From: Klebsiella pneumoniae
GTDB taxonomy: Bacteria; Pseudomonadota; Gammaproteobacteria; Burkholderiales; UBA3065
Reading direction: 5' to 3'
DNA: 64,000 bases
Assembly: GCA_945897555.1 (NCBI GenBank)
Contig: CAMDGF010000001.1
Span: 54,866 to 118,865 of the forward strand
Of the stretch, positions 1-64,000 are shown piece by piece. A program made the position numbers and the translations under genes. Every line of letters starts with the position of its first letter. The first letter of the stretch is position 1. The notes beneath the pieces were generated by a model. The model was not told the DNA's origin and searched no databases. It was given only the letters and a program-made list of their open reading frames with translations.

Positions 1-68
1 CAGAACCGACTGTACGACCTGCGACATGCTCCGCCCGAGCGTAAAATCCAGATTTTACAGGGTACCCC

Positions 69-527
69 GTGAGCATCGTAGACAACCGCAAAGCTTGGCA
101 CGACTACTTCATCGAAGAGAAGTACGAGGCCGGGCTCGCCCTCGAGGGCTGGGAGGCCAAGGCCATCCGTGCCGGGCGGGTGCAGCTCAAGGAGGCCTAC
201 GTGGTGCTGAAGAGCGAAGAGGTCTGGCTCATCGGGTGTCATATCACGCCGCTCGTCACCGCCTCCACGCACATCCGCCCCGACCCTACACGCAGCCGCA
301 AGTGCCTGATGCACGGCGCCGAGATCGCCAAGCTGATCGGCCAGGTGGAGCGCGCTGGCTACACACTGGTGCCGCTCGACCTGCACTACAGCCGTGGCCG
401 CATCAAACTCGAGGTCGGCTTGGCGCGCGGCAAGAAGCAGCACGACAAGCGCGAGGCCGAGAAGGACCGCGAATGGGCGCGAGAGAAGCAGCGCCTGATG
501 CGGCATGACCAGAAGCGCGGCAGTTGA
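69..527 (+). CDS. smpB: SsrA(tmRNA)-binding protein SmpB
   Basis: 152-aa ORF with GTG start. N-terminus [17 protein letters not shown] and a basic C-terminal tail are typical of SmpB. Confidence 0.9.
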
Positions 528-540
528 GAGCGAGCGAGAG

Positions 541-1641
<1,101 letters not shown>

Positions 1642-1649
1642 GGAGCCCC

Positions 1650-2321
1650 ATGAAAGCCTCGCAACACGCCTCAGACAAGCCCGCGAACACCCCTCACCAG
1701 CGGCTTATCGGCCTGATGCAGCGCCTGGTGGCGCACGGCGTGAACCGTGGTGCCAGCGGCAACAGCAGCGTGCGCCACGGCCGCGGCATGCTGATCACAC
1801 CGTCGGCCCTGCTGCCCGACGCGCTGACACCCGAGACGCTGGTCGAGGTCGACATGGAGGGCCGCTACGACAACCCGCTCAAGCCCTCCAGCGAGTGGCG
1901 CATCCACCGCGACATCTATGCCGCGCGGCCCGACATCAACGCCATCGTCCACACCCACTCGACGCACGCGGTGACGCTCGCCTGCCTGCGCCGCGACCTG
2001 CCGCCGTTCCACTACATGATCGCAATGGCAGGTGGGCGCGACATCCGCTGCTCGGGCTACGCCACCTTTGGCACCGAAGCCCTCAGCCAGACAGCGCTGC
2101 TCGCGCTCGAGGGCCGAATGGCCTGCCTGCTGGCCAACCACGGCCTGCTCGCTTGCGGCACCGATCTGGGTCAGGCCGAGACGCTGGCAGTGGAGATCGA
2201 ACACCTGTGCGAGGCCTACCTCAAGGCCTGCAACGCCGGCGCGCCGGTGCTGCTCTCGGATGCGGATATCGACGAGGTGCTGGCACGCTTCGACGCGTAC
2301 CGCCGGGGTGAACTCGACTGA
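1650..2321 (+). CDS. class II aldolase/adducin-family protein (MtnB-type dehydratase or Ald2-type 5-methylthioribulose-1-P aldolase)
   Basis: SGNSSVR...PSSEW.IH..IY....INAIVHTHS motifs of the FucA/MtnB fold. AGGAG lies 5 nt upstream of the ATG at 1650. An alternative ATG at 1638 overlaps the mtnA stop (ATGA). Confidence 0.75.
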   Translation: MKASQHASDKPANTPHQRLIGLMQRLVAHGVNRGASGNSSVRHGRGMLITPSALLPDALTPETLVEVDMEGRYDNPLKPSSEWRIHRDIYAARPDINAIVHTHSTHAVTLACLRRDLPPFHYMIAMAGGRDIRCSGYATFGTEALSQTALLALEGRMACLLANHGLLACGTDLGQAETLAVEIEHLCEAYLKACNAGAPVLLSDADIDEVLARFDAYRRGELD

Positions 2322-2403
2322 CCCCGATCAGCCGCTGTCGAAGTCTCCTTGCGCCGGCGCAAGGGCGGCGTAGAATCAGGGTACGTCTATCCAAGGATCT
2401 GTA

Positions 2404-3576
2404 ATGCTTCTGCACGGCCTGGTCGAGCTCCCCTGGTGGGGCTATATCGTTGTAGCGCTCGTTTTCACACACATCACCATTGCCGCGGTCACCATCTACC
2501 TGCACCGGCACTCGGCGCACCGCGCGCTCGACCTGCATCCGCTGCCCGCGCACTTCTTCCGCTTCTGGCTGTGGCTCACCACCTCCATGGGTACGCAACA
2601 GTGGACCGCCGTGCACCGCAAGCACCACGCCCGCTGCGAGACCGAAGAGGACCCGCACAGCCCGCAAGTGCTCGGCATCAGAAAGGTGCTGTGGGAGGGT
2701 GCGGAGCTCTACTCGGCGGCCAAGAACAATGCCGAGATGCTCGACACCTTCGGCCGCGGCTGCCCCGATGACTGGATCGAGAACAAGCTCTATCTGCCGC
2801 ACCAGAACCTCGGCATCATCCTCATGCTGGCGCTCGACCTCATCCTGTTCGGCCCCATCGGCGCCACCATCTGGGCGGTGCAGATGATCTGGATCCCGTT
2901 CTTCGCCGCTGGCGTGGTCAATGGCATCGGCCACTACTGGGGTTATCGCAATTTCCAGTGCGACGATGCCAGCACCAACATCGTGCCGTGGGGCATCCTC
3001 ATCGGCGGCGAGGAGCTGCACAACAACCACCACGCTCACCCGAGCTCGGCGCGTCTGTCCAACAAGTGGTACGAGTTCGACATCGGCTGGCTCTACATCC
3101 GCATCCTCGAGACGCTCGGCCTTGCCAAGGTCAAGAAGACGGCACCGCAACTGGTCACCGGTGCTGCACGCAGCGAGTGCGACCGGGCGATGCTGAACGC
3201 CGTCATCACCCACCGCTGGGTCGTGCTGGAGCAGTTCATGCGCGACATCCGTGGCACCTGCGCTGCCGAACTGGAGACGCTCAGCCGCTCCTCGCGTCAT
3301 GGCATCAACTGGACCACAGCGCGCCGCTGGCTGCATCTGGACAAATCCGCTCTGCCTGAGGCCGAGCAGGCGCGCGTCGGCAAGGTGCTGGAGAAGAGCG
3401 CTGTGCTGTCCACCCTGCATCGCATGCGGCAAGACCTTGGCGCGCTGTGGAGCCGGTCGAACGCGACCACAGAGCAGCTGGTGCAGCAACTTGACGACTG
3501 GTGCGATCGCGCCGAACGCAGTGGCATCGAAGCGCTGGTCACTTTCTCGCGGCGCCTGCGCACCTTCCAAGCCTGA
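2404..3576 (+). CDS. membrane fatty-acid (acyl-CoA/acyl-lipid delta-9 type) desaturase
   Basis: 390 aa with N-terminal TM segments and three His boxes (HRHSAH, HRKHH, HNNHHAH). Confidence 0.85.
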   Translation: MLLHGLVELPWWGYIVVALVFTHITIAAVTIYLHRHSAHRALDLHPLPAHFFRFWLWLTTSMGTQQWTAVHRKHHARCETEEDPHSPQVLGIRKVLWEGAELYSAAKNNAEMLDTFGRGCPDDWIENKLYLPHQNLGIILMLALDLILFGPIGATIWAVQMIWIPFFAAGVVNGIGHYWGYRNFQCDDASTNIVPWGILIGGEELHNNHHAHPSSARLSNKWYEFDIGWLYIRILETLGLAKVKKTAPQLVTGAARSECDRAMLNAVITHRWVVLEQFMRDIRGTCAAELETLSRSSRHGINWTTARRWLHLDKSALPEAEQARVGKVLEKSAVLSTLHRMRQDLGALWSRSNATTEQLVQQLDDWCDRAERSGIEALVTFSRRLRTFQA

Positions 3577-3588
3577 AGCCCGCCCCAC

Positions 3589-3613
3589 CGAAGGCCCGCT
3601 GCGTGCGGGCCTT
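3589..3613. terminator. stem-loop between convergent genes (GAAGGCCCGC-TGCGT-GCGGGCCTTC)
   Basis: Perfect 10-bp GC-rich stem read directly, sitting between the desaturase stop and the regulator stop. No clear U-tract. Confidence 0.45.
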
Positions 3614-3654
3614 CTGCGCTCTGCCGGCTTGCTTCAGACGTGCATGCAGGCCAC

Positions 3655-4743
3655 TCAGCTCACCGTGTCAGGGGCTCCGGTCGCAACCTCATCGAGATCG
3701 ATCGGCAAGCCGGGCGACACCACCCGGTAGCCTGAAAGCTCCCCGACGCTCGCCGCGAAACGATGCCCGGCGAGGATGGCCATGAGCCGTTGAGCCGGCT
3801 TCTGCTGCGCCGTCTCGCGGGTCATCGCCAACACGTAACGCTCGGTCGCCAGCGGAATGAACTCGAGGCCGAATCTGGCCGCAGACGCCGCCACCCCGAA
3901 ACCGGCGTCGACCTGCCCACTCGCCACATGGGCAGCGACTGCAGCGTGGGTGAATTCGATGTCCCCATAGCCGCGGATGAGCGATGCATCGACCCCGACC
4001 GACTCCAGCATGGCATCGAGCAGCACGCGGGTGCCGGCGCCCTCCTGGCGGTTGATGAAGCGCACACCAGGCCGGGCGAGGTCAGCGACGCCGGCGATGC
4101 CGAGCGGGTTGCCGGGCGCGAGCATCAAACCCTGCTGACGGGTGACAAGGCGCACCAGCTCGTGCGTGCGAGGCTTGAGTAGACGCGCATAGCGCGCGAA
4201 CAGAGGCGCCGCAAGGGGACCGATGGGCACGTGGAAGCCGGCCACATCGGCCTGCCCGCGCACCATCGTGGCGACAGAATCCAGCGAGTTGAGATAGTTG
4301 AGCTCGAGGCGCAGCCCACCCTCGGCGGCAACGAGTTCGGGCAAGAGCGCGACGGCGTAGCCATGACTCGCTGCGACCCGTACGGTGGGGCCTGTGTCGA
4401 GCACCGCGCGGTTGATCTCACGGTCGATCTCCTGCGCGAGGTTGTGGAGCTGAGGGCCGAGGCGCGCCTGGACCCGCTCCACCGCCCACGCCAGTGCCTC
4501 GCCGAGCGGCGCCAGGCGAGCGCCGCGCCCCCGCGTGAGATCGACAAGCGGTGCACCGAAGAAGTCCGACCACTGCTTGATCATGTTCCAGCAATGTCGG
4601 TAGCTGTAACCCACCTCACGGCTGGCGGCGGTGAGACGCCCATGCTCGCGGATGGCGGCGAGCAGACGGAACAGCACCGGGTCGATGTCATCGCCAGACT
4701 GATCGCGGAAACTGAGCGCGGGCTCGATGCTGATGCGGGTCAA
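3655..4743 (-). CDS. transcriptional regulator, ModE-type N-terminal HTH fused to a periplasmic-binding-protein-like domain
   Basis: N-terminus LLAAIREHGRLTAASREVGYSYRHCWNMIKQW...LVDLTRGRGARLAPLG resembles the ModE HTH. The rest looks like a PBP type-2 fold. Divergent from the fds operon. Confidence 0.75.
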   Translation of the reverse strand: MTRISIEPALSFRDQSGDDIDPVLFRLLAAIREHGRLTAASREVGYSYRHCWNMIKQWSDFFGAPLVDLTRGRGARLAPLGEALAWAVERVQARLGPQLHNLAQEIDREINRAVLDTGPTVRVAASHGYAVALLPELVAAEGGLRLELNYLNSLDSVATMVRGQADVAGFHVPIGPLAAPLFARYARLLKPRTHELVRLVTRQQGLMLAPGNPLGIAGVADLARPGVRFINRQEGAGTRVLLDAMLESVGVDASLIRGYGDIEFTHAAVAAHVASGQVDAGFGVAASAARFGLEFIPLATERYVLAMTRETAQQKPAQRLMAILAGHRFAASVGELSGYRVVSPGLPIDLDEVATGAPDTVS

Positions 4744-4920
4744 AGATGAGCCCCCAAGTTATAACTAAATTTTCATATAGCCAATAGTCTAGCAGATGAT
4801 TAATCTTCTTGACATCAAGGGTATGCACGTCAACAAAAAACACAATCTGGTGCATATCTAGAAACGCCACGACACGGCTCGACACGGCCATCTGGGCGGT
4901 CATCTCTGGAGGAGACCCGA

Positions 4921-5406
4921 TTGAAAGCTGAAGTTCCGCCCATCGTGCGGCAGATCGAGGCCGCGATCGACCCGCTGGTCGGCTTGCCCGGCGCCACGCT
5001 GCCCATGCTCCACGCCATCCAAGACGACATCGGTTATGTGCCCGACGAGGCCGTGCCCTTGATCGCCGAGCGTCTCAATCTGTCGCGCGCCGAGGTGCAC
5101 GGCGTGGTCACCTTCTACCACCACTACCGCCGCCATGCGCCGGGCAAGCACGTGGTGCAGATCTGCCGCGCCGAAGCCTGTCAATCGATGGGCGCACGTG
5201 CGCTCGAGGCCCACGCCATGCGGACGCTCGGCTGCGGCTACCACGAGACCACCGCCGATGGCGCAGTCACCCTCGAGGCGGTGTACTGCCTGGGCAACTG
5301 CGCCTGCGCGCCGGCCATCCGTGTCGGCGATGAGATCGTCGGCCGCGTCACCTCGGAGCGCTTCGACGAGGTGATCGCAGAGCTACGCCAGGAGGCCCAG
5401 GCATGA
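4921..5406 (+). CDS. fdsG: NAD-dependent formate dehydrogenase gamma subunit (NuoE-like 2Fe-2S)
   Basis: TTG start 6 nt after GGAGGAG. NuoE-like Cys pattern (CRAEAC...CLGNCACAP). First gene of the fds operon. Confidence 0.85.
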   Translation: MKAEVPPIVRQIEAAIDPLVGLPGATLPMLHAIQDDIGYVPDEAVPLIAERLNLSRAEVHGVVTFYHHYRRHAPGKHVVQICRAEACQSMGARALEAHAMRTLGCGYHETTADGAVTLEAVYCLGNCACAPAIRVGDEIVGRVTSERFDEVIAELRQEAQA

Positions 5407-6956
5407 GCATCACCGTCTACGTCCCCTGCGACTCGAGCGCACTTTCGCTCGGCGCCGAGAAAACAGCCACCGCCATCGCTGCCGAAGCCGCCCGTCGCGG
5501 TGCCGACATCCGCATCGTGCGCAATGGCTCGCGCGGCCTGTTCTGGCTCGAGCCGATGGTCGAGGTCGAGACCCCGGCCGGCCGCGTCGCCTACGGCCCG
5601 GTACAGCCCAAAGACGTGTCGGGCCTCTTCGAAGCCGGCTTCCTCACCGGCGGCAAGCACGCCCTATCGCTGGGCTTGACCGAAGGCATCGCCTACCTGA
5701 AGAACCAAGAGCGTCTCACCGCCGCTCGCGTCGGTTTGGGCGACCCGCTCTGCCTCGACACCTACGCCGCGCACGGCGGCTGGCAGGGCCTCAAGAACGC
5801 AGTGGCCATGTCCGGCGCCGACGTCGTCAAGGAAGTCACCGAATCCGGCCTGCGCGGCCGCGGCGGCGCGGCCTTCCCCACCGGCATCAAGTGGAACACC
5901 GTGCTCAACACCCCGGGCACGCAGAAGTACGTGGTCTGCAACGCCGACGAGGGTGACTCGGGCACCTTCTCCGACCGCATGCTGATGGAAGGCGACCCTT
6001 ACACCCTGGTCGAAGGCATGACCATCGCCGGTGTGGCGGTAGGTGCCACTCAGGGTTACATCTACCTGCGCTCGGAATACCCTCACGCCTTCAAGACGCT
6101 GCAAGAAGCCATCCGCCGCGCCCGCGAGGCCGGCTGGCTGGGCACTGATGTGGCCGGCTCGGGCAAGACCTTCGAGCTCGAGGTGCGGCTGGGTGCCGGC
6201 GCCTACATCTGCGGTGAAGAGACCAGCCTGCTGGAGAGCCTCGAGGGCAAACGCGGCATCGTCCGCTTCAAGCCGCCGCTGCCGGCCATCGAGGGCCTGT
6301 TCGGCAAGCCCACCGTCATCAACAACGTCATCTCCCTGTGCTCGGTGCCGGTGATCCTGGCCAAGGGCGGCAAGCACTATCAGGACTTCGGCATGGGCCG
6401 TTCGCGCGGCACCCTGCCCTTCCAGCTCACCGGCAACATCAAGCATGGCGGCTTGGTCGAGAAAGCGTTCGGCCTCACGCTCAACCAGCTGCTTTACGAC
6501 TACGGCGGCGGTTCTGCCACCGGTCGGCCGATCCGCGCCGTGCAAGTGGGTGGCCCGCTGGGCGCTTACGTCCCCGAGTCGCAGTTCGACCTGCCGCTCG
6601 ACTACGAAGCTTTCAGCAAGGTCAACGCGATGATCGGCCACGGCGGCGTGGTGGTGTTCGACGACGCCGTCGATATGGCGGCGCAGGCGCGTTACGCCAT
6701 GGAGTTCTGCGCCATCGAATCGTGCGGCAAGTGCACGCCTTGCCGCATCGGCTCGACGCGCGGCACCGAGGTGATGGACAAGATCATCCAAGGTATCGAT
6801 GTCGAGGCCAATATCGCGCTGATGCGCTCGCTGTGCGACACCATGCTCAATGGCTCGCTGTGCGCGCTCGGCGGCATGGCGCCCTACCCCGTCCTGTCTG
6901 CGCTCAACCATTTCCCCGAGGACTTCGTGCGTGTGCACGAGGCCGCGGCTGCCTGA
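5403..6956 (+). CDS. fdsB: NAD-dependent formate dehydrogenase beta subunit (NuoF-like, FMN/NAD/4Fe-4S)
   Basis: 517 aa. GLRGRGGAAFPTG and ESCGKCTPCR motifs. ATGA overlap with fdsG. Confidence 0.9.
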   Translation: MSITVYVPCDSSALSLGAEKTATAIAAEAARRGADIRIVRNGSRGLFWLEPMVEVETPAGRVAYGPVQPKDVSGLFEAGFLTGGKHALSLGLTEGIAYLKNQERLTAARVGLGDPLCLDTYAAHGGWQGLKNAVAMSGADVVKEVTESGLRGRGGAAFPTGIKWNTVLNTPGTQKYVVCNADEGDSGTFSDRMLMEGDPYTLVEGMTIAGVAVGATQGYIYLRSEYPHAFKTLQEAIRRAREAGWLGTDVAGSGKTFELEVRLGAGAYICGEETSLLESLEGKRGIVRFKPPLPAIEGLFGKPTVINNVISLCSVPVILAKGGKHYQDFGMGRSRGTLPFQLTGNIKHGGLVEKAFGLTLNQLLYDYGGGSATGRPIRAVQVGGPLGAYVPESQFDLPLDYEAFSKVNAMIGHGGVVVFDDAVDMAAQARYAMEFCAIESCGKCTPCRIGSTRGTEVMDKIIQGIDVEANIALMRSLCDTMLNGSLCALGGMAPYPVLSALNHFPEDFVRVHEAAAA

Positions 6957-6966
6957 GGAGGCTCCC

Positions 6967-9828
6967 ATGTCACTGCCCCGCGATGTCGATCACGGCACCC
7001 CCGCCCGCGAATCCGAAAAACTGGTCACCCTGAGCATCGATGGCGTCGAGGTCTCGGTCCCCGCCGGCACCTCGGTGATGCGTGCCGCGCAGGATGCCGG
7101 CAACGCCATCCCCAAGCTGTGCGCCACCGACAGCCTCGAGCCTTTCGGCTCCTGCCGCCTGTGCCTCGTCGAGATCGAGGGCCGCCGCGGCTACCCCGCC
7201 TCTTGCACCACGCTGGTCGAGCCCGGCATGCAAGTGACCACGCAGTCGCCCAAGCTCGCCGAGATCCGCAAGGGCGTGATGGAGCTCTACATCTCCGACC
7301 ACCCGTTGGACTGCCTGACCTGCTCGGCCAATGGCAACTGCGAGCTGCAGGACATGACCGGCGTGGTCGGCCTGCGCGAGGTGCGCTACGGCTACGAGGG
7401 CAAGAACCACTTCGACGTCCGCTCCGGCACGGTCAAGGATTTCTCCAACCCCTACTTCGCCTATGACCCGAGCAAGTGCATCGTTTGCAACCGCTGCGTG
7501 CGTGCCTGCGAAGAGACCCAAGGCACCTTCGCGCTGACCATCTCCGGCCGCGGCTTCGAGTCGCGCGTGTCGCCGGGCATGGATCAGCCGTTCATGGATT
7601 CCGAGTGCGTAAGCTGCGGCGCCTGCGTGCAGGCCTGCCCGACCGCCACCCTGATGGAGAAGTCGGTGATCGAACACGGTCAAGCCGAGAAAAGCACCAT
7701 CACCACCTGCGCCTACTGCGGTGTGGGGTGCTCGTTCAAGGCCGAGACCAAGGGCAACCAGGTGGTGCGCCTGGTGCCCAACAAGAACGGCCACGCCAAC
7801 CACGGGCACTCGTGCGTCAAGGGCCGCTTCGCTTTCGGCTACGCCACCCACAAGGACCGCATCACCACACCAATGATCCGCCAGAGCATCGACGATCCGT
7901 GGCAGGAGGTGAGCTGGGAGGTGGCGATCAATCACGCTGCCAGTGAGATCAAGCGTATCCAGGGCAAGTATGGCAAGCACTCGGTCGGCGGGATCGTCTC
8001 CAGCCGCTGCACCAACGAGGAAGGCTATCTGGTGCAAAAGCTGGTCCGCGCTGCCTTTGGCAACAACAATGTCGACACCTGCGCGCGCGTCTGCCATTCG
8101 CCGACCGGTTATGGGCTGAAGCAGACCCTCGGCGAGTCGGCTGGCACCCAGACCTTCGATTCGGTGCGGAAGTCCGACGTCATCATGATCATCGGCGCCA
8201 ACCCGTCGGCCGGCCACCCGGTGTTCGCCTCGCAGATGAAGCGCCGCCTGCGCGAGGGGGCCAAGCTGATCGTCATCGACCCGCGCGTCACCGAAAGTGT
8301 CTCCGGCCCGCACTACAAGGCCGACTACCACTTGCAGCTCAAGCCCAGCACCAACGTCGCCATCATCAACTCGCTGGCGCACGTGGTGGCCACCGAAGGC
8401 CTGATCAAGGAAGCCTTCGTCGCCGAGCGTTGCGAGGCCGACTCGTTCCAGGTGTGGCTCGACTTCATCCGCAAGCCCGAAAACTCACCGGAGGCAATGG
8501 AAGCCATCACCGGCGTGCCGGCCGAGCAGGTGCGCGGCGCCGCGCGCCTCTACGCCACCGGCGGTAATGCCGCCATCTATTACGGCCTGGGCGTGACCGA
8601 ACACAGCCAAGGTTCGACCATGGTCATCGGTATCGCCAACCTCGCCATGGCCACCGGCAACATCGGCCGCGAGGGCGTGGGCGTGAACCCGCTGCGCGGC
8701 CAAAACAATGTTCAAGGCTCGTGCGACATGGGCTCGTTCCCGCACGAGCTGCCGGGCTACCGCCACGTGTCGGATGCCGCCACCCGTGCGCTGTTCGGCA
8801 AGGAATGGGGCGTCACCCTGCACGACGAGCCGGGCCTGCGCATCCCGAACATGTTCGAGTCGGCGATGGACGGCACCTTCAAGGCCCTCTACTGCGAAGG
8901 CGAGGACATCGTCCAGTCCGACCCCAACACCCAGCACGTGGAAGCCGCCTTGCGTGCCATGGAGTGCGTCATCGTCCAGGACCTGTTCCTCAACGAGACC
9001 GCCAAGTTCGCGCACGTCTTCCTGCCGGGTTCGAGCTTCCTTGAGAAGAACGGCACGTTCACCAACGCCGAACGCCGCATCTCGCCGGTGCGCAAGGTCA
9101 TGAAGGCACTCGCCGGCTATGAGGACTGGCAGGTCACCCAGATGTTGTCGAACGCGCTGGGCTACCCGATGCACTACAAGCACCCTTCGGAGATCATGGA
9201 CGAGATCGCGCGCCTGACGCCGACCTTCCACGGCGTGAGCTACGCCAAGATCGACCGGCTGGGCAGTATCCAGTGGCCGTGCAACGACGCGCATCCGGAA
9301 GGTACGCCGATCATGCACATCGACGCCTTTGTGCGCGGCAAGGGCCGCTTCATGCCGACCGCCTATGTGCCCACCGACGAGCGCACCAACCGCGATTTCC
9401 CGCTGGTGCTCACCACCGGCCGCATCCTGTCGCAGTACAACGTCGGTGCGCAGACCCGTCGCACCGAGAACTCGCGCTGGCACGAGGAAGACATCCTCGA
9501 CCTGCACCCGGCAGATGCCGAGGAGCGTGGCATCAAGGACGGTGACTGGGTCGGCATCGCCAGCCGTGCCGGCACCACCGTGTTGCGCGCCAACATCAGC
9601 GACCGCCTGCAACCGGGCGTGGTCTACACCACGTTCCACCATCCGTTCTCTGGCGCCAACGTGATCACCACCGAGAACTCGGACTGGGCCACCAATTGCC
9701 CCGAGTACAAGGTCACGGCGGTGCAGGTGACCAAGGTGACCCAGCCCTCCGACTGGCAAGAGCGCTACCGCAAGTTCAGCGAGCAGCAACTCAGCAAGCT
9801 GCCCAAGCGTCAGAAGGAGACCGTGTGA
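6967..9828 (+). CDS. fdsA: NAD-dependent formate dehydrogenase alpha subunit (Mo-bisPGD, Fe-S)
   Basis: The track ORF opens at 6850, but the ATG at 6967 (MSLPRDVDHG..TLSIDGVEV) follows the fdsB stop. It has a 2Fe-2S/4Fe-4S N-terminus plus a molybdopterin oxidoreductase body. Confidence 0.9.
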   Translation: MSLPRDVDHGTPARESEKLVTLSIDGVEVSVPAGTSVMRAAQDAGNAIPKLCATDSLEPFGSCRLCLVEIEGRRGYPASCTTLVEPGMQVTTQSPKLAEIRKGVMELYISDHPLDCLTCSANGNCELQDMTGVVGLREVRYGYEGKNHFDVRSGTVKDFSNPYFAYDPSKCIVCNRCVRACEETQGTFALTISGRGFESRVSPGMDQPFMDSECVSCGACVQACPTATLMEKSVIEHGQAEKSTITTCAYCGVGCSFKAETKGNQVVRLVPNKNGHANHGHSCVKGRFAFGYATHKDRITTPMIRQSIDDPWQEVSWEVAINHAASEIKRIQGKYGKHSVGGIVSSRCTNEEGYLVQKLVRAAFGNNNVDTCARVCHSPTGYGLKQTLGESAGTQTFDSVRKSDVIMIIGANPSAGHPVFASQMKRRLREGAKLIVIDPRVTESVSGPHYKADYHLQLKPSTNVAIINSLAHVVATEGLIKEAFVAERCEADSFQVWLDFIRKPENSPEAMEAITGVPAEQVRGAARLYATGGNAAIYYGLGVTEHSQGSTMVIGIANLAMATGNIGREGVGVNPLRGQNNVQGSCDMGSFPHELPGYRHVSDAATRALFGKEWGVTLHDEPGLRIPNMFESAMDGTFKALYCEGEDIVQSDPNTQHVEAALRAMECVIVQDLFLNETAKFAHVFLPGSSFLEKNGTFTNAERRISPVRKVMKALAGYEDWQVTQMLSNALGYPMHYKHPSEIMDEIARLTPTFHGVSYAKIDRLGSIQWPCNDAHPEGTPIMHIDAFVRGKGRFMPTAYVPTDERTNRDFPLVLTTGRILSQYNVGAQTRRTENSRWHEEDILDLHPADAEERGIKDGDWVGIASRAGTTVLRANISDRLQPGVVYTTFHHPFSGANVITTENSDWATNCPEYKVTAVQVTKVTQPSDWQERYRKFSEQQLSKLPKRQKETV

Positions 9829-10679
9829 CGGACGACCACCCAGCCTCCGCCGTGCTGAACGACGGCAACGGGGCGGGTGGTGGGTTTGCCGTCACCGCCA
9901 TGCGGCCGGTGTGGCGCATGGCCACGGATGGCATTGCGCAAGCCTCTGAATGGCTGGCCGAAGAAGTGCCGGTGGCGCTTGTCTACAACGGCGTCTCGCA
10001 TGTCGTGATGCTTGCAACACCCTGCGACCTCGAGGATTTTGCGATCGGCTTCTCGCTCACCGAAGGGGTGGTGGACGATGTCGCCGAGATCCGCGCCTGC
10101 GAGGTGGTGGAGAGCGGCGCCGGCATCGAACTGCAAGTCGCCTTGTCGAGCCGGGCGTTCGCGGGACTCAAGGGGCAGCGCCGGCAGCTGGCTGGGCGCA
10201 CCGGTTGTGGCATCTGTGGCGCCGAGAGCATCGAGCGAGCGATCCGGCCGGTGCCAACGGTGCAGGCTCGGCCGCGACTCGACCTGGCGCGTGTCAACAC
10301 CGCGCTGCAGGCGCTGGATGCGGCGCAGCACATCCGCAACGACACCGGCGCCACACATGCTGCGGGCTGGGTCGATGCCTCCGGGCAGTTGCAGCTGTGC
10401 CGCGAGGACGTCGGTCGCCACAACGCGCTCGACAAGCTCATCGGCGCCATGCAGCGCCAGCACCTGAAGGCCGCGGACGGCTTTGCGCTGGTTTCGAGCC
10501 GCGCCAGCTACGAGATGGTGCAGAAGGCGGCGCGTGCCGGCATCGGTGCGCTGGTCGCAGTCTCCGCACCCACCGCCTTGGCGGTGCGGGTGGCCGAGCA
10601 CGCAGGCGTGGCACTGGCCTGCTGGGCTCGCGGCGACCGACTCACCGCTTATACCTTCCCCGAGGTGTTCGCCGCCTGA
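9825..10679 (+). CDS. fdhD: formate dehydrogenase accessory sulfurtransferase FdhD (FdsC)
   Basis: GTG at 9825 overlaps the fdsA stop (GTGA). GRTGCGICG and GRHNALDK motifs. Exact start uncertain. Confidence 0.8.
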   Translation: MTDDHPASAVLNDGNGAGGGFAVTAMRPVWRMATDGIAQASEWLAEEVPVALVYNGVSHVVMLATPCDLEDFAIGFSLTEGVVDDVAEIRACEVVESGAGIELQVALSSRAFAGLKGQRRQLAGRTGCGICGAESIERAIRPVPTVQARPRLDLARVNTALQALDAAQHIRNDTGATHAAGWVDASGQLQLCREDVGRHNALDKLIGAMQRQHLKAADGFALVSSRASYEMVQKAARAGIGALVAVSAPTALAVRVAEHAGVALACWARGDRLTAYTFPEVFAA

Positions 10680-10714
10680 GCGCGGCACCCCCAACCCGAC
10701 GACAGGAGCGACCC

Positions 10715-10942
10715 ATGGACGTCCACCATCTGGCCAAGATGGCCAACCAGATCGGCAGTTTCTTTGAGGCCTACCCCGACCGCGAATTCGCCGTCAACGA
10801 GATCGCAGCACACCTGCGCAAGTTCTGGGAACCGCGTATGCGGGAGACCCTGTTCAAGGGCCTCGATGCGGTCAAGACAGACTTGCACCCGACGGTGTAT
10901 CAAGCCTGCCTGCGACTGCAGGCCAGCGAAGCCGAAGTCTGA
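10715..10942 (+). CDS. fdsD: formate dehydrogenase delta subunit
   Basis: 75 aa (MDVHHLAKMANQIGSFFEAYPD...), last gene of the fds operon. It lies in frame inside a longer spurious ORF in the track. Confidence 0.75.
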   Translation: MDVHHLAKMANQIGSFFEAYPDREFAVNEIAAHLRKFWEPRMRETLFKGLDAVKTDLHPTVYQACLRLQASEAEV

Positions 10943-10960
10943 CGCTCGTTTAGCGGCTGC

Positions 10961-11712
10961 TCAGGCGCGGCGCAGACGGGCCACACGGTCTGCTGCTCCG
11001 CCGAGACCGGCGGCCCGCAGCGCTGCCTCGGGGCCATCGCAAGCCACCACCCGGCCATCCGCCAGAACCACGGCCCGGTCGGCCAGCCGAGCCAACTCCT
11101 CGAGCGAGTGCGTGACGTAGAGCATGGGCGTGGCCGTGTGCTCGCGCAATCGCAGCAGCCAGTCCATGATCTCGTCGCGACGCGCAAAGTCGAGCGCCGA
11201 CAGCGGCTCGTCCAGCAACAGCAATGCCGGCCGTACTGCCAGCGCCCGAGCGATCGCCACGCGCTGACGCTCGCCACCGGAAAGCGTGTCAACGCGCCTT
11301 CGCAGCAGGCCGCCGATGCCCAGCAAGCCGACCAGAGCGTCGACGCCCACCCGGCCTTCGTCGCGGCTGTCGGCGGCACCGTCGTCGCGCTGCCAGCGCA
11401 GGCCGTAGGCGATGTTACCGGCCACGTCCAGGTGCTCGAACAAGCTCGCCTCCTGGAACACGTAACCGATGCGGCGGCGCCAAGCCGGCACACGAACGCC
11501 AGCCGCGTCGTCCTGCCACACGCGAGGACCCAGCGCCACGCGACCGGCCGCCGATGGCTCGAGGCCGGCGATGGCGCGCAGCAGCGTGGTCTTGCCCGAC
11601 CCCGAGGCGCCGAACAGAACGCTGATGCCGCTGGCGGGGAGCTGAAAGTCAGCCTCCAGCACGAAGGCGGGCCCGTGACTGAGTCGCAACGACACCGACA
11701 ACAGTTCGCCGG

Positions 11713-11716
<4 letters not shown>
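10961..11716 (-). CDS. modC: molybdate ABC transporter ATP-binding protein (short form, no C-terminal TOBE/Mop domain)
   Basis: Walker [10 protein letters not shown], signature LSGGERQR, Walker B LLLLDEP. ATG at 11716 overlaps the modB stop. Confidence 0.85.
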
Positions 11717-13151
<1,435 letters not shown>

Positions 13152-13417
13152 CTATAACGTCCGACAGATAGGGACTGGCATTCTAGGACGGGGCGGCACC
13201 GCGCGGGTCTGGCAGCGCGGCCGCCAAGCATCGACGCAGGGGTGCCGCAGCACGTCGAATCGGTGTAATCTTCCTTAGGTATCAAGATACAGAGCAGCAC
13301 GTCGGCCCGGGCACAGCCCCGACCCGCAAGAGGGCGCAAAGCCCCGAACAGATGCTGCACGGAGAAAGGCTGTTGCTGCCGGTCATCGCGGACTTGCGTC
13401 GGGACCCACAGGTTGGT

Positions 13418-13433
13418 GGTCCGGGCGTTGCTA
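13418..13433 (+). promoter_or_regulatory. candidate sigma-54 (-24/-12) promoter TGGTCCG-N4-TTGCT
   Basis: Same spacing as the consensus TGGCACG-N4-TTGCW, 32 nt upstream of the ATG at 13465. GGAGGA lies between them. Confidence 0.45.
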
Positions 13434-13464
13434 TCGTGAAAACCAGCCTGCAATGGAGGAATGC

Positions 13465-14985
<1,521 letters not shown>

Positions 14986-15013
14986 GCCGCAGTGCATGGC
15001 AGTACCACGCGAT

Positions 15014-15073
15014 GGGGGCCGGCAACGGCCCCCGTTGTTCTTGGCGGCCGGCAACGGCCCCCGTTGTCATTGG
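15014..15073 (+). repeat. tandem 29-nt direct repeat, each copy holding a GC hairpin with a GCAA loop
   Basis: GGCCGGCAACGGCCCCCGTTGT occurs at 15017-15038 and again at 15046-15067. The first copy forms an 8-bp stem GGGGGCCG/CGGCCCCC. Confidence 0.8.
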
Positions 15074-15088
15074 CTAGGAGATGACCCC

Positions 15089-15469
15089 ATGGTAGACAAG
15101 GTTGTTGCAACCCCCGCCGCACTCGCCTTCATCGAGACGCTCAAGGCCAAGCACGGGCCCAACATGATCTTCCACCAGTCGGGGGGCTGCTGCGACAACA
15201 GCGCAGCCAACCTCTACATGGAGGGCGAAGTGATGGTGTTCAACGACGTCAAGCTCGGCGAGCTCGGCGGCCTACCCTTCTACATCAGCGCATCACAGTA
15301 CGAGTACTGGAAGCGCACGCAGATCATCATCGACGTGGTTGAAGGCGGCCATGGTGGCACCTTCAGCATCGAGGCGTCGGAGGGAAAGGCCTTCATGGCC
15401 GACTCGCGACTGTTCACCGACGAGGAGTGGGCCGACCTGGTCAAGGCCGAGCCTGCACTGGCAGATTGA
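15089..15469 (+). CDS. DUF779 family protein (usual partner of AcoD-type aldehyde dehydrogenases)
   Basis: 126 aa from the internal ATG (MVDKVVATPAAL..FHQSGGCCDNS). Family assignment is from memory. Confidence 0.8.
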   Translation: MVDKVVATPAALAFIETLKAKHGPNMIFHQSGGCCDNSAANLYMEGEVMVFNDVKLGELGGLPFYISASQYEYWKRTQIIIDVVEGGHGGTFSIEASEGKAFMADSRLFTDEEWADLVKAEPALAD

Positions 15470-15478
15470 CCCCAGCCC

Positions 15479-15520
15479 GGCGCCGGTAGTTGCAAGGCGC
15501 ATGCGCCTTCGACCGGCGCC
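15479..15520. terminator. nested GC-rich hairpin between convergent genes
   Basis: GGCGCCGGT...AAGGCGCATGCGCCTT...ACCGGCGCC read directly. Confidence 0.4.
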
Positions 15521-15928
15521 CTACTCGACCCGCACGCGGATCTGCCGCGATGCCACCGGTGGGTCGTGCGGCACGTGGGTGTGGTCGCCGAGGATCAGTT
15601 GCAGGGTGTGGTCACCCGGCGGCAGGCTGATCTCGGCCTCGGTCTGGCCCTTGCCAAAGTGCTTGTGCTGATCGTCGAACGGCACCGGTTGGCCAGCCGG
15701 CGGCAGCGGCGCATCGATGATCAGATGGTGGTGACCGGTGCCCGGCATCTCGATCCCGGCCGGTGCCACGCCCATGCCCTTGAGGCCAAAGCGCACCACG
15801 AAGGGCGACCTCACGGTCTCGCCATCCTGCGGGCTGATGATGTAAGCCTCAGCCGCGGCCAGCGCGCTGGCTGGCGGCATTGCGAGGGCGACGAGAATGG
15901 CGCATGGGGCCAGCATGGAACGGGGCAT
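15521..15928 (-). CDS. secreted DUF4399-like protein
   Basis: Start chosen at MPRSMLAPCAILVALAMPPASALAAAEA (signal peptide). GTGHHHLIID motif. Family recalled from memory. Confidence 0.7.
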   Translation of the reverse strand: MPRSMLAPCAILVALAMPPASALAAAEAYIISPQDGETVRSPFVVRFGLKGMGVAPAGIEMPGTGHHHLIIDAPLPPAGQPVPFDDQHKHFGKGQTEAEISLPPGDHTLQLILGDHTHVPHDPPVASRQIRVRVE

Positions 15929-16013
15929 GGATCGACTCCTCGAAGTGGGCGATGTGTGTTCTTGAGACCGCGCGACACCGCGGTCGCGTTCCCGGCGACT
16001 CAAGGATCAGGCC

Positions 16014-16874
16014 TCAGCGGATGAAGGACCAGTTCTTGTAGAAGATGTGGTTGGTGCGAAGCAGCACCACGCCCAGCTTGTCAACCAGCCGCGCCATCAG
16101 GCCGGTGAACAATCCCGGCCGCACGACATCGATGAATGCGCAATAGCGCGGCGCTTCGGTCTCGTTGAAGGATTGGTGCATGAGGGTGTCGTCAAAGATG
16201 AACATCTTCTCCTCGCGCCACACATTGACGTGCTTGCCGACCTCGATCCAGGCGTCATCGCTCTGCACGTCATTGAGGTTGTAGAGCACACGGATGGTCA
16301 AGCGCAGCGGGCCGAAATGCCGGTTGGTCGACTTTCTGCGGTTGAACACCGACACGCCGATGGTACGAACGAGCGGGTAGCTGCGGCGAAACTCGGGGAT
16401 GTCGATGGGGCCATCGATGTTCTGACCGTACCACTTGAAGAAAAGCATCTCGCGGTCGCCGTCGGTGAGGCGGGTCTGGATCTTTCCCACCAGATCCTCC
16501 CGCTTCATGCTCTCGATGAGGTCACGGATCTCTTGCTGGTGAGCACTGGGCAGGTCCTCCAACCGATACACACCGCGGTTCAGGAACGGCAGATGGAGGA
16601 TGTCGATGAGGATATTGAATGGCGACAGGACCCAAGTGCCCAGACCACGTCCAAAGAAGTACTGGTAGATGGTGTAGCCATCGAGTTGGCTGTTGCGCGC
16701 CACGTCGTAGAGCCCACACAGCAGATAGAACAAAGCGAGCCCCGGTGCCACCCAAACGATGGCAGCGTAGACGGCCAAGCGGATCAAGACGGCTTTGAAC
16801 GTCTTCGCATTCAACCTGACGCGTGGCGAAGGGGTGGCGGATCGCATGTGGCGTAACCCTGTGACTTTGCGCAC
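16014..16874 (-). CDS. aspartyl/asparaginyl beta-hydroxylase family dioxygenase, LpxO-like (lipid A hydroxylase type)
   Basis: 286 aa with an N-terminal TM helix and a C-terminal Fe/2-OG dioxygenase-like region. Start could instead be the ATG at 16847. Confidence 0.7.
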   Translation of the reverse strand: MRKVTGLRHMRSATPSPRVRLNAKTFKAVLIRLAVYAAIVWVAPGLALFYLLCGLYDVARNSQLDGYTIYQYFFGRGLGTWVLSPFNILIDILHLPFLNRGVYRLEDLPSAHQQEIRDLIESMKREDLVGKIQTRLTDGDREMLFFKWYGQNIDGPIDIPEFRRSYPLVRTIGVSVFNRRKSTNRHFGPLRLTIRVLYNLNDVQSDDAWIEVGKHVNVWREEKMFIFDDTLMHQSFNETEAPRYCAFIDVVRPGLFTGLMARLVDKLGVVLLRTNHIFYKNWSFIR

Positions 16875-16897
16875 CGCGCACTATACTCCGCAGCCTG

Positions 16898-18025
16898 ATG
16901 CCATACGCCCTTTCAACTCTGGCGCTGGTCATTCTCATGCTGTGGCATGGGCTGGCTGCAGCGGCCCCGCCGGTGCAGGTCGCGGCACGCAGCTGGCTGC
17001 TCTACGACGCTTCGGCGCGGCAGACTCTGGCAGCCAAGGATGCGGAGCGGCGCTTTGAGCCGGCCTCGCTCACCAAGCTGATGACTGCCTATCTGACTCT
17101 GCAGGCGATCGAGCGCGGCCAGCTCCAGCGCGGTCAGGCCATCACGCCGTCGGCAGTGGCGGCCAAGGCTGCCGGCGCGCGGATGTACGTCGACGAGAGG
17201 CATCCGGCTACGGTGCAGCAGCTGTTGCAAGGGCTGGTCACGGTCAACGCCAACGATGCGGCGCTGGCGCTGGCTGAGGCGGTCGCTGGTAGCGAGGCGC
17301 AGTTCGTCGAACGCATGAATCGGCAGGCTCGGGCGTTGGGCATGGGCAGCACCCGCTTTGCAAACGCCAGCGGGCAGCCGGAGTTGCAGCACTACACCAC
17401 GGCCCTCGACCTGCTGCGCCTGACCGAAGCGCTGCTGCGCGATTTTCCGGATGAATACCGCCTTTTTGCTGCCCGGCAACTGACCTTCAACGGCCTCACC
17501 CAAGCCACCCGCAACCCACTTCTGCTGCGCGACCCGGCGGTGGATGGGCTGATGGCCGGGCAGACCGCCGACTCCGGCTACAGCCTGGTGGCATCCTCGC
17601 AGCGAAGTGGGCGGCGCATCATCGCCATCGTGGTGGGGGCCGATTCCGATCGCATGCGGACCAGCGAAGCGCAGCGCCTGCTCAACCTTGGCTTCACCCG
17701 CTGGGAGGTGATGCGGGTCGGTGGCGTCGAACGCGAACTGGCCAATGTCCGGGTTTGGAAGGGCGATGCCCGCGCGGTGGGCCTGGCCCTCGCCGGCGAG
17801 ACCCTGCTGGCGGTGCCACGCGAGCGCAGCGGCACCATCCGACCCACCATCGAAGTGCGGCAGCTGGTCGAGGCGCCGGTGGCCGCCGGTCAGGCCCTCG
17901 GGCGGCTACGCCTCCTGTCTGGCGAACAGGTGCTGGCGGAATATCCACTCGTCGCGCGACAATCCGTGCCGGTGGGCGGATTCGTGCGCCGCATGATCGA
18001 CACTGCGCTGCTATGGTTGGAGTGA
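16898..18025 (+). CDS. dacC: D-alanyl-D-alanine carboxypeptidase (S11, PBP5/6 type)
   Basis: Signal peptide and the SLTK (SxxK) active-site motif. 375 aa. Confidence 0.85.
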   Translation: MPYALSTLALVILMLWHGLAAAAPPVQVAARSWLLYDASARQTLAAKDAERRFEPASLTKLMTAYLTLQAIERGQLQRGQAITPSAVAAKAAGARMYVDERHPATVQQLLQGLVTVNANDAALALAEAVAGSEAQFVERMNRQARALGMGSTRFANASGQPELQHYTTALDLLRLTEALLRDFPDEYRLFAARQLTFNGLTQATRNPLLLRDPAVDGLMAGQTADSGYSLVASSQRSGRRIIAIVVGADSDRMRTSEAQRLLNLGFTRWEVMRVGGVERELANVRVWKGDARAVGLALAGETLLAVPRERSGTIRPTIEVRQLVEAPVAAGQALGRLRLLSGEQVLAEYPLVARQSVPVGGFVRRMIDTALLWLE

Positions 18026-18026
18026 G

Positions 18027-18869
18027 ATGACGGTCTACCTCAATGGCGATTACATGCCCATCGGCGAGGCGCGAGTGCCTGTGCTCGACCGCGGCTTCCT
18101 GCTGGGTGACGGCGTCTATGAGGTGATACCGGTCTACGGCGGTCGCCCGTTCCGGCTGGCACAGCACCTGGCGCGCCTGCAGAACAGTTGCAACGGCATC
18201 CGCCTGCGCAACCCGCACACGGAGGCGGAGTGGGCTGGACTGATCACGCGCCTCATCGAGCAACAGCCGTTCGCCGACCAGAACCTTTACCTGCAGGTCA
18301 CGCGCGGCGTCGCCAAGCGCGACCATGCCTTCCCGCAGGGCGCCACGCCGACCGTGTTCATGATGTCCAATCCGCTGGTCACGCCAACGCCTGAGCAATT
18401 CGAAGCCGGGGTGTCGGCAGTCTGCGCCACCGACAACCGCTGGCAGCGCTGCGATATCAAATCGATCGCCCTGCTCGCCAACGTGCTGCTGCGGCAGATC
18501 GCGGTAGATGCCGGTGCCACCGAATCGATCCTGTTCCGCGATGGCTACATGACTGAAGGCGCGGCCAGCAACATCTTCGCGGTCAAGCAGGGCGTCATTC
18601 TGGCGCCGCCGCGCAATCACCTCATGCTGCCGGGCATCACCTACGACACCGTCATCGAGCTGGCGCGCGCCCACGACGTCCCCCTCGAGGTGCGCGAGAT
18701 CAGCGAAGCCGAGGTGCGCGCTGCCGACGAACTCTGGCTGACCTCATCGACCAAGGAGATCCTGCCGATCACGCGCCTCGACGGCCGCGTGGTGGGCTCG
18801 GGGGTCGCCGGCCCGCTGGCCCGCCGGATACTGGCGCTGTACCAAGCGCTCAAGCGCTCGGATGGATGA
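18027..18869 (+). CDS. dat: D-amino-acid aminotransferase (class IV PLP aminotransferase)
   Basis: 280 aa (VLDRGFLLGDGVYEVIPVYGG). Sits in the conserved dac-dat-ybeD-lipB-lipA arrangement. Confidence 0.8.
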   Translation: MTVYLNGDYMPIGEARVPVLDRGFLLGDGVYEVIPVYGGRPFRLAQHLARLQNSCNGIRLRNPHTEAEWAGLITRLIEQQPFADQNLYLQVTRGVAKRDHAFPQGATPTVFMMSNPLVTPTPEQFEAGVSAVCATDNRWQRCDIKSIALLANVLLRQIAVDAGATESILFRDGYMTEGAASNIFAVKQGVILAPPRNHLMLPGITYDTVIELARAHDVPLEVREISEAEVRAADELWLTSSTKEILPITRLDGRVVGSGVAGPLARRILALYQALKRSDG

Positions 18870-18939
18870 CATCGGTGGGCGCAGGCTGCGCCCAGACAAC
18901 GGTCGAAGCAAGGTCAAGGCAGTGGAAGGAAGGCGTGCA

Positions 18940-19209
18940 ATGAGCAGCGGGCAGGACAGTCTGATCGAATATCCCTGCGACTTTCCGATCAAGGTCATGG
19001 GTGTGGCAAGCGAGGACTTTGCCAGCATCGTCTGCCACGTGGTGCGCGCACACGCGCCCGACTTTGATGCGACATTGATGAGCACGCGCGCTTCGGCGGG
19101 CGGAAAGTACCTGTCGGTCACCTGCACGGTGCGCGTGGTCTCGCGCGAACAGCTCGACGATCTCTACCGCGACCTCAGCACCCACCCGGCGGTCGCCATG
19201 GTCCTTTGA
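18940..19209 (+). CDS. ybeD: YbeD/DUF493 family protein
   Basis: 89 aa from the internal ATG (MSSGQDSLIEYPCDFPIKVMG), immediately upstream of lipB. Confidence 0.8.
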   Translation: MSSGQDSLIEYPCDFPIKVMGVASEDFASIVCHVVRAHAPDFDATLMSTRASAGGKYLSVTCTVRVVSREQLDDLYRDLSTHPAVAMVL

Positions 19210-19210
19210 C

Positions 19211-19861
19211 GTGCCCATGCGATGTCCCACCCCCACAGTGCGCGCGCTGGGCTGCCAAGCCTACGAGCCGGTCTGGCACGCCATGCGTGAGTTCAGCGCC
19301 AGCCGCTCCGCCACCACCCCCGACGAGCTCTGGTGGCTGGAACACGAGCCGGTGTATACCCTCGGCAAAGCGGGCCGAGCAGAGCACCTGCATGACCCTG
19401 GTGACACCCGGGTGGTGCGCAGCGACCGCGGCGGCCAAGTGACCTGGCACGGCCCAGGCCAATTGGTGGTGTACACACTGCTCGATCTGCACCGGCTCGG
19501 CCTCACCGCACGCGGTGCGGTGAGCCTGCTGGAGGCGGCCGTCGCGGCGGCGCTGGCAGCGGCGGGAATCGCTGCGCTGCCACGCGCCGATGCGCCAGGC
19601 CTCTACACAGGGGGTGCCAAGATCGCGTCGCTCGGCCTGCGTGTGAGCCGAGGTTGCTGCTACCACGGCGTGGCGCTGAACGTCGATTGCGACCTTACGC
19701 CGTTCACCCGCATCGACCCCTGTGGCATGACGGGGCTGGCCATGACGCGAACGATCGACCATGGCTGCAAGAGCGACGTGGACGCTTGGGCGCCGCGGGT
19801 GGTGGAGGCACTGACCTCACGCATCGCCACGCTCGCAGAGCCGGCGGCGACAGCGGCATGA
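19211..19861 (+). CDS. lipB: octanoyltransferase
   Basis: [12 protein letters not shown] and [12 protein letters not shown] motifs. GTG at 19211 (ATG alternative at 19217). Confidence 0.9.
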
Positions 19862-20793
19862 GCCTCGACGCTGGCGCCAAGCAGCGCGGCCGCAGCAAGA
19901 CGGCGCGCAACCCGATCCCGATCGTCGCCGTGGACGCGCCACTGGCCAAGCCGGACTGGATCCGCACCCGGGCACCCGGCGGCGAACGCTTCGAACAGGT
20001 TCGTCGCACGCTGCGCGAGCGCGGTCTGCACTCGGTGTGCGAAGAGGCCAGCTGCCCCAACATCGGTGAATGCTTTGGCGGCGGCACTGCCACCTTCATG
20101 ATCCTCGGCGACATCTGCACGCGACGCTGCCCGTTTTGCGACGTCGCGCACGGCCGGCCGCTGCCACCCGACCCAGCCGAACCCGAGCAACTGGCAGCAG
20201 CGATCGGCGCACTCGGGCTGCGCTACGTGGTCATCACCAGTGTCGACCGCGACGACCTGCGCGACGGCGGCGCACAGCATTTCGCCGACTGCATCGCTGC
20301 CATCCGCGCCGCCTCGCCAGCCACACGGATCGAAGTTCTGGTGCCGGATTTCCGCGGTCGCGCCGAGCGCGCGCTCGACATCCTCGCCGCCACCCCACCC
20401 GATGTGCTCAATCACAATCTGGAGACGGTCCCGCGCCTCTACCGCGAGGCCCGCCCTGGCGCCGATTACGCCGGCTCGCTGGCGCTGCTGCGCGACTTTG
20501 CCGCGCGCCACCCCGGCATCCCTACCAAATCAGGCCTGATGCTCGGGCTCGGCGAGACCGACGACGAGGTGGACGCAGTGCTGCATGACCTGCGCGCCCA
20601 TGGTGTGACCATGCTCACCCTCGGCCAATACCTGCGGCCTGGCGCAGGCCACTTGCCGGTACGGCGCTACGTGACGCCCCAGCGTTTTGAAGATTGGCAC
20701 TCCCAGGCTCTGGCGCTAGGGTTCGAGCGCGCAGCCTGCGGCCCTCTGGTGCGGTCGAGCTATCACGCCGAGACACAGGCCGAGGACACTTAG
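19858..20793 (+). CDS. lipA: lipoyl synthase (radical SAM)
   Basis: ATG at 19858 overlaps the lipB stop (ATGA). [12 protein letters not shown] and CTRRCPFC clusters. Confidence 0.9.
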
Positions 20794-20860
20794 CAAGAGC
20801 CCGATAAATTAAGTAGACTAAGAAACCTATGCATTAAACAAACGTGCCAGAGGCGAGCCG

Positions 20861-22900
20861 ATGTCCAGCCCGAGTCCGATGTTGCTCATCACCGTGCTCG
20901 TGGCCGCCATGGTAGCGCTCGTCGTCTTTGTGCTGGCGCAGGGTCGCGGCCGTCGCAAGCGGGCGCGGCAGATCGACGAACTGCGCAGCGCCAATCAACG
21001 GCTGGAAGCACGCGCCCACGAGCTGGCCGAACAGATGACACGGGAGCTGAAAGCGGGCGAGGCTCGCCACCGTCTGATCATGCAAGGCTCCGGGGTGTGC
21101 TTCTGGGACTGGGATGTGAGCCGCGATGAGGTGCACTTCGAGGGTAGCCTCGGCGAAGGCGGCGACCTCGGTTTCGGCAGCGACCGTCTGCCCTCGAACG
21201 TCTGGTTCCGCGCCGTCCACAGCGAGGATCAGGCGCAGATGTGGACGCTGCTCGATGCCCACATGCGCGGCACGACCGCCAGCTTCGAAGCGGAGTACCG
21301 CATCGTCGGCCGTGACCTGCGGCCGCGCTGGGTCATGGCCCGGGCCGTCGTGGTCGATCGCCACGCCGACGGTGCGCCGAGCCGCCTGAGCGGCACCCTG
21401 GTCGACATCGACAAGCGCAAACGGGTCGAGATGGCCCTGGAACAGGAGCGCAGGCTGTTCAACAGCGGCCCGGTCATCGTCATCCGCATCCGGCTCGATG
21501 ACGACCCGGTCTACACCTATTTTTCCAGCAATGTGTACGAGCTCTGGGGTTACCCCCCTGGGTCGCTCGATCACGGCTGCAAGCGCGCCGAGCTGGTCCA
21601 TCCTGACGACCTTGCCCGCACCATGGCGATCTACCGTGAAGTCATCTCCGGTGGTGGCAAGCATCTGCAGACCGAGCTGCGCTACCGGATGCAGGATCAC
21701 AGCTACCGTTGGCATTCGCTGTACGGCAAGGTAATGCGCAGCACCGACCCCACTGAACTGGTCGGCTATCTGATCGACATCGAAGACCGCAAGCAGGTCG
21801 ACCAGGAGATCTCGCAGCAAAAGGCGATGCTCGAGGAACTGGTGGTCAACCTGCGTGACTCCGAGCATGAGCGCACCTTGCTGCACCAGACCGGCGACAT
21901 GCTCAACTCGGCCAAGAACATCGACGAGGCCTGCGCCATCGTGCAGCGCACCGCGCAGGTCATGTTCCCCGGCTGGAGCGGTGCCATCAGCACCAGCGAT
22001 GCCGCCGGCAATCTGACCGTACGCGACCGCTGGGGCGGCCACATGGTCGAACGCATGCTGCCCACCTTCGGCAATGAACAATGCTGGGCTCTGCGTCGCG
22101 GCCGCAGCCACACCTTCCTCGATGCGCGTCGGAGCGTGCCCTGCCAACACCTCGAGTGCGCCGATCACCCACACCCCACGCTGTGTGTGCCCATGGTCGC
22201 CGACGGCAAGGTGGTGGGCGCGCTGCACCTGATGGCCGATGCGCATGCAGTGGACGGCGAGGTGATGCGCACCATGGAGCGCGCCGAGCGACTGGGTGAG
22301 ACGCTTAAGCTGTCACTCTCCAACCTCGGGCTGCGCGCCACCCTGCAGGAACAAGCGGTGCGCGACGGCCTCACCGGCCTCTACAACCGCCGCCTGCTGG
22401 CCGAGCGCCTGCCGGCCGAGATACAGCGTTGCCTGCGCACCGACCAGATGTTGGTGCTGGCGATGATGGACATCGACCACTTCAAGCGCTTCAACGACCA
22501 GTTCGGCCATGAGGCTGGCGACCTGGTGCTGCACGCTGTGGCGCGCTGCATCGGCGAGAGTGTGCGCGGCTACGACCTCGCCTGTCGCTACGGCGGCGAG
22601 GAATTCTGCGTGGTGCTGCCAGGTTGCTCCGTCGACGCGGCCATGGCGCGACTGCAATCCATGCGCCAGATGTCGAGTTCGCTGACGCTGCGACACGGCG
22701 GCCAGCCGCTGCCGCGCGTCACGCTATCGGGCGGCCTGGCGCTGGCACGCGAAGAATCGCCCGAGCAGCTGATCGCCCGCGCCGATGCCGCGCTCTATGC
22801 AGCCAAGGCAGCTGGGCGCGACCGCGTCATCGTCGCCGACGGCGACCGCGCCAGCAGCCCAGCGTCGCTGCGGCTGGTCAACGAGGTTGCCGCCCGCTAG
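20861..22900 (+). CDS. membrane-anchored PAS/GAF sensor diguanylate cyclase
   Basis: 679 aa with an N-terminal TM helix and PAS-like and GAF-like regions. The C-terminal GGDEF domain has RGYD (I-site) followed by GGEEF. Confidence 0.85.
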   Translation: MSSPSPMLLITVLVAAMVALVVFVLAQGRGRRKRARQIDELRSANQRLEARAHELAEQMTRELKAGEARHRLIMQGSGVCFWDWDVSRDEVHFEGSLGEGGDLGFGSDRLPSNVWFRAVHSEDQAQMWTLLDAHMRGTTASFEAEYRIVGRDLRPRWVMARAVVVDRHADGAPSRLSGTLVDIDKRKRVEMALEQERRLFNSGPVIVIRIRLDDDPVYTYFSSNVYELWGYPPGSLDHGCKRAELVHPDDLARTMAIYREVISGGGKHLQTELRYRMQDHSYRWHSLYGKVMRSTDPTELVGYLIDIEDRKQVDQEISQQKAMLEELVVNLRDSEHERTLLHQTGDMLNSAKNIDEACAIVQRTAQVMFPGWSGAISTSDAAGNLTVRDRWGGHMVERMLPTFGNEQCWALRRGRSHTFLDARRSVPCQHLECADHPHPTLCVPMVADGKVVGALHLMADAHAVDGEVMRTMERAERLGETLKLSLSNLGLRATLQEQAVRDGLTGLYNRRLLAERLPAEIQRCLRTDQMLVLAMMDIDHFKRFNDQFGHEAGDLVLHAVARCIGESVRGYDLACRYGGEEFCVVLPGCSVDAAMARLQSMRQMSSSLTLRHGGQPLPRVTLSGGLALAREESPEQLIARADAALYAAKAAGRDRVIVADGDRASSPASLRLVNEVAAR

Positions 22901-22906
22901 AGCGGG

Positions 22907-23230
22907 TCAGTCGGCGCCGAAGCGGTGCCGCACCCGCAGGCGCGCGCCGCTGTCGATCAGCGCAAACAGGCGGTCGATGTTCGGATGCTTGCCCGGATTG
23001 GAGCGCGCATCCTCGGTATGTTCGGCATACAGATCGAGCCCGGTCTGTGCCGCCAAAGGCGTGATGGCGCCGAAGTGCTGGCCCAGAAAGTTGTAGACCG
23101 CGAGTGAGCCGGCCTGACCGGGCTTGTTGTCGATGGTCGCGACGACCACGCCATCTCCGTCAAGCAGGTCCAGGCCCTCGAGGTGCGAGACCGGAGGCAG
23201 TTGCTTGAGGTTATCGGCAAAAGGCATCAC
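22907..23230 (-). CDS. conserved hypothetical protein (possibly DUF2322)
   Basis: 107-aa ORF filling the gap between the DGC and mfd. The PGKHPNIDRL motif is recalled as DUF2322-like; unverified. Confidence 0.5.
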   Translation of the reverse strand: MMPFADNLKQLPPVSHLEGLDLLDGDGVVVATIDNKPGQAGSLAVYNFLGQHFGAITPLAAQTGLDLYAEHTEDARSNPGKHPNIDRLFALIDSGARLRVRHRFGAD

Positions 23231-23274
23231 AAGACTCCTGTAGCAAGTGGACGTTGGACGGGCTCAGGCCGGAA

Positions 23275-26200
23275 TCAGGCCGCCAGCGCCCGGCACAGAT
23301 CGCGCACCAAGCGCGCGCGCTCAGCCATCGGCACCACCGGGATCGGCAGGCGGACGCGGTCGGCGCCCATGAAGCGCGCGCCGCGATGCTTCTGCACCAG
23401 TTCCATCAGCCGCGCCGGGTCGACTGCGGTATCGGCGCGGAACTGCAAGGACAATGCCTCCTCGGAGGCATCGAGCTTGAGGATGCCGAGCCCGCTGCAG
23501 GCCAGCCGCAGGCGGTGGCACTCGAGCAGTGCCTGCGCCGGCTCGGGCAGCTGCCCGAAACGGTCCACCAGCTCCTCGTGCAGCTGCTCCAGCGCATCCT
23601 CCGACTCACAGTTGGCCAAGCGCTTGTAGAGGATCAGGCGCTGGTGGGTGTCGCCGCAGTAGTCCTCGGGCAGCAGTGCCGGCACGTGCAGGCGGATCTC
23701 GGTGGTGACTGCCAGCGGCGCCTCGAGGTCGGGCTCGCGACCGGCCTTGAGCGAGCGCACCGCGGCGTTGAGCATCTCGATGTACATGCCAAAGCCCACT
23801 TCCTGCATCTGCCCGGACTGGTTGTCACCCAGCACCTCACCCGCACCGCGGATCTCGAGGTCGTGCATGGCCAGGTAGAAGCCCGAGCCGAGCTCTTCCA
23901 TGGCTTGGATCGCCTCGAGACGCTTCTTCGCCGCGGCCGACAGACTCTCGTCGCCGGCGGTGAGCAGGTAGGCATAGGCCTGATGGTGGCTGCGCCCCAC
24001 TCTCCCGCGCAACTGGTGCAGCTGGGCCAGGCCAAAGCGGTCCGCCCGGTTGATGAGGATGGTGTTGGCGGTCGGCACGTCGATGCCGGTCTCGATGATG
24101 GTGGTGCACAGCAGCAGGTTGTGGCGCTGGTGGTAGAAATCGCGCATCACCTGCTCGAGTTCACGCTCCGCCATCTGCCCGTGCGCCACGCCGATGCGCG
24201 CCTCGGGCAGCATCTGCACGAGCTTGTCGCGCATGTGCTGGATGGTGTCGACCTCGTTGTGCAGGACGTATACCTGCCCGCCGCGCTTGAGCTCGCGCAG
24301 CACTGCCTCGCGGATGTGGCCCTCGCTGTAGGGCACCACCAGCGTCTTGATAGCGAGCCGCCGCTGCGGCGCGGTGGCGATGACCGAGAAGTCGCGCAGG
24401 CCCTCCAGGCTCATCGCCAGCGTGCGCGGGATGGGCGTGGCGGTGAGGGTGAGGACGTCGACCTCGGCGCGCAGGCTCTTGAGCGCCTCCTTCTGCCGCA
24501 CGCCGAAGCGGTGCTCCTCGTCGATGATGACGAGGCCCAGATTCTTGAACTTGACGTCCTTCTGCACCAGCCGGTGGGTGCCGATGATGAGGTCGATGCT
24601 GCCCTCGGCCAAGCCTTTGAGCGCTGCGGCCTGCTCTTTGGCGGTGCGGAAGCGCGACAGCTCGGCGACGCGGATCGGCCACTCGGCCAAGCGGTCGGAG
24701 AAGTTCTGGAAGTGCTGCTCGGCCAGCAAGGTGGTGGGCACCAGCACCGCCACCTGGTAGCCGGCCATGAGCGCGATGAAGGCCGCGCGCATGGCGACCT
24801 CGGTCTTGCCAAAGCCCACATCACCGCAGACCAGCCGGTCCATCGGCCGGCCGCTGGTGAGGTCCTGCAGCACGGCACCGATGGCGGCAGCCTGATCGGG
24901 CGTCTCCTCGAAGCCGAAGCCCTCGGCAAACACGGCGTAGTCGTGTGCGGCCAAGGGGAAGGCGCGGCCCTCGCGGGCGGCGCGCTGGGCATACAAGTTG
25001 AGCAGCTCGGCAGCAGTGTCGCGCACGTTCTTGGCGGCGCGGCGTTTGGCCTTCTCCCACTGGCCGGAGCCGAGCTTGTGCCACGGTGCCGATTCGGGCG
25101 GCCCGCCGGTGTAGCGCGACACCACGTGCAGTTGCGATACGGGCACATAGAGCGTGTCGCCGCCGGCGTATTCGATGTGCAGGAACTCGGCCGGGCCCTC
25201 ACCCACATCCGCGCTGACCAGACCGCGGTAGCGCCCCACCCCGTGCGACTCGTGCACCACAGGGTCGCCGGTGCGCAACTCGCTCAGGTCGCGCAGCATA
25301 CCCTCGGCGTTGCGACGGGCGTCGTCGCGGCGGCGCGTCTGCCGCACCTGCGCGGCGTAGAGCTCGGCCTCGGTGACGATGGCGATGCCGGCATCGGCAT
25401 CCAGCCAGCCCTGCGCCAGGGGGCCGGCGGTGATGCAGAGCGCCGGCGCACGGTGTGCCGCATCGCCCATCACCTCGGCAAAGGCCGCCCAGCCGTCGAC
25501 CGGCGTTGCGCGCAGACCATGCTCGGCCATCAGCTGCGACAGCGTCTCGCGGCGGCCAGCCGATTCGGCCACCACCAGCACGCGGCCACCAAAGCCTGCG
25601 ACGAAGCGCTTGAGCGCGCCGAGCGGGTCGTCGGCGCGACGGTCGATGACCAGGCTCGGGAGCGTCGGTAGCACATCGGCAGCCGCAGGCTCGGGTGCTG
25701 TGCCGCCCGATGCACCCGCCGCAGACGGCGCCGGTATGCGCACCTGCGGCCGCTTGCCGAGCCCGGCGAACAGCGCCTCGGCGGTGAGGAAGATCTCGCC
25801 CGGCGGCAACAGGGGCCGCTCGGCATCGCCGCGAAAGAGGTCATGGCGCGACCGGGTATCACGCCAGAACGCCTCGGCAGCGGCGTGCACGTCATGGTGC
25901 AGCACCACGGTGGCATCGGCCGGCAGGTAGTCCGCCAGCGTGGCGAGCTCGTCGAAGAACAGCGGCAGGTAGTACTCGATGCCGGGGGGCGCCACGCCGT
26001 TGCTCACATCCTTGTAGATGCGCGAGCGGCTCGGATCGCCCTCCATGCGCTCGCGATAGCGGCTACGGAAGGCGGTGCGGGCGGCATCGTCAAGCGGGAA
26101 CTCGCGTGCCGGCAGAAGTCGGACCTCAGGCACCGGATAGATGGTGCGCTGCGTCTCCGGGTCGAAGGTGCGGATCGACTCGATCTCGTCGTCGAACAGG

Positions 26201-26733
26201 TCGATGCGGTAGGGCACCGCACTGCCCATCGGGAACAGGTCGATGAGATTGCCGCGCAAGCAGAACTCGCCGGGTGAGAGCACCTGGCTCATGTGCGTGT
26301 AGCCCGCCACGGTGAGTTGCTCGCGCAGCTTCTGCTCGTCCAGGCGGCCGCCTTTCTTGAGGAAGAAGGTGCGCGCGGCCACATAGCTGACCGGCGAGAG
26401 ACGGACCATGGCGGTGGTCACCGGCACGATCAACACATCACACTGACCTTGGCTGCTCTGGTAGAGCGCCGCCAGCCGGTCGGAGACGAGGTCGGGGTGC
26501 GGCGACAGGGTGTCGTAAGGCAAGGTCTCCCAATCCGCCAGGAGGTTCACGCGCAAGCCTGCGTCGAACCAGTGCACCTCATCGCAGAGCCGTTGCGCGT
26601 CGAGGCCGGTCGCGGTCAACACCATCAGGCGGCGCGCGCGCGCCAGCCGCGCGATGGCCAGCGCATCGGCGGAGCCGGGCAGCGCCGGCCAGCCGGCGCT
26701 GCGGCCGGCTTGAGGGGTGGGGAGGTCGCGCAT
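23275..26733 (-). CDS. mfd: transcription-repair coupling factor
   Basis: 1152 aa. UvrB-homology N-terminus and superfamily-2 helicase motifs (GDVGFGKTE, DEEHRFGV, QLHQLRGRVGR). Confidence 0.95.
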   Translation of the reverse strand: MRDLPTPQAGRSAGWPALPGSADALAIARLARARRLMVLTATGLDAQRLCDEVHWFDAGLRVNLLADWETLPYDTLSPHPDLVSDRLAALYQSSQGQCDVLIVPVTTAMVRLSPVSYVAARTFFLKKGGRLDEQKLREQLTVAGYTHMSQVLSPGEFCLRGNLIDLFPMGSAVPYRIDLFDDEIESIRTFDPETQRTIYPVPEVRLLPAREFPLDDAARTAFRSRYRERMEGDPSRSRIYKDVSNGVAPPGIEYYLPLFFDELATLADYLPADATVVLHHDVHAAAEAFWRDTRSRHDLFRGDAERPLLPPGEIFLTAEALFAGLGKRPQVRIPAPSAAGASGGTAPEPAAADVLPTLPSLVIDRRADDPLGALKRFVAGFGGRVLVVAESAGRRETLSQLMAEHGLRATPVDGWAAFAEVMGDAAHRAPALCITAGPLAQGWLDADAGIAIVTEAELYAAQVRQTRRRDDARRNAEGMLRDLSELRTGDPVVHESHGVGRYRGLVSADVGEGPAEFLHIEYAGGDTLYVPVSQLHVVSRYTGGPPESAPWHKLGSGQWEKAKRRAAKNVRDTAAELLNLYAQRAAREGRAFPLAAHDYAVFAEGFGFEETPDQAAAIGAVLQDLTSGRPMDRLVCGDVGFGKTEVAMRAAFIALMAGYQVAVLVPTTLLAEQHFQNFSDRLAEWPIRVAELSRFRTAKEQAAALKGLAEGSIDLIIGTHRLVQKDVKFKNLGLVIIDEEHRFGVRQKEALKSLRAEVDVLTLTATPIPRTLAMSLEGLRDFSVIATAPQRRLAIKTLVVPYSEGHIREAVLRELKRGGQVYVLHNEVDTIQHMRDKLVQMLPEARIGVAHGQMAERELEQVMRDFYHQRHNLLLCTTIIETGIDVPTANTILINRADRFGLAQLHQLRGRVGRSHHQAYAYLLTAGDESLSAAAKKRLEAIQAMEELGSGFYLAMHDLEIRGAGEVLGDNQSGQMQEVGFGMYIEMLNAAVRSLKAGREPDLEAPLAVTTEIRLHVPALLPEDYCGDTHQRLILYKRLANCESEDALEQLHEELVDRFGQLPEPAQALLECHRLRLACSGLGILKLDASEEALSLQFRADTAVDPARLMELVQKHRGARFMGADRVRLPIPVVPMAERARLVRDLCRALAA

Positions 26734-26792
26734 GCGGCGCGGATTATAGTCCGCGCCCCCTGCAGAGATGGGTGTTGCGGAGCCCGCGGGGC

Positions 26793-27356
26793 TCAGTGCT
26801 CCGGCCCCTCGGCGTGGGACCCCGGCAGCGACTCACCGATGGCATCGTGCAAAGCCTGATTGCGCGCGATCACCTCCTTGCGCAGCTCGCGACGCATCTG
26901 CGCAGCCTTGAACAGACGTCGCTCGGCCTCGGTCTCGAGGATGAGGGGAGGCGCCGCCCTCGGCTTGCCGTCGTCACCCATGCACACCATGGTGAAGTAG
27001 CAGCTGTTGGTGTGTCGCTTGATCTGCGTCTTGAGGTTCTCGGCGACCACTTTCACGCCGATCTCGAGCGAAGAGCTGCCGACGTAGTTGACGTGGGCGA
27101 GAACGGTCATCAGCTCACCGACATGGATCGGCTCCTTGAAGAAGACATGGTCGAGCGACACCGTCACGCAGTAGCTCTTGCAGTAGCGGGCCGCGCAAGC
27201 GTATGCCACCTGATCGAGCAGCTTGAGCAGAGACCCTCCATGCACGCGCCCGGAAAAATTGGCCATATCGGGTGTGGCCAATTGCGTCATGTGCAGGGTC
27301 TTCTCCTGCGCCGATGTATTCACCGGCTCCAGCGGCGGGGTCTGATGGCTGCTCAT
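26793..27356 (-). CDS. acyl-CoA thioesterase (hotdog fold, YciA-like)
   Basis: Start at MSSHQ. GRVHGGSLLKLLDQVAYACA motif. Confidence 0.8.
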   Translation of the reverse strand: MSSHQTPPLEPVNTSAQEKTLHMTQLATPDMANFSGRVHGGSLLKLLDQVAYACAARYCKSYCVTVSLDHVFFKEPIHVGELMTVLAHVNYVGSSSLEIGVKVVAENLKTQIKRHTNSCYFTMVCMGDDGKPRAAPPLILETEAERRLFKAAQMRRELRKEVIARNQALHDAIGESLPGSHAEGPEH

Positions 27357-27446
27357 GCGGATCCTCGGGGTGGTGGCGCGCGCACGCGAGTCTGTCAATG
27401 TAGCCAGCCGGCACTGCGGCTGCAATCGCGATGCGACCCTGTGGCC

Positions 27447-28073
27447 TCAGCGACGATCTGCGCAATCGATGGCTTGGCCCTTGGCCGGTCGATGGGTGCG
27501 ACGCCACTCCCACGGCGGCTGCGGCTCGCCTGCCCATATCCCGACCCGGCCGTCCCGGGCCTCCCGCCAAGCCACCTCGTAGGCCTCACGCAGGTCCGCG
27601 GGAGCGCTCTCGAGATAGCGCTTAAGGCGCCACCCCAGGCCATGACGAACCAGCAGCACGCCCAGATCCTGCCCCGCCACCTCGATACTGGCGACCGTAC
27701 GGCCATAGCGGTCCTCGCCGTGTGTCCGCATGATGACCTCGACACCGCAGACCCGCGCCGCGACGAACTCACGCGCCTCCGCCCCACCGTCCTGACCCGA
27801 CTCCGGGGTATCGACACCCAGCAAGCGCAACGTCAGCGGGCCACCGTCCTCATGAACAAAGCGCAGCGTATCGCCATCGACCACGCGCTCGACCCGCCCT
27901 GCCGTGCCCGCCGCAGAGGGGCCTGCGTGCGTTTCGGTGCCGGAGGTGGCCTCGAGCCACCACAACCCCGCCAGCAGCAGCAGGCTCCACCGGGACAGCC
28001 GCCCCGGCCAGCGCGCAAACCCTGCAAAGTCAGCTTCTACAGGCCTATTCGATTTCAACTTGATCTGGAACAA
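27447..28073 (-). CDS. secreted thermonuclease (SNase) family protein
   Basis: VVDGDTL..LRLLGVDTPE and DRYGR..A..V motifs. Hydrophobic N-terminal segment. The start is uncertain because it lies in a low-GC patch. Confidence 0.7.
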   Translation of the reverse strand: MFQIKLKSNRPVEADFAGFARWPGRLSRWSLLLLAGLWWLEATSGTETHAGPSAAGTAGRVERVVDGDTLRFVHEDGGPLTLRLLGVDTPESGQDGGAEAREFVAARVCGVEVIMRTHGEDRYGRTVASIEVAGQDLGVLLVRHGLGWRLKRYLESAPADLREAYEVAWREARDGRVGIWAGEPQPPWEWRRTHRPAKGQAIDCADRR

Positions 28074-28215
28074 ATCTTATTCTCAGTTTTTTGTCATACA
28101 GCCTATTTTTGAACTGGCGCTGGTGGTAAACTAGGCCAAATTAATTTGTCAACGTGTTTTTTACATACGCTCTAGATGTCATTCCAAAGATTCCTATAAA
28201 GGGGCAAACCACGCC

Positions 28216-28578
28216 ATGAAAAATACATTTGTCCGTTTCACCAACCTGGTCCAAAAGCTGTACGCCGAACAGCCGGCAGCGTCGGCCGAAGTCGACTCCC
28301 TGCTCGCCCACATCTATGAGCAGAACGACGCTCGCGTGCCAGTCTGCATCACCGATCTGGTTCGCGCCGAACGCTTCGGCACCCTGCCAACGCTGAGCAA
28401 GCGCCTGCAAGACATGGAGAAACGCGGCCTGATCAAGGTGGCTACCGGCGCCGACCGTCGCACCCGGCTGGTCGAAGTGGCCAGTGGCGGTGTGGAGGTT
28501 TTGGAGAACCGCGCCAAGTTGCTGAGCGAGGCGGCAGCAGCAGCCGACCGCCAACGCAAGCCAGCCAAGGCGGCCTGA
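28216..28578 (+). CDS. small winged-helix (MarR-like) transcriptional regulator
   Basis: 120 aa. ITDLVRAERFGTLPTLSKRLQDMEKRGLI resembles an HTH plus wing. Confidence 0.6.
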   Translation: MKNTFVRFTNLVQKLYAEQPAASAEVDSLLAHIYEQNDARVPVCITDLVRAERFGTLPTLSKRLQDMEKRGLIKVATGADRRTRLVEVASGGVEVLENRAKLLSEAAAAADRQRKPAKAA

Positions 28579-28582
28579 GCCC

Positions 28583-29869
28583 CTAGATGGCGCGCCCTGC
28601 TTCGAGCAGGGCATCGACCCACGCGACCTGACGCGGCAGACAGACCGTACTCAGGTCGTAGTGGGACACCGCGAAATCCCGCGCGGTGGCCCCCAGCCTG
28701 GCGCGCTGAGGAGCGTCGGCGCAAAGCTCGGCGACTGTCCCGGCCAATGCAGCCGCATCGAAGAAATCCACCAGCCGGCCCGTCTGCCCATCGACGATCG
28801 CCTCGCGCAAGGGTGCTGTGTCGCTTGCCACGATGGCACAACCGACGCTCATCGACTCCAGCAACGACCAACTCAGCACGAACGGATACGTGAGGTAGAC
28901 GTGTACCGTGCTCACCTGCAAGAGACGGATGAAGTCGGGGTAGGCCAGCTGCCCGGCAAAGTGGATGCGCGCACGCTGGCTCAGCGTCATGCGGCTGCGC
29001 ACCTCATCGATGAAAGTGGCTTTCCAGGTACCCTTGGCCGGGCGCGCGCCATAACTCACATCGTCACCCCCAACGATCACCACCTGCGCCCGCGGCCTTG
29101 ACTCGAGCAGCGCCGGCAGTGCGCGCATGAAGATGTGGTAGCCACGGTAGGGCTCGAGGTTGCGGTTGACGAAGGTGATGACCTCGTCGGTGCGCGTCAG
29201 CGACAAGGGCCGCGATGGGGCCACACCACTCGCCTCGGCGATGCCGTGCACGGTGATGGCCACGCTGGCCGCAGCATGCGGCGCAAGGTTGGCAGTGTCG
29301 ATGCCGTCATGGACGACGCTGATGCGGGAGCGGAACGGTTCGGGAAAGGTGCTGGCTTGCCACTCGGTGGGCGACAAGCCGGCATCAGCTTGGCCAAAGT
29401 GCAGCAGGTTGTTGAGGTTCTTCAGGCGCAGGCGACAGATATCCCCCGGATCGTGGCTGGGAAACTCAGGATAAAAGCCGGTATCTGCTCCGCTGGGTTG
29501 GTAATAGAACTCGCAGTACACACCCAGCCGCGTAGTCGGCCAGACATCCTTGAGAAACAGCGTCTCGCCCCAGCCATGATGGGCGATCACGGCATCCGGC
29601 GTGTAACCCTGCTCGCGCAGTTGCAGTGCCCGGCGAAAAAAAGCCTCGCCGCGGATCACCTTGGTCTCGAAGTCCGACACCCACGGGTGGATGCCCTGAG
29701 TGCTGCCACGACTGATCGGGTATGGCACGAGGCGCACGCCGTTCCACTCCGGCGGTGGCGACTTTTGCAGAGTCGTGGCGGTCACACGGTGCCCACGCCG
29801 AACCAGCGCCGGCGCGAGGTGCTTGAACTGTCCGGGAAAGTTCTGGTGGACGAGGAGGATGTTGGCCAT
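28583..29869 (-). CDS. glycosyltransferase, GT4/group-1 family
   Basis: Start at MANILLVHQNFPGQFKH. The C-terminal region has the E-x7-E-like GT-B signature (LLESMSVGCAIVASD). Confidence 0.8.
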   Translation of the reverse strand: MANILLVHQNFPGQFKHLAPALVRRGHRVTATTLQKSPPPEWNGVRLVPYPISRGSTQGIHPWVSDFETKVIRGEAFFRRALQLREQGYTPDAVIAHHGWGETLFLKDVWPTTRLGVYCEFYYQPSGADTGFYPEFPSHDPGDICRLRLKNLNNLLHFGQADAGLSPTEWQASTFPEPFRSRISVVHDGIDTANLAPHAAASVAITVHGIAEASGVAPSRPLSLTRTDEVITFVNRNLEPYRGYHIFMRALPALLESRPRAQVVIVGGDDVSYGARPAKGTWKATFIDEVRSRMTLSQRARIHFAGQLAYPDFIRLLQVSTVHVYLTYPFVLSWSLLESMSVGCAIVASDTAPLREAIVDGQTGRLVDFFDAAALAGTVAELCADAPQRARLGATARDFAVSHYDLSTVCLPRQVAWVDALLEAGRAI

Positions 29870-30093
29870 CTGCAGCGATCTGGTACGGGGCGGACACCCC
29901 AAGTTGCGACGAGTCTATAGCGTTGCGCGCCGGCCGTTGAAGTACGGGCGCGACTCGCCAGTCCATGCGCTGCAGCGGGCAGTCGCCTGCCAGGTGCACG
30001 GTTCGGGCGCGTCTGGACCATTGATCGAGCTCAACGCTCACCAGCCGCGGAGTTCGTAGATTAGGCGTACCCGCCAGCCAGGAGACCCTACCG

Positions 30094-30507
30094 ATGGACC
30101 GACTGACCCGTTTCGACCCGTTTGCCGACCTGGATGACATGTTCCGTGGCCTGATGCTGCGGCCTATCCGTCTTGAGGCCCCCTCACCGCAGATCCGCAT
30201 CGACGTCACCGAGAACGATGGCGCCTACACCGTGCATGCGGAGATACCCGGCGTAAAGAGGGACGAGATCCGCGTCGATGTCGATGGCAACACCATCTCG
30301 ATCGCCGCTGAGGTCCACCGCGAGAAGGACGAGAAGGGCGACCGCATGATCCGCTGCGAGCGCTCGTGCGGTTCGATGACGCGCACCTTCACACTGCCGC
30401 ACGAAGTCGATCAGGTGGGTGCCAAGGCGCACTACAGTGACGGCGTACTCGAACTCACCCTGCCCAAGCGGTCGCGCTCACGGCCGAGCGCCATCGCCAT
30501 CCAGTGA
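30094..30507 (+). CDS. small heat-shock protein, Hsp20/alpha-crystallin family
   Basis: 137 aa with an alpha-crystallin domain (AYTVHAEIPGVKRDEIRVDVDGNTISI...GVLELTLPK). Confidence 0.9.
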   Translation: MDRLTRFDPFADLDDMFRGLMLRPIRLEAPSPQIRIDVTENDGAYTVHAEIPGVKRDEIRVDVDGNTISIAAEVHREKDEKGDRMIRCERSCGSMTRTFTLPHEVDQVGAKAHYSDGVLELTLPKRSRSRPSAIAIQ

Positions 30508-30511
30508 GCGC

Positions 30512-32095
30512 TCAGTTGCCGTAGCGAGCGGCGATGGGGTAGCGCCAGTCTTTGCCGAATCCCCTCGGCGTGACACGGGGCCCCACCGCCGCCTGTCGGC
30601 GCTTGTACTCATTGATTCGGATCAGCCTGACCACGCGCTCGACATCCGCCAAGGCATATCCAGCCGCCACGATGGCGTCCGGCGATCGGTCCTGCTCGAC
30701 ATAGAGCGCCATGATCGCGTCCAGAACGTCGTAGGGCGGAAGGCTGTCCTGATCGGTCTGGCCCGGCTTGAGCTCGGCACTCGGCGGCCGCGTGATGATG
30801 CGCCGCGGGATCACATCCGACTGTGTGTTGCGCCACTCGGCCAGCCGGTAGACGAGCGTCTTGGCGACATCCCGCAGCACCGCGTAACCGCCTGCCATGT
30901 CGCCATAGAGCGTGGCGTAGCCCACCGCCATCTCGCTCTTGTTACCGGTGGTGAGCACCAGCCGTCCTGACTTGTTGGAGAGCGCCATCAGCAACGTGCC
31001 GCGGCTGCGTGCCTGCAGGTTCTCCTCGGTGGTGTCGGCCGCCGAGCCAGCGAAGGCGGGCTCCAACGCACGCTCGAACTGCGCCGTGATGTCGCCGATG
31101 GCGATCTCGCGGTAGGCCACGCCAAGCCGCGCCACCATGTCGCGCGAATCGATCACAGAGATGTCGGCGGTGTAGCGCGACGGCATCATCACCGCCCCGA
31201 CCCGCTCCGGCCCGAGCGCGTCCACAGCGATGGCCAATGTCACCGCCGAATCGATGCCGCCACTCAAGCCGAGCAACACACCAGGGAAACCGCACTTGCG
31301 CACGTAGTCGCGCACCGCCAGCACGAGGACCTGCCACACCTGTTCCTCGAGGCTCGCGATGTCGGGCGCATCACCCGGACGGTCGGGGTCGATCACCGCG
31401 ACCGACTCGGTACAGGCTGGGAGGCGGTGCATGACGCGGCCATCGGCCGCCATCGTCAGACTGCCGCCATCGAACACCAACTCGTCCTGACCACCCACTG
31501 CGTTGAGATAGACCAGCGGCAGACCGTTCTCGGCAACGCGCTGACGCAGCACCTCGACACGTTGATGCGGCTTGTCGAGGTGGTAGGGAGAGGCATTGAG
31601 CACAACGATGCGCCGCGCCCCGGCCAGCCGCAGGTCGGCCGCTACATCCGGCTGCCAGATGTCTTCGCAGATGGCGATGCCGATGCGCTCGCCAGCCACC
31701 TCGATCACTGTTGCTGCACGCCCGGGCGCAAAATACCGCTTCTCGTCGAACACCTCGGCGTTGGGCAGATGTCGCTTGTGTGCGGTCGCCTGCACCCGCC
31801 CCCCGTCGAGCAGCGACGCTGCATTGAACAGCAAGCCCCCTTGCCGCTGAGGATGGCCGACCACCAGTGGCAGTGGCGCTTCGCCTGCCAGCTGTGCAAG
31901 CCGCAAGTCGCAAGCGTCGAGAAAATGGCCGCGCAACAGCAGGTCCTCTGGCGGATAGCCGGTGAGCGCCAGCTCCGGGGTGAGCAGCAGGTCGGCACCG
32001 CGCGCTGCGGCATCCTGTGCCGCAGCAAGGATGCGGGCGCTGTTGCCGGCGAGGTCGCCGATGGTGGGGTTGATCTGGGCGAGGCCGATGCGCAT
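30512..32095 (-). CDS. nadE: glutamine-dependent NAD+ synthetase
   Basis: Start at MRIGLAQINPTIGD (the track ORF extends 432 nt further upstream). N-terminal nitrilase domain plus SGGIDS ATP-pyrophosphatase motif. Confidence 0.9.
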   Translation of the reverse strand: MRIGLAQINPTIGDLAGNSARILAAAQDAAARGADLLLTPELALTGYPPEDLLLRGHFLDACDLRLAQLAGEAPLPLVVGHPQRQGGLLFNAASLLDGGRVQATAHKRHLPNAEVFDEKRYFAPGRAATVIEVAGERIGIAICEDIWQPDVAADLRLAGARRIVVLNASPYHLDKPHQRVEVLRQRVAENGLPLVYLNAVGGQDELVFDGGSLTMAADGRVMHRLPACTESVAVIDPDRPGDAPDIASLEEQVWQVLVLAVRDYVRKCGFPGVLLGLSGGIDSAVTLAIAVDALGPERVGAVMMPSRYTADISVIDSRDMVARLGVAYREIAIGDITAQFERALEPAFAGSAADTTEENLQARSRGTLLMALSNKSGRLVLTTGNKSEMAVGYATLYGDMAGGYAVLRDVAKTLVYRLAEWRNTQSDVIPRRIITRPPSAELKPGQTDQDSLPPYDVLDAIMALYVEQDRSPDAIVAAGYALADVERVVRLIRINEYKRRQAAVGPRVTPRGFGKDWRYPIAARYGN

Positions 32096-32245
32096 GTCCG
32101 CCAGTGTAGCGAACCCGAGCCCCGCCGCACCCCGATCACCACGCACCACCCCGCGGGCCGACGCCGCCGCTGCGCGCACCGACGCGCGACCCGCTGGACG
32201 CGTTCTTTGCCCACAATGAAGCCCTGATACGTCAAGAAGACCCCC

Positions 32246-33439
32246 GTGACCCAGCCAGCTGCCATGGCCCCGAGCGCGCCCGCCGATGCGGACGCCGATG
32301 GTGACAACAGCCCGCGCCTGCGGCTTGAGGTGCTCGACCGTCTGGCTGCCCTGCCACCGGCTTGGGACACGCTCGCCGGTCCCAACATCTGGCTGTCGCG
32401 CGGCTTCCTGCTGGCGCTCGAGGGGAGTGGCTGCGTCGGCCCCGGCACCGGCTGGGAACCACGCTTCCTGCTGGCATGGCGGGGCGCCGCACTGGCCGGT
32501 GCGCTGCCGCTCTGGCTCAAGACGCACTCCTATGGCGAGTACGTGTTCGATGGGTCGTGGGCCCGTGCCTACCAGCAGAACGGCCTGCCCTACTACCCCA
32601 AACTCGTCTCTGCCATTCCGTTCACACCGGCCACCGGCCCACGCCTGCTCGCCACCACGCCAGAGGCCGCCGCCTTTTTGCTAGCCGCCGTCGAGGCCTG
32701 GCTCGAAGCCGGCGCGGTGTCCTCGGCGCACATCCTGTTTCCAGCGGCTGCTGAGCAACCGGCTTGGCTGGGCGCGGGCTATCTGCTGCGCGAGGGCATC
32801 CAGTTCCACTGGCAACACCGAGGCGAGGCCGACTTCGAGGCGCTGCTGATGAACCTCACGCGCGACAAGCGCAAGCACATCCGCCAAGAGCGCCGCCGTG
32901 TACAAGAGGCCGGCGTGCACTTTCGCATCGAGACCGGCGCCACCGCCAATACCAGCGATTGGCATCTGTTCGCTGCCTGCTACGCCCGCACCTACGCCGA
33001 GCATCACTCCGCTCCCTATCTCAACGCAGATTTCTTCTGCCGCTGGGCAGCGGCCTGCCCGGAGGCAGCGGTGCTGTTCATCGCCGAGATCGATGGCCAA
33101 GCCATCGCCGCCAGCCTGTGCGCACGTCAGGGTGATGTGTTGTACGGCCGTTACTGGGGTGCGCTCGCTCACCTGCCCTGCCTGCACTTCGAGGCTTGCT
33201 ATTACCAGCCACTGGAGTGGGCGATCACCCACGGCATCCGCCGCTTTGAAGGTGGCGCACAGGGCGAGCACAAACAGTCGCGCGGCCTCGAGCCGGTGGT
33301 CACGCGCTCCTTCCATCGCATCGCCGACCCCCGATTCGGTCGCGCCATCGAGGACTTTCTGCGTCGCGAACGCGCAGGGGTGGCCGACTACGCCGAAGAA
33401 CTGCTCTCCCACTCAGCCTACCGCGTGCAATCCCTTTGA
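32246..33439 (+). CDS. DUF482 / FemAB-like GNAT-fold acyltransferase family protein
   Basis: 397 aa. KTHSYGEYVFD and NLTRDKRKHIRQERR motifs are recalled as DUF482. GTG start uncertain. Confidence 0.7.
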   Translation: MTQPAAMAPSAPADADADGDNSPRLRLEVLDRLAALPPAWDTLAGPNIWLSRGFLLALEGSGCVGPGTGWEPRFLLAWRGAALAGALPLWLKTHSYGEYVFDGSWARAYQQNGLPYYPKLVSAIPFTPATGPRLLATTPEAAAFLLAAVEAWLEAGAVSSAHILFPAAAEQPAWLGAGYLLREGIQFHWQHRGEADFEALLMNLTRDKRKHIRQERRRVQEAGVHFRIETGATANTSDWHLFAACYARTYAEHHSAPYLNADFFCRWAAACPEAAVLFIAEIDGQAIAASLCARQGDVLYGRYWGALAHLPCLHFEACYYQPLEWAITHGIRRFEGGAQGEHKQSRGLEPVVTRSFHRIADPRFGRAIEDFLRRERAGVADYAEELLSHSAYRVQSL

Positions 33440-33519
33440 TCTGGCGCAAACCCAAAGCGTCCGTGTGGCCGGAGACTACACAGACTATCGATAAGAAGAC
33501 AGCTGACGGAGAACAAACC

Positions 33520-34332
33520 ATGACCAGCCCGCCGATCGACCGTCGACACCCGCAAGCCGACCGCCGCCGCCGCGGTCGCCGCGCCAGCGACCAGCGCACG
33601 CTGCTTGCCAGATTGCCCCATTCAAGGTCGCTCGGACAACTCAAGGCAGCCTGCTCGCAATGCTCCTTGCAAGAACTTTGCCTGCCGGCTGGCGTCGACA
33701 TGCTCGACCTGGCGCGCATCGACCAACTCACGCAGAAACGACAACGCATCCTGCGTCACCAAGCGTTGTACAAGGCTGGCGACCCGTTCCACTCGATCTA
33801 TGCCGTACGTGCCGGCTTCTTCAAGACCGAGGGCGGCATCGGCGATGGCCGCGATCAGATCACCGGCTTCCAGATGGCTGGCGAACTCATCGGGCTGGAT
33901 GGCATCAGCAGCGGCCGCCATGCATGCTCGGCGGTGGCGCTGGAGGATAGCGAGGTCTGCATCATCCCGTTCAGCGAGATGGAGACGCTGGCACGTGCCG
34001 TGCCAGCGCTGCAACGCAGCCTGCACCGGTTGATGAGCCGGGAGATGGTGCAAGATCACAGACTGCTTGCCCTGCTCGGCACCGGCACCGCGGAACAGCG
34101 CATCACCGCCTTCCTGGCCGACCTTTCGGCGCGTCTCGCCCTGCGTGGCTATGCGGCATCCGAGTTCGTACTGCGCATGACCCGCGAGGAGATCGGCCGG
34201 CATCTGGGCCTTACCCTGGAGACCGTGAGCCGCACCCTGTCACGCCTACAGCGGCGGGGCACCATCCGCGTACAACAACGGCTGGTGCGCATCATCGACC
34301 CGGAGGCGCTGGCGGGACGCGTGCCGGTTTGA
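33520..34332 (+). CDS. fnr: FNR/CRP-family oxygen-responsive regulator (FnrL type)
   Basis: N-terminal C-x2-C-x5-C (CSQCSLQELC) plus a central Cys (GRHACS), as in 4Fe-4S FNR. C-terminal HTH (REEIGRHLGLTLETVSRTL). Confidence 0.85.
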   Translation: MTSPPIDRRHPQADRRRRGRRASDQRTLLARLPHSRSLGQLKAACSQCSLQELCLPAGVDMLDLARIDQLTQKRQRILRHQALYKAGDPFHSIYAVRAGFFKTEGGIGDGRDQITGFQMAGELIGLDGISSGRHACSAVALEDSEVCIIPFSEMETLARAVPALQRSLHRLMSREMVQDHRLLALLGTGTAEQRITAFLADLSARLALRGYAASEFVLRMTREEIGRHLGLTLETVSRTLSRLQRRGTIRVQQRLVRIIDPEALAGRVPV

Positions 34333-34386
34333 GTGCTTGCGGAACAGCCGTCGGCTGGCCGCCACGCAAAGGTCGACGCTCTAGGC

Positions 34387-34415
34387 TTGAAATTCGCCGC
34401 CCTCATCCTTACTAT
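34387..34415 (+). promoter_or_regulatory. sigma-70-type promoter TTGAAA-N17-TACTAT for groESL
   Basis: Hexamers read at 34387-34392 and 34410-34415, immediately abutting the CIRCE element. Confidence 0.55.
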
Positions 34416-34441
34416 TAGCACTCGCTGACGCTGAGTGCTAA
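34415..34441 (+). promoter_or_regulatory. CIRCE operator (HrcA binding site) TTAGCACTC-N9-GAGTGCTAA
   Basis: Perfect match to the CIRCE consensus, 54 nt upstream of the groES ATG. Confidence 0.9.
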
Positions 34442-34494
34442 CACCCGGCGCCAGATCCCTTTTTTCCCACCCTCAATCACACACGGAGAAGACC

Positions 34495-34785
34495 ATGAAG
34501 ATCCGTCCCCTGCACGATCGCGTCATCGTCAAGCGCCTCGAGGAAGAGCGCAAGTCGGCTGGCGGCATCGTCATCCCGGACAGTGCCACCGAGAAGCCGG
34601 TGCGCGGCAAGATCATCGCTGCTGGCAACGGCAAGATCCTCGAGAACGGCGATGTCCGCCCGCTCGCGGTCAAGGTCGGCGATGAAGTGCTGTTCGGCAA
34701 GTACAGCGGCACCGAGGTCAAGATCGACGGCGAAGAGCTGCTGGTGATGCGCGAAGAGGACATCGTCGGCGTCATCGAGGGCTGA
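34495..34785 (+). CDS. groES: co-chaperonin GroES
   Basis: 96 aa ([14 protein letters not shown]...). Confidence 0.95.
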
Positions 34786-34827
34786 GCCCTTCACGCGATC
34801 CGGCCGGCATCGTCGGGCCGCTGATGA

Positions 34828-36522
<1,695 letters not shown>

Positions 36523-36563
36523 ATCCCGCTGGCGGTGGCCATGGCCGCCGTCGAGCCGTCCGG

Positions 36564-36601
36564 CAAACAAAAGACCCCGCCATGGCGGGGTCTTTTGTTT
36601 G
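36564..36601. terminator. bidirectional rho-independent terminator
   Basis: CAAACAAAAGACCCCGCC-AT-GGCGGGGTCTTTTGTTTG has A- and T-tracts on both sides. It lies between groEL and the convergent beta-propeller gene. Confidence 0.85.
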
Positions 36602-36613
36602 GGCAAGAGATCC

Positions 36614-37672
36614 CTACGGCTGGTCCAGTGAACCCATCGACCGAGGATAAGTGACGATGCCCCACGGCATATCAAAGCCATCAAGCCGCTGCGTCACCTC
36701 CAGGGAAGCCACGTCGATCGTCAGCACCTCGTTGGACTTGCCGCAAGCAAGAAGGATCTGCCGGTCATCAGGGGTAAAGGTGAAGTGCCAGCAGCGGCCA
36801 CCGGTGGCCACTTCGCCGAGCTTGTCGAAGGTGCTGGCATCGAATACCTCGAGCTTCTTGTCCTGACTGGCGGCCACGTAGAGCCGTTCGCCCTTGCGAT
36901 CGAAGGCGACGCCATAGGGCGCCTTGCCTGTTTCCACAACCTTGACCACCTTGAATTCGCTGTCCATGACCATGAACTTGTTGCCGACCTCCAGCGTGGC
37001 CACGTAGGTCTTGCCGTCGGGTGATGCCTTGATGCCGCGCGGACGGTTGCCATACTCGGAGGTCTTGATGGTTTTGAGCAGCTTGCGACTGGCGATATCG
37101 TGCACCGTCACCGTGTTGTCGGCCTCGTTGGTGACGATGAGTCGTTTGCCATCCTTGCTGAACTCGATGCCCTCGGTCTCCGGGCCACCCACGATGTCTC
37201 CGACTTTCTTGTTCTTTTTGAGGTCGAGCACAGCGATCCGCGCTGGCTCCTCATCACCGTCGTCATCGCCCTTGGCAGGCGCCTCGCCCGGCTTGGGTGG
37301 AGGCCCGGCCTTGGCACTCGGCTCATAGGACACGAAGGCTCGGTCACCGCGGATGCGCACGAACTCGGGGTTCTTGCCGACCTTGATGTGGCCCACCTCG
37401 GCGCCGGTCACCGCGTCGAGGAGGGTCACGCCGCCGGTCTCGCGAGTGGCCACCACCAGTCGCTTGCCGTCCCGCGTCACGCCGATGCCGCGAGGCCCTT
37501 TGCCGGCCAGATCGAAGCTGCCGGTGGTCTGCAAAGTCGCCAGATCGAGCACGCTGACACCCGTGTTCTGGCTGGTGACGTACGCCTGGTCTGCGCCCAC
37601 TGGGGTCGCAGCGAAGGCAGCCAGCAGAGCGGCGGCGATGACAGCAGGGCGGGATGCACGGGTGTGGAACAT
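36614..37672 (-). CDS. secreted YVTN-type beta-propeller repeat protein
   Basis: 352 aa with a signal peptide. Repeated units of the form G..P.GI..s.DGk.lyVa. Confidence 0.75.
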   Translation of the reverse strand: MFHTRASRPAVIAAALLAAFAATPVGADQAYVTSQNTGVSVLDLATLQTTGSFDLAGKGPRGIGVTRDGKRLVVATRETGGVTLLDAVTGAEVGHIKVGKNPEFVRIRGDRAFVSYEPSAKAGPPPKPGEAPAKGDDDGDEEPARIAVLDLKKNKKVGDIVGGPETEGIEFSKDGKRLIVTNEADNTVTVHDIASRKLLKTIKTSEYGNRPRGIKASPDGKTYVATLEVGNKFMVMDSEFKVVKVVETGKAPYGVAFDRKGERLYVAASQDKKLEVFDASTFDKLGEVATGGRCWHFTFTPDDRQILLACGKSNEVLTIDVASLEVTQRLDGFDMPWGIVTYPRSMGSLDQP

Positions 37673-37784
37673 GCTGGGTCTCCGTAGGTAGCGTTCGGCT
37701 GCACAAGAGCAGAAACGTGTCGGGGCCGGGCGGTCGCCGACAGCGTCAGGCGCGGCAGTATAGAGTCAGGTCACGATGCGCGGC

Positions 37785-38852
37785 TCATCGTTGCATGCTG
37801 CTGGCCGCACGGTCGGGAATATCACCCGCTGCCAGCAACCCTGCTTCGACCTTGCGCTCGATACTCTGGGCAAAGGTCTGCATGCCCCACGCCTGACCCG
37901 TCTGCATGGCACTCTCGAGTTGGTTCAGGCGCGACTCGCGGATCAAGTTGCGCAAAGCGGGGGTGGCCACACCGACCTCATGGACAGCGATGCGACCACC
38001 ACCGATGCGTGGCAACAAGCGCTGACAGACCACAGCGGCCAGACTGGCCGCCAGCGAGTTGCGCACCAGATCGCGCTCGCCCGACGGGAACACCCCGACC
38101 AAGCGGTCGAGTGCCGAGGCCACGTCGCGCGAGTGCAGAGTGGCAAGCACCAGATGGCCGGTCTCGGCAGCGGCGAGTGCCAGCCGCATGCTCTCAAGGT
38201 CGCGCAATTCTCCAACCAGGATCACATCCGGGTCCTCGCGCAGGGCCGCACGCAGGGCACTGGCAAAATCGGTCGAGTCAGCGCCGACCTCGCGCTGGCT
38301 CACCAGCGCGCGCCGCGACGCATGCACGAACTCCACCGGATCCTCGACTGTGATGATGTGCGCCGGGCGTTTCTGGTTGATCGCATCGACGAGTGCTGCG
38401 AGCGTGGTCGACTTGCCGCTGCCGGTGGCCCCACACACCAACATCAGGCCTTCGTCCAAGCCAGACAAGCGCTCGAACACCGCCGGCGCACCCAGTTCCT
38501 CGAGACTCGGGACTGCCAAGGGGATGCGCCGTAGCACCAGCGCCGACCCGCGCCGCTGACGAAAGGCGTTGACACGGAAACGTGCACAGCCAAGGCCCGG
38601 CAGGTCCCCGCACCAGACGCCATCGGCATCGCCCCGCCGAGCGAGTCGGCTCACGAGCTGCGGCGTCAGCAAATCGACCAGTGCTGCCTCCACGGCGGCG
38701 GCCTCGAACCGCTCGGCACCGGGGAGCGGCTCAAGAGCCCCGTCGATGCGCATGCGCGGCACTTCGCCGGCCGACAGATGCAGATCGGAAGCACCGGCGC
38801 GGACAGCCGTCGCGAGCAGTCGTGGGACATCCCAAGTACACTCGACCATCAT
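37785..38852 (-). CDS. pilT: type IV pilus twitching-motility ATPase
   Basis: Start at MMVECTWDVPRLLATAVRAGASDLHLSAG. Walker A GATGSGKST. The track ORF extends 111 nt further upstream. Confidence 0.85.
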   Translation of the reverse strand: MMVECTWDVPRLLATAVRAGASDLHLSAGEVPRMRIDGALEPLPGAERFEAAAVEAALVDLLTPQLVSRLARRGDADGVWCGDLPGLGCARFRVNAFRQRRGSALVLRRIPLAVPSLEELGAPAVFERLSGLDEGLMLVCGATGSGKSTTLAALVDAINQKRPAHIITVEDPVEFVHASRRALVSQREVGADSTDFASALRAALREDPDVILVGELRDLESMRLALAAAETGHLVLATLHSRDVASALDRLVGVFPSGERDLVRNSLAASLAAVVCQRLLPRIGGGRIAVHEVGVATPALRNLIRESRLNQLESAMQTGQAWGMQTFAQSIERKVEAGLLAAGDIPDRAASSMQR

Positions 38853-39582
38853 GTCGGACACTGTTGCTCCCCACCCTGTCGTGGCTGTGCGCGCCGCGCT
38901 GGATGCCGCCACCCGCGCAGCCGGTCGCGACCCGGCTGCGGTCACGCTGGTGGCCGTTGCCAAGACCTTTCCGCCCGATGCCGTGCGCGCCGCCCATGCT
39001 GCGGGACAGCGCCACTTTGGCGAGAATTACGTGCAGGAAGGCTGCGCCAAGATCGATGCACTGGGCGACCTCGAAGAGGTAGTCTGGCATTTCATCGGAC
39101 CGCTGCAATCCAACAAATCACGGATGGTCGCCGAGCGCTTCGACTGGGTGCACAGCATCGACCGTGAGAGCATCGCCCGTCGCCTGTCTGAGCAGCGGCC
39201 GGTGGGCCGAGCACCGCTTCGGGTCTGCCTGCAGGTCAACGTGAGCGGCGAGGAAAGCAAGAGCGGCATCGAGCCGGGTGATGTGCGTCCGCTGGCGCGC
39301 GCGGTCGCTGCCATGCCCCACCTCGAACTGCGCGGCCTGATGGCCATCCCTGCGCCCAGCGACGACCCGGCCAAGCAACGTGCGCCCTTCGCGGCACTGC
39401 GCCTGCTCCGTGATGAACTCGCGCGCGATGGCATCGACCTGCCCGACCTTTCCATCGGCATGTCAGCCGACTACCCTGCCGCAGTGCAGGAGGGTGCCAC
39501 GCTGGTACGTATCGGTTCTGCTATCTTCGGTGCGCGTCAGCCGCGCCCCGCGGCGCCCGGCAGCGACGAGGCAGCCGCATGA
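38851..39582 (+). CDS. yggS: YggS-family pyridoxal-phosphate homeostasis protein
   Basis: Start at MSDTVAPHP. VAVAKT (PLP lysine) and HFGENYVQE motifs. Confidence 0.85.
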   Translation: MSDTVAPHPVVAVRAALDAATRAAGRDPAAVTLVAVAKTFPPDAVRAAHAAGQRHFGENYVQEGCAKIDALGDLEEVVWHFIGPLQSNKSRMVAERFDWVHSIDRESIARRLSEQRPVGRAPLRVCLQVNVSGEESKSGIEPGDVRPLARAVAAMPHLELRGLMAIPAPSDDPAKQRAPFAALRLLRDELARDGIDLPDLSIGMSADYPAAVQEGATLVRIGSAIFGARQPRPAAPGSDEAAA

Positions 39583-40406
39583 GCAACCGCGGTATCGTCC
39601 GTTTCATCGGTGGCGGCAATATGGCGTCGGCCCTCATCGGCGGCCTGCTGCGCACCGGGCATCCGGCGACGGCTGTCCAAGTGGTCGAACCGGATGCCGC
39701 TGCGCGCGACCGCCTCACGCGGGAGTTCAAGATCGACGCGCACGCCGACAGCGCCGGAATGTCCCCCTGCGCAGTCGCCGTGATGGCCGTCAAACCTCAA
39801 GTGCTGCGCGACGTCGCTCAAGCCCATGCCACCACGCTAGCCGATGCGCTGGTGATCTCGGTGGCGGCCGGCATCCGCCTGACCGACCTCGCGCGATGGC
39901 TCGGCGGCCACACCCGCATCGTGCGCGCCATGCCCAACACTCCGGCACTGGTTGGCGAAGGTGTCACCGGTCTGGCTGCCTGCCCGGGCCTCGCCGACAT
40001 CGACCGCACCGCGGCTCAGGCCTTGTTCGACGCGGTCGGAAGCACGCTCTGGGTGGACGACGACGCTGGCATCGACCTCGTCACTGCCATCAGCGGGAGC
40101 GGGCCTGCCTACATGATGCTCATGGCCGAATCGCTCACCGCAGCGGGCGTGGACGAGGGTCTCGACCCCGCCCAAGCCCAAGCACTGGCACTCGACACCA
40201 TGGCAGGCGCCGTGGCGCTCATGCGCGCCTCCACCGACACCCCCGCCACGCTGCGCGCGCGCGTCACCTCGCCCGGCGGCACCACTGAGCGCGGCATCGC
40301 CGCGTTGCAGGGTGGCAACTTCGCAACGCTCGTCGCGGCAGCCGTGAGAGCTGCCCGCATGCGCGCAGCAGAACTGGGCGACTCCCTCGGCAAGGACCCG
40401 GCATGA
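39579..40406 (+). CDS. proC: pyrroline-5-carboxylate reductase
   Basis: 275 aa. FIGGGNMA and VTSPGGTTE motifs. ATGA overlap with yggS. Confidence 0.9.
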   Translation: MSNRGIVRFIGGGNMASALIGGLLRTGHPATAVQVVEPDAAARDRLTREFKIDAHADSAGMSPCAVAVMAVKPQVLRDVAQAHATTLADALVISVAAGIRLTDLARWLGGHTRIVRAMPNTPALVGEGVTGLAACPGLADIDRTAAQALFDAVGSTLWVDDDAGIDLVTAISGSGPAYMMLMAESLTAAGVDEGLDPAQAQALALDTMAGAVALMRASTDTPATLRARVTSPGGTTERGIAALQGGNFATLVAAAVRAARMRAAELGDSLGKDPA

Positions 40407-40960
40407 CCACGCAACTGCTGCTCTTCCTCGTCAACAACCTCATCGCCCTGTTTGCCACGGCACTCATGCTGCGTTTCATGCTGCATTGGGTGCAGGCGCC
40501 GCTGAGCAACCCGGTCGGGCATCTGCTGCGCACGCTCACTGATTGGCTGGTGCGGCCATTGCGAAGGGTGTCTGGCGCCCAGCGCAGCGACCTCGGCATG
40601 CTGCTCGTCGTCTGGCTGTTGCTGGTGCTCAAGGTGTGGGTCACTGGCGTCCTGACCATACCGGTCTACACGCCACTGGCGATGGCGGCAATGGGCGTCT
40701 CGGGCGTCCTCAAACTCTGGGTCCAGGTGCTCTGGGTGGCCATCATCGCCATGGCCATCCTGAGCTGGTTCGCGCCGCGCAACGACATCATGCCGATGCT
40801 GCACCTGCTCTGTGAGCCGGTGCTGGCGCCTATCCGGCGCATCCTGCCGGCCACCGGCGGCCTCGACCTGTCACCCTTGGTGGCGCTGCTGCTCGGCCAG
40901 GCACTGCTCACCATCGTGTTGCCCACGCTCGAACACAACCTGCTCCGAACGCTGCTCTAA
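40403..40960 (+). CDS. yggT: YggT family membrane protein
   Basis: 185-aa multi-TM protein. ATGA overlap with proC. Part of the conserved yggS-proC-yggT order. Confidence 0.8.
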   Translation: MTTQLLLFLVNNLIALFATALMLRFMLHWVQAPLSNPVGHLLRTLTDWLVRPLRRVSGAQRSDLGMLLVVWLLLVLKVWVTGVLTIPVYTPLAMAAMGVSGVLKLWVQVLWVAIIAMAILSWFAPRNDIMPMLHLLCEPVLAPIRRILPATGGLDLSPLVALLLGQALLTIVLPTLEHNLLRTLL

Positions 40961-40973
40961 GCGCTGTGGGTGC

Positions 40974-43310
40974 TTACTTGTCGGTCATCACCCAGACACC
41001 GTCCCACTCACCCTCCGGCGGGGTGGCTTTAAGCAGCTCGCAGCGCTCGATGTAGGTCTTGCTGAGCTTGTCCTTGGGGTTGTACGAAAGCGCTTTCTCG
41101 AAAGCGGCAACGGCATCGTCCCAACGGCCTGCCCGGTAGCGCGCAAGGCCTTCGGTGAAGTTGCCGAGCACGTCCATCATGTTGGGGAAGCTGTCGGGTG
41201 TGTGGTAGTCCAGCACCTCGTAGATGCTCACCGGCTGGGTCTTGCCCTTCACCACCACCAGATCGACCTCGCGCATGCGGTAGATGCCGCGCAGCTTGGC
41301 CTGCGTGAACTCGGAGATGAGGATCTTGGCCGAATACTGCTTGCAAGCGGATTCGAGACGAGCCGCAAGGTTGACGCCATCCCCGATGACGGTGAAGTCC
41401 ATGCGCTTCTTGGAGCCGATGTTGCCGCTCACCACCACATCGGTGTTGAGGCCGATGCCGATGTGGACGGGCAGCTTGCCCTCGGACTCGCGCACGACGT
41501 TCCACTCGTTGAGCTCACGGATCATCCACACCGAGGCGCGCACGGCCCGATCCTCGTCGTCGTCGTGCGCCAGCGGGATGCCAAAGCCCGCCATGATGGC
41601 GTCGCCGATGAACTTGTCGAGCATGCCACCCTCGCGGGTGATGCAGTCGACCATGATCTCAAAGTACTCGTTGAGCAGCGTCACCGTGGCCTGCGGCCCG
41701 AGCGCCTCGGTGAGCGTGGTGAAGCCGCGGATGTCGGAGAAGAGCAAGGTGGCGACCACGCTCTGCCCGCCCATCGCCTCGCCACCCTTGGCCATCAGCT
41801 GATCGGCGATGGCCGGGTCGACGTAGCGCGACATGGTCGACTTCATCCGCTTCTCGGACGAGATGTCTTCAAACATGACCATGGTGCCGAGGTGCCCGCC
41901 TTCGACGTTGGTCAGAGGCAGGATCGTTGTGTTCACCGAGACGTGCTCACCCTCGATGGTCATTTCAGCGTCCATGGTGATGTCTGGCTCGGATTCCGCG
42001 GTGAGCTTGCGCGCCTTCTCCATCACCCACGCATTGGCCTCGGTAAAGATCTCCTCGGCCTTGCGGCCGATGATGTCTTCGACACGCTGCTTGAGGATCT
42101 TCGATCCGGCGCTGTTGCAGGTGACCACCTTCTCGGTCTCATCCAGCGTGATCACGCCGTTGCTCATCGACTCGAGCATCGACTCGTTGTAGTTCTTCAT
42201 GTTCTGCACGTCGGCGAACAAGCTGGCGTTCTCCAGCGAGATCGCGATCTGCGCAGTGAATGCCTTGAGTCGGGATTCATCTTCGCCAGTGAAGACACCG
42301 TTCTTCTTGTTCAGCACCTGGGTGACGCCGATCACCTTGCCCTTCTGGTTGATGATCGGCACACAGAGGATGCTGCGGGTGAAGAACCCCGACTTCTTGT
42401 CGAATGCCGGGTTGAAGCGCAGGTCGGCGTAGGCGTGCGGGATGTTGATGGTCTTGCCGCTGCTGAACACCGCTCCGGCGATGCCCGCGGTGTTGGGCAG
42501 GCGGATCTGCATCGAGCCGAGCCCCTGCCCGACCTGCGACCACAAGGTCTGCGTCTTTTCGTCGTTGAGGAACAGCGTGCTGCGCTCGGCGTTGAGCATG
42601 CGCGTCGCCTCGGTCATCACCTTGTTGAGCAGCGAGTCGATCTTGATGTCGGAGGTGAGGTCGCTCACCACCTCGAGGAACTCGAGTTCCTGCTCACGGA
42701 TGCGTTTCATCCGCTCGACCAGCGCCATGCTCTCGAGGCCGAGCGCGCCCTGCGTGGTGATGGCCGCGAACAGTTCCTGATCCTGCTTGGTGAACTTGCC
42801 GATCTTCTTGTTCAGCGCCTGCGCAACACCGATGAGCTCGCCCTTGGCGTTGCGGATGGGCACACAGAGGATGCTTTGCGTCTTGTAGCCGGTGCGCTGA
42901 TCGACCGAGCTGTCAAAGCGCTTGTCCTTGTAGGCGTCGTGGATGATCGCCGGCTCGCCGTTATGGTAGACCCAGCCGGCGACACCACGGTCGTTCATCA
43001 GGCGGATCTCCTGCGTCAGGTTGCCCTGCGCGACCCGGCTGTAAAGCTCGTTGGTGGCCGGGTCGTTGAGGAACAGCGTGCTGCGATCGGCCTCCAGCTG
43101 TTCGGTGCTGACCTCGACCAGCAAGTGCAGGATCTGGTCGAGCGAGTCCATCGCCGCGACCTTCTCGGAGATCGACAGCAGCAGCCGCAGCAGGCTCTCC
43201 TGCCAGGTCTTGCCAACCATCGCCACCGAATAGGCGGACGAGTGTGCCGACTTGGCGGCAGGGGTCCGACTACGCGTCTTGGGGGTGCTTGGGGGCTTGG
43301 TCGTGGTCAT
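40974..43310 (-). CDS. GAF-GAF-PAS class III adenylate/guanylate cyclase with a C-terminal TPR-like tail
   Basis: 778 aa. Cyclase core FSDIRGFTTLTE...DKFIGDAIMAGFG...GDGVNLAARLES. Confidence 0.85.
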   Translation of the reverse strand: MTTTKPPSTPKTRSRTPAAKSAHSSAYSVAMVGKTWQESLLRLLLSISEKVAAMDSLDQILHLLVEVSTEQLEADRSTLFLNDPATNELYSRVAQGNLTQEIRLMNDRGVAGWVYHNGEPAIIHDAYKDKRFDSSVDQRTGYKTQSILCVPIRNAKGELIGVAQALNKKIGKFTKQDQELFAAITTQGALGLESMALVERMKRIREQELEFLEVVSDLTSDIKIDSLLNKVMTEATRMLNAERSTLFLNDEKTQTLWSQVGQGLGSMQIRLPNTAGIAGAVFSSGKTINIPHAYADLRFNPAFDKKSGFFTRSILCVPIINQKGKVIGVTQVLNKKNGVFTGEDESRLKAFTAQIAISLENASLFADVQNMKNYNESMLESMSNGVITLDETEKVVTCNSAGSKILKQRVEDIIGRKAEEIFTEANAWVMEKARKLTAESEPDITMDAEMTIEGEHVSVNTTILPLTNVEGGHLGTMVMFEDISSEKRMKSTMSRYVDPAIADQLMAKGGEAMGGQSVVATLLFSDIRGFTTLTEALGPQATVTLLNEYFEIMVDCITREGGMLDKFIGDAIMAGFGIPLAHDDDEDRAVRASVWMIRELNEWNVVRESEGKLPVHIGIGLNTDVVVSGNIGSKKRMDFTVIGDGVNLAARLESACKQYSAKILISEFTQAKLRGIYRMREVDLVVVKGKTQPVSIYEVLDYHTPDSFPNMMDVLGNFTEGLARYRAGRWDDAVAAFEKALSYNPKDKLSKTYIERCELLKATPPEGEWDGVWVMTDK

Positions 43311-43849
43311 TTGCGCATCTGTTCAATGGAGTCGCGCATCGCCTGCACGGTGTTCTTGAGTTGAAGATTCTCGGCCTCGATGCGCTGAATGGCTGATTGC
43401 ACCGTCTGGTCGCGCTCGGCGCGCTCGGCGTCGAGCCGGTCGCGCATCGACTGGGCCAGTTCGCGCATCTGCTTGAGTTCGGCAGCATACCGTTGCGTGG
43501 TGGACTGTATCGCCTCTTCGGTGGCGCGGTGTGCCGCCTCGAGCGCGTCGCGCATGGTCTGCACCGTCTCGCGCAGTTGCCGCATCTCGTCGGCTTGCGC
43601 TGCGACGGCAGCCTGCACATGACTCTCCTCCTGCCGTCGCTGCGCCTCCAGCGAGTCACGCATGGCCGCAATGGTCGCCTTGAGTTGGGCGACCTCGCGA
43701 TCGTGGCGCAACTGCAGATCTTCGAAAGACACCGTTGTGTCCGGCGCTACGCTAGTAGACACTGTTGCCCTGATGGAGGCGTGAGGATTCCTAAGATATC
43801 CGGTCGTTGCTTGATTTAGCAAGGCTCGTCCCGATCTGTCATCGGTCAC
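43307..43849 (-). CDS. coiled-coil protein with four internal (V/A)Q(A/T/S)MRD-x-(L/I)(E/D) repeats, function unknown
   Basis: The ORF stop overlaps the cyclase ATG (ATGA) and the repeat part has high GC3. The start is uncertain: GTG at 43849, with alternative GTGs at 43762 and 43732. Confidence 0.55.
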   Translation of the reverse strand: MTDDRSGRALLNQATTGYLRNPHASIRATVSTSVAPDTTVSFEDLQLRHDREVAQLKATIAAMRDSLEAQRRQEESHVQAAVAAQADEMRQLRETVQTMRDALEAAHRATEEAIQSTTQRYAAELKQMRELAQSMRDRLDAERAERDQTVQSAIQRIEAENLQLKNTVQAMRDSIEQMRK

Positions 43850-43886
43850 TGATCGATCTTGTTAAAAGCCGTTCACGGGAGTCGCC

Positions 43887-44981
43887 ATGCACAAATCCGA
43901 TCCGACGCTATTTGAGCCGCTGCGCCTCGGCACCCTGTGCCTGCCCAACCGCATCGTCATGGCTCCGCTCACACGCTGCCGGGCCGCCAAGGGCGGCATC
44001 CCGGGGCCACTCGCCTCGCTTTATTATGCGCAGCGTGCCAGCGCCGGGCTGATCATCTCTGAAGCCACCCAGATCGTCCCCGCGGGCCAGGGCTACCCTG
44101 CCACGCCCGGCATCCACAGTGATGAGCAGGTGGCTGGCTGGCGCACCGTGACTGAAGCCGTGCACGCTGCCGGCGGACGCATCTTCCTGCAGCTATGGCA
44201 TGTCGGCCGCATCTCGCACGAGGATTTCCAGCCGGAAGGTGGCCTGCCGGTCGCTCCCTCGGCGATCGCTGCGGCGGGTCAGGCGATGACACGCTTTGGC
44301 ATGCAGGATCACCCGGTGCCACGTGCGTTGGCGCTCGAGGAACTGCCAGGTGTTGTCGAGTCCTACGGCATCGCCGCTCGGCGGGCGCTCGACGCCGGTT
44401 TCGATGGCGTCGAGATCCACGCGGCCAATGGCTACCTTCTCGACCAGTTCTTGCGTGACCGGACCAATCATCGCAGCGACGCCTACGGCGGCAGCATCGC
44501 CAACCGCATCCGCCTGCTCGACGAGGTGGTCACGACGGTCACCGCGGTCGCCGGCGAGGGTCAGGTGGGCGTGCGCATCTCGCCGGAGAACACCTTCAAC
44601 GACATCGACGACAGCGACCCGCAGGCGCTGTTCCACGCCGTGGCCACGATGCTGCGCGGCCGCGTGGCCTATCTGCACGTGGTCGAGGGCGAAGACCGCA
44701 AAGACACGGAGACGCCGCGCGTCGACTACCGCTCGCTGCGGGCGGCCTTTGGAGGCACCTACATGGCGTGTTGCAAATACACGCCAGAACGCGCCGCCGC
44801 TGCGATCGCTGCCGGCGAGGCCGACCTGGTAGCCTTTGGCAAGGCTTACATCGGCAATCCGGACCTGGTCACCCGCATCCGCTTGGGCATCCCGCTGGTG
44901 CGCAGCGATGCCAAGACCTGGTACGGCGGCGCGGCAAAGGGCTACACCGACTACGCTGCCGCCGCCGGGCTGGACGGCTGA
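43887..44981 (+). CDS. Old Yellow Enzyme family NADH:flavin oxidoreductase (NemA-like alkene reductase)
   Basis: 364 aa. NRIVMAPLTRCRA and HAANGYLLDQFL motifs. Confidence 0.85.
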   Translation: MHKSDPTLFEPLRLGTLCLPNRIVMAPLTRCRAAKGGIPGPLASLYYAQRASAGLIISEATQIVPAGQGYPATPGIHSDEQVAGWRTVTEAVHAAGGRIFLQLWHVGRISHEDFQPEGGLPVAPSAIAAAGQAMTRFGMQDHPVPRALALEELPGVVESYGIAARRALDAGFDGVEIHAANGYLLDQFLRDRTNHRSDAYGGSIANRIRLLDEVVTTVTAVAGEGQVGVRISPENTFNDIDDSDPQALFHAVATMLRGRVAYLHVVEGEDRKDTETPRVDYRSLRAAFGGTYMACCKYTPERAAAAIAAGEADLVAFGKAYIGNPDLVTRIRLGIPLVRSDAKTWYGGAAKGYTDYAAAAGLDG

Positions 44982-44987
44982 ACCGGG

Positions 44988-46133
44988 CTACTCCTCTTCG
45001 GCGACCGGTGCTGGCGCATAGCCGGTCTCCCAGTCTGGTAGACCGACCTTCACCAGCGCCGGATCGGGTCGAGGATGGTTCGATGGGAGCGTGCGAACCT
45101 CGCCACTGGTATCGACACCGCCGCGCCGCCAGAACTCCGGCCAGTCGCTTTTCATGGTCACGCCATAAAGTGGCTTGTAGGTCCCTTTGTGGCAGGTGGC
45201 GCATGCCACCTTTGGGCCATCACCCTCGGCGCTGAGGCGGTAGTCGGGAAACAAGCCCTGCAGCGGCATGAGGTAATTGACGTTGAGGCTGCGCACCATG
45301 CGGATGCCATACCAAGCGGTGATGCGCTGTGGCGAACTCTGTTCCCACCGCGCCAGCGCGCGGGTGTTGTGGCAATAGTCGCAGTTCACCCCGAGCGACT
45401 TGGCCATGTAGATCATCAGCCCGTAGGTGTGCTCGGCCTTCTTCACCGACGTCGGGTTCGACCCGGCCAGCGGTTGCGTACCCTGCACGCGGATACTGCC
45501 CGGATCGGCCGACATGAGAAAGGTGGTGAGCGGATCGTTGGGCAAGGATGAGTTGCCGACCGTCGCCACGCCGGGTTCGTCTTGGCCATCGCGGTTGCCG
45601 AGCATACGCACCTGCTGCACTGGCCGCGAGAACCAATCGCCGCTGGGCACTGCCTGGCCGCGGTGGCAGGTCCAGCAGGTGACGCCCGTCGACCCGACGT
45701 GCTGGGTCCACTCATTGTTGATCGTGCGCGTCATCTGCAGCATTCGCCGTGCCACGACCTTGGTGTATTTCTCATCGGAGGCCATGTTCTTGGTGTTATG
45801 GCAGTAGACACAGCCTTCTTCGGGCGCCACCCAAGTGACGAACGCGGCCATCACTCGTGACAACTCGTTGACGCTGAGGTCCTGGAGAACCTGGATGTTC
45901 TTGTAGCGCTCGGTGATGGTGGGTTGGCCGATGATCGGCGGGTCTGCCGGATCCTCGGGCTCAGGGATGGCGTTGACTGGCCTGAGCGCATCGACCGCAG
46001 CGGGCTTGTACATCTGCACCAACCCGGTGCCGCGAAAGCCACTCTGCACCGGTTGTGTGGATTCGGTGAGCAGGTAGGCGAAGAACAGCACGCCGACAAA
46101 GGCAGCTGCGATTGCGGCAAAGACGCGGACCAT
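44988..46133 (-). CDS. pufC: photosynthetic reaction-centre tetraheme cytochrome c subunit family protein (PufC-like), N-terminal membrane anchor
   Basis: Start at MVRVFAAIAAAFVGVLFF, preceded by AAGGAGGAGA. Four CxxCH motifs (CVYCH, CWTCH, CDYCH, CATCH) with RC-cytochrome-type spacing and the FVTWVAPEEGCVYCHN motif. Confidence 0.85.
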   Translation of the reverse strand: MVRVFAAIAAAFVGVLFFAYLLTESTQPVQSGFRGTGLVQMYKPAAVDALRPVNAIPEPEDPADPPIIGQPTITERYKNIQVLQDLSVNELSRVMAAFVTWVAPEEGCVYCHNTKNMASDEKYTKVVARRMLQMTRTINNEWTQHVGSTGVTCWTCHRGQAVPSGDWFSRPVQQVRMLGNRDGQDEPGVATVGNSSLPNDPLTTFLMSADPGSIRVQGTQPLAGSNPTSVKKAEHTYGLMIYMAKSLGVNCDYCHNTRALARWEQSSPQRITAWYGIRMVRSLNVNYLMPLQGLFPDYRLSAEGDGPKVACATCHKGTYKPLYGVTMKSDWPEFWRRGGVDTSGEVRTLPSNHPRPDPALVKVGLPDWETGYAPAPVAEEE

Positions 46134-46191
46134 CTCTCCTCCTTGCCCGCCCGGATGCACGGCGGATCTGATCGGGCCTGAGTGGCCTCTA

Positions 46192-46235
46192 TGTATAGCT
46201 ATTGTGACGATTTATGCTGTCACGTCAACATGACA
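46192..46235. promoter_or_regulatory. two PpsR/CrtJ-type palindromes 8 bp apart overlapping a candidate promoter of the pufC-like gene
   Basis: 46218-46235 is TGTCACGTCAACATGACA (perfect TGT-N12-ACA) and 46192-46209 is TGTATAGCTATTGTGACG (TGT-N12-ACG). On the minus strand, TTGACG-N17-ACAATA falls inside the two sites. Confidence 0.5.
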
Positions 46236-46243
46236 GTCAGGGC

Positions 46244-46271
46244 AAAAAGAAGGGCCTCATGCCGAGGCCCC
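46244..46271 (-). terminator. rho-independent terminator after the HiPIP gene
   Basis: The minus strand reads GGGGCCTCGGCATGAGGCCC followed by TTCTTTTT. Confidence 0.7.
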
Positions 46272-46298
46272 GGAGAGAGACGGGAATCGATGAGCCGC

Positions 46299-46616
46299 TC
46301 AGGCGTTCTTGACGGCCTTGAAGTTCTTGCACCAGCCGCCGGCCGGGGTGTGACGCTCAAAGAACGAGCATTCGGCGTACTCATCGCCCGCCTTGCCCGC
46401 CCACAACTGGCACTTGCTGCATTGCTGTTCAGCGGTCCAGCGCTTGTACTTGGCCTTGTCGACCTCCTCGGTCTTGAGCTTGAAACCCATCGATTTGGCG
46501 TACGGGTCGGCTTCGGACAGCTTCTCGCTGGCGGCCTGGGCGACCTGCGGCAGCAGGCTCGCAGCAGCCACGCCGGCCACTGCCTTGATCATGAAGGTTC
46601 TGCGGGACTGCTTCAT
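46299..46616 (-). CDS. high-potential iron-sulfur protein (HiPIP), Tat signal
   Basis: 105 aa. Twin-arginine SRRTFM. Four Cys in HiPIP spacing (CSKC...C...GGWC). Confidence 0.9.
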   Translation of the reverse strand: MKQSRRTFMIKAVAGVAAASLLPQVAQAASEKLSEADPYAKSMGFKLKTEEVDKAKYKRWTAEQQCSKCQLWAGKAGDEYAECSFFERHTPAGGWCKNFKAVKNA

Positions 46617-46664
46617 CTGGATACTCCTGACAGGTGATTAGAAAGATCGATGCGGGTGAAGCGC

Positions 46665-47273
46665 TCAGGGCCGCGGCGCGCGCACCAGCGACACACCCTC
46701 GGCACGACGGACCAGTCGCACATGAAGACGCTCGCCAGGCCTGCCGATGCGCACGCCGTCGCCACCGAAACTGAGTGCAAAGGCCGCCAGCTCGGGGCCC
46801 TCCACCAGCCTGCGCGAAGCGCTCCAGTAAAAACCCTCTGCGGTCGCCGGGAACGCATCGAGGTTGATCCGCGGGTCGCGGCAATTCACCTCGCTGATGC
46901 TCGCCAGCTCGCGCAGATTGGGAAGGCGCCAATCGGCATAGAAGAGATCGCCACGGTCGTTGACGTCGCGCACCCAAGCCTCTGCCGCAGCCCAGTCGAG
47001 GTCGGCTGGCAGGCCTCGGCAAACAGAATCACGCCACATCTGTCCGGCTGAACACCTCGCCCAGTGAAGCCCGGTGCGCCGGTCAGTCAGAGTGCCGTCG
47101 CCATGGTCCTCGAAATCGGCCAAAGTCGAACTAGGAATGAACTGTTCGCTGCAGGTTTGCGCTGCAACACCGGCCGGGTGCAAACACCCGGCCAGGCACA
47201 GCCACACAACGCCAAACCAGCTACTTGGTGTCAAAACCGATGCCCGACGGCTTGGACGGGAAGCCCTTGCCAT
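46665..47273 (-). CDS. DUF1566 (Lcl C-terminal domain) lipoprotein
   Basis: Lipobox LAGC after a hydrophobic stretch. DWRLPNLRELASI motif typical of DUF1566. The 5' end overlaps the cytochrome gene by up to 53 nt, so the start is uncertain. Confidence 0.65.
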   Translation of the reverse strand: MARASRPSRRASVLTPSSWFGVVWLCLAGCLHPAGVAAQTCSEQFIPSSTLADFEDHGDGTLTDRRTGLHWARCSAGQMWRDSVCRGLPADLDWAAAEAWVRDVNDRGDLFYADWRLPNLRELASISEVNCRDPRINLDAFPATAEGFYWSASRRLVEGPELAAFALSFGGDGVRIGRPGERLHVRLVRRAEGVSLVRAPRP

Positions 47274-47730
47274 ACTTGACCGGGATCGGTTTGGTCTGCT
47301 GAGCAGCCAAGCCCGGCTGGATCGGCAGGCCTCGATGCAGGTTCATAGCGTAGGCGTACATCGCCGTCATGTCCTTGCTCTCAAGCCCCAAGGCCTTACC
47401 TGCCTGCGGGTTCTGGATGCACCAGTTCACCATCTCGCCCCATTGCACCACCCGGTTCATGTTCTGGATGTACTTCGGGAAGGTCTGCGGGTTGGAAGCG
47501 CCCGCATCGGGATGGCAGTTGCCGCAAGCCAGACCGTTGCTGGTCATGTCAGGGTTGGACCCGTGCCAGAGGTTGTAGCCCAACTCGACCAACTCCAGCA
47601 GCTTGGCGTTCTGCTCGTCCAACTCCGCCTTGCCGAAAGGCTCACGGGCCTGGGCAGCACCGGAGGCCAACGCTGCCATCACGGCAGCGGGAATGGCGAG
47701 GGCAAGTGTTCTTTTGAATGTCGCTCTCAT
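47221..47730 (-). CDS. periplasmic monoheme c-type cytochrome
   Basis: 169 aa. Sec signal ending AAQA, a single CGNCH, then FPKY...VNWCIQNP. Confidence 0.8.
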   Translation of the reverse strand: MRATFKRTLALAIPAAVMAALASGAAQAREPFGKAELDEQNAKLLELVELGYNLWHGSNPDMTSNGLACGNCHPDAGASNPQTFPKYIQNMNRVVQWGEMVNWCIQNPQAGKALGLESKDMTAMYAYAMNLHRGLPIQPGLAAQQTKPIPVKYGKGFPSKPSGIGFDTK

Positions 47731-47747
47731 GTCGGTGTGCTCCGTGA

Positions 47748-48758
47748 TCAGGCCTTGAGGCCCTTCTTGAGGAAGGGGGTCAGAGAGTCGGCGAAGGGCT
47801 GGTACTCGACCAGCTTGCTACCGCCGGCCTTGACGTTCACCGCCAGCGTGCCCATGCCATCGACCTCGTTCCCTGGGTCGGCGCGGTTCATCTGCGAACC
47901 GGGATAGGCCAACTTGACCGGCGGATAAGGCCAAGGCCACGAGGTGCTCATGGCGCCGATCGAGGTCATGTTGCCGATCTTGTTGTAGAGCGTCTGGTGC
48001 ACATGGCCGTGGATCGAGGTGAAGTTCTCGAAGCGCGACAGGATCTCGCGGATCTGCGGACCGTCCACGGTCTGGAAATTCCAGCGCGGGTAGTAGTCCC
48101 ACAGGGGCGAGTGGGTAAAGGTGACGATGGGCGTGTCCGAGGAAAGCTTGGCGACGTCTTTCTTCAGCCAGTCCAGTTGCTCGGCACCCACCCCCCACAA
48201 GCCGCCGATCGGGCCTTCGAGCATCTCCATGGCTTCCATACGCTGGCGCGGGGACATCTGCTTGGCGGTCCAGAAATCCGGCACCAGGATGGAGTTCATG
48301 CCGATAAAGTGCACGCCCTTGTGGTCGAACGACCAGTAATCACGGCCGAACATGCCCTTCCACGCATCGCCCATGTCGACGTACCAGTCGTGTTCACCGG
48401 GGATGACCACCAGCTTGGTGTCGAGAGCAGCCAGCAGCTTCTTGCCCTTGGCGAGCTGATCCTCGGTACCGTTCTGGGCGATGTCGCCACCGTAAAGCAC
48501 GAAGTCTGGCTTGATCGCCATGTTGTTGACCTGCTCGACGGCATCCTCGAGCTGGCGATCGAACTTGTGGTCCTCGCCGCTGTAGAGGTGCGAATCGGTG
48601 ATCATTGCGAAACGGAACGGCGAGACCTTCTTGCCCGGCTGGGCGTGGGCCAGGTCGAATACGCCGAGGTTGATGCCCGCAGCGCTGCCGACGATGGTCG
48701 ACAGCCCGGCCTTGCCGGTGAGCTGCAGGAATTCGCGTCTGTCCTTCTTGTGATCCAT
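47748..48758 (-). CDS. Tat-exported calcineurin-type metallophosphoesterase
   Basis: Start at MDHKKDRREFLQ (twin-arginine motif), preceded by AAGGAGA. Motifs DSH, GGD, GEHD, THSP and HGHVH. Confidence 0.8.
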   Translation of the reverse strand: MDHKKDRREFLQLTGKAGLSTIVGSAAGINLGVFDLAHAQPGKKVSPFRFAMITDSHLYSGEDHKFDRQLEDAVEQVNNMAIKPDFVLYGGDIAQNGTEDQLAKGKKLLAALDTKLVVIPGEHDWYVDMGDAWKGMFGRDYWSFDHKGVHFIGMNSILVPDFWTAKQMSPRQRMEAMEMLEGPIGGLWGVGAEQLDWLKKDVAKLSSDTPIVTFTHSPLWDYYPRWNFQTVDGPQIREILSRFENFTSIHGHVHQTLYNKIGNMTSIGAMSTSWPWPYPPVKLAYPGSQMNRADPGNEVDGMGTLAVNVKAGGSKLVEYQPFADSLTPFLKKGLKA

Positions 48759-48865
48759 AACCTTCTCTCCTTGATTCCTCACGTCGTTCTTTTAAAAAAA
48801 CCATGCCCCGGTGGACGAAAAGGCCTGTTGTTATGGTTTTGAAGGGGGTGTGTACCCTAAGGGTC

Positions 48866-48941
48866 GTTCCGTGGCCTATGGAACATAGGTTAGCAATTTC
48901 ATATTGTCCATAAGAGATTGATTCCAATGCGATTCTGGAAT
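48866..48941. promoter_or_regulatory. two dyad-symmetric elements in the divergent soxY / metallophosphoesterase control region
   Basis: GTTCC-N9-GGAAC at 48866-48884 and ATTCCA-N9-TGGAAT at 48921-48941, inside an AT-richer 297-bp intergenic region. Confidence 0.25.
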
Positions 48942-49055
48942 GCGTCTAGACACAAGGGCCGAGCGACTCCCCGTCAAGCGGGCTCGACGACTGGTCTGGG
49001 AACGGCAACCGCAGGAACTGCCTCCAACCCTGACACGACAAAGGCTTGCCAGACG

Positions 49056-49529
49056 ATGTCTGCCCTCTCTTCTGCCGCAACGAGCGCCTCCCGCCGCCGC
49101 GCGCTGCAAATCCTCGCCACGCTGGCGGGTGCCATCGGTGCCGCTTGGGCATCCGCCGCTCTGGCCGGACTGCCTCGGCGCAGCTTTGAGCCCGAACCGT
49201 TCGACGTGGCTCTGCGCAAGCTGGGCGTCACCGCGGCCGAGCCCTCTTCGGCGATCGAGTTGCTGCTGCCCGACGTCGCTGAGGACGGCGCCGCTGTGCA
49301 GATGAGCCTGAGCACCACGTTGGCGGCCCGCCGCGCCCTTTTGCTGGTGCGGCGTAACCGCATACCCCTGGTGGCTGAATTCGCGTTCCCGCCCGGCGCG
49401 CTGCCATTCGTCGCCACGCGCATCAAGTTGGCCGAAGATTCCGAGGTGCTGGCCTTGGTCGAAGCCGACGGACGTTGGTATTCAGCCAGCCGCCAGGTCA
49501 AAGTGACGCTGGGGGGTTGCGGTGGTTAG
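49056..49529 (+). CDS. soxY: sulfur carrier protein SoxY (Tat signal, C-terminal GGCGG)
   Basis: Start at MSALSSAATSASRRRALQ. PDVAEDGAAV motif. The protein ends ...VKVTLGGCGG. Confidence 0.85.
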   Translation: MSALSSAATSASRRRALQILATLAGAIGAAWASAALAGLPRRSFEPEPFDVALRKLGVTAAEPSSAIELLLPDVAEDGAAVQMSLSTTLAARRALLLVRRNRIPLVAEFAFPPGALPFVATRIKLAEDSEVLALVEADGRWYSASRQVKVTLGGCGG

Positions 49530-49537
49530 GGGGCGAT

Positions 49538-49849
49538 ATGCCTGAAGCGATGCGCATCCGCGCGGTGGAAAAAGACGGGCTGGTGGATGCTCGGGTGCAG
49601 ATCCGTCACGACATGGAGTCGGGCTCGCGCCGAAACGAGTCTGGCGAGGTGGTGCCAGCCTGGTACATCACCGGATTCACGGTGGAGGTGGACGGGCGCG
49701 AGGTGTTCGCCGCGCAACTCGGTCCCGGTGTGTCGCGCAATCCGCTGCTGCACTTTCGCTTCAGGGACGCCCGCAAGGGCCAGATGTTGGTGGCGCGCTG
49801 GCAGGACAGCCGTGGCGAGACGCGCGAAGACCGGGGGGTTATCGATTGA
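49538..49849 (+). CDS. soxZ: SoxZ, partner of SoxY
   Basis: 103 aa starting 8 nt after soxY. IRHDMESGSRRNESGEVVPAWYI matches the SoxZ signature H-x-M-E-(S/T)-G. Confidence 0.85.
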   Translation: MPEAMRIRAVEKDGLVDARVQIRHDMESGSRRNESGEVVPAWYITGFTVEVDGREVFAAQLGPGVSRNPLLHFRFRDARKGQMLVARWQDSRGETREDRGVID

Positions 49850-50591
49850 CCGGCTCGAAGCGCGCGCCGACCACGATGCCAAGCTCGTAAAGGATCCACA
49901 GAGGGATGGCCATCATCAGCTGCGAGATGACATCCGGCGGAGTAAAGATGGCGCCGATGACAAAGGCACCGACGATGACGTAAGGCCGCCACTCGCGCAG
50001 CTTGGCCGGTGTGACGATGCCAGCCGCGATGAGCACCACCACCAGCACCGGCACCTCGAAAGTCACGCCAAAAGCGATGAACAATCCCAGCACGAAGTCG
50101 AAGTAAGCGGCGATGTCGGTCATCACCGCCACGCCCTCGGGCGCAAAGCCGGTGATGAAGCCGAACACCATGGGCAACACGGCGTAATAGGCGAACGCCA
50201 TGCCGACGAAGAACAGCAGCGTACTGGCCACCACCAGTGGCCCCACCCAGCGCTTCTCGTGGGCATACAAGCCTGGCGCCACGAACGCCCAGACCTGGTA
50301 GAGCACCCAGGGCAAGGCGACCAGCAGAGCCGCCAGCCCGGTGACCTTCACCGGCACAAAGAATGGAGTGACCACACCGGTGGCGATCATGCTGGTGCCT
50401 GCCGGCATCTTGGCCAGCAAGGGTTGCGCCAGCCAGGTGTAGAGATCCTGCGCGAAAGGGAACAGGCAAACGAACACCACCAACAGGCCCACCACGCCAC
50501 GCAGCAGTCGGCTGCGCAACTCGATGAGGTGCTCCACCAGCGACATCTCCTGCGGGACGGCATCCGCCCCCGATGGCAGCGGATCGGTCAT
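49839..50591 (-). CDS. tatC: twin-arginine translocase subunit TatC
   Basis: 250-aa, six-TM protein (SLVEHLIELRSRLL). The 3' end overlaps the soxZ 3' end by 11 nt. Confidence 0.9.
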   Translation of the reverse strand: MTDPLPSGADAVPQEMSLVEHLIELRSRLLRGVVGLLVVFVCLFPFAQDLYTWLAQPLLAKMPAGTSMIATGVVTPFFVPVKVTGLAALLVALPWVLYQVWAFVAPGLYAHEKRWVGPLVVASTLLFFVGMAFAYYAVLPMVFGFITGFAPEGVAVMTDIAAYFDFVLGLFIAFGVTFEVPVLVVVLIAAGIVTPAKLREWRPYVIVGAFVIGAIFTPPDVISQLMMAIPLWILYELGIVVGARFEPVNR

Positions 50592-51067
50592 GTCGAGGTC
50601 GTCACGGTGCGCTTGCGGCCGCGCGGGGCGCCCGTCTTGGAGGACGCAGTGGCCGCCTCGGGGGCCGCGCCGGCGTCCGGTGTCGCCAGCGGAGCAGCCT
50701 CCTTGCGCGGTGCGCGCCGTTTGGGTTTGACCGGCGCATCGACCGGGGCCGGTGGAACAGAGGCTCCGGGCAAGGGCAAGGCGACGTCATCGAGTGTCGA
50801 GCGGACAGCGTCCTCGGCGGACGCGACGATGCTATCGGCCTCACCCGACACCTCGCGCGCCCGCGCCTCGATCTCGTCGCGCAAACGCCGCAACTCGGAC
50901 AGCTCGACCTCGCGGTCGATCTCGTCGCGCACGTGGTCGATAAAGCGCCGCGCCCGGCCGACCCAACGGCCGACGTCGCGCGCCAGTTTGGGCAGACGTT
51001 CAGGGCCGAGCACCAACAGCGCAGCCACGCCGATGACGAGCAGCTCGCTGAAGCCGATGTCGAACAT
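50588..51067 (-). CDS. tatB: twin-arginine translocase subunit TatB
   Basis: MFDIGFSELLVIGVAALLVLGPERLP. ATGA overlap with tatC. Confidence 0.9.
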   Translation of the reverse strand: MFDIGFSELLVIGVAALLVLGPERLPKLARDVGRWVGRARRFIDHVRDEIDREVELSELRRLRDEIEARAREVSGEADSIVASAEDAVRSTLDDVALPLPGASVPPAPVDAPVKPKRRAPRKEAAPLATPDAGAAPEAATASSKTGAPRGRKRTVTTST

Positions 51068-51081
51068 GCCGCGGCGCGCGG

Positions 51082-51300
51082 CTAGTGCTGGCCGGGCCTG
51101 CCGTCGGTGCGGCGCGACTCCCCTTCGAGGGTGCGCTCGGCCGGCGGGGCATCAGGCGGATCGCCCTCACTTACGCCTTTCTTGAAGCCCTTCACCGCCT
51201 CGCCGAGGTCGGTGCCGACGCCCCGCAGCTTCTTGGTGCCGAACACCAGCACGATGACCAGCAGGACGATAAGCCAATGCCAGATGCTGAAAGAACCCAT
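51082..51300 (-). CDS. tatA: twin-arginine translocase subunit TatA
   Basis: 72 aa ([25 protein letters not shown]). Confidence 0.9.
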
Positions 51301-51477
51301 CGATCGCCTCCCCGGGAAACGTAGTTTTACGCTCGCCCGACACGGCAGGCAAGTGCCGCAGAGCGACCGTCAGGTGCCTACAGTACCAGTAGAAACGGTC
51401 TTTTCGCGGACTGCCTCGCGGCAATAAAAACCTGTTGCGCCGCGGATCGGTGATCCTGGCATCAACGGGCGGTGTCT

Positions 51478-51553
51478 GGTTGCGGGGGCAGGACTTGAAC
51501 CTGCGACCTTCGGGTTATGAGCCCGACGAGCTGCCAACTGCTCCACCCCGCGT
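51478..51553 (-). tRNA. initiator tRNA-fMet (anticodon CAU)
   Basis: The reverse complement reads CGCGGGGTGGAGCAGTTGGCAGCTCGTCGGGCTCATAACCCGAAGGTCGCAGGTTCAAGTCCTGCCCCCGCAACCA. It shows the C1-A72 mismatch, three G-C pairs in the anticodon stem and an encoded CCA. Confidence 0.92.
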
Positions 51554-51712
51554 CTGAGAAAGAGAAGTATACAGCACAAACACGCCAAGCCAGCCGGCAC
51601 CAAGCCCATCGCCAAACAAGTCCCTTGCGGCGCGTGGCGTCCACGCGTGGACAAGTCTTTGCCGGATGACTATCGTAATGTCACCTGATCAACCCAGCCG
51701 GGGCCTCAAGAC

Positions 51713-51835
51713 ATGAGCCAACTCGATTTCCTTCTCATCATCGGCACCATCACCGTGTTCACCGTCGGCATCTTCTGGAGCCACTTTGAAGCTGAGGCCG
51801 AACAGATTCGCCGCAAGCACGAAAAGAAGCAGTAA
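51713..51835 (+). CDS. possible 40-aa single-TM small protein
   Basis: ATG...TAA ORF below the track cutoff (MSQLDFLLIIGTITVFTVGIFWSHFEAEAEQIRRKHEKKQ). A hydrophobic helix is followed by a basic tail. No clear SD. Confidence 0.3.
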   Translation: MSQLDFLLIIGTITVFTVGIFWSHFEAEAEQIRRKHEKKQ

Positions 51836-51841
51836 GCCGCC

Positions 51842-52462
51842 TCAGCCGTCGATCCAGGCGGTCAGCGGCGCCCAGTTGGCCAACTCGCGCCGGGCACGGC
51901 TGGGTGCGATGTCGAACAGTGAGCGCCCTTCGGCAGCGGCGCTCGGATAGACCTGGGTGTCGCGCAAGTAAGTGAGTACGGGCAACTCGAAGTGCGTCAA
52001 AAAGCGCTCAAGCATGGCCGCAGTGCGCGTCCGCGGGTCGACGCGCATGGCCACCAGCGCCACAAAGGTCTTCTGCTTGCGCACCGACTTCTCCTCGGCC
52101 ACCAGACGCAGGAATTCTTCGGTCGCTGCCATATCGAACAAGGACGGCTGAACCGGCACCAATACTTTGTCGGCGGCTTTGAGGCTGTCACTCAGTTTGC
52201 TGCCATGGATGCCGGCCGGTGCGTCGACCACCAGCACCGAAGTGCCTTTGGGCTTCTTCTCCCAACCGTCACGCGCATCGAAGCCCTGGATGCGAGGCAG
52301 CGCCTCCTCGCGAAAACTCAGCCACGCCATGGCCGACTGCTGACGGTCGAGGTCGCCGATCGTGACCCGCTCGCCCTTGCGCGCGAGGTAGGACGCCACG
52401 TTCGTCGACAGCGTCGTCTTGCCGGCTCCGCCTTTGGGGTTGACCACCAGAATGCTGCGCAT
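51842..52462 (-). CDS. ParA/MinD-superfamily P-loop ATPase (orphan)
   Basis: Start at MRSILVVNPKGGAGKTT (deviant Walker A). The track ORF is an upstream extension. Confidence 0.75.
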   Translation of the reverse strand: MRSILVVNPKGGAGKTTLSTNVASYLARKGERVTIGDLDRQQSAMAWLSFREEALPRIQGFDARDGWEKKPKGTSVLVVDAPAGIHGSKLSDSLKAADKVLVPVQPSLFDMAATEEFLRLVAEEKSVRKQKTFVALVAMRVDPRTRTAAMLERFLTHFELPVLTYLRDTQVYPSAAAEGRSLFDIAPSRARRELANWAPLTAWIDG

Positions 52463-52571
52463 CCTTGCTGCTCCTTGTTTGACTGCCATTCGATCGCCGT
52501 TGAGGATGCCCCAAGCGGCTGCGACTTTCCACCTTGCACCGGGCCGCATCCACGGACGCGCGCCCGGCACT

Positions 52572-53177
52572 TCACGCCGAGCCCACCGCCCGACGGTCCA
52601 TGAGGGCCTGCGCCAGCGTTCCGCTGTCGACGAACTCGAGTTCCCCACCCACCGGCAACCCACGTGCGATGCGTGTGACACGGATGTCGCATTCGGCCAG
52701 CCAAGCGGCCAGATACTGCGCCGTCGCCTCCCCCTCCACCGAGAAGCCCGTGGCGAGGATCACCTCGCGCACCTCACTGCCCACGATGCGCTGGCTGAGC
52801 GGATCGAGAGCGAGTTGACGCGGCCCCACTCCATCCAGCGGCGAAAGCTTGCCGAGCAAGACAAAATAAAGCCCGCGAAAGGTGTGCGTCTGCTCGATGC
52901 GCAACAGGTCAGCGGGTGTCTCGACCACCGCCAGCAGGCTGCGGTCGCGGTCGGCGCTGCAACAGAGCGCACAGACCTCTTGTTCGGTAAAGGTGTTGCA
53001 CAGACGGCAGTGGCCGATACTGGAGCGGGCATGGCTGATCGCCGCTGCCAACCGGTCGGCACCCGCCGGGTCGCGCTGCAGCAGGTGGTAGGCCATGCGT
53101 TGTGCCGACCGCGGGCCGACCCCCGGCAGCACCCGCAGGGCCTCGATCAACGCGCCGAGGGCCGAAGGCGATTCCAA
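52572..53177 (-). CDS. recR: recombination protein RecR
   Basis: 201 aa. [13 protein letters not shown] HhH motif, a C4 zinc finger (CRLC...CALC) and a Toprim region. Confidence 0.92.
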
Positions 53178-53190
53178 TGTCCTGCCGCGC

Positions 53191-53523
53191 CTAGAACGGC
53201 AGCTTCATGCCCGGCGGCAGCGGCAGGCCGGCGGTGAGCCCCGACATCTTGGCCTGCGTGGTCGCTTCCACCTGCCGCACCGCATCGTTGAGCGCGGTGG
53301 CAAGCAGATCTTCGAGCATCTCGCGGTCGTCGGCATCGGCCACCAGCGAGGGGTCGATGCGCACCCGGCGTGTCTCGTGGCGACACGTCATAAGTACGCT
53401 CACCGCGCCGTTACCGGCTTTACCCTCGACCTCGAGCGCGCCAAGTTCCTCCTGCGCGCGGTTCATCTTCTCCTGCATCTGCTGGGCCTGCTTCATCAGG
53501 CCGGCGAGTCCGCCCTTCATCAC
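53191..53523 (-). CDS. ybaB: YbaB/EbfC nucleoid-associated protein
   Basis: 110 aa ([20 protein letters not shown]). Confidence 0.9.
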
Positions 53524-55202
53524 GGTGACACCTCTCCCGGGTTGGTGATCTGGTTGTGCAACGGCCGGATGCTGCTATCGAGCAACACGCCGCCCATCTC
53601 GTCGATCAAGCCGCGCACGAACGGGTCGCTGCGGATCGATTCCACGGCCTGCGCCTGCTGCGCAGCACGCGCCGATTCACGGCGGGCGATCGGCGTCTCC
53701 ATGCCGCTGGCTGCCGCCTGCTCGACCACAACGATGTCGACGCGGACGCTGCGGCCCAAGGCCGCAACCACCGCTTCGGCGAGCTTGTCCCGCACAGCGA
53801 GGTCGAGCATGCGCCGGAAAGCATCGCCCAGTTCGAGCCGCAGGGTGGTGGCGTCGTGCGCAGCCAATACGCAGCGATCCGCCAGCATGCGGGTCTTGCC
53901 GCCCAGACCCATGCGCTGGACCAGCGCCGGCCAATCACCATCAAAAGGCGCGGCATCGGCCGCTCGGGTTTCGGCTGCAGTTGGCTTGGCCTCTGAGACC
54001 GCCAAGGCAAGGGCCGGCAGTGGCTGCGCGGGCGCAGCGGCGGGCGCCGCCAGCGTGTCTGGGCGCGACACAGGCGCTGCTGCCACCCCACCTTCAGCCG
54101 GCGCCAACACCGCCGGCTCGGCACCCGGGCCCAGCAGCGCGATCATGCGCAACACCGCCATGACAAAACCGGACTCTGCATCCGGCGCCCAATCGAGTTC
54201 AGAGCGCGCGTGCACGGCGATCTGATACAGCACCTGCAGGTCGGTGGCAGACAGCCGTGCCGCGAGCGCTGCCACGCCATCCGGCGTGTCTGGCACGGCC
54301 GCAGGGAGCGCCTTGCAGAGCGCTGCCTGGCGGATCAGTCGCGCCAACTCCTGCAAGGCACCGTCCAAGGCCACGCCACGGCCGGCGAGCGCGTCGGCAG
54401 CAGCCAGCGCTGCCTCGGCATCGCCTTGGCTCACCGCTTGCAGGATGGCGAGCAGCGCATCGAGGTCGGCCACGCCGAGCATCTCTGCCACCGGCGCCGC
54501 GAGCACGCGTCCACCGCCAAAAGCGATCGCTTGATCGAGCAGCGACAGCGCGTCGCGCAGACTGCCTTGCGCCGCACGCGCGAGCAGATCGAGCGCCGCT
54601 GGTTCCGCCTCGACACCCTCTTCGGCGAGGATGTGTGTCATGCGCGCAGCGATGACCGCGGCGGCGATGGGCTTGAGGCCGAACTGCATGCAGCGGCTCA
54701 AGACCGTCACCGGGATCTTTTGCGGATCGGTGGTGGCAAGCACGAATTTGACGTGATCAGGCGGCTCCTCGAGGGTCTTGAGCATGGCGTTGAACGCCGA
54801 GCCCGAGAGCTGGTGCACCTCGTCGATCACATACACCTTGAAGCGCCCAGCGGTCGGTGCGTAAGTGGCGTTCTCAAGCAACTCGCGCATGCGATCGACC
54901 TGGGTGTTGGAAGCCGCATCCAGCTCGATGAGGTCGACGAAGCGCCCCTCCTCGATACCGCGACAGGCTGCACATACGCCGCAGGGGTCGGGTGTGACGC
55001 CGGTCTCACAGTTGAGTGAGCGCGCCAGCACGCGCGCCAGCGTGGTCTTTCCCACCCCGCGGGTGCCAGTGAAGAGATAGGCGTGATGCAAGCGGCCGCT
55101 CGACAAGGCATGCCGCAAGGCCTGCAGCACATGTGGCTGGCCGACCACATCGGCGAAGGAGTTCGGCCGCCACTTTCGGGCGAGGACGCGATGCGCTTGC
55201 AT
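53520..55202 (-). CDS. dnaX: DNA polymerase III subunits gamma/tau
   Basis: 560 aa. GTRGVGKTT Walker A, DEVHQLS, and a Zn module CGVCAAC. Confidence 0.92.
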
Positions 55203-55267
55203 GGCCTCGATTATGCACCCGCGGGGTGGGCCGGACGATGTCCCGGATGGCCGCAGCCAGATGACCG

Positions 55268-55297
55268 AAAAAACAAAAGGGGCGCCACAGCGCCCCT
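55268..55297 (-). terminator. rho-independent terminator after the PagL-like gene
   Basis: The minus strand reads AGGGGCGCTGTGGCGCCCCT followed by TTTGTTTTTT. Confidence 0.7.
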
Positions 55298-55316
55298 CAG
55301 ACGGAACCCGATGGCC

Positions 55317-55859
55317 CTAAAAACCGTACTTGAGCCGTAACTGGTGGAAGTTCACGCCACCGTTGTTCTCCGAGATACCGGCGTTGGAGTAGTGCTGGAA
55401 ACGGTAGCCGAGGTCGTACTTGAGTCCCTCGCCAAAACGAAAGCCAAAGCCGACGTGGTCGCCGAACTCAAAGGCAGTGCCCATCTTCTTGGTGTCGTTA
55501 AGGCGCACGCTGGAGAACAGATGCACGCCGATGCCGGCTTCGACATAAGGCGCCACGCTGCCGGTGTCCGCGCCAAAGCGAAATACGGGTGTCAAGCCGA
55601 CACCACCGATGCTGTTACCCCCCGGATCGTCGCCCTTCCAGTAAGAGACATCCGCCTCCCAATAGCCGCCAAGCGACCAATCACCCGTCTTGAACCACTG
55701 CTTGTCCCAATTCCAGACGAGGCCGATGGCGCCCATCCGGGCATCGTCGCCGGTGCCACCGATGAAGGAGATGCCATCGACGGCTGCTGCGGGGCCAGCG
55801 GCGAGTGCCGCAACAAGAGCAAGGGCGGCCGACCGGCTGCGCTCGACGTTCTTCATCAT
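55317..55859 (-). CDS. outer-membrane acyloxyacyl hydrolase, PagL-like lipid A deacylase family
   Basis: Start at MMKNVERSRSAALALVAALAAGPAAA (signal peptide). Beta-barrel-like alternating pattern. H-x-S in FQHYSNAG and a C-terminal aromatic residue (F). Confidence 0.7.
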   Translation of the reverse strand: MMKNVERSRSAALALVAALAAGPAAAVDGISFIGGTGDDARMGAIGLVWNWDKQWFKTGDWSLGGYWEADVSYWKGDDPGGNSIGGVGLTPVFRFGADTGSVAPYVEAGIGVHLFSSVRLNDTKKMGTAFEFGDHVGFGFRFGEGLKYDLGYRFQHYSNAGISENNGGVNFHQLRLKYGF

Positions 55860-56169
55860 CTTGGGACCTTTCCTCTCGACGACAGGGGACTGCATCCAGA
55901 CTGCATGGGGTGGCGAGCCTTGCCCCCGGCACTTGCAACGAGCGGCTGTGGCTGCTGCCTTCCGGCCCTGACCAGATTCACCGCCGTGCAATGCGGGGAG
56001 GCCCGCCATGAATAGCCTGCCGGCTCGCCACGAAGGGCGTTCCGGCAATCGGGCAGCCGCAGCTGCTACCCCCTGAATGTAGCTTCGACAAGGGTGGAAT
56101 GTCCAGCGAGCGCAAGCTTTGGCGAGTTTCTTCGCGCATGAGCGGTGACACCGACGCCACAATCCCGGG

Positions 56170-57021
56170 GTGAACATCACGTTGCCACCCTCGTCGCCCG
56201 AGGGCCCTCCAACCCGACCCAGCGCCGATGTCGAGGGCCAAAGCCTCGGCGCGGCCGAGGAAGACGATCTCTTCACTGCAAAAGCACTCGACAAAGCCTT
56301 GCATGAGGGCCAACTGAGCCTGCTCTATCAGCCGATTTTTCGCCTGCAAGACCGCCGGCCGGTGAGCGTAGAGGCCCTGCTGCGCTGGCGTAGCCCCAGG
56401 GGCGCAGACCGCCTTCCAGACACCTTCATCCCCTGCGCAGAACGCGGCGGCTTGATCGACGCCATCGGCCTCTTCGTGCTGAAAAGCGCCTGCGACCAGA
56501 TCGTCGTATGGCGGCAACAGCAGTCGCGCGTGCTGCCGGTCTCGATCAATGTGTCTGCACACCAGTTCCGTACACCCGACTTTGCCAGCGACTTTGCCAG
56601 CATCATCGCGACGTCGGGCGTCGACCCGCACGCGCTGCAGCTCGAGATCACCGAATCGGCGCTGGTCGATGACCCGGTGACCGCCTCGGCGCGGCTCGAC
56701 GGACTGCGGGCACTGGGCGTGGGCATCGCGATCGACGACTTTGGCGTAGGTTACTCATCGCTCTCGCGGCTGCGGCACTACCACATCGACACACTCAAAC
56801 TCGATCACAGCTTTGTGCATGACGTGGCCGATGACTTTGTGGCCAACGAAGTGGCCGCCACCATCATCCGCCTTGCGCACCGGCTCGGCGTATCAGTGGT
56901 GGCCGAAGGTGTAGAGACCGAGGCGCAATACACCGCTCTGCTTGCGATGGGCTGCGACGCCGGCCAAGGGTTCCTGCTGTCGCGGCCGCTCGCTGCCGAC
57001 GACATCCCGGGTCTGGCCTGA
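56170..57021 (+). CDS. stand-alone EAL-domain c-di-GMP phosphodiesterase
   Basis: YQPIF, EALLRW, QLEITES, DDFGVGYSS, KLDHSF, EGVET and QGFLLSRP motifs are all present. The GTG start is uncertain. Confidence 0.75.
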   Translation: MNITLPPSSPEGPPTRPSADVEGQSLGAAEEDDLFTAKALDKALHEGQLSLLYQPIFRLQDRRPVSVEALLRWRSPRGADRLPDTFIPCAERGGLIDAIGLFVLKSACDQIVVWRQQQSRVLPVSINVSAHQFRTPDFASDFASIIATSGVDPHALQLEITESALVDDPVTASARLDGLRALGVGIAIDDFGVGYSSLSRLRHYHIDTLKLDHSFVHDVADDFVANEVAATIIRLAHRLGVSVVAEGVETEAQYTALLAMGCDAGQGFLLSRPLAADDIPGLA

Positions 57022-57035
57022 CCGCGCTCGGTCGG

Positions 57036-59006
57036 TCAGGCCGTGGCCGGCACAGCCTCCTGCAGGCGACGCACGCTGGCCTCGATACCGGGGGCATCGA
57101 GGCCCTCCATGGCCAGCAAGGTGGCGTGGTCGCCATGATCGATGAAACGGTCGGGCAGGCCAAGGTGGTGGATCGGCACCATGGGGATGCGGCTGCCGAG
57201 CGCCACCAGACCTTCGGCGCAGGCCGAGCCAGCCCCGCCCTGCACCACATGCTCCTCGACCGTGACCAGCAGGTCGTGGTGATGGGCCGCCCACGCCAGG
57301 GTGTCGAGGTCAAGCGGCTTGACGAAGCGCATGTTGATCACCGTGGCGTCGAGCGCCTCAGCCGCCTTGAGCGCTGGCGAGACCATCGACCCGAAGGCGA
57401 GGATGGCGACACGGGCGCCTGCTGCCGCGACGCCTGTGCGCAACACCTCCGCCTTGCCGACCGGGAGCGGCTCGAGCGTGTCGGTGGCGTCGATGCCGGC
57501 GCCCGCGCCACGTGGATAGCGCACTGCGCTCGGCCCGTCGTAGGCGAGCCCTGTACTGAGCATGCGCCGGCACTCGAGCTCGTCCTTGGGCGCCATCACC
57601 AACATGTGCGGGATGCAACGCAGGAAGCTGTAGTCGTAGATGCCGGCATGGGTGGCGCCATCGGCGCCGACCAACCCGGCACGATCGAGCGCGAACATCA
57701 CCGGCAGCTTCTGCAAAGCGACATCGTGGATGAGCTGGTCGTAGGCGCGCTGCAGGAAGGTGCTGTAGATCGCAACCACGGGCTTCAGGCCTTCGCAGGC
57801 GATGCCAGCGGCAAACGTCACCGCGTGCTGCTCGGCGATGCCAACGTCGTAGTAGCGATCAGGGAAGCGCTCGGCGTACTCGACCATGCCGGAGCCCTCG
57901 CGCATGGCTGGCGTGATGGCCACCACGCGCGGATCGGCACTCGCAGCGTCGCACAACCAACGGCCGAACACCTGCGAATAGGTCGCCTTGGCCGGCGCGG
58001 CGGGCTTGATGCCAGCCGCCGGATCGAACTTGCCAGGGCCGTGGTAGAGGATGGGATCGGCCTCGGCACGGTCGTAGCCAGCCCCCTTGCGCGTCACCAC
58101 ATGGAGGAACTGCGGGCCCTTGAGCCGGCGCAGGTTGATCAGCGTCGGCACCAGTGCATCGAGGTCGTGTCCGTCGATCGGGCCGACATAGTTGAAACCG
58201 AACTCCTCGAACAGGGTGCCGGGGGTGACAAAACCCTTGGCAGTCTCTTCGACGCGGTGCGCGAGTTCGCGCATCGATGGCAGGCCGCTGAGCAGTTGTT
58301 TGCCGAGCTCCTTGGTGCTGGTGTAGAGCCGGCTCGAGAGCAGCCGGGTGAGGTACTTGGAGAGCGCACCCACCGGCGGACTGATCGACATCTCGTTGTC
58401 GTTGAGGATCACCAGCAGGTCGATGTCGCGCTCGATGCCGGCATTGTTGAGCGCCTCGAAAGCCAGCCCGGCACTCATGGCGCCATCGCCGATCACGGCG
58501 ACGTGCCGACGCCGCCCCGAGCCCTCATGCTCACCCTTCTGCCGCGAAGCGATGGCCATGCCCAATGCAGCCGAGATGCTGGTCGATGAGTGGGCGGTGC
58601 CAAAGTGGTCGTACTCACTCTCACAACGCCGCGGAAAGCCCGACAGCCCTTTGAGCTGACGCAGGCTGCCCATGCGCTCGCGGCGACCGGTGAGGATCTT
58701 GTGCGGGTAGCTCTGATGCCCGACATCCCAGATCAGGCGGTCATACGGCAGGTTGAAGACGTGGTGGATGGCCACCGTGAGTTCCACAGTGCCCAGATTC
58801 GATGACAGATGCCCCCCGGTGCTCGCCACCGAGCGCAGCAGGAACTCGCGCAGTTCGGCAGACAGCTGCTTGAGCTGCGCACGACTCAGCGCGCGCACCT
58901 GCGCCGGCGCGTTGACCTTGTCCAGGACCGATTCCAGATCATCCATGGGCCCGAATTGTGCGCCATCCAGGCGAGTGAATGTTGCGGCGCGATCCATCGT
59001 GTTCAT
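57036..59006 (-). CDS. dxs: 1-deoxy-D-xylulose-5-phosphate synthase
   Basis: 656 aa. [12 protein letters not shown] and IGDGAMSAG (ThDP) motifs. The start overlaps the puhE stop (ATGA). Confidence 0.92.
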
Positions 59007-59803
59007 GTCACCTCCATACCCAGGCGATCGCGCTCACGACGGTCACGCCGCGAGCCCATGCCCCAATGCCAAAGCCGCTCGAAGGGAATCGGCAGCACCA
59101 TGAACCAATGCTCGAGAATGGCAAGGCTCAGCAACATGGCTGCCAGCGATGCGGCTACCGGCTGAAAGTCGCCGGCACGCTGGTTCCAGGCGAACTCCCA
59201 GCCTGCCATCGCGGCCGCCGTGGCAAGCGTCACCACCACCGGGAACAGCGGGTTGATCGGCTTGCGCTGAAAGTAGGTGGGCAGGTAGCGCAGATGCAGC
59301 GGCAAGAAGGTCTCCGAAAGATTGCGCACGCCGAGGAAGACATTGAGCTTGGCGCTCTGGCGCATCACCCAGAAGATCAGGTAGGTGCACAGACCGACAC
59401 GGTTACTGCCGCCGGCTGTGGCGAGGAATACACCCAGGCCGAGCACCAGCAGGGCGATCTCGTGGTGCAGCACCACCTGCAGGGCAAAGCCCGCCCGCTG
59501 CCAGCCGCGCGAGCCGATCGGCAGGTCGATGCGCCGCGGCCCGGTGACATACCCGAGCAGAAAAGCGATCTCCTGCCATGCCCAGATGAGGAGAGCGCAG
59601 CTGAACGCACAATAGGCACCGGCCTCGGTGGCCATATCGCGCGATGCAGCCAAGCCCCAGAAGGCAGCCACCGCGAGCCAGCTGGCGAGCGTGAACGTGA
59701 GGCGGTAGGTGCTGCGTGGCAAACGGTTGAGCCAGATGATGACGCCGGTGCCGATCCACCATGCGAACAGGGTGAACACGGCGGGAAGCAAGAGGGTGCT
59801 CAT
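59003..59803 (-). CDS. puhE: putative photosynthetic complex assembly protein PuhE
   Basis: Start at [21 protein letters not shown] 266-aa multi-TM protein located after acsF, as in other photosynthesis gene clusters. Confidence 0.8.
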
Positions 59804-59846
59804 CGCCCGGGTATCCTCGCCGTCGGTGCGGCCACGCGACAGACCG

Positions 59847-60932
59847 TCACCACACCGGCTCGAGGCGCGGGTCGGCGGGCAGCTCGCGCGAGCGCACCGG
59901 AAGGAAGTACATGCGGACGAAGGTCGCGGCGGCACCCAGCGCAAGACCGGCGCGGCGCACTTGGTTCCACGGTCCACCCACCCTGCGCGCCTCGTCCATC
60001 GCCTCGGCGATCAGGCGCATCTTCTCCAGCCCGGCGCGGAAGCGTGCGTCTTCGAAGTTGAGCGTATCCGGGAACACCTGTTGTGAGATCTCCCGGGTGA
60101 CGCGGAACACCTCCATGTCGTATTCGGTCGGATCGAGCCCGAGCGACTTGTGGAACACCGGCCGCGCGTGGTCACGCACATACATGGTGGCGAACACCGC
60201 CAGGGTAAAGAAGCGGATCCAGAGGCGGTTGAGGCCACGGGTCAGGCTCGGGTCCGCGCGCATCAGCAGGGCGAACGCCTCGCCATGCCGGAACTCATCG
60301 TTGCACCACTCGCGGAACCACCGGAAGATCGGGTGGAAGCACAGCTCAGGGTGCCGTTCGATCTTTCGGTAGATGGTGATGTAACGCGCGTAGCCGATCT
60401 TCTCCGAAAGGTAGGTCGCGTAGAAGATGTACTTGGGCTTGAAGTAGGTGTACTTCTTGGCCTTGACCAGAAAGCCCAGATCGACCCCGATACCGAAATC
60501 CTTGAGCCACTGGTTGATGAAACCGGCGTGGCGCGATTCGTCGCGCGCCATGTAACCGAACAGGTCCTTCATGTCGGGGTTCTTGACCCGCCGACGGATC
60601 TCGGCGTAGAGCACACAGCCAGAGAACTCCGCCGTGACCGAACTGATCATGAAATCAACGAATTCCTGATAGAGCTCGTCGGGCAAGTGCGAGTAGTCCT
60701 GCCCGAGCATGTCGACCGGCCGCTCGAAGTGGCCGTTGTTGGGGTCGTCCCTGAACTCGGCCATCAGCGCATCCCACTGCTCGCGGATCGAACCGATGTC
60801 GATGCGGTCCATGGCGTCGAAATCGGTGGTGTAGAAACGCGGATCGAGGATGGTGTTCTTCTGCGCCTGGCGCGTCGAATCGTTGATGCTCTCAGGCGTC
60901 TCGAGCTGGCGGGTCTCGGTCATGGCGTTCAT
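59847..60932 (-). CDS. acsF: aerobic Mg-protoporphyrin IX monomethyl ester oxidative cyclase
   Basis: Start at MNAMTETRQ (361 aa). Two di-iron E..E/D-x-x-H motifs (DESRH, DEFRH). Confidence 0.92.
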
Positions 60933-61303
60933 GGCTGCTGGCCTCCGTTGGGCACGCTGGACACGGCGTTGGATGGTCGTGCGGCCTTGGGCCGCGGATA
61001 GTTGCGTGAGGTTGAGAAGCGGCGCTCGGAGAAGCTCACCTCGTAGAGCAGGTCGAGTTCGAAACGGGCGAGGGCAAAGGTCTTGAGGCGCTGCCACCAC
61101 GATGCACGCGAAACCGTGGCACGACGTTCAACCGCGTAACGCTCACCCCAGTTGATGCGGGTGGGCGGGTTATGCACCAGCACCTCGTCGCCAGGGCCGA
61201 TCTCGACCCCTTTGAGGATGACGTGCGCGTAGCAGTCGTCGGCGGTATGCGCCAACTCGACACGACATGGCACTGTGGATACGCGAGGGTCACGGTCGCT
61301 CAT
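60929..61303 (-). CDS. small conserved-position ORF between puhC and acsF (124 aa), function unknown
   Basis: ATGA overlaps at both ends (with the puhC stop and the acsF start). GC-rich third codon positions. Confidence 0.65.
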
Positions 61304-61869
61304 CGCGCGGCCTTTGCAACGTGCGCCCCAGGCTGCGGCTCGACCAGCATCCGCGCGAACGCGCCGGCATTGGTGTGGCCGAAGGCTGTGAGTTCGACGC
61401 GCTGCCCGGTGGCCAGGTCGGTGAGCACGAGCAGACCGGCGTCGAGCGAGAGCTGGAAGGGCTCGGCCACACCCTTGCCAAGCCGCCGACGCTCACGCGC
61501 CATGCCACGCAGGATGCCGCGGATGAAACCGGCCTCACCGACCACGCGATACACCTCGATGCCGCTGTCGGCATCGAGCACACGGACCGATTTGTCCCCG
61601 GCGTCGAGAAAGCGCAACTTGCGCTGGCCGACGGTCTTGAGCACCGGTGGATCTACGGTGGCGACGGTCATCGGCACGCTTGCAGAAGCCAGCGTCGCCC
61701 CCCCAGCACTGTGAAGCTGCAGACCCAGCCAGAAACCGAGCGCGGGAAGGACGACGACCGCTGCCACCAGCCAGAGTGGCATCACCCTGACGATCGGATA
61801 GCGCGCGGCGAGGCGCGAACGCCAGCCACCGTTCGCGTCCACGCCCGCAGCAGCGGCCAGGCGCGTCAT
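61300..61869 (-). CDS. puhC: photosynthetic complex assembly protein PuhC
   Basis: ATG at 61869 overlaps the puhB stop. One TM helix, then LRFLDAGDKSVRVLDADSG..GFIRGILRGMARERR, typical of PuhC. An alternative ATG lies at 61782. Confidence 0.7.
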   Translation of the reverse strand: MTRLAAAAGVDANGGWRSRLAARYPIVRVMPLWLVAAVVVLPALGFWLGLQLHSAGGATLASASVPMTVATVDPPVLKTVGQRKLRFLDAGDKSVRVLDADSGIEVYRVVGEAGFIRGILRGMARERRRLGKGVAEPFQLSLDAGLLVLTDLATGQRVELTAFGHTNAGAFARMLVEPQPGAHVAKAAR

Positions 61870-62564
61870 GCCGGTTCTGCCCCGGCCAGAGCGTCGCCGG
61901 TGCCGCGCTTTGGCCTGACCGTCGCGGCCGCTCGGGCCGGCGCGGCTGCTGAGCGTTGCTGCACGACCGACCACGCTTGCCCGAGCAGCGTCGCCACCCG
62001 GCTGGCGTCTGGCAGACAGCGCAGCGCCGGCTCGGGTTGGGTGATGCGCCACGGGCGCGCATGTGGCCACAGGTGCGGGTAGGCGATGCGCTGGCCATCG
62101 GTCAGACGCAGACAGATGTCCCCGGCACCCTGCGCCTGCTGGCGCAGATCGGCTGCGGCCACCTGGCGCAAAGGGATGTTGTAAGTGATACCCAGCACCA
62201 TGCCGATGCGCATCACCACTCGCTTGTCAGTGAGCGTGTACAGCGTGGTGCGCGAGACCGCGACGGCCAGCCCGAAGAGCATGGCCAGCCCGATCAGCGG
62301 CAAGGGCGCGATCTTGAGTGTGGCGATGAGTGCCTCTATCGGGGTCGCGCCATCATGCCAATCCGCGATCAGCTTCCATGCCAGCAGAAGGCCGAAGTAG
62401 GCTGCAACGGCACGGACATGGAAGACTTCGCGCGCCACCAGCCCGATGTCGGGCGCACCCTGCCACAACAGGGTCTCACCGGCCGGAAGTCGCTCTGGCA
62501 GCCCGGGCTCGGGCTCCCAGCCATGCTCGGGGCCGGAGAAATGCTTGTGGTCGAGCCCGCTCAA
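61866..62564 (-). CDS. puhB: photosynthetic complex assembly protein PuhB
   Basis: LPAGETLLWQGAPD motif and two TM helices. The proposed TTG start at 62564 overlaps the puhA stop (TTGA). Start uncertain. Confidence 0.7.
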   Translation of the reverse strand: MSGLDHKHFSGPEHGWEPEPGLPERLPAGETLLWQGAPDIGLVAREVFHVRAVAAYFGLLLAWKLIADWHDGATPIEALIATLKIAPLPLIGLAMLFGLAVAVSRTTLYTLTDKRVVMRIGMVLGITYNIPLRQVAAADLRQQAQGAGDICLRLTDGQRIAYPHLWPHARPWRITQPEPALRCLPDASRVATLLGQAWSVVQQRSAAAPARAAATVRPKRGTGDALAGAEPA

Positions 62565-63328
62565 ATCAGCGGCTCCGCACGGCCCGGCTCGGCGTAGAGC
62601 AGACCACCGCCGAGGTAACCGAAGATCTTTTCCTCTTCGAGCCAAGTGACCTGATCCGGGCTGGCAGTGCGGGGGATGCCGGCGATCTGGCCGCCGAGCA
62701 CAGCACGCACCGTGACACGGTCGCGCTCGACCCGGCACAGGGTCATCGGCACCAGCACGCGATGGCCACCGGCATCGATCTCGACGTAGCGGAACAGGTG
62801 CTCCGAGCGATCGACCCAGAGGTCGGTCACCTTGCCACCCACCACGCCGTCGGCGCCCACCACGTCAAAGCCACGCGGGTCGGTCTCGCCATGATCGATG
62901 GCAAAGCCCTCTGGCTCGGCGACGCGCAAGGGCACGATGCGGACCGCGCCCTCGTAGGTGGTGTCAGGGCGATCGGCACGGGCTGTCCAGGCGCCAGGGC
63001 CGATACCGTCGTACATCGGGTTACCGGTCGGCTCGATCGGTGCGCCGGCAAAGCCTGCGATCGGCTCTGCTGCCGGTGCCGGCTGCTCCCAGTCACGCAT
63101 GTGCGGCGCGAGGTACTCGCTGCCATCCTGCATGACATAGCGCTTGGGCTTGGGCATGGCGATGATGCCGGGGTCTCGGCGACCATTGCGCAGGCCCGAA
63201 TCGAGGGGAAAGCCTTCGCGCTTGCTCTCGTAGATCAGGTAATAGCAGAGGCCAAAAAAGAACACCCAGAACATGTAGATGGCCAGTTGGGCCACATCGA
63301 AGTAGCCGAGGATCGCTCCGTTTCCCAT
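62561..63328 (-). CDS. puhA: photosynthetic reaction centre H subunit
   Basis: 255 aa (FDVAQLAIYMFWVFFFGLCYYLIYESKREGFPL). Confidence 0.92.
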   Translation of the reverse strand: MGNGAILGYFDVAQLAIYMFWVFFFGLCYYLIYESKREGFPLDSGLRNGRRDPGIIAMPKPKRYVMQDGSEYLAPHMRDWEQPAPAAEPIAGFAGAPIEPTGNPMYDGIGPGAWTARADRPDTTYEGAVRIVPLRVAEPEGFAIDHGETDPRGFDVVGADGVVGGKVTDLWVDRSEHLFRYVEIDAGGHRVLVPMTLCRVERDRVTVRAVLGGQIAGIPRTASPDQVTWLEEEKIFGYLGGGLLYAEPGRAEPLI

Positions 63329-63350
63329 TTGTCTTCTCCTTGTCTGCCGG

Positions 63351-64000
63351 TCAGCCGGGGAATTCAGCCAGACCGAACTTGCCTACTGCGGGGGCCCCCT
63401 CCGCCCGGCGACTCCGCACCAGGGGACCGATGACGATCAAACCGCCGAACAAAAGCAACAACTCGAGGCCGTAGACCGTGCCATAGCCGGTCGACGGGTG
63501 ATCCATGGCCTCGCCCAGCACACCCGTGGTGGCGACCGCCGAGACCCAGTCGCGCAGGGCGCCACCGATGGCGATGGCAAGCCCCATGCAGGTCGCTTGC
63601 ACTGCGCCCCAGGCACCCAGAGCCATGCCGGTCAGGCCGTTCTCCTCAAGGCCCATCGCCGCGGTGAGTGTGCCGACCGAGAACAGCCCACCACCGAAGC
63701 CGATGAGCACCACACCCAGCCGGAACAAGGCCGGCGAGTCGAGCGGATCGGCAAAGATGACCGCGGCGAACGCCCACAGGCCACACACCAGGCCGAGGGC
63801 GGCGATGCGATGCGCGTTCACCGAAGCGGCAAGCATGCGCGCAGCCGCCATGAACGCCACCAATGCGCCACCAGCCATGAGCGCCGTGAGCGCCGATGTG
63901 GCCCCGACCGAAAGGCCGAGGACCTCCGCGCCATAGGGCTCAAGCACGATGTCCTGCATATTGAAAGCAGCGGTGCCAAGGCCCAGGGCGACGAGGAAAC
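63351..64000 (-). CDS. lhaA: LhaA/PucC-family MFS protein (LH1 assembly), C-terminal part; runs off the window
   Basis: Multi-TM C-terminal half directly upstream of puhA. The reading frame stays open to the window edge. Confidence 0.8.
   Translation of the reverse strand, partial: FLVALGLGTAAFNMQDIVLEPYGAEVLGLSVGATSALTALMAGGALVAFMAAARMLAASVNAHRIAALGLVCGLWAFAAVIFADPLDSPALFRLGVVLIGFGGGLFSVGTLTAAMGLEENGLTGMALGAWGAVQATCMGLAIAIGGALRDWVSAVATTGVLGEAMDHPSTGYGTVYGLELLLLFGGLIVIGPLVRSRRAEGAPAVGKFGLAEFPG

Follow-up and report, generated by a model that had tools for sequence, protein, structure and literature searches.

The fifth ring that all (bacterio)chlorophylls share is made by the oxygen-dependent cyclase, an enzyme whose subunit composition long remained puzzling. 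Reviews from the Hunter laboratory, and later ones, distinguish three classes of the enzyme: AcsF alone in anoxygenic phototrophs except Alphaproteobacteria, AcsF together with BciE in Alphaproteobacteria, and AcsF together with Ycf54 in oxygenic organisms (PMC7319587; PMC13297055; PMC7242693), and the three-class summary given in the original prediction for this DNA agrees with them. The assignment of Betaproteobacteria to the first class rests on Rubrivivax gelatinosus (PMC7319587; PMC13297055; PMC7242693; PMC5787379), the AcsF of which works alone in both E. coli and Rba. capsulatus (PMC13297055; PMC7242693; PMC5787379). The AcsF of Alphaproteobacteria requires the auxiliary subunit BciE (PMC7319587; PMC13297055), which is the cyclase subunit Rsp_6110 of Rhodobacter/Cereibacter sphaeroides according to Chen, Canniffe & Hunter (2017), as that work is cited in PMC7319587. 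By genetics in Rba. sphaeroides, the gene in the slot between puhC and acsF was assigned to the cyclase (PMC7319587; PMC13297055). The common operon is written puhA-puhBC-bciE-acsF-puhE (PMC10576062), and in older papers the ORF of the puhC-acsF slot is labelled 'hyp' (PMC3176799; PMC6052148).

In the window, by which we mean the whole stretch of 64,000 nucleotides that was analysed, the same slot is occupied by an ORF of 124 codons, hereafter ORF124 (Table 1). The original prediction called this ORF correctly; the strand, which it left unstated, is the minus strand, on which the genes follow in the order lhaA, puhA, puhB, puhC, ORF124, acsF, puhE and dxs. The neighbours had been named puhC and acsF, and both names are supported by matches to the corresponding family models, with PuhE, PuhB and PuhA matched as well; public contigs bearing the identical ORF124 protein are annotated with these genes too. 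A PDB sequence search with AcsF gave no significant match. The cluster is held together by a chain of 4-nt overlaps at puhA/puhB (TTGA), puhB/puhC, puhC/ORF124, ORF124/acsF and puhE/dxs. The ATGA overlaps claimed for the two ends of ORF124 are both present in the junction sequences, i.e. that of the puhC stop with the ORF124 start (...GCGCGATGAGCGAC) and that of the ORF124 stop with the acsF start (...CAGCAGCCATGAACGCC), and a GGAGG Shine-Dalgarno sequence for acsF is seen in the junction CAACGGAGGCCAGCAGCCATGA.

Table 1. Positions in the window of ORF124, its parts and the adjoining genes.
Feature	Coordinates	Strand	Basis or remark
dxs	57036-59006	(-)	in minus-strand gene order, after puhE
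puhE, 266 aa	59003..59803	(-)	3' of acsF after 43-nt gap; TIGR03055 5e-77; DUF3623
acsF	59847..60932	(-)	TIGR02029 4e-140; Rubrerythrin 8e-35
ATGA overlap, ORF124 stop (TGA) / acsF start (ATG)	60929..60932	(-)	junction sequence
ORF124 (putative BciE-family gene)	60929..61303	(-)	124 aa, 14.1 kDa, pI 9.4, soluble; ATG at 61303, TGA at 60929-60931
Basic C-terminal extension, residues 95-124	60932..61021	(-)	betaproteobacterial members only; pI 11.7; pLDDT ~50-65
GGAGG Shine-Dalgarno for acsF	60942..60946	(-)	inside ORF124 3' end, 9 nt before acsF ATG
RFSxSRxYPRP motif, start of tail	60989-61021	(-)	alignment of family members
ELxxLYEVSFS motif, residues 82-92	61028..61060	(-)	conservation high, monomer-model confidence low
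Confidently modelled core, residues 8-80	61064..61282	(-)	AlphaFold2 pLDDT 81-92, residue blocks 11-80
ATGA overlap, puhC stop (TGA) / ORF124 start (ATG)	61300..61303	(-)	junction sequence
puhC, 189 aa	61300..61869	(-)	upstream of ORF124; TIGR03054 2e-29; called on contigs with identical protein
puhB	61866-62564	(-)	NCBIfam/Pfam match
puhA	62561-63328	(-)	NCBIfam/Pfam match

Spurious ORFs of a length similar to that of ORF124 are abundant in the window, the GC content of which is 66%, and for this reason the length of ORF124 and its GC content at third codon positions (GC3) alone are no proof of a gene. The GC contents at codon positions 1, 2 and 3 are 0.65, 0.52 and 0.74, respectively; the third positions are thus GC-rich, as had been claimed, but less so than those of the neighbouring genes (0.79-0.87). 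Three other observations indicate that ORF124 is a genuine gene. A search returned 50 homologues of it, with identities down to 45%; the Nei-Gojobori dN/dS ratio is 0.146 and 0.208 against the two closest loci (L001 and L002, respectively); and the identical protein is found on 22 public contigs, where it is annotated as a gene. Purifying selection acts on ORF124. The exact protein is deposited at NCBI as MCF8191354.1 under the title 'hypothetical protein [Burkholderiales bacterium]', and its origin from a Burkholderiales MAG confirms the guess that the cluster was betaproteobacterial.

The protein has no transmembrane segment, the maximum of the Kyte-Doolittle profile in a 19-residue window being 0.71. 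Its residues 1-95 form a core that is near neutral, and a strongly basic stretch of 29 residues (pI 11.7) ends the protein. The claim that ORF124 holds no recognisable motif is true as far as curated libraries are concerned: scans against Pfam and NCBIfam gave no match at an E-value of 1 or better, whereas the neighbours match their own models strongly. A PDB sequence search with the family profile returned the major vault protein as the best hit, with a non-significant E-value of 0.15, and no fold relative was found among PDB structures with Foldseek (best E-value 0.64). Neither a cofactor site nor a physical interaction came to light. An alignment of 71 sequences from two proteobacterial classes contains 8 invariant columns and 14 more that are at least 90% conserved, and it served as the basis of an AlphaFold2 model. 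In this model the core is predicted to consist of four strands (residues 8-19, 24-30, 40-43 and 54-65) followed by a helix (residues 69-79), and the conserved residues of the core are C13, E16, H27, G38, D39, H44, G53, A62, T63, R66 and A67. The 'Cys pair' that had been pointed out does not hold as a feature of the family: conservation of C13 reaches at least 90%, whereas Cys24 is present only in close relatives and is replaced elsewhere by F, L or H. Beyond the core, the pLDDT falls to 56-58 over the residue blocks 81-100, which include the motif ELxxLYEVSFS, with E88 and F91 invariant and E82, L86, S90 and S92 conserved to at least 90%. Because such strong conservation is combined with disorder in the monomer model, we infer that residues 82-92 are a candidate partner-binding segment.

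The designation 'uncharacterized Zn finger protein', given at JGI, was considered and rejected, since C13 is the sole conserved cysteine and no paired Cys/His motif is present. A permissive Pfam scan of the 71 members gave sub-threshold matches to CPxCG_zf in 17 of them (best E-value 0.0064) and none in ORF124. These matches, as well as scattered sub-threshold ones to OB folds, were judged not meaningful, and those to CPxCG_zf probably explain the spurious JGI label.

The family itself is large. A profile search of 1.84 billion representative sequences yielded 317 clusters (50% identity, E-value ≤0.001), nearly all with members of 90-130 aa; a word-indexed search gave at least 6851 family clusters at the 90% identity level, and 586 family loci were recovered when one genome of each species was scanned. 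These data bear on the simplest alternative, according to which ORF124 matters only as an upstream frame bringing ribosomes to acsF, the encoded peptide being functionless. The ATGA overlap and the internal Shine-Dalgarno sequence for acsF would suit such a role, and so would the failure to find a known domain or fold for ORF124. A functionless peptide, however, is hard to reconcile with a dN/dS of 0.15-0.21, with the 22 invariant or highly conserved columns (8 and 14, respectively) kept across two classes, with thousands of family sequence clusters of constant length, and with a core modelled at a pLDDT of 81-92, and we regard this alternative as extremely improbable.

Within the best 80 of the 586 genome loci, the homologue lies directly 5' of acsF wherever the DNA reaches that far, the order puhA-(puhB)-puhC-X-acsF-puhE (where X is the homologue) is kept in all except 4, in which the contig ends or puhC was undetected, and PuhC was detected directly upstream of the homologue in all but two. 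Approximately 35 of these best 80 loci are betaproteobacterial, among them those of one complete Burkholderiales chromosome and of the cultured strains Polynucleobacter hallstattensis, P. kasalickyi and P. sp. UK-Gri1-W3. A Methylibium MAG has the identical gene arrangement with ATGA overlaps at both sides of the homologue. Alphaproteobacterial carriers among the best 80 are Rhodopseudomonas, Methylobacterium, Methylorubrum, Hyphomicrobium and Bradyrhizobium. In addition, a 98-aa 'hypothetical protein' is encoded between puhC and acsF in the plasmid clusters of the Rhodobacterales Roseobacter litoralis, Roseinatronobacter and Sulfitobacter guttiformis. Cereibacter and Rubrivivax do not appear among the best 120 matches of two profile searches, where organism names are so sparse that little is said by this about absence. 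No family member is named BciE in the databases, the labels being 'hypothetical' or 'uncharacterized Zn finger protein'. The family is known but uncurated, and ORF124 is a new member of it that has a lineage-specific tail and is otherwise ordinary in kind.

We then compared ORF124 with the described partners of the cyclase and with its operon neighbours. It is 43% identical (E-value 1e-17) to the ORF found in the puhC-acsF slot of Roseobacter litoralis, and its identity to the Roseinatronobacter (Paracoccaceae) counterpart, as aligned, is 41%. The residues P12, C13, H27, G38, D39, H44, E82, L86, E88, S90, F91 and S92 are conserved between ORF124 and the Rhodobacterales slot ORFs. Like BciE, ORF124 is a small soluble ORF placed directly 5' of acsF and 3' of puhC, with a 4-nt stop/start overlap. 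The gene of Rsp_6110 itself is, we presume, located between RSP_0293 (puhC) and RSP_0294 (acsF). Of the options raised in the original prediction, that of a BciE relative is favoured by the homology to an ORF of about 98 aa from Rhodobacterales in a slot named bciE, and we read ORF124 as a probable BciE orthologue, the comparison being made through positional orthologues from the order and the family of Rba. sphaeroides as proxies for Rsp_6110. Two differences should be mentioned. The ORF of the BciE slot has about 98 aa compared with the 124 aa of ORF124, which is owing to the basic disordered tail of the latter, and the host of ORF124 belongs to Burkholderiales, i.e. to a class counted in the literature among the AcsF-only organisms. 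The reviews describe BciE as alphaproteobacterial only, and neither ORF124 nor approximately 35 of the best 80 loci conform to that distribution. Nevertheless, a betaproteobacterial host does not exclude membership in the BciE family, because the distribution is a taxonomic generalisation and not a molecular criterion.

The likeness to Ycf54 is of another kind. Ycf54 is also a small soluble partner of a di-iron AcsF-type cyclase (CycI/CHL27), in cyanobacteria and plants; however, no sequence relationship to ORF124 was detected in the Pfam scan, which covers curated families from all of life. Nor is the gene of Ycf54 known to lie 5' of the cyclase gene and to overlap it. The resemblance of ORF124 to Ycf54, as far as it goes, is one of functional analogy only. 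With PuhB, PuhC and PuhE, ORF124 has in common the operon, the translational coupling, and the fact of being a small protein of poorly known function, but these proteins are matched by their own NCBIfam models, which do not match ORF124, and ORF124 is devoid of a membrane segment. A further difference is that in rearranged clusters the homologue of ORF124 goes with acsF and not with the puh genes.

The latter point deserves closer attention, as it concerns the possibility that ORF124 is a Puh-type assembly factor of the reaction centre or LH1 that merely shares the puh operon and has no role in the cyclase reaction. Such a function would be in line with the position of the gene inside the puhA-puhB-puhC-...-puhE operon and with its 4-nt overlap with puhC, and puhC and the homologue share 1 or 4 nt at their junction in 71 of the 88 related loci, small positive gaps occurring as well. 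The junction on the other side is less variable. The stop codon of the homologue overlaps an in-frame ATG, GTG or TTG of acsF by 4 nt in 80 of the 88 loci, in Alphaproteobacteria and Betaproteobacteria alike; the acsF start candidate nearest to the stop was taken in this count, a TGA stop, the frame offset and an open frame still being needed, and we put the rate of chance coincidence at about 15%, which is a rough, uncomputed estimate. The coupling of the homologue to acsF is tighter than that to puhC, the junction with which varies between overlaps of 1 and 4 nt and positive gaps. The homologue and AcsF diverge in parallel, their pairwise distances being correlated at r = 0.85 (uncontrolled for PuhA, PuhC and PuhE), although this is to be expected for any two genes co-inherited in one operon. 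The AcsF clusters follow taxonomy. Taken with the correlation, this indicates that in Alphaproteobacteria and Betaproteobacteria alike the homologue descended together with acsF and was not acquired by recent transfer.

The most discriminating evidence for the linkage to acsF comes from two rearranged clusters. The first (L091) reads bchL-bchM-X-acsF-lhaA-puhA-puhB, with no puhC beside the homologue, and the second (L095) reads bchG-pucC-bchP-tspO-X-acsF-?-pufBA, with the 4-nt overlap kept and no puh genes detected within 10 kb. In both, the gene accompanies acsF into a new neighbourhood and remains directly 5' of it without an adjoining puhC. Together with the published genetics that tie the slot gene of Rba. 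sphaeroides to the cyclase (PMC7319587; PMC13297055), these clusters speak against the assembly-factor option of the original prediction, which we consider very unlikely. Three apparent gene fusions, which would have counted as Rosetta-stone evidence of an interaction, were also inspected and rejected: the X-AcsF fusion P0147 lies on a long-read contig (L090) in which other genes are fragmented by frameshifts, and the X-AcsF fusion P0098 and the PuhC-X fusion P0181 both run into out-of-frame sequence.

The betaproteobacterial members differ from the alphaproteobacterial ones in the C-terminal part. After the SFS motif, the protein continues for a median of 30 aa in 36 betaproteobacterial loci and for exactly 5 aa in 47 alphaproteobacterial loci, and the motif R-F-[ST]-x-[ST]-[RK]-x-Y-P-R-P is found in 26 of the 36 and in none of the 47, respectively. 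It is retained in the low-GC Polynucleobacter as well as in the high-GC genome of the window, which argues that the motif is constrained at the protein level. The tail described in the original prediction is real, being basic and predicted to be disordered, but it is not featureless, as it opens with the conserved RFSxSRxYPRP. Judging from the alignment, the betaproteobacterial members form a distinct subfamily characterised by this conserved extension.

ORF124 could also be accounted for in another way, namely as a BciE homologue that is dispensable for catalysis by the betaproteobacterial AcsF. It would be kept as a conditional helper, for example one that stabilises AcsF, loads it with iron or targets it to the membrane at particular levels of oxygen or iron, and the basic tail would have a function that the alphaproteobacterial protein lacks. 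The conserved RFSxSRxYPRP extension of a separate betaproteobacterial subfamily would agree with this, as would the placement of Betaproteobacteria in the AcsF-only class by the reviews and the activity of Rvi. gelatinosus AcsF alone in heterologous hosts. Moreover, the AcsF of the window is 65-71% identical to more distant betaproteobacterial AcsFs and only 59-67% identical to alphaproteobacterial ones. On the other hand, the betaproteobacterial loci do not fall behind the alphaproteobacterial ones in the strength of purifying selection or in that of the near-universal 4-nt coupling of the gene to acsF, and the core residues conserved in alphaproteobacterial members are also kept in ORF124. 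This is the main alternative to the reading given below, and we find it unlikely.

From these comparisons, a hypothesis regarding the function of ORF124 may be put forward, to which we assign a probability of roughly 0.72: ORF124 is a BciE orthologue that is co-translated with AcsF, binds it and supports it. ORF124 would be translated from the puhABC-X-acsF message, and the ribosomes ending their translation of ORF124 would re-initiate at the overlapping ATG of acsF, aided by the GGAGG sequence inside the 3' end of ORF124. Such coupling would lead to the production of ORF124 and AcsF together and in a fixed ratio. ORF124 may then bind AcsF and stabilise it or aid its activity, in the manner that genetics indicates for BciE of Rba. 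sphaeroides, and the contact with AcsF could be made by the ELxxLYEVSFS segment with its invariant residues, which is disordered in the monomer model. As far as can be judged from the sequence data, ORF124 is most likely an auxiliary subunit that binds AcsF and is produced through translational coupling. As a counterpoint, the reviews hold Betaproteobacteria to be AcsF-only organisms, and a homologue from this class may accordingly be dispensable.

The significance of ORF124 is modest and arises from the statement of the reviews that Betaproteobacteria do not use a helper of the BciE type. Many Betaproteobacteria carry a gene of the bciE family that is tightly coupled to acsF and subject to purifying selection; the gene content, consequently, does not follow the taxon-based scheme of the cyclases, and ORF124 is mildly at odds with that classification. 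There is also a gap in annotation, as thousands of sequence clusters are left without a Pfam or NCBIfam model and bear, in all the public databases, the label 'hypothetical' or the erroneous one 'Zn finger'. More tentatively, and at somewhat less than even odds in our estimate, dependence on BciE may extend beyond Alphaproteobacteria, with a long-tailed BciE being an obligatory subunit of AcsF in most freshwater phototrophs of Burkholderiales (Polynucleobacter and the lineage of the window) and Rubrivivax being the exception. If this is true, the RFSxSRxYPRP tail would confer something absent from the alphaproteobacterial BciE, for instance docking to the membrane or to a partner, and the taxon-based scheme of three cyclase classes would need to be redrawn.

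In the window, four-nucleotide start/stop overlaps run as a chain along the minus-strand operon (59003-63328). Both junctions of ORF124, the 124-aa ORF between puhC and acsF that we read as the BciE orthologue, are members of this chain, and its sole gapped junction is that of acsF and puhE, with 43 nt. The sequence of the puhA/puhB overlap implies that puhB starts with TTG. At the cluster edge dxs is translationally coupled to puhE, whereas the Rhodobacterales loci examined have hemA in this place. Past dxs, the window continues with genes of the housekeeping kind (formate dehydrogenase-like, mfd, nadE, groEL and dnaX); an EAL-type ORF, a PAS-GGDEF protein and a GAF-GAF-PAS adenylate/guanylate cyclase are listed in the table.

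Features of the window and of two related loci with rearranged clusters (L091 and L095)
Feature	Location	Strand	Remarks
puhA/puhB overlap	62561-62564	minus	TTGA
puhB/puhC overlap	61866-61869	minus	ATGA
puhE/dxs overlap	59003-59006	minus	ATGA
dxs	57036-59006	minus	edge of photosynthesis cluster
EAL-type ORF	56170-57021	plus	directly adjoins cluster edge; EAL read off translation alone
PAS-GGDEF protein	20861-22900	plus	more distant from cluster
GAF-GAF-PAS adenylate/guanylate cyclase	40974-43310	minus	more distant from cluster
P0050	L091 2515-2844		GCA_966195215.1; divergent member of the ORF124 family
348-aa ORF	L095 6568-7614		3' of acsF

P0050 is encoded in the order bchM-P0050-acsF-lhaA-puhA and does not carry Cys13, the conserved cysteine of the family, having VPATIDLE in place of VPCxVE. 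Its N-terminal segment is hydrophobic (LLIATLVLLAVWFLY) and may serve as a membrane anchor. In L095 the order is tspO, the ORF124 homologue and acsF, followed by the 348-aa ORF and then pufBA. This ORF occupies the usual slot of puhE; no Pfam match is on record for it, and tblastn gave no match to PuhE.

Many Rhodobacterales members of the family (e.g. P0213, P0218 and P0241, among the matches listed) bear the JGI name "uncharacterized Zn finger protein". Since only one cysteine is conserved in the family and its Pfam CPxCG_zf matches are all sub-threshold, this name looks like propagated annotation noise. Apparent fusions of the ORF124 homologue to AcsF (P0147 and P0098) or to PuhC (P0181) were rejected as false, their source being frameshift-ridden ENA long-read contigs (L090 and L094); they stand as separate cluster representatives in protein collections.

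The start of acsF differs between public annotations (related loci L081, 3761-3767, and L085, 3372-3381). In R. litoralis the RefSeq start lies 2 nt past the stop codon of the preceding gene, even though the acsF frame also offers a start that overlaps this stop, and the AcsF of the window has 358 aa in one NCBI MAG call versus 361 aa on other contigs. Such discordant calls indicate that translational coupling is under-reported by automatic annotation.
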